Shown: positions 1 to 64,000 of the stretch, in pieces
Layout of the letters: every line of letters starts with the position of its first letter
Numbering within the stretch: the stretch's first letter is position 1
DNA from: Candidatus Poribacteria bacterium
GTDB lineage: Bacteria; Poribacteria; WGA-4E; PCPOR2b
Assembly (NCBI GenBank): GCA_965218095.1
Contig: OZ244587.1
Span: 3,168,001 to 3,232,000 of the forward strand
DNA: 64,000 bases
Direction of reading: 5' to 3'
Translations under genes and position numbers: made by a program
Notes under the pieces: model-generated
The model's database searches: none
The model's input: the letters and a program-made list of their open reading frames with translations, nothing else
What the model was told of the DNA's origin: nothing

Positions 1-2
1 AC

Positions 3-584
3 GTCATAGCGCTGGCAGATTTCCTCAATGATTTCCAACTTGCGCTGGCGCACTGCTTCGTGCGAGAAGTCCTGCGCTGTCGTGTACAATTCAAACTCCG
101 GCAGCGTCCCGCGGGTGTTGACCATGAACTCCGGGTGCGTGCGCTTCCAGACGGTCATAGCGTTGGCGTCCATGAAACTGTCATGTACGTCGTTCATGCG
201 CACCGACGCGAACGCCTCCATGCCGTGTTCGTGCGCGAAGCCGCAGACCAGGTGCAGCGGGCAGCGATACTCCCGCACCAGCGTCTTGACGTTTCCCGTT
301 ACCCTGTGCCAGTATTTGACCGGCGCACCTTGGGCGTCACCGTAGATCGGCTGCACCCTGCTGTCGTAGGCCGGGGCGTCAAACTGCCCGCACAGTACCG
401 ACCAGGAGATGGTGCCGACTTGTGTTTCGGCAAGCGGCGCGATCCGATGGGCAAGGAAGCCCTCGGGCGTGTTTGCGTCCTCTAGCGCTAGTTCGTGTGT
501 GTCATCGTTGAAGATGATGCGCCGGGGGCGTTGTGTGGCCTCGACCCGGGCGCGTTTGGCACCGGACCAGTCAGTCTTCGACAT
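3..584 (-). CDS. 5' part of a glycosyl-hydrolase-like (GHL10/DUF187-type TIM barrel) protein, runs off the window start; missing from the ORF track
   Basis: RBS AGGAGAG then ATG at 584; my translation MSKTDWSGAKRARVEATQRPRRIIFNDD...HGMEAFASVRMNDVHD...RQRKLEIIEEICQRYD is open to the edge. Confidence 0.75.
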   Translation of the reverse strand, partial: MSKTDWSGAKRARVEATQRPRRIIFNDDTHELALEDANTPEGFLAHRIAPLAETQVGTISWSVLCGQFDAPAYDSRVQPIYGDAQGAPVKYWHRVTGNVKTLVREYRCPLHLVCGFAHEHGMEAFASVRMNDVHDSFMDANAMTVWKRTHPEFMVNTRGTLPEFELYTTAQDFSHEAVRQRKLEIIEEICQRYD

Positions 585-741
585 ATTTCTCTCCTAGATT
601 ATTGGACATGTTTGTGAATCAACGAAAGATGTGTGACAAGGTCAAGGACGAGAACCGGCGGTGTATTGGGTGATGTTGCCATCGGTCCTACCTTTTCTAA
701 CGGTTTGGCCTTTCGGACTGCTAATTCCGTAACACCCTGAT

Positions 742-1866
742 CTAAACCAGTCGCCAGCGAATGATGACGAAGTCGGTGGCGCCAACGCAGTTGTCCCAGG
801 AGCTCACGTCGCCGTAACACGAGCCGGTCAGGGTAAGCATCTCTTCCCCGTCCAGACAAATCGTCGCTGCGTAGCCGGCCGCATTGCCGTGGCTGAGATA
901 GTACACCTCGTCCCGCCACGTCTCGCCGCCATCGTAGCTGACTACTGCCCTGCCGCTACTCATCTCGCGGGGGTACCGGTGGTCAGTGACGACCACCGCT
1001 CGGTTGTTCGAGAGGCCGACGCCGTATCCGTAGCACTGACCCAACACCGTGGCCAGTTGCCGCGGCGAGGTCCACGTAACGCCCGCGTCGTCCGAATGGG
1101 CCACGAACACATGCTTGTACGGAAATGTGTGCCCGGCCAGGTGGGACCCGGTCCGCTCCAAAAGATCCGGAGGGTCGTCTGGCAGGCTCGGGCGCTGATA
1201 ACGAATCGCCGCCAGCAGTCGGCCCGCGGGCAGTTGGGTCACATTCACTTCACAGCACCATTCGCCAAGCGCCGAGTATTCGGGCCACGTACGCCCACCG
1301 TCCCGTGAACGGTAGATGCGACATACGGCAGGCGCCACTTCAGCCGCTTTTCGATTGCCAATCCGGTCCGCCCCCACCAGCACCGGTACGAGAAGCGTGC
1401 CGTCGTCCAGACGGGTCATGCTGAAGCCCAACGACAGCACATCCGGCGTGCCGATGTCAATCTGCCCGATCTGCTGCCACGTCCTGCCTACATCGTGCGA
1501 CGCCCACACGGTCGGCGGTGCATCGGGGGCCGGGTGACAGACGTTCAACATCGCGCCATCGTCGTCGAACTGCAATCGCCAACCGCCGCATACATCGGGG
1601 TCGCGCTCTAGGCACTCCCACGTTTTGCCGCTGTCGGTCGACTTGTGCAGCAGTGTGTGCTGTGCGGCATAGATCGTGCCATTGAGTGCCTGCACAAGGC
1701 ATAATCGTTGCGTGTGTCCCCGCGGATCGCGCGGCAGCCTGGTTTTCTCCACGGACACCTGCTCCAGCTTTTCGTCACAGACGTGCAGGATGTAGTCGCT
1801 CGCCTGCATTGCCCTCAGTTCAGATGGCTGAACTGACACTCCGCCCATGTTGTGTGTTAAGAGCAT
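742..1866 (-). CDS. BNR/Asp-box (sialidase-fold) protein
   Basis: Repeated SxDxGxTW motifs (STDSGKTW, SHDVGRTW, SRDGGRTW, SDDAGVTW, SYDGGETW); RBS AAGGAGG. Confidence 0.85.
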   Translation of the reverse strand: MLLTHNMGGVSVQPSELRAMQASDYILHVCDEKLEQVSVEKTRLPRDPRGHTQRLCLVQALNGTIYAAQHTLLHKSTDSGKTWECLERDPDVCGGWRLQFDDDGAMLNVCHPAPDAPPTVWASHDVGRTWQQIGQIDIGTPDVLSLGFSMTRLDDGTLLVPVLVGADRIGNRKAAEVAPAVCRIYRSRDGGRTWPEYSALGEWCCEVNVTQLPAGRLLAAIRYQRPSLPDDPPDLLERTGSHLAGHTFPYKHVFVAHSDDAGVTWTSPRQLATVLGQCYGYGVGLSNNRAVVVTDHRYPREMSSGRAVVSYDGGETWRDEVYYLSHGNAAGYAATICLDGEEMLTLTGSCYGDVSSWDNCVGATDFVIIRWRLV

Positions 1867-2169
1867 TGCGCCTCCTTCTGCTATTTGCTATTTACATTGC
1901 TTTCACGGAAACCTCCATGAGGTTCTCATCGCAGGTGTCGTAGAGAAAGAGATTGGTTCTCCATTCGAGCAATTCGATACCGCACGGCGCGGCTTTGCTT
2001 TACAACTTTTCGCTTTCTGGCAAACAATCTCGTAGCCACATGTTTCTGGGAATCTGTACAGCCAACACACATGTAAGAAACGACTTCCCTTCGGTATTCC
2101 AATATGATATGTTGAGGATATTGACTACAAGAGAGACACAACCCTTGCTCCGCCATCGAAACTGAAATA

Positions 2170-2218
2170 TTCGATTCTCTTCCCAGAATGCCCAATCCCG
2201 CTCATTCAACACAGACAT
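2170..2218 (-). pseudogene. N-terminal stub resembling a phytanoyl-CoA dioxygenase (PhyH) start, followed by unrelated sequence
   Basis: MSVLNERDWAFWEEN resembles PhyH N-termini (…FWEENGY); similarity ends abruptly. Confidence 0.4.
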
Positions 2219-2227
2219 GATTTTTTC

Positions 2228-4348
2228 TCATTCATCGACAGCGTGAAAAACTCCGACGCATCCCGGGGGGACTTCCACCTTAAAAACTCCGCCGCTCACT
2301 TCGACCGCCTTGTTGTGGATGAGATCCGTCACTTCCTCGATCGCCCAGTCCACCTCCACCGTCGCCCGTCCCATTTCCCCCGCCACGTTCAGCAAAAAGA
2401 TCAGCGAACCCCCTACCTGTGAAAACCGCCGGAACGCCACCAGTCGATCTCCCTCAATAGAAAAAGGCGATCGCATCCCCAGCGCCTCAAGTTGCGGCAG
2501 CAGCAACTCGGGCGGGGCCACCCCACCGAAGCCCGCTGCCAGGGACAGCCCCCACCACATCAGCCGCTTCCCCGGCAGTTCGACCCCGACCACCTCGCCA
2601 TTGAGTGTCGCCATGGCCCGTGCGTCGCCCCGCGGCTCCAGGATGATGTAGTTGCACGGGTAGGTGAGGGGGAAAGGACCGTACTTGGTCTGCAGGACAT
2701 TCTCACCTACGTCGATTTGTTCCTGGGTAATCTTGTCAAAGTCCACTACCCGCACGGTCACCAGATCCGCCAGCCCTTCGGGCGGGTGGAAGCTCCAGTG
2801 GCCCTTGCCCGCAAAGGAGCCGAAGTGGCCCTCCACGAGCAACGATGGTCCCGCCTCGTCCTCCAGGATCTGGCGAATGCGCTCAATCGCTACCTCGTCC
2901 AAGACTGCGAAGTTGGGCAGGTACACCACCCGGTACTGCGACCAGTCCATGACGGGCGTGACCATAGTGCGCGGCACACTGTGCGCCCACAAGGTCTGGT
3001 GCACCCCCTGGAAATCCGCCTTGAACTGCTCGTCCCACTCTCCCATCCAGTAGATCTCGTTGCTGGGCCCGCTGTACCCCAGAGCCAGTTCGGCCGGCGG
3101 GATCTGGAACGGCAAATGTTCCGCAATGCCATTAATCTGCGCGATGGCCTGTTCGATGGCTTTCCAGCGGCCGGTGGGCTCGCCGTCCAGGGAAACCAGG
3201 CTGAGCCCGGGCGCCTCAAAGGTCATGTACTCGGGCCGGTACTCCCAGTAGAGCGCACCGGCCGCACCTTCGATCAGAGCCAACCACAAATAGATCGTGG
3301 ACTCTTCCGGGGTGGTCTGCCTTTCCCGCTGCGACAATCCGCCCACGAAGTTGGAGTAGATCTCCTCGTCCCACCAGCGCCCGTTGCGCCCCACGGCGCG
3401 CGACCACTGGAAGCCGATGCACTCGTTGGCCATTTTGTAGGGGTCGTCGCTGGTGAGCCGGTCGGCCGAGTGGTGCGACAGCCCCCAGCTATCGATTCGC
3501 GCACTGCAGATCTCGTCGCATGCCCGCGGGAACGGGCCGCCGTGTGAGCGTTGCTCGTGGGCGCCGTCCAGTTGATCGATCAGGTCGGCGAGCCAGCCTA
3601 AGTGGTCGGCCATGTTCCAGTGGTGAAACTGCCGGTAGAGCAGCATCTCCACCTGGGCGGCTTTGTGGCGCGGTGCGTCCACGTCCTTCCACGATCTGTA
3701 GCGCCGCAGCAGATGCTCGTTGAGTTCGTCCAGGGTGAAGCGCTGTTTCAGCCAGGTCCTGTACTTTTCAATGGTGTAATCGTTGTAGGGCGGGTATCCG
3801 TCCCCACCTGACCAGGCCCCGGCGAAACTGATTCCGTCCCAGGTGCCCCATATCCCCAAACCCGAGTGGCCCTTGTAGCGCGGCACGATCTCGCGAATAA
3901 AGCGCTCCACGTACTCGCGCCACTTGGGGTGGTCGAAGTTGTGGATCATCGACCCCTGTGGCGCCCAAACGCCGGCCGTAGGATGCTGGATGCTGCCGTC
4001 CGGCCATTCGACCCGCATGTCTGGGTGCTCCTCTATCATCCACTCCGGACACGACATGTGGGTGCCCACCGGGGTATCCAGCCAGACCTTCAAATCGTGC
4101 TTGGCCGCTAGGTCGAGCATCAGGTCGAGGTCATCGAACTCGAATTGTTCAGGCACAGGCTCGGCCCAGTGCCACAGGTAGAAAGTGCGCACGATCTGCA
4201 TCCCGGCGGCGCTGATGCGCGCAAAATCCTCGTCCCAGAACTCGGGCGGCGGCACCGGGGGCCGGTAGTAGGCTACCCCCACCTGGAAGGGGCGTGCTGG
4301 GTCCACGGGAAATTCCTTGGGGTGGCTGCTGAGTTTTGTTTCACTCAT
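2228..4348 (-). CDS. GH42-like beta-galactosidase with trimerization domain
   Basis: GVAYY…FWDEDFARISAAGMQIVR…WAEPVPEQFEFDDLD; C-terminal LPNF/class I GATase-like region. Confidence 0.8.
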   Translation of the reverse strand: MSETKLSSHPKEFPVDPARPFQVGVAYYRPPVPPPEFWDEDFARISAAGMQIVRTFYLWHWAEPVPEQFEFDDLDLMLDLAAKHDLKVWLDTPVGTHMSCPEWMIEEHPDMRVEWPDGSIQHPTAGVWAPQGSMIHNFDHPKWREYVERFIREIVPRYKGHSGLGIWGTWDGISFAGAWSGGDGYPPYNDYTIEKYRTWLKQRFTLDELNEHLLRRYRSWKDVDAPRHKAAQVEMLLYRQFHHWNMADHLGWLADLIDQLDGAHEQRSHGGPFPRACDEICSARIDSWGLSHHSADRLTSDDPYKMANECIGFQWSRAVGRNGRWWDEEIYSNFVGGLSQRERQTTPEESTIYLWLALIEGAAGALYWEYRPEYMTFEAPGLSLVSLDGEPTGRWKAIEQAIAQINGIAEHLPFQIPPAELALGYSGPSNEIYWMGEWDEQFKADFQGVHQTLWAHSVPRTMVTPVMDWSQYRVVYLPNFAVLDEVAIERIRQILEDEAGPSLLVEGHFGSFAGKGHWSFHPPEGLADLVTVRVVDFDKITQEQIDVGENVLQTKYGPFPLTYPCNYIILEPRGDARAMATLNGEVVGVELPGKRLMWWGLSLAAGFGGVAPPELLLPQLEALGMRSPFSIEGDRLVAFRRFSQVGGSLIFLLNVAGEMGRATVEVDWAIEEVTDLIHNKAVEVSGGVFKVEVPPGCVGVFHAVDE

Positions 4349-4385
4349 CGTGATAGTTACCTTGGGAAGATAGGGTAAAAATGCA

Positions 4386-4591
4386 CTTAGTGGCCTGCTA
4401 TCGTTTGATAGGTCACCATTTCCTCCATGAACCAGATGTATTCTGTCACACCCAACCCCATCATCGGGCGCCGATAGATGTATCTGCTTTGTCCCGCTCG
4501 AATCCGCTCAATGATCCCAACAGATGATGTCGATTTTGACTCTATCATATCAGAAAATGTCTCGTCTGTCAAACTAAAGCAGGCCACTAAG
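4386..4591. mobile_element. MITE-like internally deleted IS remnant
   Basis: 14-bp perfect terminal IR CTTAGTGGCCTGCT/AGCAGGCCACTAAG; minus-strand RRPMMGLGVTEYIWFMEEM resembles the IS1-like transposase C-terminus (RTPAMAAGLTDHIWSxEE). Confidence 0.6.
4544..4572 (-). promoter_or_regulatory. sigma70-type promoter inside the MITE, facing the GH42 gene
   Basis: TTGACA-17 nt-TATGAT with TGn extension. Confidence 0.55.
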
Positions 4592-4699
4592 CATTTTATC
4601 TACTGTTTTTACCTTGACTTTGTTAGATTATAAAGAGCTCATCAGCAGGTCCACTGGTGGCTCCGGTCTTCGACCGAAAATCTTCGACTTGTCCCCGGC

Positions 4700-4800
4700 C
4701 CCTGCCCTCCTTAATTCCCCAACTTTGGAGGGAAGGGGAGCATCGCACAAACTCCCCCCAGCCTGTCCCGATTCCTCAGGGAATTGGGGGCCGGGGGGCG
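4700..4800. repeat. REP-like GC-rich palindromic repeat cluster
   Basis: CTCCCCCCA…TTGGGGGGCCGGGGGG with an embedded GCCTGTCCCGATTCCTCAGGGA. Confidence 0.4.
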
Positions 4801-4876
4801 AATGTAATTATCAAAAACCATCATTTTTTCGGATCGACACCATGTCAAATTAAAATATTCAGAAAACGCGCAACCT

Positions 4877-6463
4877 TCAGTGCCACGCCTCTATGCGTAT
4901 CCGTCCAATTCTAGGTGTATTGGCCAGGCTGTTCGCACCCAGAACCAGCCTCAGCCTCCAGCGTTGGCTCGAAAGCGAACCGAGACAGATCTGGTTCGAT
5001 CCATCGTAGAGTTCACGCCAGTCCGAATCTGCATCCGGTTTGCCATCCTCATCGTTATCAAACTCGATCATTACCCTCGCCCGCTTCCCTCCAAAGGTAT
5101 ACTCCTCAACATCGGCTACCGTTGAATCGCTATTCGCATAATACGTAGCAGCGACAAAGGTGTTATCGACACGCCGCTTCAAGTCACCATACCCTGTATC
5201 TGTGCCGGGCTGCATTGGTCCGTGCAGAAGCTCCGGTCCATTCCATGAACTGCCATTGTCATCAGACCAATACACCGCAGGTTTTCGGGTATAACCGCCT
5301 CCGTTGCTGTGCAAACCAAAACCCCAAAGACGGCCTGTACCCTTTGAATAATCCAGCCGATTGCCATGCTGAAAATAGGGATTACTTTCCTTGTAGAGTC
5401 TCGCTCGCTGCCATACACCGTTCGGAACGCCGCCGTTGATTTGACTGCAAATGTCCACAAGTGGACTGAAGGAAGCTCCCATGTCTGTGCTCATGGATTG
5501 CCAGGTGTGTCTGTTGCCGGCGGCGTCCCGCAACACCGCCACAATCGTTCGGTTCCCCACATACTCGATGGCCGGTTCAAATGTCGCGCCTCCGTCCGGC
5601 GCCTTTTCGTCGGCTAACGGACCGATCCAGCTCACGAAACTGTAGTTTTTACAGTTGTCCCTGGACCGCGCCAGCAACGTCCCGGCTTTGCCATTGTAAT
5701 GGAAATATTGAAAGGCCATGTAAATATCTGAGGGATTGTCGGGGTCGATAAAATAATCTTCTGTTCCGATTACGCGGTCGTCCTCGGCGCCTGTCACGCC
5801 TAACACACGAATTCTATCGATGTCCAGATTCCACGTCTTTCCATTGTCAGTCGAACGCAGTTGTTTTGTTCCGGAGGTGGAGCTGGTTCGCCAGAATTGC
5901 AGTATGAGGTCACCGTTGGGTGTTCGGTAAAGCCCTGGCTCGCTGTGGGTATGCCCATCCTCATAAGGCATCCCGGCAATTGGATTCCCATCGAACCATT
6001 GATTTAGGGCGCTCCAGGTCCTGCCTTCGTCATTGGAGGTGATGAGATGTATGGTATCCCGCTTTCCCCAGGAAATGTGATTGAGACCTGACCGCAGTGC
6101 CATGATCCAGCGATGCTCATCAATGACGGCGATCATGCACCTGCCGTACCAATCGTGAGGTGTTTGGCTGGCGTCGGCATAAGGTGTCTCCGAACCTCTG
6201 ATAACGACTTCTATCGTCTTGTTGTCGAACAGGTCAAGCTCGGCCTCGACTATGAGCTTGACCGACCGGATAGGGCCCCTCCAGCTTTGCCAGGTGCTCG
6301 TCCACTGGCCCTCGCCGGCGCCCTGTGGCGCCAGCCCACCCTCTGGATCGATCAAGGCGTCGATCGAGGCTGTTGCCTCTTTCCACTCTGAAGTTGATCC
6401 AATGGTCCAGGTCTCGTCCGCGCAACGCTCATCCACGCAAACGTTGTTATCTAGCTGCTTCAT
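4877..6463 (-). CDS. BNR/sialidase-family protein
   Basis: SNDEGRTW, STDNGKTW, STDMGASF, SDDNGSSW and DTGYGD; RBS AAGGAG before MKQLD at 6463. Confidence 0.8.
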   Translation of the reverse strand: MKQLDNNVCVDERCADETWTIGSTSEWKEATASIDALIDPEGGLAPQGAGEGQWTSTWQSWRGPIRSVKLIVEAELDLFDNKTIEVVIRGSETPYADASQTPHDWYGRCMIAVIDEHRWIMALRSGLNHISWGKRDTIHLITSNDEGRTWSALNQWFDGNPIAGMPYEDGHTHSEPGLYRTPNGDLILQFWRTSSTSGTKQLRSTDNGKTWNLDIDRIRVLGVTGAEDDRVIGTEDYFIDPDNPSDIYMAFQYFHYNGKAGTLLARSRDNCKNYSFVSWIGPLADEKAPDGGATFEPAIEYVGNRTIVAVLRDAAGNRHTWQSMSTDMGASFSPLVDICSQINGGVPNGVWQRARLYKESNPYFQHGNRLDYSKGTGRLWGFGLHSNGGGYTRKPAVYWSDDNGSSWNGPELLHGPMQPGTDTGYGDLKRRVDNTFVAATYYANSDSTVADVEEYTFGGKRARVMIEFDNDEDGKPDADSDWRELYDGSNQICLGSLSSQRWRLRLVLGANSLANTPRIGRIRIEAWH

Positions 6464-6918
6464 TTCGTTTAATCTCCTTTGAATAGTATGATCTCTACAT
6501 ATGTGAACTATTTTACCCATTTTCCACGCTCCAGTCAACTCAAATGAGGGTTTTTTCATGTTTTCATTGACGGCAACCTTCGAGCATGCTACAATCGCTC
6601 AACGCTTATAAGCCATGATTCTTTTTGTTGAGACAGTAACTGTTCACCTAGCCTGTGGATATGACAACACATGAAAGGATTTATCGAATTTAGACTCAAA
6701 ATCGTGCGCCGATTCGTTTAATCCTAAGATTCGCTGTTATATGCGGCCGAACGAACATAGTACCTGAACGGTTACGTTGGCTCTACGACTGGTTTTGTGT
6801 TTTTGTCCGGCGGCGAAAATGCCAAAAAACGATAACGATAAGTTACCAGGTCCAAGAATCAATGTGATAGTGCAGACAATGGATACGAATTCTAGTATTT
6901 CAAACGTGAGGATCTGTT

Positions 6919-8913
6919 ATGCTCTCGAAGAATCTTCTCCCCAATGCCAGTTTCGAACTCGACTTCGGTGATACCGTACCGACGAACTGGGGGGATACTC
7001 AAAACGAGTTGACGTTGCAGTTGCATGTTGCTTTGAATCCCGATGAAATCGGGGCGACCGGACAGGCGCCGCAGACGCCCCCGCGCAGTGAACCCGTCGG
7101 TGATGCGGTCAATGGTGAGTGGGCGGCGCGGATTGAGACGGAAGAAGGTAGCAGTCGGGCTGTCGGACATCTCATCTCGCCGATGGTGAGCGTTGAACCT
7201 TGTACGCCGCATACAATTTCGGTTTGCGCGCGGAGCGATGACCCGTCGGCGAAGCTAGAGATCGGCTTGTGGACGCGGCCGGTGGACTTTACACAGACGC
7301 CCGATGCGCTTAGTTATCCGATGTCGCTTTCGACGACATGGCAGCGGTACGAGTTCACGTGCTGCACAGACGAGCTTGAAGAGCGTGCTGTCGTCGACTT
7401 CAAAGTCACGGCCGACCATACGAGCACGGTGGTCTGGTTCGACGTGGCCCAATTGGAGCAGGGGCCGCGGGCGACGGAGTTCGAAACGCGGCGGATAGTT
7501 GAGGCGGCGGTTGCGGGTCGGCGGGAGCGGCCGCTGATTCACCTCAATGATGGGCCGCTTGAACTGTATCTCACGACGTACAACCACGCAGCCGAGCCCC
7601 TCAACGAGCCGATCGCGTTGGAGGTCAGCGAGCTGATCAGCGGGCGTGTGATTTTCGTCCATACGATTACTGACCCTGTCGCGCCGGGTCGAAGCGAGCG
7701 CAAACTCTCGCTGGATTTTCCGTTCATTGGCGAGTTCCGCGCTCGGCTTATCGCCGGCGAGCAGATCAGCCCGGAGGATTACATTTTCGTCAACTACCCG
7801 GTGTTCGAGGAAACGTATCAGGGGGTCATGTATACGAAGCACAGCGCGGTGCACGAAATTCCCGCCGAGCGCAGCGTGCTGCCGTGGACCAACGACAGTA
7901 ACTGGTATGCTGACACGCAGGCGACTTTGATTGTCACGGACGACGACGTGATTCACGCGCAGGTGAGCGACGGCCACACGGTCATGCGCACCCGTGACGG
8001 CGGGCGAACTTGGGACAATCTGCAGGTGACCAAATCGATCAACTCCGTGCTGCGCGACGGTACGTTTCTGGCGGTGGAATTCGAGGACGAGACGTTGCAT
8101 ATATCGCGGTCGCGCGATCAGGGAAGGACATGGCAGCCGCTCGGGCGAATTGAGGCCAAGAATTCCGTGTGGCCGCAGAAGGGGCCGATAGAACAATTGC
8201 GCGATGAGTCGCTGATCATACCGGTTGGCATTATTGGCGTTGGTGCGGCGGCGGGGCCACTTACGGTGCATGCGTTTCGCTCGACCGATGGGGGCATGAC
8301 CTGGTCGGACGGTGCGCCGATCTGTCCGGGCGGTGAACCGCAGATCCTTGAATTGCAATCGGGGCGTCTGCTCGCTTTCTGTCGTAACAATCCGCGGATC
8401 CCGCCCAGCGATTTACAACGCCCGTTTCGCAACGAAGGTCCATGGCGGTTGTGGCAGCGTTTTCAAGGCGCTCGCGGTCTGTCCTCGTATACGAAGCGGA
8501 TGACGCTAGCTGAGTCGGACGATGGTGGACAGACGTGGTATGGCCAGCGGCCCGCGACGTTTTTGCTCGACGAAATACACGGCGGCGGAGTACAACTGCC
8601 GGACGGGCGGGTGGTCTTTCTTTATACACACCGCGGCCCGACGTATCGCGGCGGGGAGCGGGCGAAAGTAAGTTGCGATGAAGGGCGAACCTGGCGCGAT
8701 GAATTGTATTTCATGACCGCAACGCCTGCATACCCGGGCTACTCCGGCAGTTGCGTGCTGCCGCCCCATCTGGCCGACGGTAAGCCGGGCATGATTCTGT
8801 CGCTCGTCGGTGAGCGGTCGGAACGTAACTGGGGCAGCGAAGGCCCGGCGACGGCGGAGGGCTTTAAGTACATGCCGCGCATCCAGGCGATTCGTTGGCG
8901 ACCGGTAAAATGA
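6919..8913 (+). CDS. CBM4/9-like N-terminal domain plus BNR/sialidase domain
   Basis: NLLPNASFE and LSTTWQRYEF (CBM-like); several Asp boxes in the C-terminal half. Confidence 0.8.
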   Translation: MLSKNLLPNASFELDFGDTVPTNWGDTQNELTLQLHVALNPDEIGATGQAPQTPPRSEPVGDAVNGEWAARIETEEGSSRAVGHLISPMVSVEPCTPHTISVCARSDDPSAKLEIGLWTRPVDFTQTPDALSYPMSLSTTWQRYEFTCCTDELEERAVVDFKVTADHTSTVVWFDVAQLEQGPRATEFETRRIVEAAVAGRRERPLIHLNDGPLELYLTTYNHAAEPLNEPIALEVSELISGRVIFVHTITDPVAPGRSERKLSLDFPFIGEFRARLIAGEQISPEDYIFVNYPVFEETYQGVMYTKHSAVHEIPAERSVLPWTNDSNWYADTQATLIVTDDDVIHAQVSDGHTVMRTRDGGRTWDNLQVTKSINSVLRDGTFLAVEFEDETLHISRSRDQGRTWQPLGRIEAKNSVWPQKGPIEQLRDESLIIPVGIIGVGAAAGPLTVHAFRSTDGGMTWSDGAPICPGGEPQILELQSGRLLAFCRNNPRIPPSDLQRPFRNEGPWRLWQRFQGARGLSSYTKRMTLAESDDGGQTWYGQRPATFLLDEIHGGGVQLPDGRVVFLYTHRGPTYRGGERAKVSCDEGRTWRDELYFMTATPAYPGYSGSCVLPPHLADGKPGMILSLVGERSERNWGSEGPATAEGFKYMPRIQAIRWRPVK

Positions 8914-9016
8914 GCAATGACCGATTCATCCCCCACGGATTAGGGGGCCAGACTCACCCGTCGGCGGGCTCAGGGCAGGCTCTAATCTGTGAGGGCTTTT
9001 CGGAAGATAAGATAAA

Positions 9017-9107
9017 AGCTCATGTTAAGACTTCGTGCAAAGGCAAAATTCACACCAATGATTTCGCGGATTCTCTAACACTTTTGCACTTTCTTTTGAC
9101 ATGAGCC
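9017..9107. mobile_element. 91-bp MITE with ends like the IS1595 relic at 22594-23486
   Basis: GCTCATGTTAAGACTTCGTGCAA…TTGCACTTTCTTTTGACATGAGCC versus GGCTCATGTAAAAAATGAGTGCAA…TTGCACTAACTTTTAACATGAGCC. Confidence 0.6.
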
Positions 9108-9172
9108 ACCTTTTGGTTATTATCATGTATTTTGCGGATAGTGAAAAAAACGGTCATTAACTGCGCTTTTCA

Positions 9173-9240
9173 GTCATCATTCTGAGTGAAACGAAGAATC
9201 TCCCTGCATGAGAGATTCTTCACGGAGCTTGCCGAAGTGA
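9173..9240. repeat. REP-like element
   Basis: GTCATCATTCTGAGTGAAACGAAGAATCTC…GAGATTCTTC hairpin. Confidence 0.5.
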
Positions 9241-9292
9241 TGGCAAATCTGTGCCCATGCTGAGTATACTCAAACCTTTAGGAGAAAATACG

Positions 9293-10132
9293 ATGAATCG
9301 AAGGCAATTTTTAGGGCTTATGCTCATCGGCATGGTCATGTTAAGCGGTGTCGCCTTATGGGTCAATGGTTGGGGACAGGCGCCCGAAAAACCCCAAATC
9401 GCTTTCGACCGCAAAGTCAATGGGCTGCGCTGGGAAATTCATCTCATGGATATCGATGGGAAAAACGTGCAAAACCTCACAAAGGGGATTGCTGTGGATT
9501 TTTCGCCTACATGGTCACCGGATGGGAAACGGATTGCTTTCGGGTCCAAACGAGGAAACGGCGGAATCTATGTCATGGATGCCGATGGGGAAAATGTCCG
9601 TCTGCTGACGGATCATCCAGCGGTCACAAACCTTCCCGCGTGGTCGCCGGATGGTCAACAGATTGTCTTTGCCTCGTCGGGTCGGCAAAAAGGCGATTTT
9701 GACATCTATGCGATGGACGCCGATGAAGGAGATGGAGGAAATGTACACCCCTTGACCGACGATCCCGCAAGCGATACCCATCCCGCGTGGTCGCCGGATG
9801 GTCGACAGATTGCCTTCAGTTCCGCTAGAGCGGGGGGCGGTATTTATGTGATGGACGCCAATGGCAGGAATGTCCGCCGGCTCACATTTTTTGAAGAAGA
9901 CCAAGGACCAGCGTGGTCGCTAGATGGTCGAAGGATTGCCTTTACGTCTCTTCGGGACGCAAATCCTGAGATTTATGTGATGGACGCCGACGGCAGGAAC
10001 CAGCAACGGTTGACCCATCATCGCACAATTGACTCAGACCCCGCATGGTTTGACCCCGCATTTGCTCGTTCTGTCGCTCCGGCAGGCAAGCAGGCGACGA
10101 TATGGGGATGGCTCAAGCAGTTGAGCCGATAG
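9293..10132 (+). CDS. TolB-like PD40 beta-propeller with Tat-like signal and C-terminal GKxATxWGxLK tag
   Basis: MNRRQFL; repeated PAWSPDG; ends VAPAGKQATIWGWLKQ. Confidence 0.85.
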   Translation: MNRRQFLGLMLIGMVMLSGVALWVNGWGQAPEKPQIAFDRKVNGLRWEIHLMDIDGKNVQNLTKGIAVDFSPTWSPDGKRIAFGSKRGNGGIYVMDADGENVRLLTDHPAVTNLPAWSPDGQQIVFASSGRQKGDFDIYAMDADEGDGGNVHPLTDDPASDTHPAWSPDGRQIAFSSARAGGGIYVMDANGRNVRRLTFFEEDQGPAWSLDGRRIAFTSLRDANPEIYVMDADGRNQQRLTHHRTIDSDPAWFDPAFARSVAPAGKQATIWGWLKQLSR

Positions 10133-10248
10133 TCGCTGCCCTAGGCAATGTGCGCTAGTATCAGGGTCTAATCTCAGCCGGAGAATGCAGTTGTCACTCA
10201 AGCACCGCCAGTTTTTCTGAGAGGGATCAGGAGAGTCAGGAGGATTAC

Positions 10249-10698
10249 ATGAAAAAATATCTGGCAGTTTGGCTGGTACTTGGGTTAATTGTGTCAGGAA
10301 ATAGTCTATCTTCATGTCAAACAAGGCGAAAGAGAAAAGCCGAAGATTCAAAGACCACCTTAACTTGCGTCGGGCAAAAAGTCCCTCCATTTCAAGTAAC
10401 AGCATTAGATGGAAGGCCCATCAATATCACAGATCTAAAGGGCAAGATTGTCCTGCTTAATTTCTTTACGACAAGGTGTGGCGCCTGCATCACGGAAGTG
10501 CCGCATCTTGAGGAAGATATTTGGCAAAAATTCAAATCAGAAGAATTCATGATAATTGCGATTGGAAGAGCGCATTCTGAGCCCGAACTCGTTGCTTTTA
10601 AGGAAAAGCACAGACTTACATTTTCACTGGCCTCAGACCCAAACCGTCAGGTATTAAGTGTGAAATGGCGCATGAACCGGACTGGATGGGAAGTCTAA
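10249..10698 (+). CDS. TlpA/redoxin-family protein, probably C-terminally truncated
   Basis: LKGKIVLLNFFTTRCGACITEVPHL (CxxC); diverges after DPNRQV. Confidence 0.65.
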   Translation: MKKYLAVWLVLGLIVSGNSLSSCQTRRKRKAEDSKTTLTCVGQKVPPFQVTALDGRPINITDLKGKIVLLNFFTTRCGACITEVPHLEEDIWQKFKSEEFMIIAIGRAHSEPELVAFKEKHRLTFSLASDPNRQVLSVKWRMNRTGWEV

Positions 10699-11065
10699 GC
10701 AGTCACGTCCGACTACGATGATATGGTAAGTGAAGCAAACAGACTGTCAGAAGCGTCGCAAAATGGAATACAGGCACCCCATCTGATACCTCTGATTATG
10801 TTGGACGATGATACTCGCACGTTGCCACCGTGTGTGGAACATATCAGCATCGGCGTATAGGTCTGTACCTAAGTCATTTGAATAGATTGATTTCATTCAA
10901 TGCTTTACGATCAACGAATCCGTTATTACTCCCTTTAAAGAAACATCGAATTCCATCGCTTATCTTGGTGGTAGTTCTTTTAAGTCCTATTTCAAATGGA
11001 TCGAGGATCGAAGCGGTGATCCGCGTTATTACCAGACAAACGGATAGAATTGCCGCAGCCAACGT

Positions 11066-11791
11066 TCAAGCGTAATCTTCGGCGTTGTCCTGGGGGGCAT
11101 AGCCCAGTTCTTCTCGCGCATTCTCAATGTCCCAGTACGCGCGCGTGTTATTTGAGATACCATAGTAGATGCCGAATTTCACTGACTCTGCCTCGACGCT
11201 CCGCTGGACCAACTGTACGGTATCTCGGTAACTCAACCAGGTGGAGAGGATGCGGTCGCTCTGCCGATTTTTCACCGATTCCACCGGCTGAAAAGATCCG
11301 ATCCGCAGGCAAATCACCGACAGCCTGAACTCATCGACATAGTATCTGCCCAGCGCCTCGCCGTAGGCTTTACTGGCACCGTAATGGCTATCGGGGCGCA
11401 CTGGCATTTCAGGGGTTGTGTAGACGCCCTCCTGTTCGTAGAAGCCGGTGACATGGTTGGTACTGGCAAAGATGACTTGAGGTGTGCCGGCTCGCCGAGT
11501 CGCTTCGTAGATGCAGTAGGTGCCTTGGATATTATTCTCCAACACGGACTCAAATGTTGCACTGACCTCCGGATCCCCGGCCATGTGGATGACCGAATCC
11601 ACCCCATCTACGACCTCCACCATTCGGTCGAGATCGGTGATGCCGGCTATGTAGACTTCTTCTCCAGGTTCAGCCGGGGGCACAGTCCTGTGGTAGAGGA
11701 GCCGCAGATCGTAGTCGTCTTTCAGCCCGTCTCGTAGGACCCGTCCGATTCGGCCCGCCGCGCCGGTGATAAGTACTTTTTTCCGTTTCAT
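11066..11791 (-). CDS. NAD-dependent epimerase / uronate dehydrogenase-like
   Basis: TGAAGRIG, FASTNH, YGASK, LRIGS. Confidence 0.85.
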   Translation of the reverse strand: MKRKKVLITGAAGRIGRVLRDGLKDDYDLRLLYHRTVPPAEPGEEVYIAGITDLDRMVEVVDGVDSVIHMAGDPEVSATFESVLENNIQGTYCIYEATRRAGTPQVIFASTNHVTGFYEQEGVYTTPEMPVRPDSHYGASKAYGEALGRYYVDEFRLSVICLRIGSFQPVESVKNRQSDRILSTWLSYRDTVQLVQRSVEAESVKFGIYYGISNNTRAYWDIENAREELGYAPQDNAEDYA

Positions 11792-11941
11792 ATCCCTTTC
11801 CCCTATGGTTTGTGATTGAGTTTATTGATATTACGGGTCATCTAATAATGGGAGCTACTGAGCAAAAAAGCAGGTGAAAACTGAAAAGCCCAATCATTTT
11901 TGACGCTAACGGCGCACTGACCATCCCCAATTCATATCTCC

Positions 11942-13174
11942 CTAATTCCAATCTACTGGCGATGTCAATTGCCCCAACAGCGTCCGGCGAATCCAATCCA
12001 GTCCCTGGATGGTCAGCCACCGGCGAATATAGTCGGTATCCTGATAATTGCGACTCCGCTCGAATAAACGATTTTCACCCGGTCCAATCAGGGCAATGAA
12101 GGTCGAACTATCTTCAAATGGGCCGAGCATCGCAAAACCCAGACCACCGGCCGGGGTCACGCTTTCAGCCAGAGAGGTGGCCAACGTGCGGGCATCCGCA
12201 TCCTGTAAATCGGGGCGCGAGTCAAGACCGGCAGCTTTCAACGCATCGGCTACGTTGGCCGGAGACAAGTGAATTGTAATCAAATCGCCAAATCCCGCTT
12301 CAATCAGATCGCGCGTCAATTGGCCACCGGTGAACGTATCAATTACGCCTAGTTTGAGTTCCTGTTCAACTAACAAGCCGCCCACAACCTCCGGCGCCGT
12401 TTCCTTCTCCACGCCATAAATAGCGACGCCCAACCGCTCTCGGAGTTTGGCTTCCATTGGGGAGATCAGTGCGTCCGCCGCAGCCTCGGTGTCCGCCTTG
12501 GCCACAATTCGCACGTCGGTCTGACCGACATGCGCCGCCAACCCGACCGTCGGGTTTTCCGCGGTCATCAAGTCGCCGATTCCCCGGTCAACGTTACTCT
12601 CGCCCACCGCACATGTGCGCAAGATGCGGACTTTCGTGACCTTGACCCCGCCCACGCGTTCCACAAGCAGAGGGATGACCGTATGCTCAAGCATATATTC
12701 AAGCTCCCGCGGAACGCCCGGCAGAGAAATGATAAAGCCGCGTCCGCGCAGATCTTCACTCAAAAAGCAAGGCGCCGTACCCACAGGGTTAGCCAGCGGC
12801 AATGCACCCTCGGGAATATAAGCCTGGCGCTTGTTATTTTCAGCCATCTTCCGCCCAAACAGGCGAAAACGGTCGGCGATTTGCGCTTCGAGTTCTGTGC
12901 TGTAAACGAGTTGCCGCCCCGTCGCGTTGGCAGCGGCCTGGCGCGTGATATCATCCACCGTCGGGCCGATTCCGCCGGAGGTAATGACGACATCCGAACG
13001 GTCCAGAGCCAGATTGAGGACCTCGGTGATGCGGGTTTCGTTATCGCCGACGGTGGTTTTGTAATACAGGTCCAGCCCGATATCGCGGAGTGCGCGCGCC
13101 AGTTTGTTGGCATTGGTATCAACGATCTCCCCAAGGAGGAGTTCGGTTCCAATCATTACGATTTCTGCGTGCAT
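11942..13174 (-). CDS. cinA: CinA-family competence/damage-inducible protein
   Basis: IGTELLLGEIVDTN, GGIGPTVDDIT, NPVGTAP, LPGVPRE. Confidence 0.9.
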   Translation of the reverse strand: MHAEIVMIGTELLLGEIVDTNANKLARALRDIGLDLYYKTTVGDNETRITEVLNLALDRSDVVITSGGIGPTVDDITRQAAANATGRQLVYSTELEAQIADRFRLFGRKMAENNKRQAYIPEGALPLANPVGTAPCFLSEDLRGRGFIISLPGVPRELEYMLEHTVIPLLVERVGGVKVTKVRILRTCAVGESNVDRGIGDLMTAENPTVGLAAHVGQTDVRIVAKADTEAAADALISPMEAKLRERLGVAIYGVEKETAPEVVGGLLVEQELKLGVIDTFTGGQLTRDLIEAGFGDLITIHLSPANVADALKAAGLDSRPDLQDADARTLATSLAESVTPAGGLGFAMLGPFEDSSTFIALIGPGENRLFERSRNYQDTDYIRRWLTIQGLDWIRRTLLGQLTSPVDWN

Positions 13175-13784
13175 GACATGCCTTTTGAGTTGGGATGGTG
13201 GTTTGAAGTGAGGAGCAATTCCCGACGGTAAATTGTGCCGTTGATTGCCCCCAATTTACGGGGAATTGATGTTTCCAATCAGGTATAGATTGGGAGCATA
13301 TTATCGCACAATTTGAAAAAAAAGGGAATTCAAAAATATCGAATCGCTGCGCAAGCGGATTTTTTCCGCAAAAATGATACGTGTTGACATGCTGAACCTG
13401 AAATGGCTGACACACATAGACTCAACCCAAATCACCCTGAATCCGTCTCTGTGATGTCGGCAGTGAAAACTGGGTGCGTCTCTCCGACTTCAAAGGACAA
13501 CAACCGAGAGCGCTGATCTTCGGGAGTTTCACCTGACACCCATTCGTCAGAGAGCCTGTGAGTCTCCGTGACTTATACTTCACTATCTCCCCGGTCGGTC
13601 TTAAACCGTAGTAGCGATTTTAGTCGCATCTGGTCGGTGGAAGCTGGGGATTCGTTATTCAACGTGCGCTTGAGGCGGGGACGCGCTATATCTGGGCGCG
13701 TCCTGAAGAAGTTGCTCACAACGAACTATTGCAGCATAAGCGCCTTTATCTCAACCCTCCCTTTTTTGTGATCCGTTGCATCGG

Positions 13785-14596
13785 TTTATTTCATCGCATG
13801 GACGGGTGTTGCGTATCTGTTGAACCGGTAGTCTCTGAAGCAAGATGAGACAGGCGATCCGGCCCTCACCCTCCGTCTAAAACTGCTCAGCGGGCTCGGG
13901 TTAGGGCTCTACGGCGCGACCGTTACGCTGGCTTCGGTTGACTGGGTGATGTCCCTTGAGCCGCACTGGTTTTCGACAGTTTATGGCGTGATGTTTATGG
14001 TTGGCAGCGTATTAACCACCTTCGCGTTCATGATTGTTGCGTTGGCATACCTCGCTCATCGTAAACCGCTGGTCGATATCGTTGCGCCGCAGCATTTCCA
14101 TGACCTCGGTAACCTCGTGCTTGCCTTTGTAATGTTGTGGGTGTACATCGCCTTCTCTCAATACCTGATTATCTGGTCTGGCAACCTGCCAGAGGAGATC
14201 CATTGGTATCTCCACCGAACAGGCGACGGTTGGAAAGCGGTTATCGTGATATTAATGATCTTTCATTTCCTCCTGCCTTTCCTGATATTGTTATCGCGTA
14301 GAACAAAGCGTCGGGTGGGAATGGTTTCAACACTCGCAGGAGCGATGATTTTCATGCGGCTGGTCGATCTCTTCTGGATAGTTGCTCCCGCATTCCATCG
14401 TGGGCATTTCTATATTCATTGGCTCGATTTCGTCATTCCCATCGGGATGGGCGAAATTTGGATCGGGGTGTTTGTCTGGCAACTGCAAAAAAGACCTTTG
14501 CTGCCGCTTCATGATCCACGTTTAGCGGAAATACTCAGCCGTCAACAGGTTGAACGAAGTGAAATCCCGCGCAGTGGGGAGGCTCACAATGTCTAA
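13785..14596 (+). pseudogene. Alternative complex III ActF-like membrane subunit, 5'-truncated with in-frame TAG at 13829
   Basis: DWVMSLEPHWFST, HDLGNL, FSQYLIIWSGNLPEE; upstream frame reads LLNR*SLKQDETGD. Confidence 0.75.
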
Positions 14597-14950
14597 CTCC
14601 AATTGAAGCGAATCTTACGAACACCGGGACGTGAACCTGAAATCTATCCTGAGCTTTGGAATCGGATTGATCGCTCTTACTGTTGTCGTGCTCCTGTTGA
14701 TGTGGTTGATGTTTAATGCCTTCGCGACCCGTGAAGCTCAGTTAGATCGGCCCCCTTCTCCGTTGGCGGATACGCGGCGCCTGACACCTGAACCGCGGTT
14801 GCAAGTCAATCCTATTCAGGATTTGAAGGAATTACGCGCCCGCGAAGGTGTGCTGTTGAACAGTTACGGTTGGGTGAATAAAGATGCTGGCGTCGTCCGC
14901 ATCCCAATCGAATCGCGCCATGGAGTTATTGGCGGAGGGAGGTCTGCCAG
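14589..14950 (+). pseudogene. ActG-like small membrane protein, disrupted
   Basis: PEPRLQVNP…LNSYGWVNKDAGVVRIPI; early stop and frameshift. Confidence 0.55.
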
Positions 14951-15089
14951 TCAGGGGAGGCAGAGACAAGGAAACTGGCGGACAGGGAGAAGACGGGATG
15001 GGAAATTGAGAGCAGAAGGAAAGGAAGGAAGGGAAGAATGGAAGGACGTTCAGCGGCAGAGCGATTGTTACATAATACGCAATATCTTT

Positions 15090-15887
15090 CACGTTTTACT
15101 CTTTTTCTCGTTTTCTGGAACTACTTCAGCACAGGAATTCAGCGCCAGCGTCCAACCAGCGATATTCCGCGAAATCGGTATTGATCAGGATTGAACGAAC
15201 AGGCGCCGCTGGATTTGGTATTTCGAGATGAAACCGGAAAATTGGTTTCAGCTTGACGACTACTTCGGCGAAAAACCGGTCATCCTATCGCTGGTCTACT
15301 ACGAATGTCCGATGCTCTGCACCCTTGTACTGAACGGATTTCTCAGGAGTCTCCGAGCGTTAGCCTTTGATGTCGGCGATCAATTCAAGGTAGTGACGGT
15401 GAGCATAGATCCAGAAGAAACACCTGCATTGGCTGCGGCAAAGAAGACGGAATACATGAAGCAATATGGGCGAGAGGGTGCAAAAAAAGGGTGGCATTTT
15501 CTCACCGGTAAGCAGAACGGAATTCAGGACTTGGCTAAGGCTGTCGGATTTCTTTACCGGTACGAACCACATCGGGATGAATATATCCTCACGCCAGCGG
15601 GATTATGGTTTTAACCCCACAGGGAAAGTTAGCACGCTACTTCTACGGGCTCGAGTATTCGCCTCGGGATCTGCGCCTCGCTTTGGTCGAAGCCTCCGCG
15701 AACAAAATCGGTTCTCCGGTTGCAACTGCTACTTTACTGCTACCACTATGACCCAATCACCGGTAAGTATGGACTTCTCATTATGAACTTCATACGGCTG
15801 GGAGGTCTTGCAACCGTCCTCGCTTTGGGGATTTTCATGATCGTGATGTTTCGGCGAGATCGACGGCGGAAGTTGACACATCAGTAG
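15090..15887 (+). pseudogene. SCO1/SenC protein with several frameshifts
   Basis: EIGIDQ…, KPVILSLVYYECPMLC, GWHFLTG, later frames [12 protein letters not shown]. Confidence 0.8.
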
Positions 15888-15931
15888 ATGGATTGATCAT
15901 GAAAGCAGGTCAAGAAGGCGTGGGAGTTGAC

Positions 15932-16900
15932 ATGAAACATCTACTTTTTCTGATGAGCTGTTTATTGATCGCTTCTGTGTGTTTCGCTCTAGATTTCAAA
16001 CCACCGGGACCGGCTGAAAGGCAAAGGGCTGTTGGAAACACGACAGCACTCCCAAAAACTTTACAACGCGCGCTTATCCCCACTACTGACTTCCAGCCGA
16101 TACTGATGCCGCAACCCGGCGACTGGCTGGAATCGCACGCAGAAACAGGTCAGACCTTTGACGATTTTGTCAATTCAAAACCGAACCATCCAACCCGTCA
16201 TCGGAACACGATTTACTTGCAACCCCTTGAGGAATTTCCAAAGGAGAAAAGCTCTTCAGTGGAACGGCTTCAGGCGTACACTGCCGCATACTTTGCGATG
16301 GAAGTGGCGCTGCTTCCACCTCTGAAGCTCAGTGGGCATCACCTGACGACACGCATCAATGCTTGCACAGGCAATCGGCAAATTCTAACCGGTGATGTCT
16401 TAGCGCTCCTGAAAAAGAGACTCCCATCCGATGCCTTCTGCCTGTTGGCGATCACCATGGAAGACCTTTATCCGCATCCGTTATGGAACTTTGTCTTTGG
16501 TCAAGCCTCGCTGCGCGAGCGTGTCGGGGTCTTCAGCTTTGCCCGATATCATCCCGCGTTTTATGGGGAAGAAGGTACAACGACGAATCAGAAGCTCATC
16601 CTCCGAAGAAGCTGTAAAGTGCTGGTTCATGAAACTGCTCACATGTTCGGCTTGAAGCATTGCATCTTCTTTCATTGTATAATCAATGGCTCGAATCATT
16701 TACAAGAAAGTGATACCCGTCCCCTGCACCTTTGCCCGGTTTGCCTGCGTAAGCTACAAGAAAGCATTGGATTTGATGTAGTTTCGCGTTATCAAGAGCT
16801 GCTTCGTTTTTACGAAAAAGTCGGCTTTGCCCTTGAAGCACGATGGGTTGCCAATCGCTTGAAATGGATTTTAGGGAACCCCCAGGCAAGGCAAAAGTAA
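15932..16900 (+). CDS. Archaemetzincin (peptidase M54) with signal peptide
   Basis: HETAHMFGLKHC…CIINGSNH…LCPVCLRKL; WNFVFGQAS. Confidence 0.9.
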   Translation: MKHLLFLMSCLLIASVCFALDFKPPGPAERQRAVGNTTALPKTLQRALIPTTDFQPILMPQPGDWLESHAETGQTFDDFVNSKPNHPTRHRNTIYLQPLEEFPKEKSSSVERLQAYTAAYFAMEVALLPPLKLSGHHLTTRINACTGNRQILTGDVLALLKKRLPSDAFCLLAITMEDLYPHPLWNFVFGQASLRERVGVFSFARYHPAFYGEEGTTTNQKLILRRSCKVLVHETAHMFGLKHCIFFHCIINGSNHLQESDTRPLHLCPVCLRKLQESIGFDVVSRYQELLRFYEKVGFALEARWVANRLKWILGNPQARQK

Positions 16901-16978
16901 TCAAACGTGAACCATTTACGATTCAAATGCTTGATGCTTCTTTTGATGAGCGATACGTTGAAATCGATTGGGAACCAA

Positions 16979-17620
16979 TCACAACTCTCTCCCTGTTTCG
17001 TACAGCACTGCAATCAGGCGTTTGGGGCCGTGAACACCGAGCACCAGCGTAAACTCAATATCCGCCGATTTGCTGGGGCCACTGATGAGGGTAAGGTTGG
17101 CGGGCATCTTCCCGGTGCGTGCGGCTGTCCAGGTAAAAATATCCGGCATCAGGCAAGCAGCCGGAACCAGCGCCACATGCACCGGTGGAAGTAGTGTTGC
17201 CTGCCGACTCTTTCCCGGTCCACTGTAGACGACCAGACTGCCCGTCTCCGCCAGCGCTGCTTCGACGCCACTCAGACCGACATCGGCTCGCACACAAAAT
17301 TCGCGTAAATCCCCTGGCGTCTGTCCCACAATATGCCACTCACAGTTGGGCCAACGCCGTGTCAACCCCACGGTATTCAGCGGCGGCTCATCATTAGCAA
17401 CTATCGCTGTCGCCCCCACTTCACGCAAGATCGCCTCCACTTCTGCCAGGGCCGATTCTAAACTCTCTACCCGGAGCACTTCCCCCTTCGCCGCCGCCAA
17501 CGATTCGGTAAAACGCGCCGCGAGATCAGGGTACTCACGTTGAGATCGCCACGCTGACGACAAAGTTTCCTTTCGCGCCTTGCCCCGCAAACGATTCAGA
17601 ATTTCTGCTCGTGCCTTCAC
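16979..17620 (-). CDS. lutC: Lactate utilization protein C (LUD domain)
   Basis: AETGSL, LLPPVH, ISGPSKSADIE…GVHGP. Confidence 0.9.
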   Translation of the reverse strand: MKARAEILNRLRGKARKETLSSAWRSQREYPDLAARFTESLAAAKGEVLRVESLESALAEVEAILREVGATAIVANDEPPLNTVGLTRRWPNCEWHIVGQTPGDLREFCVRADVGLSGVEAALAETGSLVVYSGPGKSRQATLLPPVHVALVPAACLMPDIFTWTAARTGKMPANLTLISGPSKSADIEFTLVLGVHGPKRLIAVLYETGREL

Positions 17621-19029
17621 CGCTTCTCCTCCAATTCGCCAGATTTCCACATGTCCCGAAAGGAGCGTTTTGCCAGGGCAGGCAGTTGACGCTCAAGGAC
17701 GGGGTTAAGCCGAGACGGGAGATTCAGCGCCCCATCGCGGACAAATGGGCGCTGCGCCAGCCGGACTGCCCCGGTCATGAAGCGCATCAATTTCTCATGT
17801 CCCAACACAAACGCCCCTGCTTCTTCCACCTTTCGTTCTCGCCAGGGCGCTACCCCTTCGGTCACCTCATCTGTGCGGAGCTCAAGCAGCATTCGCGGCA
17901 AATCAATCCGCACCGGGCACACGTCCTTACAGGCGCCACAGAGCGAACTGGCATGCGGCAGTGCTTCATAATCTTCCAATCCAAACAATAATGGCGTCAC
18001 CACTGCCCCGATGGGGCCGCAGTAGGGACTGCCATACGCATGACCGCCCGCCTCGCGATACACCGGACACACATTCAGACAAGCCCCGCAGCGAATACAT
18101 TGCAGTGCCTCCTCATACTTCGTTCCCACTAGTTGACTGCGGCCATTATCCAACAAAACAATATGCATCTCCTGCGGTCCGTCGGGGTCATCGGCGCGGG
18201 CGGGACCGGTGATAATGCTGGTGTAAATCGAAAGCGGTTGTCCCGCCGCACTTCGCGCCAACAACGACAGCCAAACAGCGGCGTCATCCCATGTCGGCGT
18301 AATTTTTTCAATCCCAATGACAGCGACATGTACCGGTGGCACAGAGGTGACCAAACGACCGTTGCCCTCATTCGTCACTAGTACCACACTGCCGGTCTCT
18401 GCGACCGCGATATTACCACCGGAAATCCCCATCCCGGCTGCCAAAAAACGCTCACGCAATATCCGCCGTGCCTCGGCGGTGAGGGCAGAGAGGTCGTCTG
18501 GGGACAGCGGGCGTCCCGCTTCTCGGCTCAACAATGCTGCCACCTGCTGCCGTGTTTTGTGAATAGCAGGCGCGATAATGTGCGAAGGTGTCTCCGAAGC
18601 CAGTTGAACGAGAAAATCCCCCAAATCGGTCTCCACCGGCGTCACACCAGCTGCCTCCAGCGCCTGATTTAGATGAATCTCCTCCGTTGCCATTGACTTC
18701 CCCTTCGTCGCCAGCGAAGCCTCATGCTGGCGGGCAATCTCGACGACAATCTCACAGGCTTCCACCCCATCCCGCGCCCAATGCACCTTCGCACCCGCTG
18801 CAAGGGCATTCCGCTCAAACGTCTCCAAATGGTGCGCCAATTGCCCCAGGGTAGCTGATCGAATCGCCTTAAAATAATCGCGGAGGTTTTCCGCGTCCGG
18901 GAGTTCCGCCAAAGCACGGTTTCGTGCCGTCCGGAAGTTGCCTGTCGCGGTATCCAGCGCCTCTTGCAAACGACTATCCTCAATGGCAATTTTTGCCCGC
19001 CGGCGAAACTGGGAAAAGGTCCTCGTCAT
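17617..19029 (-). CDS. lutB: Lactate utilization Fe-S protein B
   Basis: ETDLG, PSHIIAPAIH, CIRCGACLNVCP, SSLCGACKDVCP. Confidence 0.95.
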   Translation of the reverse strand: MTRTFSQFRRRAKIAIEDSRLQEALDTATGNFRTARNRALAELPDAENLRDYFKAIRSATLGQLAHHLETFERNALAAGAKVHWARDGVEACEIVVEIARQHEASLATKGKSMATEEIHLNQALEAAGVTPVETDLGDFLVQLASETPSHIIAPAIHKTRQQVAALLSREAGRPLSPDDLSALTAEARRILRERFLAAGMGISGGNIAVAETGSVVLVTNEGNGRLVTSVPPVHVAVIGIEKITPTWDDAAVWLSLLARSAAGQPLSIYTSIITGPARADDPDGPQEMHIVLLDNGRSQLVGTKYEEALQCIRCGACLNVCPVYREAGGHAYGSPYCGPIGAVVTPLLFGLEDYEALPHASSLCGACKDVCPVRIDLPRMLLELRTDEVTEGVAPWRERKVEEAGAFVLGHEKLMRFMTGAVRLAQRPFVRDGALNLPSRLNPVLERQLPALAKRSFRDMWKSGELEEKR

Positions 19030-19757
19030 CGTGTCATCTCCTCCAGCACTGTGGCGATATGTTCGACCCGTACTGAACTCCCAGCCGCCAACCCTCGCAT
19101 TTGCGTCAGACAACCCGGGTCGGCGGTGACCAACACATCGGCATCAGTATCCCCCGCTTGACGGAGTTTTTCGGCGGTCATGGCGTTAGAAATCTCCGGC
19201 ATCCGCACCGAAAACAGCCCGCCAAAGCCGCAGCATCGGTCGGATTCCGTCATTTCGCACACCCGGCAGCCGGCTTTTTTCAGCAATTGACGTGGCTCCT
19301 TTTGCAAACCGAGCATGCGGCACATGTGGCAGGAATCATGGTAGGTGACATTGGAGACGGTGGAAACTAGGGTGGGTTCCCATTGGGCGTGATGTGTCAA
19401 AAACTGGCTCAACTCATACGTTTTGTCAGCCAGCTTTTGAGCGCGACGATGCCACTCTGGCCATGTTTCGAGCAAGTGGGGATACTCAACCCGAATCATC
19501 GCGGTGCAAGAGCCACTCGGCAAAACCACCGCCTCATACGCCTCAAAGATTTCCACGGTGCGTTTGGCTAAATCAACCGCCTCGCGTCGGAAACCACTAT
19601 TAAAAAGGGGCTGCCCGCAGCAGGTCTGCGCCGCTGGAAACTCCACTGTGTATCCCGCCCGCCGCAGCAGTTGCACGGTTGCGACCCCTACTTCTGGCAG
19701 TACTATATCCACCAGACAGGTCACGCATAAAGCCACCTGTTTCGATTGCGTCATCAT
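19026..19757 (-). CDS. lutA: Lactate utilization protein A (CCG domains)
   Basis: QTCCGQP, TYHDSCH, CCGFGG. Confidence 0.95.
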   Translation of the reverse strand: MMTQSKQVALCVTCLVDIVLPEVGVATVQLLRRAGYTVEFPAAQTCCGQPLFNSGFRREAVDLAKRTVEIFEAYEAVVLPSGSCTAMIRVEYPHLLETWPEWHRRAQKLADKTYELSQFLTHHAQWEPTLVSTVSNVTYHDSCHMCRMLGLQKEPRQLLKKAGCRVCEMTESDRCCGFGGLFSVRMPEISNAMTAEKLRQAGDTDADVLVTADPGCLTQMRGLAAGSSVRVEHIATVLEEMTR

Positions 19758-20290
19758 CTATACCTCTCTTCCAGCGCGTTTGTATGACCCCATTTTTATA
19801 TCACGGCTTCAATTTCGCGTCAACAGAAAATTTCAATATCTACAAATTCTCTGCTCGATCGGGATTGGCAAATCCCGTTGGATTTAAAACAAAACTGGTA
19901 TTTGCCCCATAACTATCACCATCACCCGATTGCAACCTTCGCGGCCCTGTTGATTCAGTTCTTGGTTTATAATTTGTATTACGCCTATGTCTTTGTTCAA
20001 ATGAAGACCGACCGCCTGTATGATTTAACGCTAAAGGAGGTGATCGATGAATTGTGCCTCAGCTTTTGGCAGCAGCGTCAATGGCTGCCCAAACATGCGT
20101 TTGGTTGACTTATCTGGTCGCTTTTGGGTGATGGAGAGAGCCGGGTTTAAATCATAACTCATTTTCGCAGTCGTGAACCCCACGAAGGCTAATAGGAGTG
20201 TGTCTGCTGTCCGGCGCGGAAAAAGAGGTGGATTTTTCTGTCCGCACGCGGGAGATTTTCCCCCTCAATTGAGAATTGCTATTCGCGGTG

Positions 20291-20532
20291 TACAAATTCC
20301 CCACGCATGGGTTCAATCGAGTTTACCGAGGGGCTGACCCAGAAAAAACAGGTACAGACAGACTTCGAGTATGAGTCGTCGGCGAATGCTCACGGGTTTG
20401 CCGACGACTGAGTAGAGCTACCTCCTTTCGATTGGTAGTTTTGGGGTGAATGTATCGCCGAATCATTTCATCGCAAAGTTTACGACCGATAACACCGAAA
20501 TTCAACCTGTTTTTTCTCGTGGGGAATTTCTA
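20291..20532. mobile_element. 242-bp MITE derived from the IS type at 53899-57121
   Basis: IR TACAAATTCCCCACG/CGTGGGGAATTTCTA; 9-bp TSD TTCGCGGTG/TTCTCGGTG; both halves near-identical to the ends of the large IS. Confidence 0.9.
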
Positions 20533-20902
20533 TTCTCGGTGCTTTCTTGTTTACAGGTTTGGCAGAATCTGATATAATACCAATTCTGAATAATAACTGC
20601 GCATTAGCTTCGGAAGGAAAGGAAGAAGGGAAGCAAACCCATCCTTCCGTCCTTCCCTCCCTTCCACTATAATGAGACATTTTCATTCAGAAACGGTATA
20701 ATGTGCCGTATAGGTGTGCCTTTAGGATTGATACTGTCAGTAGTTGGGAAATGAGACGATTGTGTTCGGAACGCGGCATGCCAGCCAGAATAGTTTCGTC
20801 TGAAGAGGGGGTGAGTATGTGAAGGTCATTCTTTCTCGCTCCCACGCCCCCTCGCTTTCTCGCTCCCATCCATCGGAGCCGCAATCGTCAATCCGAGTTC
20901 GA

Positions 20903-21339
20903 ATGACAGCCTCCTCTCACGAAACGTATCAGAAACTACAGCAGAACATCGAATTGGTCATGAAGGATCAGTTGGATGTCATCCGCAAGCTCCTGGCTGT
21001 GATGATCAACAGCGGACATGTACTGTTGGAAGATTATCCCGGCACTGGTAAGACGACACTGGCGAAAGCGTTAGCGACCTCGATTGGCAGTGCAGATTTC
21101 AAGCGCCTGCAGTTCACGCCGGATTTGCCGCCCTTGCCGGAGGCACAGATGGACCGTTTTGCCATGCGGCTAACGCTTATGTGTCTGCCGAAGATGAAGT
21201 CGGCATCCTGTCGGCGCAGGAACAGGCCCATCCACTTGAATCACTTACACCGTGTGTGACGTTGGCGGAAATTCAGGCATTAAAAAACGCAGCGAAATCG
21301 GTCCGCATCAGTGAGGAGTTAAAACATTACATTGAATAG
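20903..21339 (+). pseudogene. MoxR AAA ATPase with internal deletion and frameshift
   Basis: [14 protein letters not shown]…LQFTPDL joined directly to [10 protein letters not shown]. Confidence 0.8.
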
Positions 21340-21724
21340 GGATCAAGTTAAGGACTGAAATACGCTGATTTCGCGGATTGACGTGGATTTCTTATTCCGT
21401 TGTCTTCGACAGCCAATGTCCGAATCCGTGTCTAACAAGGATCTGCAATTTATTGTTCGAGCCCAATCGGGAGCGGTACAGCACCAATTTCCGTTAAATT
21501 GATCCCTATGGGGTAGGTTTCTGCGAATAGAACCTGCTGTTGAACAACAACCTCGTAGCTTTAGGGCCGCTAGGCGTGACATGTTTAATGAAATCACCAA
21601 TCTTAAAATGTAAACGAGAAACGCTTTGATGTGATCGGCACCCCGGTGATGGAACTGTTTATGCTGCTGTCAGGAGATTTTGTGCTTTCTCCAGATCTGG
21701 AAAAGGTAATCGAAGGCTGAACCC

Positions 21725-21756
21725 GGACCTGACAGGTTTCAAAAACCTGTCAGGTC
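21725..21756. repeat. REP-like palindrome
   Basis: GACCTGACAGGTTT CAA AAACCTGTCAGGTC. Confidence 0.6.
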
Positions 21757-21784
21757 TTCGGCAACAAAATATCAGAATGGTAAT

Positions 21785-22561
21785 ATGGAAAAACCCATCG
21801 TATTTTATAACCATGGACAGCAGCTCATCGGGATGCTGCACATACCCGATAACGGGACATCTCCCTGCCCTGCGGTTGTGTTCTTTCACGGCTTCACGAG
21901 TACAAAAGTTGAACCCCATCGGATATATGTCAAGACCGCGCGAAAACTGGCATCTGCCGGATTTTACGCCTTCCGCTTCGACTTTCGTGGGTCTGGCGAC
22001 AGCGAAGGGGATTTCTCAGAGACGACCATCGGCGGTGAAATCTCTGACGCGATTAAATCTATCGATGTCTTGACAGCGATGGAAGGCGTGGATGCCGAGC
22101 GAATCGGCGTGCTGGGTCTGAGCATGGGCGGCTGTGTTGCCGCCTGTGTTTCTGGACAGGATGCGCGGGTTAAATCGACTGTTCTCTGGGCGCCGTTCTC
22201 CGATGACCCACCGGATCTGGTGCAGATGTTCTTAGCAGGATATGCCGAGCGCCCAAATCCAGATGAGGATTTCGCCGATTATAACGGCAATACGATTGGC
22301 AAAGCCTTCATTGAGGAACTCCCACAGGTCAGGCCATCGCAGGAGATTCAACGATTTTCAGGCCCGTTGCTCATCATCCACGGGGAAGCCGACGAAATGG
22401 TGCCGGTGCCCCATGGACAACGCTATTACGAGTTAGTGAAAGACCGCGATGCCCTGACGGAGATTGCAATCATCCCTCAAGCGGATCACACTTTCAAGGC
22501 AAAAGCCTGGGAGGATGTGGTTATTGCCAGATCTGTCGACTGGTTCAAACGGATGCTCTGA
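21785..22561 (+). CDS. Alpha/beta hydrolase (S9/OsmC-associated esterase type)
   Basis: HGF, RFDFRGSGDSEG, GLSMGG, IIHGEAD, ADHTF. Confidence 0.9.
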   Translation: MEKPIVFYNHGQQLIGMLHIPDNGTSPCPAVVFFHGFTSTKVEPHRIYVKTARKLASAGFYAFRFDFRGSGDSEGDFSETTIGGEISDAIKSIDVLTAMEGVDAERIGVLGLSMGGCVAACVSGQDARVKSTVLWAPFSDDPPDLVQMFLAGYAERPNPDEDFADYNGNTIGKAFIEELPQVRPSQEIQRFSGPLLIIHGEADEMVPVPHGQRYYELVKDRDALTEIAIIPQADHTFKAKAWEDVVIARSVDWFKRML

Positions 22562-22593
22562 TCTGCCTATTCGCTGAGGAGGTTAAATTTGGA

Positions 22594-23486
22594 GGCTCAT
22601 GTAAAAAATGAGTGCAATCGTTCAATAAATCTGCTAAACTGTTGGGTATGGATTTCCCAATACTCAATCTAATTGATGATGAACTGGCAGTCCACTGGTT
22701 GCTGAACCACTTTCATCCCCAAGGGTTGAAATGCCCCCATTGTGGAGCCGGCGTGAAGGCGGCACGCCCCTGCCGACGGACAACAACGAGCCAACTCACT
22801 GTCTATCGGTGTCTTGTGTGCCAGGGCATTTATAACCTCTATAACTCAACGTCTGCCAGGGGGTGCCGAGTGCAAAGCTCGCGGGTGAAATTGGTCTCAG
22901 TCGCCCGACAGTGCTTTCAATATGACGCACGCTTCAAGCCAATGCCCAAGCGATGCAACCCCACCTCCCTCTTGCAGATCGACAGACTGAGACTGACGAG
23001 ATGTTCCAAAACGCTGGGGAAAAAAAGTGAACCGCATCACAATCCGTTAGACCCGCCACGTTGACGAGCCAACAAGCGAAAAGGGGATGGTACCTATGCC
23101 AAGGACCGACCTCCGGTTGTTGGCACTGTGGGTCGGGAGAGTGGTCAAGTAAGACTGGGTGGGGTGCATCAGTTCACCCAAGTTTCCGCCAAGTTTACAC
23201 CGATGAGTGGCAAGGCTACCTGGGTCTCAACTGCTCGCATGCTACCGTTTGCCACGGCAAGCGAGAAAGGGCAAGAGATGCCGAGGCAGATGGGATTCGA
23301 GAAGGCCACACTAATACGCTCGAAGGTCTCTGGACAATGGTTCGCAACTTCCTGCGTCCTTTTGTGGGGTTCACAAGAAGTTCCTTGCCGGCTATATCGC
23401 AATCTGTGAGTTTTCGATTAACCTAAACACATCACCGGTGAGTTTATCTCACAACTCGTGACTTGCACTAACTTTTAACATGAGCC
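22594..23486 (+). mobile_element. Degenerate IS1595-family element
   Basis: 24-bp imperfect TIRs; 8-bp TSD AATTTGGA; CPHC…CLVC zinc finger, YTDEW and HTNTLEGLW split across frames. Confidence 0.85.
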
Positions 23487-23489
23487 AAT

Positions 23490-24908
23490 TTGGAAAAGGG
23501 ACAAAGACAATTGTTTTTAGACGATTATCTAATCGAACGGATTGACGGACTTCGACGGGTAGTCAACCAACCCGAAAAACATCCCAACCAACCCGAAAAA
23601 CATCCGGGGAATCCGATCGTATACCCGGATCAGTATTGGGAGGGCGGGTGCCAGGTGTATGGCACGGCGCTGTTTGACGATGAACGCCGGGTCTTCAGGA
23701 TGTGGTATCTGACCTCGCCGCGAGACCGTGGCTTGAAGCCGCTCAAACTCAACGACCATGAACGCGCACCGCACACGACGCTTTGTGCGTATGCGGAATC
23801 GGAGGATGGGGTACATTGGTGCAAGCCACACCTGGGACAACTTCCGTACGACGACAATGTGAACAACAACCTGATCGACATCGGACAGTGGAATTGCGAA
23901 GGGATTTCGGTGCTTGACGATACCCATGAAACCAATCCAAACTGTCGCTGGAAGGCGGTTTACTGGGACCACGGCTCCGGCGGTGTGACGACGCGCGATG
24001 GTCGCCCCTACTGCGAGCCCGGACCGCATGACGGCTTCTGCGTCGCGTTTTCGCCCGGCGGCCTCCACTGAACGCCATACGCCGGCAATCCCGTCATTCC
24101 GAAGTATTGCGACACGAACCAGAATGTTGTCTGCGACCAACGGTTGGGCAAATATGTCATCTTCAGCAGGCTCGGTTTTGGGCGCAAGCTCGCCCGAAGC
24201 GAAAGCCGGGATTTCATGACCTGGACGGAGCCGCAACTGGTGCTTAAATGTGACGAAGCTGACGGCCCTGACACGCAAATCTACGGCCCTGGCGTGGACA
24301 TCTACGAAGGGCTTTATCTCGCCATGGTTTGGATCTACCGTCAGGGCGGAGATGGCAAGATCGACACACAGCTCGCTTGCAGCCGTGATGGGATTCACTG
24401 GACGTGCGTCGGTGACTAGACAACATGGCTGCCGCTCGGTGATGGCGGCTCGTGGGAAGGCGGGATGATTCGTTCCTGTGAACGCATCATCGTCCGTGAT
24501 GATGAACTTTATATCTACTACTGCGGCGTTCACGGGCCGCATACTGGACCGAAATTTCAGAACGTGGCTCGCAAGCACCGGGTGGCAATCGGGCTTGTCA
24601 CACAGCAGCGTGACGGGTTTGTGTCGCTTGATGCTGGGAATGAGGAGGGATATGTCTGGATAAAACCGTTCGTGCTGCCAAAAGATGACCTGCACCTGAG
24701 CGTCGATGCCAGCGACGGTGAGGTCCGCGTTGATGTCATGGACGAAGGTGGGAACGGGCGCCTGCTACGTTCACAACTGATTACCGGCGATCGACTCGCT
24801 ATTCCCGTCAGGTGGGAGGATGCCGGTTTGAACGACATCACCGGACGAGCTGTACGACTACGTCTCTCCGCGCGAAATGCCAAGCTGTACTCGTACTGGT
24901 TTGAGTAA
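23490..24908 (+). pseudogene. Five-bladed beta-propeller glycoside hydrolase-like gene with two in-frame stops
   Basis: Three ORF pieces in one frame; TGA 24069 and TAG 24417; RQLFLDD, YAESEDGVHW, RDGFVSL, LYSYWF. Confidence 0.85.
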
Positions 24909-25056
24909 AGGTAGAGAGGATCGTCTTGCAGACTGATTTGATCGAAGTATTGGATAATTGACCACCAATTGCGTCCTTAATCAACTGCGATGGCGATACA
25001 TCAGCCTGAAGCCTGAAAATCACGCTCCGCTCGGTGATGTCAAAGGGGAAAATATA

Positions 25057-25683
25057 GTGCAATTACAGCTTGCCCTGGATCTCATCGATAGCCGGAAAGC
25101 AAAACAACTCCTTGAAGAGATTGTTGATCTCGTGGATATTGTAGAGATAGGCACCCCTCTGCTTATGAAGGAGGGCGTGAAGGCTGTCACGGAAATCAAA
25201 AACACCTGCCCGGCGCTCAAAGTCCTAGCAGATCTCAAAATCGTTGATGCCGGCGACCACGAAGCAAAAATAGGCTTTGATGCCGGGGCGGATATTGTGA
25301 GCGTGCTCGGCGCGGCGCATGACATCACGATTCGCCGCGCCTTGAGTCAAGCCCATGCCTGCAACAAGGAGGTAATGGTAGACCTGATAGCGGTAGATGA
25401 TGTCCAGAGACGTTCCCGTGATCTTGATGGAATGGGAGCGAATTACATCTGTGTCCATACCGCCTACGACCTTCAGGCCCAGGGGGTGAATCCCCTGCGG
25501 GAACTCCAGCTTGTCCAGCCTGTGTTGAGGCAGGCTCGGATGGTGGTGGCTGGTGGGATAAAGCCAGAGACCTTGCCGCAGATCGCAACTTATCGTCCGG
25601 GAATCGTCATTGTGGGTGGTTTCATCACAAGCCATCCGGATCCACGTCAGGCAACTCTTGAAATTAGAGAGCTGCTTGGGTAA
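25057..25683 (+). CDS. hxlA: 3-hexulose-6-phosphate synthase
   Basis: LQLALD, EIGTPL, LADLKIVDAG, VHTAYD. Confidence 0.92.
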   Translation: MQLQLALDLIDSRKAKQLLEEIVDLVDIVEIGTPLLMKEGVKAVTEIKNTCPALKVLADLKIVDAGDHEAKIGFDAGADIVSVLGAAHDITIRRALSQAHACNKEVMVDLIAVDDVQRRSRDLDGMGANYICVHTAYDLQAQGVNPLRELQLVQPVLRQARMVVAGGIKPETLPQIATYRPGIVIVGGFITSHPDPRQATLEIRELLG

Positions 25684-25696
25684 AGAGAGAAAGTCG

Positions 25697-26257
25697 GTGA
25701 AGATACAGGTATATATCAGCCAGATACTCGACGAACTGCGCGGAACCCTGGCTTACGTCCCCAACGATCAGGTGGAAAAACTTGCCAATGCTACCATAGG
25801 CGCCCGGCGTGTCTTCGTAGCGGGCGCCGGGCGGTCGGGTCTGGCAATGAAGACCTTTGCCATGCGTCTGATGCATCTGGATTTTGACACCTATGTTGTG
25901 GGGGAGACCATAACGCCAAGCATCACGAGCAGCGATCTGCTACTGATCGGTTCAGGCTCCGGTTCAACCAGCAGCCTCGTGGCAAACGCCAACAAAGCCC
26001 ATGCGATAGGCGCGACAATCTACCTCATAACCATTGATAAAGATTCACCCATTGGTCAAATGGCGGATGTGGTTCTCGCCATACCCGCCCCCTCGCCGAA
26101 GATAGACAAAGACCTCGGTTTTAACTCGGTCCAGCCGATGGGGTCTCTGTTTGAACAAAGCCTCCTGTTGACCTTGGACGCGATCATCCTTCTGCTGATG
26201 GACAAAACCGGGAAAGGCACGACGGCGATGTTTGCTCGACACGCCAATTTGGAATGA
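25697..26257 (+). CDS. hxlB: 6-phospho-3-hexuloisomerase
   Basis: GAGRSG, FAMRLMHL, QPMGSLFEQ, HANLE. Confidence 0.95.
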   Translation: MKIQVYISQILDELRGTLAYVPNDQVEKLANATIGARRVFVAGAGRSGLAMKTFAMRLMHLDFDTYVVGETITPSITSSDLLLIGSGSGSTSSLVANANKAHAIGATIYLITIDKDSPIGQMADVVLAIPAPSPKIDKDLGFNSVQPMGSLFEQSLLLTLDAIILLLMDKTGKGTTAMFARHANLE

Positions 26258-26291
26258 AAAGTGAGGATACCCCGAAAGGACAACCGGCATT

Positions 26292-27221
26292 ATGATCATT
26301 GATGCGCATTCCCACATTTTCCCCGAAGTCCGTGGCTTGGTTGGCGCCGGGCCCACACGTGGTCTGGGTTATGGCCGTATCGCCGTTGGCGATGAAGAGG
26401 TTCAACTGTTGCCACCCTATAACGAGGAAACTGTATTCACGTCGAAAATGCTTCTGGCGAACATGGATTGGGCGGGTGTTGACAAGGTGATTCTGCTCCA
26501 GGGACCGTTCTATGGCGAGTGTAATCTGTATGTTCTTGATGCGCTCAACCGTTATCCTGACCGTTTAATCGGTGCGGCTTACTTCGATCCCTGGGATGCG
26601 GACAGTCGCCAAAAATTTGAGAGAATCACGGCCTCGCCCGGCTTTCGGGCGATCAAACTGGAGTGCTCTGAGGCGACCGGGCTGTGTGGCATCCACCCCG
26701 AAGCTAGGTTCGATATGCCCGACATTGCCTGGTTCTGGGATGAGGTTGAAGGGAGTGGAAGATTGGTCCTGGTACTCGATCTGGGCGCTATAGCCAGCTG
26801 TTCTTATCAGACCGGCGCCGTGCGCGCCATTGCGCAGGAGCATCCAAATCTGCGAATTGTCATCGCGCATCTGGGACAGCCAAATCCGTCGGCTGAAGCG
26901 GATGCGGGACTATGGCGTATGTGGCGAGAGCAGATCAATCTCGGGCGCTTGCCCAATGTGTGGTTTGACACTGCCGCGCTGCCAGCCTACCTACCGGACG
27001 AAGACTACCCCTATCCGAGTGCAGAGCGGTATTTGCGCCTTGCTATTGAACGCATCGGTCCGGCCAAAGTCATGTGGGGTACCGATCAGCCCGGACTTCT
27101 GCACCATCTGAACTATCCGCAACTGGTGAAGTTAGCTAAATTGCACACACAGTTTCTCTCCTCTGATGAGCAAGCGATGGTTCTCGGCGAGAATGCAATG
27201 CGAGTCTATGGTGATGATTAA
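26292..27221 (+). CDS. Amidohydrolase_2 family protein
   Basis: IIDAHSH, VIAHLG, MWGTD. Confidence 0.85.
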   Translation: MIIDAHSHIFPEVRGLVGAGPTRGLGYGRIAVGDEEVQLLPPYNEETVFTSKMLLANMDWAGVDKVILLQGPFYGECNLYVLDALNRYPDRLIGAAYFDPWDADSRQKFERITASPGFRAIKLECSEATGLCGIHPEARFDMPDIAWFWDEVEGSGRLVLVLDLGAIASCSYQTGAVRAIAQEHPNLRIVIAHLGQPNPSAEADAGLWRMWREQINLGRLPNVWFDTAALPAYLPDEDYPYPSAERYLRLAIERIGPAKVMWGTDQPGLLHHLNYPQLVKLAKLHTQFLSSDEQAMVLGENAMRVYGDD

Positions 27222-27305
27222 ATCTTAAATCCGTTATTGTGAATTATACGATTCCAGTGGGGCAAGAAAGGCCTTCTAATCTTACAAAAACGGAAGGTTA
27301 ATAAA

Positions 27306-28421
27306 ATGCGTCGAGATAAGGGAATTCTGGTCGTTGGGTTGGGCGCAATGGGGAGTGCGGCACTGTATCATCTCGCTCGCCGGGAAGCGGCCCCGGTCGG
27401 CATTGAGCAATACGCGGTCGGTCACGCCTCTGGTAGTTCCCACGGCCACTCAAGGGCATTCCGAACCTTCTATCACGATGAAGTATACGTTACCTTGGCT
27501 GAAGCTGCACTGCCTTTGTGGCGGGAGCTAGAAACGCTTTCTGGTGAGCAACTGTTCACGCTCAGTGGCGCGATATTCTTCGCGAAGCCGGGGAACGAGA
27601 GATTCGATCAAAACATTGAGGTCATGCAGGGTTTGAAAGTGCCCTACGAACTGTTGACCGCTGAGGAGGTCACCGCTCGATTTCCTTCGTTTCACCTTCC
27701 GGCGGGGACTGTTGCTTGCTATACACCCCGTTCGGGTTTCCTGGACGCAAGTCGTTGCGTTCAGGCGCATGTGTCACAAGCCCTGCGTTTCGGGGCGACA
27801 GTTCACGCAGGGGTTCACGTTCACCACATTGATGTCAGTAAAGAACGCCCTGAAGTTGAAACGTCAGAGGGACGATATCGCTGCTCGCGGCTTGTCGTCG
27901 CCCCCGGACCGTGGGCTTCTCAAATTCTCGCAAATCTTTCGCTGCCGCTTCAGGTGACCCGGCAGCAGAAGTTTTACTTCCGACCGGAAAACGTAGCAGC
28001 GTACCAGCCACACTGTCTGCCGGTCTACGCAGACTACGACCTGCAATACTACGGCTTCCCCTATTACGGTCCCGGAATCAAGGTTGCTGATGATAAGCGT
28101 GGGGTTGTTACCTCCCCTGAAGATGTCGATCGGACACTCGACCCATATACACGGGATGCGTTGGGGCGGTGGCTTGAAACAATCATGCCCGGAATTGACG
28201 TTTCCTTCGTCGAAGGTGCAACCTGCATGTATACGCTCACGCCGGACCGCGACTTTCTCATTGGTACCCACCCGGAGAATCCGAACATCTTCATCGGAGC
28301 TGGATTCTCGGGACACGGCTTTAAGTTTTCAACCCTCGTCGGCAAGATTCTGGCAGAACTTGCCACTGACGGAACGACGCGCTATCCAATCGAGAGATTC
28401 CGGTTGAGCCGTTTTGAATGA
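27306..28421 (+). CDS. solA: SolA / monomeric sarcosine oxidase-like flavoprotein
   Basis: GLGAMGS, GSSHGHSR, CMYTLTPD, GFSGHGFKF. Confidence 0.85.
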   Translation: MRRDKGILVVGLGAMGSAALYHLARREAAPVGIEQYAVGHASGSSHGHSRAFRTFYHDEVYVTLAEAALPLWRELETLSGEQLFTLSGAIFFAKPGNERFDQNIEVMQGLKVPYELLTAEEVTARFPSFHLPAGTVACYTPRSGFLDASRCVQAHVSQALRFGATVHAGVHVHHIDVSKERPEVETSEGRYRCSRLVVAPGPWASQILANLSLPLQVTRQQKFYFRPENVAAYQPHCLPVYADYDLQYYGFPYYGPGIKVADDKRGVVTSPEDVDRTLDPYTRDALGRWLETIMPGIDVSFVEGATCMYTLTPDRDFLIGTHPENPNIFIGAGFSGHGFKFSTLVGKILAELATDGTTRYPIERFRLSRFE

Positions 28422-28439
28422 ACAATCCCGATCTTTGAT

Positions 28440-28679
28440 CGGGGTTTGTCGTCCCACAAGAGGCAAGGCAAAACTGCCAATGAGTGTACCAATGGTGTAG
28501 AGCGTGCTGGCGAGAGAGCGGTTGAGCCCCAGGTCCGCGATGAAGTCCTTGATAAAGATCGACACCGCATAGGTCTGACCGGGGCTAGTCATAATCATAC
28601 CTAGCGTGCCGACCAACATAATTATCCAGCCGTAGAAAATAGGCAATTTGCTCACAAAGCGGCTGCTCAATTTTTGCAT
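28440..28679 (-). pseudogene. N-terminal fragment of an MFS transporter
   Basis: FYGWII…SPGQTYAVSIF, ends after about 78 codons. Confidence 0.75.
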
Positions 28680-28707
28680 CTATAGCACGATTTCTCTGAA
28701 GAAAAAA

Positions 28708-29700
28708 CTAAGACATCACAAACAGAATTTTGCCCTTGCGACGACTCTGACGCGCATGGATTACAGCATTCTTGGCATCGGTGAGCGGATACGTTTTCTC
28801 AACTGGCGCTTTCAACTTTTCCGCTGCCACCAGGGAGATTAATTGATCAAACATCTCATGAATCTCCCTGGTATCGGCGCGTTTATACCAGGCATTAATC
28901 CAGAAGCCGCGGAAACGGATGTCTTTGAAAATCAGCAGCCCGTTTCCCATCTCTAGGGGCTGAAGCCCCATCGCGCCGTAAGTGACCAATGTGCCGTGGG
29001 TGCCGAGCGATTTGGCTATCTCTTTTGCACTGTCTCCACCGACCGCATTCAATCCAAGTCGCACATCGGTGTCGGCCGTTAAGTCCTGAATCTGTTTGGA
29101 TAAGGGTATTTCATCGGTGACGACGATATCTGCGCCTTCGGCTTGCAGTTCAGCAATCAACTCCTTACGGCGCACGACGTTTACGGTTCGCAAGCCGCGG
29201 AAACGGGCAATTTGAATAACAAACCGACCAACCGCAGAATTGGCAGCGTTCTGAATCAGCCAATCGCCCGGCTTGAGGGTGACAAACGCCTCAAGCATCT
29301 GCCAGGCGGTTGGCGGGTTGACCGATAGCATCGCAGCCTGTTGCAAGGGGATATTATCCGGTAAGGAAATCAAGGTGTCCGCATCAGCGATGTACGCCTC
29401 GCACCAATTGCCCACGCGATCCGGCGAAATAACATATTGACCCACACGAAGATTGGAAACCGCGCTGCCGGTCTGAGCGATGACACCGACGCCTTCGTTT
29501 CCCACAACCGCCGGCAAAGGGGAACGAATCAGATATTTCCCCTCAAGCACGTTGATGTCGGCGGGGTTGAGGGGCGTAGCTTTCACCTCGACCAAGATCT
29601 GGTCGGATTTGATACCGGGTAGCTCCCACTGCTCGACACGCACAACTTCTTCAGGAATTCCATATTCATGGAGACAAACGGCTGTTACTGTTCTTTTCAT
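28708..29700 (-). CDS. MDR-family 2-enoyl thioester reductase
   Basis: PLNPADIN, GNEGVG, VNPPTA, IQNAANSAVG. Confidence 0.9.
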   Translation of the reverse strand: MKRTVTAVCLHEYGIPEEVVRVEQWELPGIKSDQILVEVKATPLNPADINVLEGKYLIRSPLPAVVGNEGVGVIAQTGSAVSNLRVGQYVISPDRVGNWCEAYIADADTLISLPDNIPLQQAAMLSVNPPTAWQMLEAFVTLKPGDWLIQNAANSAVGRFVIQIARFRGLRTVNVVRRKELIAELQAEGADIVVTDEIPLSKQIQDLTADTDVRLGLNAVGGDSAKEIAKSLGTHGTLVTYGAMGLQPLEMGNGLLIFKDIRFRGFWINAWYKRADTREIHEMFDQLISLVAAEKLKAPVEKTYPLTDAKNAVIHARQSRRKGKILFVMS

Positions 29701-29854
29701 TTTACTCCTATTCGAGTTTGGGTTTGACGGATTGAGGTTTTCTTCCTTAGCAACTAACATTATGCAGTGATTGAACCCTTGTTGTCAAGTCTTTCACCAC
29801 ACCACCACACATCACCGGCATTATCACTCGCGTTGCCTCCGTCTGTAAATAAAA

Positions 29855-29896
29855 AAACGCTCATGTTTCACCCGTAAAGGCGTAAACATGAGCGTT
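29855..29896. terminator. Intrinsic terminator after the CocE gene
   Basis: AACGCTCATGTTT…AAACATGAGCGTT hairpin with a U-tract on the minus strand. Confidence 0.6.
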
Positions 29897-29924
29897 GGTC
29901 AAGTAGAGTCCTGATCATTTTTCA

Positions 29925-31604
29925 TCACTGTGCGGGGATGACGGGAAGCAAAATATGCGATGGATATTCACGGGTATGATAGACTGTCTGTCTCGCCGGG
30001 CGCATCTCAGCATCAGTCCCCAACATGTGTCCCGTGTTGAGGTTGCGATCAAAGCGCGGGAAGTTCGAGGAAGAAATCTCCACACGGATGCAATGCCCCT
30101 TGCGGAAAACGTTTCCCGTTACGGCGACGTCGATCCCGTATTCATAGACCTTGTCGGGTTCGAGGAGCGTCGGATTGGTGAAGCTCTCGCGGTAGCGCGC
30201 GCGAATGATACCGTCGCAAAGATTCATCGCGTATCCAGTTGGTGAGACATCCACCAACTTCGCTGTCCAGTCCGTATCGGGGGCATTGGTAGCAGCGTAG
30301 AGGACAACCTTAATTGGGCCTGTCACTTCCACGTCCGCCTCCAGAGGCTCGCTGGTGTAGCAGAGAACGTCGCCGCGCATCTCGACAGGACACTGGTCAT
30401 ACGGCCCCCACGGCACAATATGCGGTGAACAGCAATTGTTCCCACCCATCGTTTGGACGGGATAACGCGGGTCGTAGACAAAGCCATCAGTCGGTTCGGC
30501 CGCCGGCACCTCGGTGGAAAGCCCTCCATCACCGAGCAAAGAGTTGGCTTTGCCGTCGGAATGGAAATACCATTTCTGCCACGTCGTCCGCGCCAGCGGC
30601 CATTCGCCCTCATCCCGCCACTCGTTGATTCCCATGATGAACAGTCGCAATGGGGGCTCATCAACAACCCCATTATCAATTCCCTTGAGCCAGTAGTCGA
30701 ACCAGCGTAGTTCTTCCGATTCCAGGTCGACCATCGAAGGCGCGCCGAAGTCGATGTCGCCGGTACGGGTGGAGGCACTCAAGCCGTGTGGCCACGGCCC
30801 AACGATGATCTTGCTCTGTCGTGCTTCAGGCGTGCGTCCGTGCTGGCGCAAACCATTAAAGTTGATAAAGGTATGCTGGGCGTAAAGGTCATACCACCCG
30901 CCCATGTTGAATGCGGGGATGGCAATCTCACCCCACTTTTTCTCAATGTCCATCGCCTCCCAGTAATCGTCGTAGGCGGCGTGTTCAATCCAATCCTTCC
31001 AGAACTGAAGTTTGCGCCCGGCGAGTTCGTCTATCTCGATGAGTGGCAGTCTTCGGAACGCCTCCGTCCAGTGGTGATACTCGATGCTCTGGGCGGTGCG
31101 TCCATTGGTGCGCATTCCCCAGGTCATCAGCACATTGAGTTGGAACGCGCCGCCGGGATAAACGAGTCCACTGTAAAAATCATTACAGATGACGCGAGGC
31201 GCGATGCAGGTCAGAAACTCGCTGCGATGTGGCGCACTCTGCCACTGCACCAATCCTACATACGACCCGCCCGCCATACCGATTTTTCCGTTGCTCCACT
31301 CCTGTCCCCCAATCCACTCCTGGGTGTCGTAGCCATCTGGGCCATGACCACGAAAGGGGTAATGTTCACCGTCTGAATCCCAGCGCCCTCGCACGTCCTG
31401 AATCACACAGGTATAGCCGTTGTTCGCCAGTCGTCGTCCTTTTTCAATCATTGCGTCCATGTTGTTGCTGTAGGGTGTGCGCATCAATACCGTCGGAAAC
31501 TTCCCGCGCGCTTTCGGAAGATAGATGTCCGCGGATAGATTGACTCCGTCGCGCATTGGCGTCTTTATGTTCAAACGCATTTCCACATCGTAATTAGGCT
31601 GCAT
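29925..31604 (-). CDS. CocE/NonD family hydrolase
   Basis: MRDGV, RTPY, QDVRGR, GGSYVG, GPWPH, SSSNFPRFDRN. Confidence 0.95.
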   Translation of the reverse strand: MQPNYDVEMRLNIKTPMRDGVNLSADIYLPKARGKFPTVLMRTPYSNNMDAMIEKGRRLANNGYTCVIQDVRGRWDSDGEHYPFRGHGPDGYDTQEWIGGQEWSNGKIGMAGGSYVGLVQWQSAPHRSEFLTCIAPRVICNDFYSGLVYPGGAFQLNVLMTWGMRTNGRTAQSIEYHHWTEAFRRLPLIEIDELAGRKLQFWKDWIEHAAYDDYWEAMDIEKKWGEIAIPAFNMGGWYDLYAQHTFINFNGLRQHGRTPEARQSKIIVGPWPHGLSASTRTGDIDFGAPSMVDLESEELRWFDYWLKGIDNGVVDEPPLRLFIMGINEWRDEGEWPLARTTWQKWYFHSDGKANSLLGDGGLSTEVPAAEPTDGFVYDPRYPVQTMGGNNCCSPHIVPWGPYDQCPVEMRGDVLCYTSEPLEADVEVTGPIKVVLYAATNAPDTDWTAKLVDVSPTGYAMNLCDGIIRARYRESFTNPTLLEPDKVYEYGIDVAVTGNVFRKGHCIRVEISSSNFPRFDRNLNTGHMLGTDAEMRPARQTVYHTREYPSHILLPVIPAQ

Positions 31605-31819
31605 AATGTTTTCTCCTTGATACCTAAAGCGTGAAACGTAAAACGTAATGAATCTTGAACTTTTATCAGGTTAGCATAAATTTGCGAATCTGTCTAAAGA
31701 TTTATGTGCGTATTGCATGATGCGTCTGATTTTTCACGTTTTATGGTTTGCGGGTTACGGAAGCTTTATCCAAACCCCACGTATCCCCCACGTAAGAAAT
31801 TTGGATGGTCTCCGAGAAG

Positions 31820-31896
31820 CCTTGGCTTTGGGCGTGGACGAGCTCCGGACGCATCCCGTCCCAAGCGACAATCATAATTCGTTCAGCTTTTCCCAT
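31820..31896 (-). pseudogene. Stub of an alkaline-phosphatase-superfamily gene
   Basis: MGKAERIMIVAWDGMRPELV, then similarity is lost. Confidence 0.5.
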
Positions 31897-32194
31897 CACT
31901 GCCTCCCCTCCATCTGTGAATGCGTTCGTCTGATTGTAACACGTCTGCTGACTCAAATCAATCTCTATTCGTTAAACAAACCTTTGCGTGAGCTATTTCG
32001 TCAAATTTGCATCAGAAGTTATTCACTTGATACCGGTCAGGCGCCGCTCGACCTGAATCTGGTCTCTTGATCAGGATACAAGATTCAGGTTGCAGATTGA
32101 AGCGCAACGGAAATTCCGATCCATCGGAATGAACCGTGAACGCATTGGGGCCAACTGCGAACTCCATCAGATGAAAATAGGAGGAAACATAAAC

Positions 32195-32524
32195 ATGAAA
32201 GATAAGTTGCCTGATATTCTCGAAAATGTGATTCGAGAATATCCTGACGTATGGAAAGCCTATCAAGACTTAGGCGAAACGTGTAATAACGCCGGTCCAC
32301 TTGACGAAAAAACGGTACGGCTGGTCAAGCTCGCGCTTGCAATCGGGGCAAAGTCAGAAGGGGCTGTGCACTCGCACGCACGCCGTGCCTTGAGACAGGG
32401 AATCACGCGTGAAGAACTGCAACAGGTTGCCTTACTTTCGATCACGTCGATTGGCTGGTCATCCGGCATAGCGGCGCTTTCCTGGATTCAAGATGTCGTT
32501 GATAAAAGTGCGCCCAAAAGCTAA
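32195..32524 (+). CDS. Carboxymuconolactone decarboxylase family protein
   Basis: GPLDEKTVRLVKLALAIG…EGAVHSHARRA. Confidence 0.9.
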   Translation: MKDKLPDILENVIREYPDVWKAYQDLGETCNNAGPLDEKTVRLVKLALAIGAKSEGAVHSHARRALRQGITREELQQVALLSITSIGWSSGIAALSWIQDVVDKSAPKS

Positions 32525-32729
32525 ATGGCTCCGGTTTTTTCCTTGAGATCCGAAGCAACCGGTGCTACACTCTCGTAGCCTTTGACGAGCAATTGCTCAC
32601 TCGGAACCATGGAAATTTAAGGTTCATGTGATTTTCATGCAGTAAGGTGCGAAGATAGAGTTTTTGCACGCCGAATATGGATTCCGAAGGATGAAACACT
32701 TGCAGGGAAAAGATCGCTAGGAGGTAGCC

Positions 32730-33095
32730 ATGAACGTTAATCCTGAAATAGCCGAACTTCGACAACTCGTTCAAGAAACGGTCGAAATGGTCGAACAAAA
32801 TGCAAGAGACAATGCATATTTGCGTGGTGCATTCGAGCAAGTAGACAAACGCCTTGATAACCTCACGCAAACGGTGGATCAACGCTTTGGCGATTCCACC
32901 GAATCTGTCAATTAACGCTTCAAACAAGTGGACGAACGCTTTGAACAGATGGACAGATGTTTTGAAAACATCGAAGCGCGGATTTCTGGTGTTGAGAGCC
33001 AACTTAACTCACAACTGCGGTGGATTATTGGGTTGATGGCGCTGATGTATCTGGCACTCATCGCTTTAATTGTCAAGGTATTTCTCGGTCCGTAG
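32730..33095 (+). pseudogene. DUF1640/BDR-like coiled-coil protein with C-terminal TM helix; TAA at 32913
   Basis: xDxRFxxx repeats; frame continues to LRWIIGLMALMYLALIALIVKVF. Confidence 0.7.
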
Positions 33096-33165
33096 GACAT
33101 CACCAAATTGATGACCAAACAAAACAATCGACACAAACACATCAACCTACAGAGAGGCATAAAAC

Positions 33166-33573
33166 ATGAGCCAAGATGCACACATTATCCGTTTTGATGA
33201 AGTCACGTCGGTCGATCGCGGGACCGGCGTAACGACGATACCGTTGGCAGGAAAGTAGCTCGGTTCAGCGACGCTGACCAACGGGGTTACGCATTTTGAA
33301 CCGGGCGTAGCGACTGCGCTGCACTACCATAATTGCGATGAGTCGGTTACGATTCTCGAAGGGGATGCATGCTGTGAAGTTGATGAGGCGACCTTCGAGA
33401 TGCAAGCGTACGACACGACCTTTGTCCCCGCTGGCATCCCGCACCGCTTCTGGAATGCGAGCGATAAGCCGATGAAAATACTGTGGACTTGTGCGTCGAC
33501 GAACGTCACACGCACGTTTGTCGAAACGGGCGAACATCTATCCGCCGGAGATCGAGCAGTTGTTGAGAAGTGA
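33166..33573 (+). pseudogene. Cupin-domain gene with in-frame TAG at 33256
   Basis: MSQDAHIIRFD…GK*LG…LHYHNCDESV…PAGIPHRF. Confidence 0.8.
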
Positions 33574-33649
33574 AACGTAGAACGTCAAGCGTAAAACGTA
33601 AAAAATCTTACAGATTACGTTTTACGCAACGCAATAGGAGACCCCACCC

Positions 33650-34996
33650 TTGGAGAACCAGATCGAGAAGGCACAGGAAAACCCTCTCCTTACCGGCAAT
33701 ATTACCAAAGGTTTGATAGGGTTAGGTATTCCGGTCGTTGGTTCACTGTTGTTACAAACAGCGTTTAACATCATTGACGCAATTTGGATCGGTCAGCTAG
33801 GCAATGCGGCGCTGGCAGCAATCAGCACGGCTGGATTCGTGATTTGGAGCATTTTTGCGCTGGCGGAAATGGTCGCGATCGGCGTAACAGCGATAGTCGC
33901 TCGGTTCGTCGGGGCGACCGATCAGCATACAGCGGCGCAGGTCGCGGGCCAAGGCATCTGGTTAGGCTTGATTGTCTCGATTGGGATTGGTTTTCTTGTT
34001 GCTCCTTACATTTTCGGTTTCATGGGTACAACGGCGGACGTAACAGGTCACGGGCTCTCATACTTAGGGGTTATGTTTTGGGGCATGCCGAGCCTCATCC
34101 TTTTCTTTGTCCTCAACGCGATCTATCGTGGAAACGGCGATACAAAGACGCCGATGGTGCTGCTAACTATTGCTGTTCTCATCAATGGCGGGCTAGATCC
34201 GTTCTTAATCTTTGGCTGGGGGCCCTTTCCAAGGCTCGAAGTGGCTGGCGCAGCATTCGCTACCGTCATTGCCCGGTGTATTGGGGTGGCAATTGGCGTG
34301 GTGATTCTTTTGCAACGACACAACTGGCTGTACGGGCGAGGAGATGGCCGGGTGTGGATTGATTTCTCCGTGATGTGGCGGATCTTGCGGATCGGTATAC
34401 CGGCATCAATAGCGGGTTTAGTCGTTTGCGTCGTATACATTTTTCTGACAAAAGTAACAACGAAGTTTGGTACAGCATCAGTCGCTGTGCTCGGGGCAGG
34501 TCATAAGATGCAGTCAGTCACGTATATGTTCGGCATGGGGACCTCGGTTGCCGTGACGACGATGGTCGGACAGAATCTCGGCGCCGAACAGCCGGATCGG
34601 GCCGCCCGGACTGCATGGATTGGATGTGGGATTATCACACTCTTTAACGGGTTCATGGCGTTGATCTATTTCACGCTCTCTCCCGCTATCATCCGGTTTT
34701 TTATTGCTGAGCCAGAGGTCATTCAGATCGGTTCAAACTACCTGAAGATTATCGCTATCTCCGAGATCTTCATGGGGATTGAATCGGTATTAGATGGCGC
34801 ATTTAGCGACGCTGGAGATACATTGCCGCCTACTCTGATCTCTGTGCCGCTGACAGTGGCACGCTATCCACTCTCTTACTATTTCGCTGTGATGCTCTGG
34901 AACAACTGGATGGCGATTGCGCTGACGGGCGTCGCACGCGGCATCCTGATTATGTATTGGTTTCGTCGTGGAAAGTGGAAGGAAAAGAAGGTTTGA
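33650..34996 (+). CDS. MATE efflux transporter
   Basis: GNGDTKTPM, LDPFLIFG, GQNLGA. Confidence 0.92.
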   Translation: MENQIEKAQENPLLTGNITKGLIGLGIPVVGSLLLQTAFNIIDAIWIGQLGNAALAAISTAGFVIWSIFALAEMVAIGVTAIVARFVGATDQHTAAQVAGQGIWLGLIVSIGIGFLVAPYIFGFMGTTADVTGHGLSYLGVMFWGMPSLILFFVLNAIYRGNGDTKTPMVLLTIAVLINGGLDPFLIFGWGPFPRLEVAGAAFATVIARCIGVAIGVVILLQRHNWLYGRGDGRVWIDFSVMWRILRIGIPASIAGLVVCVVYIFLTKVTTKFGTASVAVLGAGHKMQSVTYMFGMGTSVAVTTMVGQNLGAEQPDRAARTAWIGCGIITLFNGFMALIYFTLSPAIIRFFIAEPEVIQIGSNYLKIIAISEIFMGIESVLDGAFSDAGDTLPPTLISVPLTVARYPLSYYFAVMLWNNWMAIALTGVARGILIMYWFRRGKWKEKKV

Positions 34997-35127
34997 AACT
35001 GAAACATGGAAGATAGTGTCAAATAATGGGAAGGCAGATTTCTATGAAAAGTGCAAGGAAAAAATGAAAACCATGTGAAAAAGGTGCACTGAATTGGAAT
35101 TAAAGATGAGAAGGAGATACAAAATCG

Positions 35128-36147
35128 ATGGTCATCGCTATGGCAGCAGGAGCAGAACAACAATATATTGATGCTGGCATCGCCCAAATCACGGAACTCG
35201 GCTACACACCGCACCCGATTTACGGTACGGAGCGCACTGTCATCGCGGCGATTGGCGATGAATGTGGCAAGTACGAGTTGCAACGATTGGAGTCGATGTA
35301 GGGCGTTGATAGGGTCGTGCCAATCCTGGAGCCGTATAAACTCTCTGGCAGAGAAGTAACCTCCGGTGAAAGAACGAAAGTACGCATCGGAGATGTTGAA
35401 ATTAGCAGCGATGAACTAATCTTGATGGCGGGGCCCTGCTCCGTCGAAAGTCGGGAGCAAATTTTGGAATCGGCGGAAATCGTCAAGGAATCCGGCGCAC
35501 AAATCCTGCGGGGAGGCGCTTTCAAGCCGCGCACATCGCCGTACAGCTTTCAAGGGCTTGGAGAGGCAGGGTTGCAATACCTCGCTGAAGCGCGGGACAA
35601 AACGGGACTTCTGATTATCACGGAATTGATGGATAGCCAGGACCTCCAGCTTGTTGAGCAGTACACGGACATCATCCAGATTGGCGCGCGGAATATGCAG
35701 AACTACGGGCTCCTCTCGCGCCTCCGTGAGACGAAAAAGCCCGTGATGCTCAAGCGCGGCATGATGTCGAAAGTCAATGAACTTCTGCTTTCAGCGGAAT
35801 ACATCCTTTCCGAAGGGAATTACAACGTTATCTTGTGCGAGCGCGGCATTCGCACGTTTGAAACGGCGACGCGGAATACATTTGACCTGAACGCAATTCC
35901 GGTGATTAAAAAAATGAGCCATTTGCCTATCATCGCAGATCCGAGCCACGGGACGGGGCATTGGGAGTACGTTAATCCAATGGCAAAGGCAGCCGTGGCG
36001 GCGGGGGCAGATGGGCTGATGATTGAAGTCCATCCCCAGCCTGAAAAAACGTTGTCTGATGGCGCACAGTCCCTCCGCCCAGACAAATTCCTTCAATTGG
36101 TTAAAGAACTCAAACCGTTTATTGAGGCAAGTGGATGGACGTTTTAG
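35128..36147 (+). pseudogene. aroF: Type I-beta DAHP synthase with in-frame TAG at 35299 after the N-terminal regulatory domain
   Basis: MVIAM…IYGTERTVIAAIGD…[11 protein letters not shown]…[27 protein letters not shown]. Confidence 0.85.
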
Positions 36148-36266
36148 ACAATCAACGAATCGTCTTACGTTTTACGCAATATGCATCACACATTTCTCTC
36201 TTGTAATTCGCTGTAACTTCTGGTAATATGGTAGCGATATTCCACAAAATATGGAGGGCTAAAATT

Positions 36267-37529
36267 ATGGCATTACCAAGAATGATTCGTATAAAACAGC
36301 ATTTTGAGGCGCCCGTTGTCGCAGATTTGCCCGCAGCGATTGCGGCAGAATTGGATCAAATCGATACAGCGTCAATTGTGGGCAAAGGGGATAGCGTCGC
36401 TGTCGGCGCAGGGAGCCGTGGGGTTGCGAACATCGATATCGTCGTCAAGGCAACGGTGGATTATCTCAAGGGACTCGGTGCAAAACCGTTTGTTGTCCCA
36501 GCGATGGGAAGCCACGGTGGAGCCACCCCGGAAGGGCAGCGGGGTGTGTTAGAGCATTACGGTATTACCGAAGAGACGGTAGGCGCACCGGTCAAGACAA
36601 CGATGGATGTTGTTGAAATCGGTCAAACCGCCGACGGATTGCCCGTTTTCCTCGATCGGTATGCTTCTGAAGCGGATGGCATCATTCCGATTAATCGGAT
36701 TAAAGCGCATACTGATTTCAGGGGCTCGATCGAGAGCGGATTGCTGAAGATGTTGACGATCGGGTTTGGCAAACAGCACGGCGCGAATATGTACCATCGT
36801 GCCTTTTTCCACTACGGGTTTGAGCATGTTATCCGGACAGTTACTGGCTTGCTCTTAGACGCCGGAAGGATCGCCTTTGGTGTTGGGCTGGTCGAAAACG
36901 CCCACGAACAGACCGCGAAGGTTGCCGCAATGCGCGCCGATGAACTAACGCGTCGGGAACGCGAACTTCTCATCGAAGCGAAGTCACTGATGGGACGACT
37001 GCCGTTTGATGCATTCGATCTCTTAGTGGTGGATTGGATGGGAAAGAACATCAGCGGGACGGGAATGGACACAAACATCATTGGTCGCATGATGCAGATC
37101 CTTGAGCCGGAGCCTGAGAAGCCGGCGATTGTGCGAATCTTCGTCCGCGATCTGACGGACGATAGCGACGGCAACGCGACAGGGGTTGGGTTAGCAGATT
37201 TTACAACGACGCGCCTTGTGGAAAAAATGGATCGGCACGCGACGTACATGAATGGCATCACCGGGATGGGTCCTCAGAAATCGAAAACGCCCTTCTACTA
37301 CGACACAGACCGGGAGGCTATCGAGGTCGCATTGAACACGGTCGGACTTACCCCGCCTGAAGAGACAAAGGTGGTGCGCATCGAAAGCACCCTCAGTCTA
37401 GCGCAGGTGGACATCTCCGAAGCCCTACTTGAAGACGCGAAGCTGCGCAGCGATCTGGAGGTCATCGACGAGTTGAAGCCGTTTGCGTTTGATTCCGCCG
37501 GCAATCTGCCGCCGTTTGATGAAAAGTAA
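36267..37529 (+). CDS. Lactate-racemase N-domain / DUF362-like protein
   Basis: GSRGVANI, PAMGSHGGAT, NRIKAHT, GKNISGTGMD. Confidence 0.8.
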   Translation: MALPRMIRIKQHFEAPVVADLPAAIAAELDQIDTASIVGKGDSVAVGAGSRGVANIDIVVKATVDYLKGLGAKPFVVPAMGSHGGATPEGQRGVLEHYGITEETVGAPVKTTMDVVEIGQTADGLPVFLDRYASEADGIIPINRIKAHTDFRGSIESGLLKMLTIGFGKQHGANMYHRAFFHYGFEHVIRTVTGLLLDAGRIAFGVGLVENAHEQTAKVAAMRADELTRRERELLIEAKSLMGRLPFDAFDLLVVDWMGKNISGTGMDTNIIGRMMQILEPEPEKPAIVRIFVRDLTDDSDGNATGVGLADFTTTRLVEKMDRHATYMNGITGMGPQKSKTPFYYDTDREAIEVALNTVGLTPPEETKVVRIESTLSLAQVDISEALLEDAKLRSDLEVIDELKPFAFDSAGNLPPFDEK

Positions 37530-37687
37530 TACGCTATTCTTGACCCATAAGTTAGACAGGTTCAAGTTGTAAGGGGGTGTCCCCCAAACTGTTTTGGTTC
37601 GGGAGTACAACCCCTCACAACTCACAGCATGGCCGTTTTATAGATCAGCTCTTCACACATTACGCCGCACGAAGCAGGGAGAATTAC

Positions 37688-38302
37688 TTGAAACGCCTGA
37701 TTGTCGGAATTACGGGGGCGAGCGCCGTCATCTATGGTGTACGCCTCCTCGAAGTCTTCACCCAACGCGACAACTATGAAATCCACCTGACGATTTCCAA
37801 CGCCGGCGCAAGGGCGCTGTGGGAGGAACTTCAGATCCGTGTGGATTTGGACGATTTCCGCCTTGAATCCGTGATCGGCAGGTCGTCAGATCAGGTGATT
37901 TACCACCATCAGTCCGACATCGCGGCGTCAATTGCGAGCGGCTCCTTCCGCACGGAGGGGATGATTATTGCGCCATGCAGCATGGGGACGATCGGCTCGA
38001 TAGCGGCTGGCGTCTCCCGCAACCTCATCCATCGTGCCGCCGATGTCTGCATCAAAGAACGGCGCAAGCTCGTCCTCGTACCCCGCGAAACGCCTCTAAG
38101 TGCCATCCATCTCGAAAATATGCTCAAACTGTCCCAACTCGGGGTGGTCATTCTGCCCGCCATGCCGGGTTTCTACCACTTTCCCAAGACGGTCGATGAT
38201 ATGATTAACTTCGTCATCACGAAGTTGCTGGATCAGTTTGGCATTGATGCGGGGCTCATCCAGCGATGGAAGGAAACAAACCATGCTCTTCCGAAAAATT
38301 AA
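37688..38302 (+). CDS. ubiX: Flavin prenyltransferase
   Basis: GITGAS, ASGS, PCSM, RAADV, PRETP, PAMPGFY. Confidence 0.95.
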   Translation: MKRLIVGITGASAVIYGVRLLEVFTQRDNYEIHLTISNAGARALWEELQIRVDLDDFRLESVIGRSSDQVIYHHQSDIAASIASGSFRTEGMIIAPCSMGTIGSIAAGVSRNLIHRAADVCIKERRKLVLVPRETPLSAIHLENMLKLSQLGVVILPAMPGFYHFPKTVDDMINFVITKLLDQFGIDAGLIQRWKETNHALPKN

Positions 38303-39137
38303 AATCATCCTCGACATGATCAAATTTGAGCACACAATCTTCATACTGCCATTTGCGATTATGAGCGCGTTCATTGCCTCAAACGGATTTCCCGCATGGG
38401 ATAAGTTCGGCTGGATCCTCGTGGCGATGGTTGGGGCGCGGAGTTGTGCGATGGCGTTCAACCGCCTCGCCGACGCAGAAATCGACAAAGCCAATCCACG
38501 CACTGCGATACGAGCCATTCCTGCTGGACTGATCACGAAGGGATCAGTGTGGGTCTTTACGCTCATTTCCGCTGCACTGCTCGTACTCGCCGCATACAAC
38601 CTAAATCCACTTGCCTTCGCGCTTTCACCTGTCGCACTCGTGGTGATCATGGGCTACTCCTACACGAAACGCTTTACCTCTCTTGCTCACCTCTGGCTGG
38701 GCACTTCCCTCTCAATTGCGCCAATTGGGGCATGGATCGCTATCAAAGGTCGGTTTGATTCGACACCGATGCTGCTCGGTTTGGCGGTGCTGCTCTGGAC
38801 AGCGGGATTCGACATCATCTACGCTTGTCAGGATTTCGATTTTGATCGTTGGCATAGACTTTACTCGATTCCTGCAAAACTCGGAGTTCGACGAGCGCTG
38901 TGGATTTCGTCCGCGCTACATGTTGTGATGGTCGCTGTACTCATTAGCGTTACGCAGTTGACCGATCTTGGAACCCTCTACCTGGTCGGGGTTGGCATCG
39001 TCATCGCTATCTTAATCTATGAACACGCAATTGTCAAGCCCAACGACCTCTCTCGAGTAAATCTCGCTTTCTTTACGCTGAACGGGATGGTGAGTTTAGT
39101 GCTGATGGCGTTGTCTGTTGCAGATATGATATTTTAG
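38283..39137 (+). CDS. ubiA: UbiA-family prenyltransferase (MqnP-like)
   Basis: IKFEHT, FNRLADAEIDKANPRT, FDIIYACQD. Confidence 0.9.
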   Translation: MLFRKIKIILDMIKFEHTIFILPFAIMSAFIASNGFPAWDKFGWILVAMVGARSCAMAFNRLADAEIDKANPRTAIRAIPAGLITKGSVWVFTLISAALLVLAAYNLNPLAFALSPVALVVIMGYSYTKRFTSLAHLWLGTSLSIAPIGAWIAIKGRFDSTPMLLGLAVLLWTAGFDIIYACQDFDFDRWHRLYSIPAKLGVRRALWISSALHVVMVAVLISVTQLTDLGTLYLVGVGIVIAILIYEHAIVKPNDLSRVNLAFFTLNGMVSLVLMALSVADMIF

Positions 39138-39149
39138 GAGGTGTTGATC

Positions 39150-39407
39150 ATGACACAAACGATTGAAGCGATGTACGAAAAAGGTGTGCTTCGCCCATTC
39201 CAGCCATTGGATGGGGTTGTCGAGCATACGAAAGTGAAAGTCACGGTGGAAGTTGAAGCAAAACCACGTTATCCGTTGGTGGACTGTATTGATATTCTTC
39301 CTGACATTTTTCTAACTCGCGTACTTATTTTTACTAAGCTTTGGACAATTTTACCCTCACCAAAATCAGTAATAGCAAGGGTTGTGGATTTTAATCAGAG
39401 TTCATAA
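39150..39407 (+). pseudogene. DUF104/AF2212-like antitoxin, probably truncated, no toxin adjacent
   Basis: IEAMYEKGVLRP motif. Confidence 0.65.
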
Positions 39408-39566
39408 AATCTCTCGACTCACACAAAATTCTCCCCAATTGCCGGAGGAATGCAGTGGTCTGATTTTGGGGATTTGTCTGACCAATCTGTTACCATCGAT
39501 ACCGCAGATGGCTTCAAGCGAAGTCTCTTCTCACTTTAGACACTTTAGTACACTGTCCAAACTTTA

Positions 39567-41437
39567 ACGACTTATGCTAGGTTCTGTTGACATTTGAGTA
39601 TAAGGTTGTGGCATAATAGAAGAATGATGCCAATAACCTTACCCGATGACCAATGGAAAAAGATATACTCGTTTCTTCTAACTTGTCCCACCATCTATGT
39701 TGGCAACGAAGCGACAACACGCCGCTTTATCGAAGCGGTTCTCTGGGCGACCCGTAGCGGTGCTCAATGGAGACTTCTGCCAGACACCTATGGCAAATGG
39801 AACACCCTCTATAAGCGGTTTGCACGGTGGTGCGACAAAGGCATCTTCACACAGATGCACCACCACTTTGCCTCTGACCCCGATATCGAGTCGCTTATTG
39901 TGGACAGTACAATCATTCGAGCGCACCCGTGTGCGGCGGGCGCCTTAAAAAAAAGGGTGGCACTGAAAACCAAGCGTTAGGCTGCTCTCGCGGGGGATTC
40001 AGTACAAAAATTCACATCACCGTTGACGGCCTGGGTAATCCACTAAGAGTACATCTGACGCCCGGTCAAAGAAACGACATAGCGGAAGCAGAAGCGTTGA
40101 TACTTGGATATAAAAGCGAGTATGTGATTGGAGACAAGGGATATGACTCCGACAATTTTATCGCCGTTATTGAGGCGAATGGAGCGATTGCGGTGATACC
40201 GCCCAAAAGTCATCGTGTGGATCAAAGAGATTACGACAAACATCTGTACCGAGAGAGACATCTGGTTGAATGTTTCATTAACAAGATAAAATGGTATCGC
40301 CGCATCTTCTCTCGGTTCGAGAAGCTAGCTGTCCGTTATTTTGGATTTCTCAGCTTTGTCTCCACTCTTATATGGCTCCCTTGAAATGTCAACAGAACCT
40401 AGTTAAAAGGCAAAGGAAGTGCTATCCTTTGAGAGAAGTTACTTATCTTGAATGAAAGAGAGGAAGCATTTCAATGGAGTTATGTCAAAAGCGGAGTGCC
40501 GCTTTCGCACAAGAAGGAATCACGTCGCTGAATCTCGAAGACTTGCTGAGTGTGAGTTTCATTGTTATTGATGATTTGTATGAACACCATTTCCCCGATG
40601 GAATGCCCCATCGGGGTGTCCCCAAAGCAACCTAGCCGACAGTGAAGTAATAACCATCGCTTGGGTCGGTGAGATGGTTAGCATTGATAGTCAACGGGTT
40701 GGTATAACCTTGTCAAAAAGGAGTTCTGCCATCTATTTCCGCATTTACCTGAGTGAACTCGATTTAATCGTCGGCGTCGTAATCTGTGGGAAGTAAGTGG
40801 AAAACTTAGACAAGCACTCAACGATGAACTTCCGTTAAACGACATCTTCATTGTCGATAGCTTGCCTGTCCCCCTCTGTGACTTTAAACGTGCGCATTCT
40901 TCCACATCGCCTCTCAAGTGTCAGGACCTACGGGTATTGTGAAACCAAAGGATTGGGTACATTCTTAGGATTTCGCGTTCATCTAATCATCAAGGCGTAC
41001 CCCTCGCTTTTTCCGTACCCAATGCCAATGTTGATGAGCGGGAGGTGCTTTCGACGATGTGTGAAACAGGCGATTATCCCCTGATAATTGGAGACAAAGG
41101 TTACATTTCAGACCCATTGAGTGAGATGCTCCTTGAGTTGGATGGGATTCGCTTATTCGCTATCAAGCGTGAGAATCAGAAGTCACAACATATGCCACAA
41201 CTCCGGCGGGATCTCAATCGGATTCGGACACGAATTGAAACTACCATCAATCAACTCAATGCCCAGTTTCATCTCTGTCGAATCAGAGCGCGTTATCATT
41301 GGGGCATGTTGACCCGAATTATTGATAAGCTAGTGGGGTTCAGCTTAGCAGTTTTGCTCAACCGCAGTCTAGGACGACCGCTTATGGAAATCAAAGACTT
41401 AGTTTTCGCATACCCTATATCAACTAGCACAAGTCGT
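39567..41437 (+). mobile_element. Degenerate IS982-family element with its left TIR interrupted by IS5
   Basis: TIR ACGACTTATGCTAGTT/AACTAGCACAAGTCGT; 7-bp TSD AACTTTA; DSEVITI, IVDS, IGDKGYI, RIET motifs across broken frames. Confidence 0.8.
39581..40398 (+). mobile_element. IS5-family element, apparently intact, with two ORFs joined by a -1 frameshift
   Basis: TIR GTTCTGTTGACATTT; CTAG TSD; orfA W…WRLLP..YG.W; A8 slippery site near 39947; orfB GGFSTKIH, GDKGYD, YRERHLVE. Confidence 0.92.
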
Positions 41438-41565
41438 AACTTTAGTATTTTTAGCATGAGCCAGAAATTGAAGTTTGACGATTTTCATAAGATCTTTCAT
41501 CATTTCCTCCCAAACGTTCGCTGACTGGTTTTTATCCCTTCTGTAATCGTCAAAAAAGTCACTTT

Positions 41566-44500
41566 CTATAATTTTTTCTGCGTCTGCCGCGATAACGCTT
41601 TGAAATATTGCTCAATCAGTTCACGATACTGCGGCGGAAAGCTTTCTGCCTGTCCTGATCTAAGATTCGATTCGAGCTGCTGTATGGTCTCCAGTAGTTT
41701 TGGATCGAGCGGTGGCGCGTCATTTGTAGTCGCTGTCGGTTTTTTAGCAACCTGACTCTTTCGTTTCTTGCTGACCTCGCGCTTCTGCAAGGATTTGGAG
41801 CTTTCTAGCATCCGCGTCAGGATCTCCCGCTGTTTGTTCAGCACTTGTTGATTCAGATTTCCCTTCTGGAGCTCGGCTTCCACTTCTCTCATCTCCTCCG
41901 AAACGCTCTTGAGATCTCCGAGTACCTGTGACAGCTTTTCCATCATGTCTGCTAGCCGCTCCGTGGCTTCCCGGATCATCTGCTGCTCATACCCCAGCCG
42001 CTTGAGCAACTGTTCGTTGCTTGGCGTGCGTCCTTGTTGGCGCATTTGTTGGTTCAACTGCTGCGCCATCTCGTTCAATTGCCCCTGATTTTGCGCTAAC
42101 TGTTGAAGTTGCTCTAGCATATTTTCCATCCCAGCCATGCTCATCTGCTGGTTCATCTGATTCATTGCCTTGAGCAGTTCAGAAATCGCTTGATTGAGAT
42201 CCGCCAGTCCCTGTTTCTGGATTGGAACGGCGAGACTCGGCTTTCGATCTTCTAGCGCCCGTGCGGATCGCTCAAAGGCATCGCCGGCGGCATTAAGCAG
42301 CCAAACGATTCTCGGATCAATTTGCATCTGATCCTTACCCAACTCCCAAAGCCGGTTGGCAAGCAGATTGAGTCCCGCTGCAAGGCTCAACTCATTCGCC
42401 GCGAGTGTTTGTAACTGCTTGACTTCCCCTGCGAGATACTGCCCATGTCCAGACTGCAAAATCTCGTTGGTTCCATCAATGACCTGCTCGTGGGTTCGAG
42501 AGAGATACAGTCCACTCCGTACTGACTCGCGTATTGCAGTCAAAGTCTCATCCGCATTTGCCCCCTGCATGAACTCCAGCGCATCGTCCAGCCCCTGCGC
42601 CAGTTCACTCAGTCCTTGTTGGGCATGTTGTCCGGACTGCATTGCGCCCTGCATGTGATTCCCTTGCATCTGCAAGCTGGTGGATTGGATGTTCTGGGTG
42701 ACCTGCTGTTCTCGGGCGGATTCGTTCAGCCGCTTGACCTCATCAGCAACTCGTTGAAGGTTCGCCAATTCCGACATCTCCTCCCCCAGTTCATCGAGTT
42801 TTTCGTGGAGCTCTTCCATTCTTGCTGCAACGCGCTCTTCCTGCTTGGCAAGCGCATCAGCATGTTTGCTCGAATCTCCGGCATTGTTCTGATTGGCTTG
42901 ATCAACGAGATCCCCTAACTGTTCCATCAAGCGTTCCTGTCGTTCAGCAAGCTCCTTTGACTGATTCGCCGCAGCTTCCAGCTTCTGCTGAATGATCATC
43001 TGCTGATAAAGCGATTTCAACCGATCTAATTGCTGAAGAAACTGTTCTTGATTGAAGTTTGCTTCCATCAACTTTCGTTCTTGTTCAGACAACTGTTGCT
43101 GCTGCAATGCTTCAGCCAACTTCCGCAGAAGTTCCTTGTGCTCCTCCGATAGGGCTTGATCCATCAGTTCCTGCAACTCCTGAAACTTCTGAACCGTTTC
43201 TAGATCAAACAGTTGCTGCTTCTCCATTTGTTCGGCGGTCTTCTTCATCTCTTCCGTCAGATCCTTTGCCGTCTGCTCAATCTGCTTCTGGTTCTCAAGA
43301 ACCTGCTGCACTAACTTCTCGTCTTTCAGGGTCAACTCCTGGCTCTTGCGGATCTTGTCCAGCAATTCATCGATCGTGGCTGTTTGTTCTGCCTGCTCAT
43401 CAAACAACGCCTCAAGCCCTTCCAGTTCGACTTCCTGCTCAGATTCGACCTCGTCGTAGAGTTCCGCCAGAGTTGGAAAACGAATCGAGTAGATGTTGGA
43501 TTTGCCGACGTTTGCTTCTGTGACATTATCCGCATCGATCGCTTCAGCATGGTAAGAGATGATGTCCCCCGGAAATAGCCCAATCGGATCAATGTCCCAG
43601 GGGAATTCGATGAAGACTGACGTTTCCGTTGGATTCCACATTTTCAACGGCACGATAATATCATCTTCGCTCTCTCCTTCGATCCGATAAACAAGCTGTA
43701 TCTCCTGCACACCGTAGTCATCTTTCGCATCGATCTGGAGGGGAACAATCATCGATTCATCGAGGACAACATCTTTACCCGGCGCGACGATCTCTATTCG
43801 CGGTTCGGCGTCCTCAATCGCGTGGAGGGTGTACGTGATCGGCTGCGAGTTTGAAACACCATCAACATCAATCAGCTCGATATGATACTTTTCGCTGTGT
43901 TGGACGATAAAATTCCCTGATAAGCGATTTCCATCTGAGATTCTGAGCTTGGCTGGATCTGATTCTTCAAGGACTAACCTCCCCGAAGCGAGCGGCTTGT
44001 TGCCCTCGCCCTCAAACTCCACCTCTGTACCAATCAGTGCAGTGAGATCGCCGAGGTTTTCTTCCAGCATTTGTGGCGAAAGTTGGGTATATTTCGGATA
44101 GTTGAGCTTGAGTTGGAAACGGCTCACGATTGGTTCTCGCGCAACGGTGATGTGGTAGTGTTCCGATGCTGTTTCTTTTGCTGCGATGTAATATTCCATC
44201 GACTGTGTGACATTTTTGAACGTAAAGCGATAGGGAATTTCCCTCTCATTTCGGGTCATCAAGAGATCGCGCCATGGTTGAGCAGATTGTCCAGCCGGCT
44301 GATTCGGCAGATTGTCGGTCTGTCCCACGCGATAGTAGAGGTACACAGGTGTGCCGAGGTGTCCGGTCACTTTCGCGGAGATGGTGACATCCGCCCCAGA
44401 TTCAATCAGTGCATTGCCCGGCTGGATCTCATCAATCTGGACAACGAGCATCTCTTGGGGCGTCTTGGGCAGTTCATCGAATGCTTGTGCAAAACTCTTC

Positions 44501-45045
44501 AGGCCCGAAGGGAGGATCAAATGCGTAATGAACAATACCGCAACAGCGGCAGCTGCAAACCCACCATATTTCTTGAGTTTCAAAAACTCTTGCGCAAAGA
44601 CCCGCTTCGTTTCAATCTGATCAATTGATTGATGGGCACCCTCAATCAGCCTCTCAATGAATTCCAGGGCATAGCCGAAGCGGTTATTCTCCATCTCCGG
44701 CTTGAGTTGGACGGCGCTCAGAATTCGGTTTTCAAATCTGGGATGGCTTGTCTCGATATATGCCGCTACCCGATCGTTCGTGAGTTTTTGGAAAACAGGA
44801 CGGATAAGGTAACGAACCGCTGCATACACGCCGACCCCGATCCACAGCAACACTAGCCCCATACGGAGCACACGCGGCAATGGTAGAAGTTGATCAATCA
44901 TAAGCGCAACAGCAAGAGCAATGGCAAGTGTCCCCAACCATCGCAGTAAACTGTGGGATAGGAGCAACAAGCGCCACTGCGCTCGCAGCGACTGAAGCCG
45001 GTTAGTAATTTCTTGATAGGTTTGCTCGGTGTTCCGGTTTGGCAT
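41566..45045 (-). CDS. DUF4175-like membrane-anchored Q/E-rich coiled-coil protein
   Basis: N-terminal TM helices, AKDDYGV, long coiled coil, PPQYRELIEQYFKAL. Confidence 0.85.
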   Translation of the reverse strand: MPNRNTEQTYQEITNRLQSLRAQWRLLLLSHSLLRWLGTLAIALAVALMIDQLLPLPRVLRMGLVLLWIGVGVYAAVRYLIRPVFQKLTNDRVAAYIETSHPRFENRILSAVQLKPEMENNRFGYALEFIERLIEGAHQSIDQIETKRVFAQEFLKLKKYGGFAAAAVAVLFITHLILPSGLKSFAQAFDELPKTPQEMLVVQIDEIQPGNALIESGADVTISAKVTGHLGTPVYLYYRVGQTDNLPNQPAGQSAQPWRDLLMTRNEREIPYRFTFKNVTQSMEYYIAAKETASEHYHITVAREPIVSRFQLKLNYPKYTQLSPQMLEENLGDLTALIGTEVEFEGEGNKPLASGRLVLEESDPAKLRISDGNRLSGNFIVQHSEKYHIELIDVDGVSNSQPITYTLHAIEDAEPRIEIVAPGKDVVLDESMIVPLQIDAKDDYGVQEIQLVYRIEGESEDDIIVPLKMWNPTETSVFIEFPWDIDPIGLFPGDIISYHAEAIDADNVTEANVGKSNIYSIRFPTLAELYDEVESEQEVELEGLEALFDEQAEQTATIDELLDKIRKSQELTLKDEKLVQQVLENQKQIEQTAKDLTEEMKKTAEQMEKQQLFDLETVQKFQELQELMDQALSEEHKELLRKLAEALQQQQLSEQERKLMEANFNQEQFLQQLDRLKSLYQQMIIQQKLEAAANQSKELAERQERLMEQLGDLVDQANQNNAGDSSKHADALAKQEERVAARMEELHEKLDELGEEMSELANLQRVADEVKRLNESAREQQVTQNIQSTSLQMQGNHMQGAMQSGQHAQQGLSELAQGLDDALEFMQGANADETLTAIRESVRSGLYLSRTHEQVIDGTNEILQSGHGQYLAGEVKQLQTLAANELSLAAGLNLLANRLWELGKDQMQIDPRIVWLLNAAGDAFERSARALEDRKPSLAVPIQKQGLADLNQAISELLKAMNQMNQQMSMAGMENMLEQLQQLAQNQGQLNEMAQQLNQQMRQQGRTPSNEQLLKRLGYEQQMIREATERLADMMEKLSQVLGDLKSVSEEMREVEAELQKGNLNQQVLNKQREILTRMLESSKSLQKREVSKKRKSQVAKKPTATTNDAPPLDPKLLETIQQLESNLRSGQAESFPPQYRELIEQYFKALSRQTQKKL

Positions 45046-45153
45046 GGTGTTACCTCCGTATGCGTGATGTGTGAATCAACTTCTGAACGAATGAACTCTT
45101 GAGCCCTTTCCTTTACTCACTTCCGTTCTTCCATTGCTTTGTCCCTGTCTCAT

Positions 45154-45882
45154 TTAGTGTGTCAGTGCATAAACGGCGACGTTGACCGCCATCTTCGCGG
45201 CAAGCTCACGCACCTGGGGAGTATCTTTGGGATGGACCTTCGGATCTTCCAAGCCATCCCCGATGTCTGAACTGTAAACGTAGTAGACAACCAGCCGCCC
45301 ATCGTGAAACAGCCCGAAACCTTGAGCGGGCTCTCCTTCGTGTTCATGGATTTTCGGGAGTCCATTGGGAAAATCATAAAAACAGTGATAGATCAGGTGA
45401 GAATTCGGTATCGGCTGAAGTTCCTGATTGGGGAACGCGCGGCGCATTTCACGACGAAAACTTTTGTCTAAGCCGTAGTCGTCATTCACGAAAAGGAAGC
45501 CACCGTGCGTCAGGTAGAAGCGTAATGCCTCAACCTCGACCTCCGTGAGGCGGATATTGCCGTGACCAACGATATAGAGCATCGGGTATTGGTACAGGTT
45601 GCGATCGGTCAGCTTCACGATCACGCGATCATCCGCTGTCTCAATGTCTGTTCGTGTGCGAAGTAGCTTTAGCCAATTTGAAATGGTGGTCTGATCGCCG
45701 TACCAATCGCCGCCGCCGCCATATTGAATCTGCGCGATGACGAATTTTTCGCCAGCGCTTTGGGCTGAACCGATCAGAAGGATTCCGCCCAACACGGCGT
45801 AAAACGTAAAACGTAAAACGTAATGCGTAATGCGTGATGCGTAATTTATTTGATTTCGAGCTGTTTCTTGATTTTCTTCCAT
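45154..45882 (-). CDS. DUF4159 protein
   Basis: YGGGGDWY, GGFLFVNDDYG, GLPKIHEH, DIGDG, NVAVYALTH. Confidence 0.9.
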   Translation of the reverse strand: MEENQETARNQINYASRITHYVLRFTFYAVLGGILLIGSAQSAGEKFVIAQIQYGGGGDWYGDQTTISNWLKLLRTRTDIETADDRVIVKLTDRNLYQYPMLYIVGHGNIRLTEVEVEALRFYLTHGGFLFVNDDYGLDKSFRREMRRAFPNQELQPIPNSHLIYHCFYDFPNGLPKIHEHEGEPAQGFGLFHDGRLVVYYVYSSDIGDGLEDPKVHPKDTPQVRELAAKMAVNVAVYALTH

Positions 45883-46013
45883 GGTATCCCTTTTCCAGCT
45901 TTCAGGTCTTCCTGTGCTTTTGTCATTTCCATAATGAACTTATGATCTGTCACCATCAGCCAATCCTCCAGCGGTTCAATGGTTACCTCCTATAGCTGTT
46001 TTATCTTTACCAT
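45846..46013 (-). pseudogene. Antitoxin-like small ORF with TAG at codon 8, overlapping the DUF4159 start
   Basis: MVKIKQL*EVTIEPLEDWLMVTDHKFIMEMTKAQEDLKAGKGIPWKKIKKQLEIK. Confidence 0.55.
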
Positions 46014-46042
46014 GTCTCCACTATTCACGTTCGTTTTATCGT

Positions 46043-48337
46043 CTACACCAACCCCCTCCGCTTGCGCAAAAACCATTCCATTCCCAGAAATCCAACCGCA
46101 AGGATCAGGACAATCGGCGTATCCCATAAATTGCGCTCCTGAACAGCAAAGACCCGCTCTCGAACTTCTTTGATCTTTTCAGGTAAGGATGCGGCTTCGG
46201 CAATCGGGGTATAGAGTCCGCCGGTGTCGGCTGCAAGCTGCTTGAGCAAATCTTCGTTGAGTTGTGGATTCTCAAACTCTGCCAGTGGAGACTCGACAAA
46301 GATTTCCGTTGAATCCTCGCCGAGCGAAGATAAGCGATTGGCGCCCGAAGTACGGATTCGGTAAGCCCCCTTCTGGTTTGCACGGAATTGTGCAGTATAG
46401 GCGCCTGCGACCTGAGAGTTTGTTTCTGTACGGACTTGAAAGCGTTTCCCATCCGGCGGCGTAACTTCGATTTTGAGGTCTGCATCGTCCATCGGATGAT
46501 AACTCTCATTGTAAGCGTACGCTGTGATCTGGACTTCCTCACTGACCGAATAGGTTGTCAGATCTGTTGTGAGATTGATCTGTTTGGCGTCAGCCCGTGT
46601 CGCCATCCAGCGAACCGTCTGCCCCCAAAAGCGAGGGTAAGTATCGTCCTCATCTTTGAAATTCCAAACGCCAAACCCCCAATTCCATAGGCCTTCGGCG
46701 GAAATCAGGAGGCTTTTTCCCAATCCAAATCTCTGAAAAATGATGATCGGCATAGCGGTCTCACTTCTGTTCGGCCGATACACCGCAAGCGTTGTCGCCC
46801 CACCCCTGAGCCGGAACCCACCCAACCAGCGTGTCAGCGGCGGTAAATCACGCCAAATGGATTCAACTTTTGCCTGTGTATCTCCCAAACGGGTAATTGG
46901 GTGATACATGCCCTGTCGAGTCAATTCGGGACTAAAATCCTCATCTCGAACAAAGCAGCCATTGGTCGGGATGACAATCGGCAGGAGAGCTGCAAGGGCG
47001 GTCTTTTTGAAGCCTCTACGACCGAGCGAGTTTCGTCCGCCCAGGAATATCACAGATTTCCCTCGTTTTTCGACGAAATCGACGATGGCTGTGTGTTGCT
47101 CAGGGGTCAAAATGCCCAAGAGGAGATCACCAATGATGAGCACATCGTAAAACAGCAAATCATCAAGCGTCTCTGGAAAGTGTGGTATGTGATTCAGACC
47201 GCTTGTCTGTGGATAATATCCATCTGAACGTACCAACAGTGTGGCACGAAGTTGATTCGCGGAGTGGCTCGACAGGATAGCGCAGGTCGGATCAATATTT
47301 GGATCACGTTCGAGCGCACGTTTGAGAAAGGTGTATTCCCAACGCGGACGACCATCAATGTAAAACACACGCAACTTCGTCTTGACCACTTTCACGGGAA
47401 ATGCTTTTTCGTTGTTTTCGGGAGTAAGTTCGTCTTGCAGAACGGGAAGGGAAATGATGTATTGAAAGATGCCTTCCTCCTGCGGATTCAGGATGAACTC
47501 AATCACTTGAGCCGGCTCATCCGTCAGCGCGATTGGCGCTGTGTCAACAACCCGACCGTTCTTCATAAGTGAAATGCGAATTTTACTGCCTGCGTAGCCC
47601 GTGTGGTGTACGGTGACGCGGATCGGCACATCGTGCTCCATATAGACGACGGGACTTACCTCGATTTTTGAGATTTTGAGATCCTTTGGCGGGTGAGGGC
47701 TGCCGATGCCCACCGCGTAAATAGGGATTTGCATCTTGGCAACTTCAACCGCAGGCGTTGAAGCATTGTGCGCCCCATCAGTGAGAAGCACCACTCCAGC
47801 CAGTGGTTGCCCTCGCCACTCTTTGGAGGCATCGCGGATCGAGACGGCGATGTCCGTTAATCCACCTGAAGCCTCAAGGGTGCCAATTGTCTTGGAAATT
47901 TGATGGGCTTGCGCGTCAAACCGATAAAGATGAATGTCAAACCGGTTGGCGAGTGCTGCCAGAAAACGGCTTGTTGCGCCGGGTTGATTAGGCGAATCCG
48001 TGTCGAAACCATCGAATAAAAAGTGATTCACGAGGCTTAAACGCGCTGTTTGCTGATCCGCCAATTCCACATCCTCAAGCTGCATGCTTTGGGAGGTATC
48101 AGCAAGAATCAGCAGATTTGTTGGCGGGGTAATATCTTTTCGTTCAACCAGCACGGGTTCAAGCAGACAGAACAGCAACACCGACGCGGCTAAAATCCGC
48201 AGACTGATAAGGAGGGCTCTGAGCCTTTGACTCAGTGGGCGGTTCAAACGAAAGTAAGCATACGTCGTAACACTAGCCATGATCGCGAGTCCGAGCGCAA
48301 CCGCCCACCATGGCCAAAGATAAGTGAATCGCATCAA
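46043..48337 (-). CDS. vWA plus glutamine-amidotransferase-like membrane protein
   Basis: DTSQSM, VLLTDG, PRWEYTFL, RFWGQ, EWFLRKRRGL. Confidence 0.88.
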   Translation of the reverse strand: MMRFTYLWPWWAVALGLAIMASVTTYAYFRLNRPLSQRLRALLISLRILAASVLLFCLLEPVLVERKDITPPTNLLILADTSQSMQLEDVELADQQTARLSLVNHFLFDGFDTDSPNQPGATSRFLAALANRFDIHLYRFDAQAHQISKTIGTLEASGGLTDIAVSIRDASKEWRGQPLAGVVLLTDGAHNASTPAVEVAKMQIPIYAVGIGSPHPPKDLKISKIEVSPVVYMEHDVPIRVTVHHTGYAGSKIRISLMKNGRVVDTAPIALTDEPAQVIEFILNPQEEGIFQYIISLPVLQDELTPENNEKAFPVKVVKTKLRVFYIDGRPRWEYTFLKRALERDPNIDPTCAILSSHSANQLRATLLVRSDGYYPQTSGLNHIPHFPETLDDLLFYDVLIIGDLLLGILTPEQHTAIVDFVEKRGKSVIFLGGRNSLGRRGFKKTALAALLPIVIPTNGCFVRDEDFSPELTRQGMYHPITRLGDTQAKVESIWRDLPPLTRWLGGFRLRGGATTLAVYRPNRSETAMPIIIFQRFGLGKSLLISAEGLWNWGFGVWNFKDEDDTYPRFWGQTVRWMATRADAKQINLTTDLTTYSVSEEVQITAYAYNESYHPMDDADLKIEVTPPDGKRFQVRTETNSQVAGAYTAQFRANQKGAYRIRTSGANRLSSLGEDSTEIFVESPLAEFENPQLNEDLLKQLAADTGGLYTPIAEAASLPEKIKEVRERVFAVQERNLWDTPIVLILAVGFLGMEWFLRKRRGLV

Positions 48338-48465
48338 ATTCCCTTCTTCGCTGTAAATATTGGTGAATTATACCTTACCGCCTGAAAACCCGTCAACTGA
48401 AATCCCTGAACCGATTAAACGACGCTTCCGCTTGCAAAAAAATCAAGCCTTTTATAAATTTGGGG

Positions 48466-48494
48466 TTGACAAGGGCAAGTATCTTCTGTAGAAT
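48466..48494 (+). promoter_or_regulatory. sigma70-type promoter
   Basis: TTGACA-17-TAGAAT. Confidence 0.55.
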
Positions 48495-48744
48495 TAGCGT
48501 TGCGCTATACTTTACTTTACCGAATCAATCAATACGAATGAGGGAAAGAGATGTCCCAGGAAAACCATGCCGAGATAGAACAAAGCCCACAAGAAAACAC
48601 ATCCGATACCGACAACACCGTGAGTGCTTCGATTTCTGCGGAAAGTGGAATTATTACGCGCTTATAAGGTTTAGGCTTGCAAGTTTTGTGTAAATTTGAT
48701 ACAATATAGGCATCAAACCCTTATGAATAAAGGAGTTGAGATGA

Positions 48745-49626
48745 ATGAACTTGTTTGATGCTGTAGAACGATTTTCTGACCAAGAGAGTTGTATTAAACA
48801 CTTAGAAACTATCCGCTGGGGTGGCAAACCTGAGTGTCCATATTGCGAAAGTAAAAAGGTTGCACCGAAGAATGAAGCTAGCATAATTGGTCGTTGGAAT
48901 TGCCATACTTGTAAGTCAAGTTTCAATGTGTTACAGGGAACGATATTTCAAGGAACACAGATTCCACTTCAGAAGTGGTTTATGGCTATCCTGTTAATGA
49001 ACGATGCGAAGAAAAGCCTATCAAGTTGTCAAATGGCTCGTCATTTGGACTTAACGCAACCCTCAGCTTGGTTCATGATGAAACGAATCAGGTCTGAGAT
49101 GGGTAGAAAGGGCAAGGTTTTACTGAGAGGAATTATTGAATGCGATGAAACCTACGTGGGCGGTAAGCCCCGACGACGAAAAGACAAGGACGGGAACTTG
49201 CCTCCACCGAGCAAGCGAGGTAGAGGCACGAAGAAAACGCCCGTTATCGGTGCTGTTGAACGGGCTGGGAATGTTGTGGCGCGTGTGGCTACGAGTTTGA
49301 GTCGTAAGGGCGTTTTGGGGTTCATCAAAGGCGTTATTGAGAAGCCGAAGGATTCAGTTCTAATGACAGATGAGTTCTCATCGTATGAGGCGGTTGATGG
49401 GCTCATGCCTCACCATGTCATCAGACACAAGAACTGGCAGTACGTGGACGGTAATACCCACACAAACACGATTGAAGGGTTCTGGTCGCTGGTGAAACGT
49501 GCGTTTCATGGTACACATCACCACTACAAGCATGTTTCGCTCTACATCGCTGAGGCGTGTTACAAGTACAACAACCGGAAGAACCGGAACATCTTCAAGA
49601 AGTTTATCAGGGAATGCTTTGTGTAG
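48745..49626 (+). CDS. IS1595-family transposase, intact
   Basis: CPYC…CHTC zinc finger, ECDETYVGGK, MTDE, HTNTIEGFWSLVKR. Confidence 0.95.
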   Translation: MNLFDAVERFSDQESCIKHLETIRWGGKPECPYCESKKVAPKNEASIIGRWNCHTCKSSFNVLQGTIFQGTQIPLQKWFMAILLMNDAKKSLSSCQMARHLDLTQPSAWFMMKRIRSEMGRKGKVLLRGIIECDETYVGGKPRRRKDKDGNLPPPSKRGRGTKKTPVIGAVERAGNVVARVATSLSRKGVLGFIKGVIEKPKDSVLMTDEFSSYEAVDGLMPHHVIRHKNWQYVDGNTHTNTIEGFWSLVKRAFHGTHHHYKHVSLYIAEACYKYNNRKNRNIFKKFIRECFV

Positions 49627-49664
49627 GGTGGGAAAACCTCTGGAGACTCCATAGAAGGATTAGA

Positions 49665-49859
49665 TTACACTATTTCCAACCTTTTGAAAATGGTTGTAAT
49701 TAGTGTGTAGTCATTTTTAAGTAACTGAATTGCAACTCTTAAATCTTCTACGGTTGCAGTAGAGGTAAATAACCTCTCTTCAATTCGGTGGGTTTTATCA
49801 GCATGTTTTTGTAGATGTTCTTTAACACGTTGAATATCCACCTTCCTTTGTGATGACAT
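49665..49859 (-). CDS. Small helical hypothetical protein (passenger)
   Basis: 64 aa; RBS AAAGGAGG. Confidence 0.65.
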   Translation of the reverse strand: MSSQRKVDIQRVKEHLQKHADKTHRIEERLFTSTATVEDLRVAIQLLKNDYTLITTIFKRLEIV

Positions 49860-49990
49860 AACATCTGCCTCCTTTCTGAGTCATATTTTCAGAGGTTTTC
49901 CCATAAGGGAGTGTCCGGTGGGAGCCGGACACTCTAGCAACAAAATATCAGGGAGTGCTTTGTGTAGCACCCCCTGATATTGCCTAAGAG

Positions 49991-50101
49991 TTATTGCTTA
50001 GGCGTAGCCGTATAAGGACTGCTATACGGCGTTTGATTACCCTTACGTTTAGCGATTTTGAGTACGATAAACGTAAAGGTTTTGCGTATTTTTATAAACA
50101 C
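49991..50101 (-). CDS. Putative 36-aa basic peptide (passenger)
   Basis: RBS AAAGGAGG then GTG; MFIKIRKTFTFIVLKIAKRKGNQTPYSSPYTATPKQ. Confidence 0.4.
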   Translation of the reverse strand: MFIKIRKTFTFIVLKIAKRKGNQTPYSSPYTATPKQ

Positions 50102-50228
50102 GATAATCCCTCCTTTCATTGGAATAAGTCGTGATGCAGAGGGTGTTATCAGCAGTTGTCCGTATATGTGGACTTACAAGCGTGCCGTCTTTACGCCTGT
50201 AAGACTTGATGTATTTGATGCGTGGCAT
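50049..50228 (-). CDS. Putative 59-aa basic protein (passenger)
   Basis: RBS AAAGGAG then ATG; MPRIKYIKSYRRKDGTLVSPHIRTTADN…. Confidence 0.55.
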   Translation of the reverse strand: MPRIKYIKSYRRKDGTLVSPHIRTTADNTLCITTYSNERRDYRVYKNTQNLYVYRTQNR

Positions 50229-50293
50229 GGGGGGTCTCCTTTGCCATGTTGTGGCGGTGGGGGTGCTATAACACCCCCTCGCCTGTTTTATGT

Positions 50294-50734
50294 CTATCTC
50301 ATGTGCAATCTTCTAGCAACATTTCGGAGGGTTGTTTCGGTTTGCCCAAATCGTTCCTCCATTTGGGCATAACGCCCCTCTATACTATCTATTGACTTGA
50401 TGACTGCTACATGAGTTGCAAGGGTAGTTGTCATGTACCTGTCCATTCTCGTTACTGACTGTTGAAAAGAATCAAGTTTCTTGTCAATATCTTCAACAGG
50501 TACGGTTTTCTTCGCAGTTGCATCTCTAGTTTTCAGATTCTCTGCGATGTTGGTAAGCTCTACCCTTCTTAAATTGACGACTTCTTCTTTCAGTTGTTTT
50601 GCTTCATCTCTGAAGTCTATGAAGGACTTTCTGATACTATACAAATCGTCACTACTGGGAATGTGTTTCCAAATGAACTTTCCAGCAGCAATGATAATGA
50701 GTATATCCGCTACTACACTAAGAAAATCACTCAT
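50294..50734 (-). CDS. N-terminal TM plus coiled-coil hypothetical protein (passenger)
   Basis: 146 aa; hydrophobic first 22 residues; RBS AAAGGA. Confidence 0.7.
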   Translation of the reverse strand: MSDFLSVVADILIIIAAGKFIWKHIPSSDDLYSIRKSFIDFRDEAKQLKEEVVNLRRVELTNIAENLKTRDATAKKTVPVEDIDKKLDSFQQSVTRMDRYMTTTLATHVAVIKSIDSIEGRYAQMEERFGQTETTLRNVARRLHMR

Positions 50735-50862
50735 TGGGGTGTCCTTTACTTTGGCGAGGAAAGGTAAAACAAGCCAACGATTTAATAAACTTCAGAATCA
50801 CAGGCTTGTAACACCCCAATAATATCACATATTCAAAGAATCTGCAAGCCAATTATTTATAA

Positions 50863-51168
50863 ATGCGAAATATTATTAGCAACCAACAGATCCAGTCCAT
50901 TGAGATTTCCGATAAGTTCACAAGACAAAAAACGTCGGATGGTTGGTATATTACCTTCCAGCGTCCAGGTAAAGTCACCATTAATCTCACAACAAGTATG
51001 CGGAAAATAGAGGTGCTTCTTATCGAAGAAGACATCATCGAAAACGACGGCACGGATCTAATTATCCTGCGGAAGCACGCTCCTGATGCATATAAATCAA
51101 AAAGATCCGGAGCGCCCCTGGCTCGAAGTCGCGAAGAGCTGTTACAAGGGGGAACGACCGCAGTATAG
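50863..51168 (+). CDS. Hypothetical protein
   Basis: 101-aa ORF with no recognised motif. Confidence 0.45.
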   Translation: MRNIISNQQIQSIEISDKFTRQKTSDGWYITFQRPGKVTINLTTSMRKIEVLLIEEDIIENDGTDLIILRKHAPDAYKSKRSGAPLARSREELLQGGTTAV

Positions 51169-51300
51169 CAGTTAAACGGGGGACTTTCATGAAGCTGACT
51201 CGAACCATCAGGACTCAGATCAGCGAAGGGGGTGGGGTCAATTCAATCGGCGCCTATATTAGATAGAATTTACACGATAACCTTCAGCTTGAGAGGGGAA

Positions 51301-51765
51301 ATGATACCGGCGGAGATTGTCCTGAGTTCTGACACTCATCAAAAGATTGTGGAGGAATCGAAGGCTCAACAGGAAATCGGAACGGGAAAAGATCCGGTGT
51401 CGGTGCTTAAAGGTTACCTCTCAATTCCGATTACGATCCGAGAAGCGGATACAGACATTATCGTTGTAAAGGGACTTTATCCAAATCGTTGCCCCGTTTG
51501 TGGGCGTCACATTCCGTTCCTGCGGGAGATGATCGAGCGTATTGAATCCCACTCTATAAAACGCATCCGCTGTCCGCTAGGGCATCGGTATGAGGGGGAG
51601 ATCAAAATTTACCACTTGAACATCTTTCAGGAAGAACAATCGGAAACCGGGGCTGCTCAGATATGCCCACAGTGCGGGAGTGAAAACGTTCAGAATCTTA
51701 GCCAAACAGATGTCTTCTGTCTCGATTGCGAATGGGATAACCTGAAGCACATTTATGATCATTAG
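51301..51765 (+). CDS. Hypothetical zinc-ribbon protein
   Basis: CPVC, CPLGH, CPQC…CLDC; purine-rich RBS before ATG 51301. Confidence 0.6.
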   Translation: MIPAEIVLSSDTHQKIVEESKAQQEIGTGKDPVSVLKGYLSIPITIREADTDIIVVKGLYPNRCPVCGRHIPFLREMIERIESHSIKRIRCPLGHRYEGEIKIYHLNIFQEEQSETGAAQICPQCGSENVQNLSQTDVFCLDCEWDNLKHIYDH

Positions 51766-51971
51766 ATGTGGGGTGGTTCATTTTACTATGTTATCACAAA
51801 ATAGATAGGAAACCTGCACAGCACCTCAAAAGCCCCATGTAAAACGTGAAACGTAAAACGTAAAAATTTTACGCATTACGTTTTACGCAGTACGCGCCAT
51901 GGATGTTGGGGGCGAATACCTTCTCAACAATTTAGTGATAGTACACCATTCTTTTTTCGTTTGCCTCAAAT

Positions 51972-52010
51972 AAAAAAGCCATGCTGGTACATATCAACAG
52001 CATGGCTTTT
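51972..52010 (-). terminator. groEL intrinsic terminator
   Basis: AAAAGCCATGCTG…CAGCATGGCTTTT hairpin with T tracts. Confidence 0.8.
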
Positions 52011-52048
52011 CCGTATTGTGCGGAAGTGTCGTCATATCCACAAGCGTA

Positions 52049-53680
52049 TCAGTGATGATGATGCCCGTGATGGTGGCCACCATCGTCCTTGGGCTCCTCC
52101 TCTACCTCGCTAACTAATGTTTCAGTCATTAACAACAATCCTGCTACGCTTGCACCGTTTTGAATCGCAGATCTGACAACCTTCGTCGGATCAACGATGC
52201 CCGCCTGAAGTAAATCTTCGTATTCACCCGTTGCTGCATTTAAGCCGTAGCCGCCCTCGCCATCTTTGACTCTGGCAGCAACGACGGATCCTTCCAAGCC
52301 CGCGTTTTCAGAAATCACCCGGGTTGGATATTCCAGGATCTTCCGGATAATATTCACACCCGTCTCTTGATCGCCTTCGAGATGGACATCCGCGAGCGCA
52401 GCGCCTGCTCTTAGCAGTGCAATGCCCCCACCGGGAACAACTCCTTCTTCGACAGCTGCGCGGGTTGCGGATAGGGCGTCATCAAACCGCGCCTTCTTCT
52501 CTTTCATTTCAGTTTCTGTTGCTGCGCCAACATTGACAACGGCAACACCACCAGCGAGTTTCGCAAGGCGTTCCTCTAACTTCTCCCGGTCGTAGTCGGA
52601 AGTCGTCTCCTCGATCTGCTGCCGAATCTGCTTAATCCGTTGCTGCACATCCTCTGTAGACCCGGTGCCGCCAATAATCGTTGTGTTATCTTTGTCAACA
52701 ACGACACGCCTAGCGCTTCCCAGCATGCCAACTACAACATTTTCCAACCGAATGCCGACGTCCTCTGAAATCACCTGTCCGCTAGTGAGAACACCAATAT
52801 CCCCAAGCATCTCCTTGCGGCGATCGCCGAAACCGGGGGCTTTCACGCCAACGGCCCTGAGACCGCCACGGAGTTTATTCACAACCAACACCGCTAAGGC
52901 TTCGCCTTCAATGTCTTCAGCAATAATAAGCAGTGGACGCCCAAGTTGAGCCACTTTTTCTAAAAGCGGCACCAGATCCCCAACCGCGCTGATTTTGTCA
53001 GTGTTAATCAGAATCAACGGATCTTCCAGTTCAACAACCATGCTCTCAAGGTCTGTCACAAAATGCGCGGAGAGATACCCTCGGTCGAACTGCATACCTT
53101 CAACAATGTCAATCTCTGTTTGGGCGCCCGTGCCATCTTCAATGGTAATTACGCCATCTTTGCCGACTTTATCCATCGCATTGGCGACTGTCTTACCGAT
53201 GTCGCTGTTATTTGCGTTATCGTTGGCTGCAATTGATGCTACCTGTGCAATTTCATCGTTTGTATTCACCGATTGACTCTGATTTTGGAGTGCATCAACC
53301 ACGATCTCAACGGCTTTGTCAATGCCGATCTTCAACTGCATCGGATCGGCGCCAGCAGCAACGTTTTTGAGCCCTTCCTGAACGATCTCTTGCGCTAATA
53401 CGGTTGCTGTGGTTGTGCCATCACCGACCGCATCATTGGTCTTGGTAGCCACCGATTGCAGCAATTGGGCGCCCATGTTTTCATAATGGTCCGGGAGTTC
53501 AATTTCTTTAGCGACCGTTACGCCGTCGCAGGTAATCACCGGCGCCCCGAAAGATTTCTGGAGCACAACATTCCTTCCGCGAGGCCCCAAAGTGACTCTC
53601 ACCGCATTCGCCAGTGTATTGGCGCCACGCTTGAGAGCATTCCTTGCCTCCACATCAAAAATCAACTGCTTTGCTGCCAT
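52049..53680 (-). CDS. groEL: Chaperonin GroEL with His-rich tail
   Basis: [32 protein letters not shown]; ends [12 protein letters not shown]. Confidence 0.98.
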
Positions 53681-53814
53681 ATCCCTCCTCCTTATTTATG
53701 TGTTTTGAGTTTTCTTTCTTTCACGTCTCACGTTTATCTTCCTTGCGCTGCACACATTTCTCATCACTTTGAAAGACAGATTTATGATAGAACGATTCCA
53801 AAAATCAAGATCTG

Positions 53815-53841
53815 TTAGCACTCCCCTTCAGTGAGTGCTAA
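53815..53841. promoter_or_regulatory. CIRCE (HrcA operator)
   Basis: Perfect TTAGCACTC-N9-GAGTGCTAA. Confidence 0.97.
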
Positions 53842-53852
53842 AAACAAATGTA

Positions 53853-53881
53853 ATTATATCATTACTGTTTCCCAAAGTCAA
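53853..53881 (-). promoter_or_regulatory. groEL sigma70 promoter
   Basis: TTGACT-17-TATAAT with TGn, just upstream of CIRCE. Confidence 0.85.
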
Positions 53882-54876
53882 CCTGAATCTCAGAAAGATA
53901 CAAATTCTCCACGCATGGGTTCAATCGAGTTTACCGAGTGGCTGACCCAGAAAAAACAGGTCCAGACAAACTTCGAGTATGAGTCGTTGGCAAATGCTCA
54001 CGGGTTTGCCGACGACTGAGTAGAGCCACCTCCTTCAGACTGAACACATCAGCGATACATCAAGCCAAATAGCACACAAAGCGATACTCAAAAACAGATA
54101 ATAGCCATAGCTGCTTCAGCCATATTCACAATAAGCGTAAACCCAAAGAAACGTCCGCAACAACTCAATGCTAAGCTGCCGTGTGGGAGACACCCCCAGA
54201 TAATCAAACAGGCGTGACACTGCTTGAGAATAAAACAAAAACAACAGGTTACAAACGGTAAACAGAATCAACAACACCGCCACTTGGGCATGAGGATGGT
54301 GAGAATAGATTCTTTTCGTCACGATTGTCTGATTGGCGGCTTTAAACCCATTATTCTCGACATCCCATCGCAGATGCGCTAATTCTCTCAACTCTTCTGG
54401 CACGAGAGATGTCGCCGTCGTGACCACCCAGAAGGTTAGGACTTCGCCCGTCCGTATGACGACCTCTTCGACTTTGGCGACCGTCAGTGAGGCATTGATG
54501 TCTCGGTGAAAAAAACCATCGGCTTGTGTGATTTGATAGCTCCGCATTCGCATCGTGTCAACGCCACAGCGGGTAACAATGTCGAAGACGGGGTCATCTT
54601 TGGCGGCAAACAGCCCTTCAGCATCTTGTATAATGCGAAGGGTTATATCATCGGTTTTGATCCGCACATCACTTTTCAGTTCGTCGAGACATAGATTGAA
54701 AAATGGGGCATTGAGGTAGAGCCCGTCGCCGAGAATCAGATTGACAAATCCTACCCCCAGTTTTGCTTTCAACCGACGCAGCAGCGCATAACTAGCGGGG
54801 AGTTCCTTGCCCCGTTTTTCGTAGGGTTCTAAATCGACCATCAGGCTGACCGGACCCACAATTTCAAAGTAACTAG

Positions 54877-56590
54877 GTTCTGTTGACATTTCAACGGAGC
54901 CATATAAGAGTGGAGACAAAGCTGAGAAATCCAAAATAACGGACAGCTAGCTTCTCAAACCGAGAGAAGATACGACGATACCATTTTATCTTTGGTAGAT
55001 CTTAGAATTAATGGTACATTTGAATAATATCGTGAAGTGTGGTTTCGGGGTGATATTCTCGGTATCGCTTGATATTGGCAAAATCGTGTTCAATCGGATT
55101 GTAATCTGGAGAATAAGGCGGTAGGAACATCAGACTCGCTCCTGAAGCCTCTATCAACTCTCGGGTCCGAGGTGTTTTGTGAAGCCGCACATTATCAAGG
55201 ATTACAACCTGTTTTGAAGTCAAACGTGGACATAACTGTTCAGCTAACCAGTCATTGAAATCTACCGCTTTGCAGCTCCCTTTGAACACCCGTGCCGCAA
55301 TAAGTGTCGCTGTCCGGGTGCGTTGGCTTGAGATAAGTCCAAAGACTTTTTCCCCTTTGGGTGCATACCCATAACGTCTATAACTTTCGTCTCGAAACCC
55401 ACTCTCATCGACATAAACAAAAGACTTACCAGAGGCTTTCACTTGTGCGAGTTGCTGAAGATACGCTTGTCGTTTTTCAGCGCATTGCTCCTTATATCCG
55501 AGACTTTTTTTTCGGGTGCAACCGATATTTTTCAGCCCATACCCGATACAAGACTTTGACACACCAAAATGAGCTGCGCGCTCGGCGTAGGTCTGGTCTG
55601 GAAAATCAGCGACATGTTTTCTCAGCGCATCGGGGTCAAGGGTTCGCGGGCGACGGGGCCCTGGTTTCTGACGTTTGAGCGGGTCAGGCGCATTCAACCA
55701 CTTATACAGTGTTGAGCGGGCGACGGAAAAACGGCGGCTCGCTTCGGTCTTGCCACCGCCAGCTACGATAAAATCTAAGACGCGTTTGCGTAAATCTAAA
55801 GAATAGGCCATAATAACTATAGGATACCAGCAATATAAGAAAATGTCTACTTATTTATAGGGTTCGCCATTGTTGATGAAACATTCAACCAGATGTCTCT
55901 CTTTAGTATAAGTGTTTGTCATACGTTCTTTGGTCAACACGATGACTTTTTGGCGGTATCACCGCAATCGCTCCATTCGCCTCAATAACAGCGATAAAAG
56001 CGTCCGAATCGTACCCCTTGTCTCCAATCACATATTCACTGTTGTATCCGATTATCAACCCTTCCGCCTCAGTTATGTCATGTCTCTGACCGGGTGTCAG
56101 ATGAATTCTTAGGGGATTGCCTAGTCCGTCAACGGTGATGTGATTTTTTGTACTGAAACCGCCCCGAGACCGACCTAATGCTTGGTTTTCAGTGCCACCG
56201 GTTTTTTTAAGGTGCCAGCTTTTTAAGGCGCCCGCCGCAGACGGGTGAGCGCGGCAGATGGTACTGTCCACAATAAGCGACTCGATATCGGGGTCAGAGG
56301 CGAAGTGGTGGTGCATCTGTGTGAAGATACCTTTGTCGCACCATCGAGCAAACCGCTTGTAGCGGGTGTTCGATTTGCCATAGGTGTCTGGTAGAAGTCT
56401 CCATTGAGCCCCGCTACGAGTCACCCACAGGACGGCTTCGACGAAGCGGCGTGTAGCAGCTTCGTCGCCAACATAGATGGTGGGACAGCTAAGAAGAAAC
56501 CGGTATATCTTATTCCATTGTTCATCAGATAAGGTTATTGGCGTCATTCTTCTATTATGCCACAACCTTATACTCAAATGTCAACAGAAC
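54877..56590 (-). mobile_element. Second IS5 copy, interrupted by IS630
   Basis: Same TIRs and CTAG TSD as 39581-40398; highly similar transposase. Confidence 0.92.
54993..55869 (-). mobile_element. IS630-family element; transposase 55008-55811
   Basis: MAYSLDLRKRV, YVDESG, ILDN, LPPYSPDYNPIE; boundaries taken from comparison with the intact IS5 copy. Confidence 0.9.
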
Positions 56591-57418
56591 CTAGCTAACA
56601 GCCGCCCAAACCCACTGTCATCAATGATGCCGATACGCGGTTTGCCGCTACGCAACTAGCATTTACTGTGGCCGGATAAAACGTCCAAGCGGTAGGAGTC
56701 GAGCAAGGTCTGACGCAAGGCAGAGAGTTGCATTTGCTCTAGGGTACGGGCCATGGTGCTATCACTGGTGACGGAGGTTTTCCGTCGAAACCACCGTTTG
56801 CCAATCGGAGTCCGCAGCATGCGGTCACATGAAAGCAGGTGCCCCCCAGCCCATCGCACCCATCAGAAAAACCGTTGAAAAGACAGTTGATGGAGGGATA
56901 TCGGCGGTCTCCCGCGTATCTCGGACGGTAGCTGCTTTGTGGGAAAGATGAAACTGTTGTTCACAGAAAGCACGAAAATCCGGTAATTTTGTCGTTGTTA
57001 TCGGTCTCACCTCCTTTCGATTGGTAGTTTTGGGGTGAATGTATCGCCGAATCATTTCATCGCAAAGTTTACGACCGATAACACCGAAATTCAACCTGTT
57101 TTTTCTCGTGGGGAATTTCTATCAGAAAGATTCAGTTTTATTGCTTGCCCACACCTGCAATCCGTGATAGAATTATTCCGATGTAATTGCACGTCATGGT
57201 GCATCAAAGCTCACGGATGCCACAGATTGGGCAATTTTTCTCTTGTCCTGCAACAATTCAAACGTGTAACCATGCAAATGACATCATCTACTGCTATGGT
57301 ATAGCCTTTGCGTGAAGCATAAGGGGAAATGGAAGATACCAGCAGTCTCGCAGATCTAACAAGAAACTGCGTGATGAGAACCCCTTATACAAATTAGGTG
57401 TAGAAAGGAGGACGAAAA

Positions 57419-58567
57419 TTGAACAGCATATTTCTGAAAGACATGGCTTATCGCAGGGCAAGGGTGATTCTGACCACGGTTGGCATCACCATGTTGATTG
57501 CCCTCATTTTGATGTTAGGGGGAATCATGAACGGTATGCGTATCCAGGCACAGCAGTACCCTAAATTCACAGGGGCGAATATTTGGATCTCCGCAGAAGG
57601 CTCTGGCAGCGCATTTATCGGTTTTTCACTGCTTGTCCCAGAGCACCTTGCCTATCTTGACGGTGCTCCGCCCTTGAAGCCAAAATCCGTGTCACCGCTT
57701 GTTTTTGCACGCGCGCGGCCTGTGATCCGAGGAAAACTTGGCAAAGCGGTTGTCGTGGGATATAAGGCTGGCAAATTGGGAGGTCCGACACAGTTTGAGG
57801 TAACCGAGGGACGATTGTTTACCGCCAGCGAATATGAGGAATGGGCGGAAGCAGATATCCCGCCGCGTGAGGTTGTCGTTGATGAAAAGATGAACCTTGA
57901 AATTGGGGAACGGATTTCGATCGGGAATAAAGACCTCAAAGTGGTTGGAAAAGCAAAGAGCCTAATGTTTGTCCTCGATACGCCGCTGCTGTTCATGGAT
58001 CTTCGCACTGCACAAGAAGTGCTGCTAAAAAACTCGCTCCACGTCAATATGATGGTAGCCCAAACAGCGAAGGGATATACTCCTGAACAAGCCGCAAAGG
58101 ACATCGAAAGCTTCGATGCAGAGTTCAAAACGATTGATGTGCGCACCCTTGAGCAAACACTTGGCGATATTATCGATACCTATGTGGATGAACCGATGAA
58201 GGCTGTTCAATTCCTGCGGGTGATGCTCTGGCTTGCCGCGGGCCTTATCGTCGGAATGATCACCTACGTCACAACGCTCGAAAAGACGCAGGAGATTGGT
58301 GTCCTCAAAGCGATTGGCGCGTCAGATTTTTACGTTGCATCATTGCTACTCAAGCAGGTCGCTCTGATGTCGGTGATTGGTGTCATTTGTGGAGTGATTT
58401 TGTCGTACACCTTTGCTGTCGCTGCTCCAATCTTCGTTTCAATTCACCCGATTGAATCGGGTGTTGTGGCGCTTATCAGCTTTGTCGTGTGTTGCGCCGG
58501 CGGTTACCTCGCTGGACGAAAAGCAATCACTGTCGATCCAATGGTCGCATTTAGAGGAGAAGTTTGA
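57419..58567 (+). CDS. ABC transporter permease (MacB/FtsX type)
   Basis: N-terminal TM, periplasmic domain, EIGVLKAIGAS, DPMVAFR. Confidence 0.9.
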   Translation: MNSIFLKDMAYRRARVILTTVGITMLIALILMLGGIMNGMRIQAQQYPKFTGANIWISAEGSGSAFIGFSLLVPEHLAYLDGAPPLKPKSVSPLVFARARPVIRGKLGKAVVVGYKAGKLGGPTQFEVTEGRLFTASEYEEWAEADIPPREVVVDEKMNLEIGERISIGNKDLKVVGKAKSLMFVLDTPLLFMDLRTAQEVLLKNSLHVNMMVAQTAKGYTPEQAAKDIESFDAEFKTIDVRTLEQTLGDIIDTYVDEPMKAVQFLRVMLWLAAGLIVGMITYVTTLEKTQEIGVLKAIGASDFYVASLLLKQVALMSVIGVICGVILSYTFAVAAPIFVSIHPIESGVVALISFVVCCAGGYLAGRKAITVDPMVAFRGEV

Positions 58568-58595
58568 GGCGTGAACCTTGATAGGGAGGAGTCAG

Positions 58596-59270
58596 ATGGG
58601 AATCGTTGTCGAAGGAAAAGGATTAACAAGGCATTTTGGCGAGGGAGATGCGAGGGTTGTGGCTGTTGACCAAGTTGATATTGCCATCGAAGAGAGCGAA
58701 TTGGTGATGTTCATGGGAGACAGCGGTTGTGGTAAGACGACGCTGATCAGTCTGCTCGGTTGTATCCTCACACCGAGCGAAGGTGATGTCTGGATTGATG
58801 GGGGACAGATCGATTACGAAAATCAAGACCTGTCCCGACTCCGTAGCGAGAAGATCGGCTTTGTATTTCAACTTTTCAACCTTATCCCGTACCTAACGGC
58901 GATAGAAAATGTGATGATCGCCATGGGCATTGGCGGTCTAAAGGGCTACGAAGCGGAGAAGCGCGCGAAGAAACTTCTCACTCAGGTTGGGTTGGAACAG
59001 CGTTTGTACCATCGGCCCGCACAGCTTTCGGGGGGCGAAAAGCAACGCGTCTCCTTTGCACGCGCACTTGCCAACAACCCCAAAATTATCTTTGCCGATG
59101 AGCCGACCGCGAATCTTGACAGTCGGCAGAGCGCAAATTTGATGAGCCTTGTCCGTGAACTGCGCCAGGAACGCCAAACGACAATCGCGATTGTGACCCA
59201 CCACGAGGACTTAAAGAAGGATGCGAATCGGGTCATCCAGATGAAAGATGGTCGGATTGTGTCAGGGTAG
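58596..59270 (+). CDS. ABC transporter ATP-binding protein (LolD/MacB type)
   Basis: GDSGCGKT, LSGGEKQR, ADEPTANLD. Confidence 0.95.
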   Translation: MGIVVEGKGLTRHFGEGDARVVAVDQVDIAIEESELVMFMGDSGCGKTTLISLLGCILTPSEGDVWIDGGQIDYENQDLSRLRSEKIGFVFQLFNLIPYLTAIENVMIAMGIGGLKGYEAEKRAKKLLTQVGLEQRLYHRPAQLSGGEKQRVSFARALANNPKIIFADEPTANLDSRQSANLMSLVRELRQERQTTIAIVTHHEDLKKDANRVIQMKDGRIVSG

Positions 59271-59406
59271 CATACGATGTGGACGATGTTGTTGAGTGAG
59301 TTGTTCGTGGTCTTCTGAGGCGGTTATACTATCCCCGTATTCGATTTTTTTACCGAATGCTCCAAAAAGCCAGCATTGACGCATAAGGTGTTCCGAATGT
59401 TGAGTC

Positions 59407-59949
59407 TTAGTTGGTAGCAATCACTTTGGTCATATCAATGACATCGCATTCTGAGCCGTCGTCCATCAGTATCCATCCCACGCGGCGTCCGCACTGCTGG
59501 TACCCAACCTTTTGGTAAACGTGTATTCCAGCATGATTTGCGGACCAAACGGTCAGGTGAAGCCGTTTGGCGCCAAGACGACGAGACGCTTCCTCAAGCA
59601 CCCACATCAACTGCGTGCCAATCCCCATACCCTGGACACGACCCACCAGTGCCAAGCCGACCGAGTAGTAGTTGTGTCCGCTTTTATTCGTAAATCCTTC
59701 ACCCACCAGTTCACCTTCTCGCTCGACGAAAAGATAACTCAGCTTGTGCTGCTTCAGGCCGACGAGTATATCCGCGAGCATCCGACCCCCCGACTCACGA
59801 TCCAACTTCAGGCGTCTACACATGACTTTCTCTCGCGTCAACGTCAGGTGCATCTCGATAAATGCGTCCAGGTCGCTCCAGCGAGGGTAACGAAAAATGG
59901 TCTCCACACCGCTCGCCTGAAACGCTTTGAAAACCTTTCCTTCCTGCAT
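59407..59949 (-). CDS. GNAT acetyltransferase
   Basis: QGMGIGTQLM, NHAGIHVYQKVGY. Confidence 0.85.
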   Translation of the reverse strand: MQEGKVFKAFQASGVETIFRYPRWSDLDAFIEMHLTLTREKVMCRRLKLDRESGGRMLADILVGLKQHKLSYLFVEREGELVGEGFTNKSGHNYYSVGLALVGRVQGMGIGTQLMWVLEEASRRLGAKRLHLTVWSANHAGIHVYQKVGYQQCGRRVGWILMDDGSECDVIDMTKVIATN

Positions 59950-60077
59950 CGTTGAGAATACCTCCTGTGGCTGATTCAATGCCCCGTATTGTAGCACGAT
60001 TCCAAAATAAATGGAACAGGAATTTCGTTGCTAGTACCAGTTTGAAAAAGTCCAGTCCTCAACCTCCAGATGATGTA

Positions 60078-60206
60078 GGACTTACGTAGCTGATATGCAG
60101 AACATGCAGTTTCACAGGATCTTGAATCATGACTCCTGAATCTGATTCAAGATACAGAGGACACAAGAGGTTGTGGGTTAATCAACTTATGCAATTGCGT
60201 AAGTCC
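60078..60206. mobile_element. MITE-like element
   Basis: IR GGACTTACG/CGTAAGTCC flanked by TGTA direct repeats; internal hairpin ATCTTGAATCA…TGATTCAAGAT. Confidence 0.55.
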
Positions 60207-60231
60207 TGTAATGGTTGGTTAATACAATATC

Positions 60232-62514
60232 CTACTCGATTGTGCCCGTGATAACCCAGGTATCGAGTCCGAGTATTTCCTCGTCCGTGTTCTGGACCCA
60301 GAACTTGAGCAGGAACTGATTTTTTCCACCAACATAGTCCGTCAGGTCATACTTCACAACATCGCCGCGGTTGTCCAATTCCTCGAAGGTAGTCATCCAT
60401 GTCTGTCCCTGGTCGGGGGAGATTTGCACCTTGTTGTGCCCACCGGCAGGCAGCGCCAGGTGAATGGCGGTGTCCCACCCGCCCGGACCGCCAGGTAAGG
60501 ATACCTCCTTGAATTTCAAGCCCTCAGCGGCCCGGAAGTCATAGACGATTTCACCCGTGACGCCCGGCTTCAGATAGAGACCGTGGGCGCCGATGTAAAA
60601 CCCTTTCCGGCTCCTGGCGTGATAACTCTTACCACCCTGATCTAGATTGTCCCAATAGATAAACGGACCGGGCACCTCAAAGTAGGTCCCGGAGCCCGTG
60701 AGATCCGTCAAACTCCGTTCGGCGATGATGTGCGCTTTCCCGCCCAAAGTTAGTGTGCCGTTGAGACTGCTGACGAAGTCGAGGTAAGCCCGACATGTGC
60801 TGGCGGCAGACTGACGCTCTTCGTCACTGCCTGAGCGGTTGGCTTGACCCAATGCAGACCAGAACACCAGCCACAGCTTCGTGGCTAAAAGGCAGTTCTC
60901 ATCCCGCTCAATGCGGGCGACGATGGTTGGATTGTCGGCAACCTTCCGTTTGGCCTTGGCGATCTGGGCGAGGGAATCGTCCACTAGCCTGGCCGGATAA
61001 AATCGGGGAACATCTGTCATCGTACTGCTGCCACCCTCGACGGAAAGCATCTGTTGCTCAAACCGCTCATAGATTTGGCGCATATCTTCCGCCGCCGCCC
61101 CGAAGTACGCGGGATAGAACGCATTCAGCAGATCTTCCACCCGCAGCCGCTTGTCCCAGGCCATCCGCGTTGACAACCATATATGAATGTCGGTGCCCAT
61201 GTTCCGGCTGAGATACTCGTCCATCACGCCGGTATAGCCCACGCTGCGATAAAAATCCTGTGTCTCCTGCAAGGCATGGAACAGAGGCCACGGTCCGTTG
61301 TACACACCGACGTAGTCATAGCTCCACGCTTGTGGCAGCATCTTCATCCAGTGCGCAACTTGCCGACGATAGTTATTGCTCGAAGGATTGTCATTGGTTC
61401 TGGGTCTGACCTGGTCTACGCCCATGGAGACAATCACGGGCGCTAGGTTGGGATGGCCCTGTATGAATTCCTTTGGCGGCTCAAGCGTAGCTTTGTATGG
61501 CATGATAGTGATACGCCTGGTCGGATGCACTTCGGCCAGCTTCTCAGCAACGCGATTGGACATCAGGAGCATACGGGCACCATCATTGGACGCCATCTGA
61601 AGGCATTCGTCGCAGCGGCACCACTCCGGCGAATCGGACTGGCTGAACGAGTAGTAGTCGAAGTCGGGATGGTCGTTGAAGAAGTTGATGAACCAGTGCG
61701 AGGCGATTTCGACCGTCCTCGGATTAGACATGCACAATCCCCCAACTTCGGGATGTCGTTTGCCCTTGAAGAACGCCGCAAGTTCCGGCGCTTCTTCTCG
61801 GAGTTCTTTGGGGAAGATGTTTTTCCAATTGTGCCCGGCGTAGCCGCGGGGTTCGCCGCGACGATTCCGGCGGTACCACTTGTTCAGAAGCGCTATCTCT
61901 TCATATGTCATTCTCCCGTTTACATTGTCGTTGTACCACGGCCCGCGCTTTTCAAAACTGGGTTTGGCGACCTCCCGGCCGCTAGGGATGTGAAGCGTCA
62001 CAGTTCGCCGTTGTGGTATATGCTCACCGATTTCGCCAGGCGTAAACCAGTGGCAGCCCAGGTAATCTTCCAGTAGCCCGTAAACCGCATGGGCGACGCC
62101 TTCCGGGCAGGGACTGGACAAAAACACGCCGGTTTTGCCATCGAATTCGATGACTTCGATAACATAGCCATCCGGCCACAGACCCTCTCTGCTGAAGAAT
62201 CTTCCCGGTACATGCACGTTTGGCGGCTTGGTGTCGATGTAAATGCCGACGCCTTTGACCTGGGTCGGGTCGTTGACAATGAGCACGTGTGCGCCGGACA
62301 TCTTACCCAGGTGATATCGCAAGTCTTCGGCAACCTCAGTGATCCGCTTCTCTTCGAGGGGTACGACGATAGTACATCGGGCCTGTCCATTTTCAATCAG
62401 CGTTACCGACTGCGCCGGTTTCGCGTAAAGTAAAGTGGCTTCGGTCAAAACCAGTGCCACCAGACAATTTGCGAGCAATGCGGGTGCTTTCATCTGATAT
62501 GTCCTCGCTAACAA
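60232..62514 (-). CDS. Secreted DUF4838 / glycoside-hydrolase-like protein
   Basis: Signal peptide; HAVYGLLEDYLGCHWF, LCMSNP, WCRCDEC, YFGAAA. Confidence 0.85.
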   Translation of the reverse strand: MLARTYQMKAPALLANCLVALVLTEATLLYAKPAQSVTLIENGQARCTIVVPLEEKRITEVAEDLRYHLGKMSGAHVLIVNDPTQVKGVGIYIDTKPPNVHVPGRFFSREGLWPDGYVIEVIEFDGKTGVFLSSPCPEGVAHAVYGLLEDYLGCHWFTPGEIGEHIPQRRTVTLHIPSGREVAKPSFEKRGPWYNDNVNGRMTYEEIALLNKWYRRNRRGEPRGYAGHNWKNIFPKELREEAPELAAFFKGKRHPEVGGLCMSNPRTVEIASHWFINFFNDHPDFDYYSFSQSDSPEWCRCDECLQMASNDGARMLLMSNRVAEKLAEVHPTRRITIMPYKATLEPPKEFIQGHPNLAPVIVSMGVDQVRPRTNDNPSSNNYRRQVAHWMKMLPQAWSYDYVGVYNGPWPLFHALQETQDFYRSVGYTGVMDEYLSRNMGTDIHIWLSTRMAWDKRLRVEDLLNAFYPAYFGAAAEDMRQIYERFEQQMLSVEGGSSTMTDVPRFYPARLVDDSLAQIAKAKRKVADNPTIVARIERDENCLLATKLWLVFWSALGQANRSGSDEERQSAASTCRAYLDFVSSLNGTLTLGGKAHIIAERSLTDLTGSGTYFEVPGPFIYWDNLDQGGKSYHARSRKGFYIGAHGLYLKPGVTGEIVYDFRAAEGLKFKEVSLPGGPGGWDTAIHLALPAGGHNKVQISPDQGQTWMTTFEELDNRGDVVKYDLTDYVGGKNQFLLKFWVQNTDEEILGLDTWVITGTIE

Positions 62515-62702
62515 ATGTTAATGCCATGTCGGTGAAATTCCGACTCACAACACAACTGTCAGTGGCAGTATCCAGTCCATGCTGGCATTGGGCGAACTTG
62601 CCGCCGCATGTCTTACCTTAACTGCCTCGCTGAAAACGGCGGGGTGGGGAGCAAAGGGAAAAGGCGCATTCCTGAGAGACGGGCAAACCAACTGGACGAA
62701 AT

Positions 62703-62969
62703 CTAGAAACGGATTTCATAAAGACGTCTCGAAAGTAGAACGTCCGACAAGACCAACATGGTCAAGCGAAAGCTGACTGTTTGAAGCCTCGTGAGGAAAT
62801 CCAGCAGAGACAGCCTGAAAGTCTCAAGATGTTCAGTGGATCCCTTTACATCGGCAGTCAAGGAATCTAACTTTGCTCTCATATAAACAATGATAGCAAC
62901 CGCTTGGATTAACATGCCAATAAATGTAAAGCCCACAAGGACGAGATGAGATTGAGACCAATTGCCCAT
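62703..62969 (-). CDS. Small N-terminal TM / coiled-coil protein
   Basis: RBS AGGAGG; hydrophobic N-terminus. Confidence 0.5.
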   Translation of the reverse strand: MGNWSQSHLVLVGFTFIGMLIQAVAIIVYMRAKLDSLTADVKGSTEHLETFRLSLLDFLTRLQTVSFRLTMLVLSDVLLSRRLYEIRF

Positions 62970-63142
62970 GATACACCTCCTGAGAAGATATGGGAGAGGA
63001 AGTTAGGTAGGTAGCTAGATTTGGTTATCAATATACCAAAAACCACCTTCGTATGTCAAGTATAATTGCCCTCCTTTGTATTGACAATTGACGTAGATGA
63101 CATCGTAGTGGTAGTGTTCAGATCCACCGTCATAGATTCGTC

Positions 63143-63221
63143 GGAGAGCCGTGTGCCGTGAAAATGGCACGCACAGTTCGGAGGGGGGAAGCGCTGCGCA
63201 AGCGGTGTTCTCCTACCCTAC
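63143..63221 (+). mobile_element. Group II intron 3' remnant (domains V-VI)
   Basis: GAGCCGTGTGCCGTGAAAATGGCACGCACAGTTC (DV) then GGAGGGGG…TCCTACCCTAC (DVI with AC end). Confidence 0.85.
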
Positions 63222-63283
63222 ACCTCTTACCGGTTTTGTTCGTCAAAATTCATAAGACATTTCTGACTTTGAGGCGCCTTGCT

Positions 63284-64000
63284 TTAGTTCCCTGTCCCAC
63301 CTGCTGAAATAACAAGTGGTTCAATGCCCTGCGCTTTGATTTGGCTGATGAACGGCGCCGCCTCTTTCTTTTCGTGGAATCGCCCAACCAACACACGGTA
63401 CCACGGTTCAGATCGGATAGTCACCTGGGCGAGCCGAATTTCCCCACTAAGATTTAGTGCTTCTAAGGACTCAACAAGTAACTCAGCGTTTTCACGATTT
63501 TTGAACGAGCTCACCAGCAGCGTGTACTTCGGCGTGGCTGTGGAGGGCTCTTCACTCACTTCTGGAAAATTATTGGGCGCGACCCGTACTTCCATCTCTT
63601 TAGCTGGGGGCAATGCGCCTTCAACTGTCAATAATACGATCTCGACACGACGATTCTTGTGAAGATTGCTTTGGGTATCATTCGGGGCGATGGGTTTTTC
63701 TTCACCGTAACTGATTGCAGATAACCGCGACGGATCGATGCCAAACTCATTGACGAGATAGGTCATTACCGCGTTTGCTCGCTTACGCGACAGTTCAAGA
63801 TTGTAACTTGCCTCCCCGACATCATCCGTATGGCCCTCGATGATGACTTGCGCATCCGGATAGGCAGCGATCGCCTGTGCTGCTTCCTCAAGCACCGGCC
63901 GGTATTCGCTCCTAATTTCGTAGGCGTTTGACCCAAAAGCCACTCCCGAGAGCGTCAGAACAATCCCGCGCGCATCCTTGCGTTCTTCCAGCGCCTCTTG
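63284..64000 (-). CDS. OmpA-family plus SPOR-domain protein, 5' end beyond the window
   Basis: IEGHTD, NLELSRKRA, NRRVEI; C-terminal SSFKNRENA…WYRVLVG. Confidence 0.9.
   Translation of the reverse strand, partial: QEALEERKDARGIVLTLSGVAFGSNAYEIRSEYRPVLEEAAQAIAAYPDAQVIIEGHTDDVGEASYNLELSRKRANAVMTYLVNEFGIDPSRLSAISYGEEKPIAPNDTQSNLHKNRRVEIVLLTVEGALPPAKEMEVRVAPNNFPEVSEEPSTATPKYTLLVSSFKNRENAELLVESLEALNLSGEIRLAQVTIRSEPWYRVLVGRFHEKKEAAPFISQIKAQGIEPLVISAGGTGN

Follow-up and report, generated by a model that had tools for sequence, protein, structure and literature searches.

A passenger-carrying insertion sequence of the IS1595 family with antisense, hairpin-rich cargo in a Poribacteria relative

Insertion sequences (IS) with passenger genes blur the boundary between IS and transposon, and the uptake and expression of their cargo are poorly understood. 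A compact case lies in a window of 64,000 nucleotides (the whole stretch of DNA that was analysed), where mirror-image predicted promoters, a stem that should silence read-through transcripts, a stop hairpin and a protein of the o64 type described below come together in a single element. The first-pass annotation of this window had placed an IS1595 element at 48674..50850, with four small antisense genes and ribosome binding sites (RBSs) in predicted stems, and had seen in it a mobile, structure-controlled module for addiction, defence or cassette exchange. Which kind of element is this, and what is its cargo? The explanation favoured here, which as a whole and including the mechanism proposed further below we consider probable, is that of a recently active, passenger-carrying IS (tIS) that belongs to the IS1595 family and resides in the chromosome of a Poribacteria relative living in association with sponges. 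The transposase and the ends of the element comprise the following features.

48649..48656, no strand: left target duplication, 8 bp, AATTATTA; the right copy differs at 1 base
48657..48705, plus strand: left terminal inverted repeat (CGCGCTTATAAGGTTTAGGCTTGCAAG...), from the repeat search and the ends common to 9 copies
48745..49626, plus strand: intact IS1595-family DDE transposase of 293 aa (Pfam)
50766..50792, no strand: inner sequence like the right inverted repeat (CAAGCC core), read from the sequence
50842..50867, no strand: right terminal inverted repeat (reverse complement CGCATTTATAAATAATTGGCTTGCAG), from the repeat search and the copy ends
50868..50875, no strand: right target duplication AAATATTA, from the copy comparison and the empty-site joint

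The intact transposase on the plus strand stands as first described, and its 293-aa reading frame contains both IS1595 domains of Pfam, DDE_Tnp_IS1595 (PF12762; 1.6e-34, residues 127-276) and Zn_ribbon_IS1595 (PF12760; 3.6e-08, residues 12-57). The element itself is also real, but its ends had been misplaced by 17 bp on each side. The true ends lie at 48657 and 50867, which gives a length of 2211 bp, because the additional 17 bp are common to 9/9 copies in the genome and the target duplications abut them. These ends read CGCGCTTATAAGG and CGCATTTATAAAT, and more distant relatives begin with GGCAATGATAT or CGCAATTAG; the end motif of the ISNwi1 subgroup is ggnnatTAT. The long, imperfect terminal repeats, with 50-nt arms that are 70% complementary (48652-48701 with 50823-50872), are near mirror images of each other.

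Nine near-identical full-length copies are present in the genome, seven of which equal the window element over 2177 bp and two of which show a single G>A; when the full 2211 bp are compared, two distinct sequences are found among the nine. The same 1241-bp cargo occurs in 9/9 copies. A target duplication of about 8 bp is typical of the IS1595 family, and exact duplications of 8 bp flank six of the nine copies and exact ones of 9 bp two, the window copy having 8 bp with one mismatch. Furthermore, DNA contigs of two sponge metagenome runs (X5 and X12) contain the empty site, joining 48651 to 50871 with a skip of 2219 (2211+8). With these copies, duplications and empty sites the proposed co-mobilisation was confirmed: the element including its cargo moves as one unit. 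It was also observed that one copy of the element splits a host gene.

How the cargo might be transcribed and translated is seen at the right end, where the first gene lies directly behind a predicted promoter.

48677-48705, plus strand: left-end inward promoter TTGCAA-17-TACAAT with a TG-extended -10 (promoter scan)
50819..50847, minus strand: right-end predicted inward promoter TTGCAG-17-TATTAT with a TG-extended -10, found by eye as a mirror of the left one
50811..50822, minus strand: 5' arm of the closing stem of the o146 5' UTR, overlapping the -10 box and the predicted start at ~50812 (folds)
50731..50742, minus strand: 3' arm of this 12-bp stem, including the AUG (MFE and centroid folds)
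50294..50734, minus strand: o146, with an N-terminal transmembrane helix and three long helices, first gene past the right-end promoter (relatives, AF2)

The right-end promoter was missed by the scan tool because its -35 box matches at only 3/6 positions. An element in genome G055 has TTGACA-17-TACCAT at both ends. Since the 5' arm of the 12-bp stem lies upstream of the element's own predicted start, the stem would form only in transcripts that enter from outside. In the folds, the RBS and AUG of o146 have an unpaired probability of 0.46 from the predicted own start versus 0.08 in read-through transcripts; the mean for host genes is 0.49 (n=28, sd 0.15). The CAAGCC core at 50766..50792, which corresponds to the sole right end of a relative in the same genome, pairs with GGCTTGT (50803-50809) in this UTR fold. 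The fold recurs in the closest relative, locus L019 (79% transposase identity), and with a partly different stem in a remnant in the own genome, and three different first genes follow it. The earlier view that stems occlude the RBSs holds clearly only for o146, and here for read-through transcripts; the RBS of o59 is open at 0.55. A read-through guard as in IS200 fits the in silico occlusion of o146 better than control of a type I toxin does. The transposase RBS, unpaired with a probability of 0.49 in both contexts (own start and read-through), has no such guard, which speaks against the favoured explanation.

Downstream of o146 three shorter reading frames follow.

50049..50228, minus strand: o59, 59 aa (alignment A1, 9 family members)
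49991..50101, minus strand: o36, GTG start, part of a 42-aa ORF at 50119-49991; its strong RBS AAAGGAGGG lies within a stem (ORF list)
49665..49859, minus strand: o64, a 64-aa helical-hairpin protein (relatives P0012 and P0013, AF2)

All four minus-strand ORFs (146, 59, 36 and 64 aa) exist with AAAGGA(G/GG) 6-8 nt before each start. As genes, two of them hold. Both o146 and o64 are real protein genes: o146 has relatives with 99% (P0001) and 67% (P0002) identity and differs from a variant element at three synonymous positions and one non-synonymous position, and o64 has relatives with 89% (P0012) and 44% (P0013) identity within a family of six sequences reaching down to 27%, in which a motif is kept (alignment A4). 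The AF2 model of o64 (pLDDT 82) consists of two helices. By comparison, o59 is a chimera and a recombinant remnant. Its residues 1-27 belong to a family of small basic proteins (motif FRKDGT.V.PH.RT; 9 members) and residues 28-59 lie outside this family; protein P0005 equals o59 over residues 1-27, then continues like the family and fits a 110-letter variant of the element described below. Relatives of o59 adjoin H3-type hairpins in four loci (L050, L052, L056 and L058). Probably o36 is not a gene; no relative was found in related loci or, with the 42-aa form as query, in a set of 5.8 billion proteins, and its RBS has an unpaired probability of 0.22, the 4th percentile of host genes. No cargo ORF had a Pfam or PHROG match, and PADLOC gave nothing at a useful level.

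One may ask whether the cargo is non-functional filler composed of chance ORFs and decaying fragments. The orphan o36, the broken o59, the absence of known domains and the absence of o146 from 158 other genomes of the order that were searched would agree with this. However, the 67% relative of o146 and its 3:1 synonymous to non-synonymous ratio, the families of o64 and o59, the strong RBS motifs on all ORFs and a 5' UTR kept across elements make filler highly improbable.

Transposase relatives occur in 84/151 genomes of the order, and in 38 of 80 related loci the inverted repeats are clear and the transposase gene is followed by 400 bp or more. The cargo orientation in this wider family is mixed (41 ORFs on the plus and 29 on the minus strand), so antisense cargo is no family rule. 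Restriction-modification-type passengers are frequent, DNA methyltransferases making up 9/56 cargo ORFs, several of them fused to a nuclease or adjacent to one. Among the close relatives seen, the gene that comes first past the right end always codes for a small membrane protein; these are o146, a 125-aa protein in L019, one of 67 aa in the own-genome relative, one of 82 aa in the remnant and a 113-aa ORF in the G055 element.

These membrane proteins bear on the reading as a structure-controlled addiction or defence module, in which an occluded membrane toxin similar to those of type I toxin-antitoxin systems would maintain the IS. The RBS of o146 can be occluded, restriction-modification genes such as those of the wider relatives can act as addiction genes, and a membrane protein always comes first. 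However, the first-gene proteins of the close relatives are mutually unrelated, strong occlusion is limited to read-through with the o59 RBS open, neither an antisense RNA nor an Rfam family was found, a single genome stably contains nine copies, and related populations still have empty sites. We regard an addiction module as decidedly unlikely. As a candidate type I toxin o146 was rejected: such toxins are usually shorter than 60 aa and hydrophobic, and o146, at 146 aa, combines a single transmembrane helix with three long soluble helices; none of o59, o36 and o64 is hydrophobic, these being basic or helical. Control of the type I toxin kind, as assumed in the first-pass annotation, was consequently not upheld, also in view of the missing Rfam, PADLOC, PHROG and Pfam matches.

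The position of o64 raises another possibility. Relatives of o64 lie beside transposases 55.6% and 54.7% identical to that of the window (tblastn) at five places in G055 and two in G045, convergent to the transposase and ~100 bp or less from its stop, and the remaining cargo there differs. Between o64 and the transposase 3' end no terminator was detected by folds and terminator scan. With its conserved motif, o64 may thus be an accessory or regulator of the IS lineage, i.e. a transposase inhibitor or helper, or its convergent transcript may damp the transposase. This is possible but unlikely, as o64 is absent from the closest relative L019, lies in an apparent added module in the window element and has the simple fold of a helical hairpin, for which the structure comparison gave no informative match.

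Besides the genes, the cargo is marked by its palindromes.

49605..49626, plus strand: direct repeat of 22 bp, first copy, which is the true transposase 3' end including the stop codon (sequence)
49629..49642 and 49890..49903, no strand: arms of a 14-bp perfect inverted repeat bracketing o64 (repeat search)
49909..49934, no strand: hairpin H4, with a perfect stem of 10 bp; on the minus strand it precedes the o64 RBS (folds)
49944..49981, no strand: hairpin H3; the transposase 3' end is repeated here, its second copy forming the 5' arm and loop (repeat search)
49982..50003, no strand: hairpin H2 (folds)
50007..50030, no strand: hairpin H1, terminator-like on the plus strand (scan)
50259..50278, no strand: hairpin GGGGGTG...CACCCCC, past the o146 stop and ahead of the o59 RBS (folds)

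The inverted repeats named at first are present, namely 10-12 bp at 50811-50822/50731-50742, GATAATCCCTC with GAGGGTGTTATC, and the perfect 14 bp at 49629-49642/49890-49903. The stem CATGG...CCATG (50226-50248) is likewise present but has only 5 bp and does not occlude the o59 RBS, which at 0.55 is no less open than the host mean of 0.49. That the cargo folds more strongly than shuffled controls was borne out: with windows of 120 nt, z-scores range from -5.3 to -8.9 over 49861-50100 on both strands and amount to -5.2 over 50221-50340, covering the hairpin at 50259-50278, on the minus strand. Those of the transposase gene and the flanks are mostly -2.6 to +1.7. The 14-bp repeat closes the MFE fold of 49910-49620, and its length was reached by 0/200 dinucleotide shuffles of 49627-50867 (shuffle maximum 12). 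Perfect hairpins (stem at least 7, loop at most 12) number five versus a shuffle mean of 0.72, with 1/200 shuffles reaching five, and hairpins occur at 4.0 per kb of cargo versus 0.76 per kb in the remaining window. An Rfam search of the element gave no match.

Hairpin H3 is terminator-like on the minus strand with the tail TTTTGTTG (terminator scan); H2, H4 and the plus strand of H3 have no U tails, which counts against the favoured explanation. H3 is kept in 10 related sequences, in which 83.6% of cells are paired versus 35-45% when the alignment is slid. H2 also follows H3 in L019, in the relative within the same genome and in the remnant, the stem sequences being different, and GC-rich hairpins comparable to H4 are found ahead of small ORFs on the minus strand in L019, in L020 and in the own-genome relative. 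Related elements thus keep the right-end promoter with the 5' UTR and the hairpin over the transposase stop, which survives every rearrangement seen, and differ in the ORFs between. Of the earlier idea of variable ORFs in a conserved or covarying scaffold, the kept frame and the varying ORFs therefore stand, but covariation of H3 is not significant (87/500 shuffles reach the observed score and 202/500 the double-change count).

The joints between conserved and variable parts indicate how the cargo is composed.

49979..50147, no strand: 169-bp segment exchanged in a 99%-alike variant for 110 other letters (joint 49978->50148)

In L019 about 135 bp of the right end are 89% alike and the ORFs are different, homology with the window ending at the o146 start codon (50734). 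The variant joint 49978->50148 is found in two contigs, 1038 nt and 1644 nt long, from runs X6 and X7, and the exchanged segment contains H2, H1, o36 and the non-family half of o59. Breakpoint 49978 recurs with three different partners. Such sequencing-run contigs are unstranded, those from RNA libraries may contain DNA, and the source element is multi-copy. The transposase 3' end is duplicated in three elements with repeats of 22, 28 and 33 bp differing at 1, 2 and 4 bases; in the window the second copy (49946-49967) has 1 base different. In the G055 element a hairpin unit of 44 bp occurs twice as a spacer of small ORFs, and a compensatory change distinguishes the two copies. The cargo region is hence a mosaic, pieced together from short modules whose joints lie at hairpins or next to them.

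It is tempting to regard the hairpins as recombination sites of an IS-borne, integron-like cassette system, by which modules are swapped between the promoter end and the stop hairpin. Breakpoints at or beside stems (49626/49627, 49978, 50147/50148 and 50734), the repeated 5' arm and loop of H3 in three elements, the G055 hairpin units and the different ORFs inside a kept frame would be in line with such a system. However, illegitimate recombination is generally frequent at palindromes, and the repeats are explained if neighbouring elements have fused; no core motif is common to H1-H4 and the hairpin at 50259-50278, and the sample is small. In addition, several joints, for which the sequence between is not known, have short sides (22-42 letters) matched at 85% likeness and may therefore derive from other elements. 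The element encodes no tyrosine or serine recombinase; since the DDE transposase is its sole recombinase, a dedicated single-stranded DNA cassette system, as suggested at first, would be left without an enzyme. Hairpin-directed cassette exchange is accordingly very unlikely. A wider reading takes the right end of this IS1595 lineage of sponge symbionts as an expression platform with repeat-borne promoter, guarded 5' UTR and hairpin-bounded slot, in which genes for small membrane or helical proteins are exchanged from element to element at hairpins and an o64-type accessory is kept by the transposase. As a complete scheme it is speculative and rather unlikely.

In the favoured explanation, that of a tIS, each terminal repeat would carry an inward extended -10 promoter, the left one for the transposase and the right one for the antisense cargo with the small membrane protein first. 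The 12-bp stem would block translation of o146 from read-through transcripts. The four tandem hairpins at 49909-50030 between the convergent units may stop antisense transcription into the transposase gene or insulate against it, and may protect RNA 3' ends. The second copy of the transposase 3' end could be a fusion scar between an o64-bearing element and the tail of a related one; this tail would comprise the last 22 bp of the transposase gene, H3, the cargo and the right end, with a junction just large enough for an intact H3. Fusion alone leaves unexplained why all three junctions lie no more than 33 bp from the stop codon, and requires selection for an intact H3. The cargo proteins may act at the cell envelope, to the benefit of the element or of its host.

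As the nine copies, the empty sites and the split host gene point to activity in an uncultured sponge symbiont, the element records ongoing genome change. If hairpins direct the exchange of modules, this would be a route to cassette shuffling without an integrase, and otherwise the element is a tidy, ordinary tIS; if the platform reading were true, a cassette-like device for gene shuffling, again without integrase, would reside on a DDE transposon.

Several known systems invite comparison. With type I toxin-antitoxin systems the locus shares a gene for a small membrane protein whose start region can base-pair, but o146, with 146 aa, consists largely of soluble helices and its occlusion depends on the transcript start. 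Like cassettes of integrons with their attC hairpins, short and mostly promoterless genes lie proximal to a promoter with imperfect palindromes between, and their content varies among relatives. In contrast to integrons, integrase and attC core sites are missing, the genes lie inside a DDE transposon and the junction evidence is thin. Guarding against outside transcription is known for the transposases of IS10 (fold-back inhibition) and IS50. In IS200, a stem sequesters the Shine-Dalgarno sequence and a terminator acts against impinging transcription, according to passages of one paper (PMC4513863). Similarly, the 12-bp stem hides, in silico, the o146 AUG only if the transcript starts outside; unlike in IS200 and IS10, where the transposase is guarded, the guarded gene is here the first passenger.

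The closest match is found among the IS1595-family tIS. Siguier, Gagnevin and Chandler reportedly treated this family in 2009, and ISfinder is said to hold subgroups with passenger genes (ISNwi1, ISPna2 and others). Passages of two papers (PMC7986276, PMC4611040) already describe passenger-carrying IS, the IS1595 family included, so that the earlier claim of something not described went too far. A literature search, with the 2009 family paper outside its reach, found no description of antisense, hairpin-packed ORFan cargo or of a recurrent o64. The element shares with the known members the zinc-ribbon DDE transposase, terminal inverted repeats, 8-bp duplications and extra genes that move along. 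It differs from them in that its cargo consists of antisense small ORFan genes, hairpin-packed and behind a predicted promoter in the right repeat, and in that an o64-type gene recurs by the transposase stop in the Poribacteria lineage. It well exemplifies a type of element that is already known and does not represent a novel type of system.

The DNA between 48657 and 50867 is an active insertion sequence (IS) of the IS1595 family which carries passenger genes, a so-called tIS. Its transposase is intact and lies on the plus strand, as had been described from the sequence alone, and two Pfam domains (DDE_Tnp_IS1595, 1.6e-34; Zn_ribbon_IS1595, 3.6e-08) place it in this family. Nine full-length matches to the interval of the first-pass annotation, 48674..50850, were found in the window's own 6.35-Mb genome, seven identical to the window and two with one G>A change. 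A comparison of the flanks revealed 17 further bases per side common to all copies, so that the element measures 2211 bp and both earlier ends were 17 bp short. The left end reads CGCGCTTATAAGGTTTAGGCTTGCAAG... and the right end, as reverse complement, CGCATTTATAAATAATTGGCTTGCAG... The parts of the element are as follows.

48657-50867, the whole element
48745-49626, plus strand, transposase ORF, 293 aa
49859-49665, minus strand, cargo ORF o64
49909-49934, tandem hairpin H4, in the strong-fold region
49944-49981, tandem hairpin H3, in the strong-fold region
49982-50003, tandem hairpin H2, in the strong-fold region
50007-50030, tandem hairpin H1, in the strong-fold region
50101-49991, minus strand, cargo ORF o36
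50228-50049, minus strand, cargo ORF o59
50734-50294, minus strand, cargo ORF o146

Target duplications flank the copies, exact with 8 bp at six of the nine and with 9 bp at two; the window copy has 8 bp with one mismatch. In addition, contigs of two DNA sequencing runs (X5 and X12) contain the empty site: they join 48651 to 50871 and skip 2219 bases, i.e. 2211 + 8. Removal in silico of the element and one copy of the duplication restores a host ORF of 132 codons. From the nine copies, the duplications, the empty site and the restored ORF it follows that the insertion is recent and that the cargo is mobilised together with the transposase, as the proposal of a mobile module had presupposed. 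The interrupted host ORF comprises 48551-48656 and 50876-51168 of the window and is continuous in the X5 and X12 contigs. The element was also found in contigs from two RNA libraries of one study (X6 and X7), which cover 25 and 23 of 30 bins and none of the flank, a coverage from which transcription, strand and level are not readable; the RNA runs containing it are listed as sponge metagenome.

Passenger carriage is normal for this branch of the IS1595 family, as the related loci and their cargo show. Clear inverted repeats together with 400 bp or more downstream of the transposase gene were present in 38 of 80 related loci; automatic inverted-repeat detection missed many single-copy relatives, and low scores were disregarded. 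Relatives lacking cargo, with 68-230 bp after the transposase gene, exist as well. Related loci are titled Candidatus Poribacteria, and transposases with 50-62% identity are also found in Chloroflexota, Latescibacterota and proteobacterial metagenome-assembled genomes. Among 61 distinct cargo ORFs of at least 70 aa, 56 were scanned against Pfam, leaving out frameshifted transposase remainders (L067, L122) and near-duplicates (two of L078, one of L118). A family at E <= 1e-5 was assigned to 22 of the 56 and none to the other 34. DNA methyltransferases account for nine, several of them fused to or beside HNH, PD-(D/E)XK or HSDR_N nucleases, and further families are P63C, Bro-N, KilA-N, DUF3800, SNase and nested transposases. 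The orientation of cargo ORFs in the wider family is mixed (41 on the plus, 29 on the minus strand). In one Latescibacterota record (L077-L106) a transposase relative of 58-62% identity occurs at 15 or more loci with cargo of differing length, including minus-strand methyltransferase-HNH fusions beside the right end and an HSDR_N nuclease-like gene; the shortest form retains a truncated HNH remnant. Downstream of a 66% transposase relative (L021, G024) a long repeat array with a period of roughly 400-500 bp extends over about 2500-3880, with no obvious right end.

The four minus-strand ORFs of the window element, named by their length in amino acids, all exist as annotated, each with an AAAGGA(G/GG) motif 6-8 nt before its start. 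Two of them, o146 and o64, are real small passenger genes; o59 is broken and o36, a doubtful ORF, is not counted as a gene. Searches of the four against Pfam, PHROGs and PADLOC gave nothing above noise, and the single Rfam match in 48400-51100 (E = 0.7) fell far short of the gathering score. For o146 two relatives were found in a set of 5.8 billion proteins, with 99% (P0001) and 67% (P0002) identity. Four base differences separate it from a 99%-alike variant in other runs; three are synonymous, and the fourth is the non-synonymous D88G, which P0001 shares. The gene was not found in the 28 other genomes of the family or the 158 others of the order, and a metagenome scan yielded a single unrelated 45% fragment. 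The AF2 model consists of an N-terminal transmembrane helix and three long helices (mean pLDDT 70); the ESM Atlas offers weak leads only, to phage hypothetical proteins (DUF2746, DUF2730; score 0.90, low recognition).

Relatives of o64 were found at 89% and 44% identity (phmmer, 1.84 billion representatives), and a profile search of the order added further ones in genomes G055 (five places), G045 (two places) and G033. A clear motif is kept across the six-sequence alignment, from which a weak match in G016 (E = 0.002) was excluded. In G055 and G045 the relatives are convergent to an IS1595 transposase and lie directly past its stop, the transposases being 55-56% identical to that of the window (55.6% and 54.7%, tblastn). 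The repeated occurrence beside the transposase suggests that the role of o64 is linked to the element. Its AF2 model is a two-helix hairpin (pLDDT 82) with no PDB match at E <= 0.001, and the ESM Atlas again offers weak leads only (score 0.82). A predicted complex of o64 and the transposase scored 0.01 and 0.05, which gives no answer and is evidence neither way. The o64 module was also considered as an independent MITE, which is rejected, as no other copies were found in its own genome or the order.

Residues 1-27 of o59 belong to a small basic-protein family with nine members in the large protein set, characterised by the motif FRKDGT.V.PH.RT..DGNPYNN and a basic tail. The window's residues 28-59 diverge from this family. 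Protein P0005 equals o59 over residues 1-27 and then matches the family, and the X6 and X7 contigs contain an otherwise 99%-alike element with 110 other letters in place of 49979-50147 (169 bp). Because P0005 and this variant keep the family form past residue 27, o59 is a recombinant remnant of a passenger gene. Relatives of o59 adjoin H3-type hairpins and short transposase 3' remnants at two loci (L052, L056), and one lies inside a 67% relative (L058). Two 85-88-aa proteins from other sources (P0009, P0011) carry FRKDGTYV.P..RTNPDGN..NN directly after a signal peptide, which, unlike these, the IS-borne forms lack. The doubtful ORF o36 lies wholly inside the replaced 169-bp piece and has no relative in any related locus or in the 5.8-billion-protein set (searched as the listed 42-aa ORF).

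Hairpins are unusually dense in the element. When segments of 120 nt were folded and compared with 60 dinucleotide shuffles each, z was -5.3 to -8.9 at 49861-50100 on both strands and -5.2 at 50221-50340 on the minus strand, and mostly -2.6 to +1.7 for the transposase gene and flanks. As both strands score alike, folding alone does not separate an RNA from a DNA form. Five perfect hairpins (stem >=7, loop <=12) compare with a shuffle mean of 0.72, five being reached in 1 of 200 shuffles, and the 14-bp perfect repeat flanking o64 was reached in none of 200. Per kb, the cargo has 4.0 hairpins versus 0.76 in the rest of the window. The claim that almost all non-coding cargo can base-pair thus holds for most of it, and folding is far stronger than in shuffled controls. 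Stems recur in related elements: 10 sequences retain H3 (83.6% of cells paired, versus 35-45% when slid), and its covariation is not significant (observed score reached by 87 of 500 shuffles). The hairpins may serve as terminators and insulators between convergent units. A 9-bp perfect hairpin at 50343-50369 (TGCCCAAAT...ATTTGGGCA) lies towards the 3' end of the o146 gene, where the segment 50301-50420 has z = -4.2 on the minus strand. Two long perfect hairpins with 12-bp and 13-bp stems (51852-51887, 51974-52010) lie in host sequence about 1 kb downstream of the element.

A promoter scan found TTGCAA-17-TACAAT, TG-extended, in the left repeat. Read from the sequence, the right repeat has a predicted inward counterpart, TTGCAG-17-TATTAT, also TG-extended, which mirrors the left promoter and was missed by the scan because its -35 box matches only 3/6; in the G055 relative, TTGACA-17-TACCAT lies just within each end. 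Long inverted repeats would carry the same promoter at both ends, and any gene placed antisense behind the right end would therefore be expressed.

Ribosome binding site (RBS) accessibility was taken as the unpaired probability of positions -15 to +3 in a context of -80 to +40.

Unpaired probability at the RBS
28 host genes with SD motifs: mean 0.49, sd 0.15
transposase: 0.49
o59: 0.55
o146: 0.34
o64: 0.30
o36: 0.22

For o146 the value is 0.46 from its predicted own start (~50812) and 0.08 when the RNA is read in from outside (50900), since a 12-bp stem (50811-50822 with 50731-50742) then contains the AUG. The RBS occlusion proposed earlier therefore applies to o146 in read-through; it does not extend to o59, which is open, or to o146 from its own start. 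The accompanying caveat, that the 5' arm of this stem overlaps the predicted promoter (-10 box), proved correct. Formed only in outside transcripts, the stem would silence the first cargo gene after an insertion downstream of a host promoter; we infer end promoters combined with a read-through guard. The three-part fold of the 5' UTR is kept in L019, a relative with 79% transposase identity, and in a remnant in the window's own genome, with a partly different closing stem, and the first gene behind it differs in each of the three.

In L019 about 135 bp of the right end, comprising promoter, UTR and ATG, are 89% identical to the window element. Behind them L019 encodes another membrane protein, of 125 aa, and has an ORF of 41 aa. 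An H3-type hairpin of L019 has the transposase stop in its loop, and an H2-type hairpin comes next. The gene nearest the right end codes for a small membrane protein in all close relatives, and these proteins belong to different families. Since the first genes encode membrane proteins and wider relatives carry restriction-modification-type genes, an envelope-level role of the cargo in defence, exclusion or addiction is possible. Cargo capture by one-ended transposition is rejected, the cargo lying inside the inner right-end sequence and not beyond it. The whole layout of the window element recurs in G055, where the transposase is followed by a convergent relative of o64, then a hairpin, a small ORF, a second hairpin, a membrane protein gene and a right end with promoter. 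Both hairpins there are copies of a single 44-bp unit with a compensatory stem change between them; at locus L145 this unit (ATAATGATTGGCTAyCTG...CAGrTAGCCArTCGCTTAA) stands at about 1735-1780 and 2020-2065 (locus coordinates) between small minus-strand ORFs.

The 5' arm and loop of H3 repeat the 3' end of the transposase gene, from which other genes separate them. Such repeats of the last 22, 28 and 33 bp are present in the window element, a decayed own-genome relative (G000:C1:5095622-5098868) and L020, with differences at 1, 2 and 4 bases, respectively. The simplest origin would be a fusion of two related elements, in which a deletion with its end point within the second transposase gene connected an o64-bearing element to the tail of a relative, and only products with a whole H3 survived. 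Fusion and H3 retention would account for the differing repeat lengths, the base differences and an 'insert' starting right after the stop codon. Alternatively, the hairpin itself may have directed recombination, and breakpoints do recur at 49978 with three partners; several of these joints are, however, weak and matched at only 85% likeness. Four joints with unspecified intervening sequence (49631->49947, 49622->49925, 49619->50734 and 49978->50759) are leads only, as are the stretches without coverage. The element is probably of chimeric origin. The locus of the decayed relative (L153, G000:C1:5095560-5098960) has a frameshifted transposase (79% identity) and about 1.7 kb of plus-strand cargo between two transposase 3'-end copies, among it two copies of an 80-odd-aa ORF and a secreted protein rich in repeats; beyond it follow small minus-strand ORFs behind H3-, H2- and H4-type hairpins, and its flanks have no matching target duplication. 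A remnant without transposase (L154, G000:C1:2551250-2552900) combines H3 and H2 hairpins with two small ORFs on the minus strand and two right-end units in succession, each with a promoter-UTR fold before a different small gene.

Altogether the first-pass annotation was largely right in observation and its statistics hold. Its reading of the element as a toxin-like or ssDNA cassette system, controlled by structure and not described before, has only partial support. The element belongs to a known kind: IS with passenger genes are already in print as tIS, as passages of PMC7986276 and PMC4611040 describe. Promoters mirrored at the two ends, a guarded UTR before a passenger gene, a hairpin conserved over the stop of the transposase gene and o64 as a recurrent partner look like a novel variation on this kind and merit a modest follow-up. 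A comparable guard against outside transcription exists in IS10. In IS200, according to PMC4513863, the Shine-Dalgarno sequence of the transposase is hidden in a stem and an end-proximal terminator acts against impinging transcription. The gene guarded in IS200 is thus the transposase, whereas in the window element the proposed guard would act on the first cargo gene.
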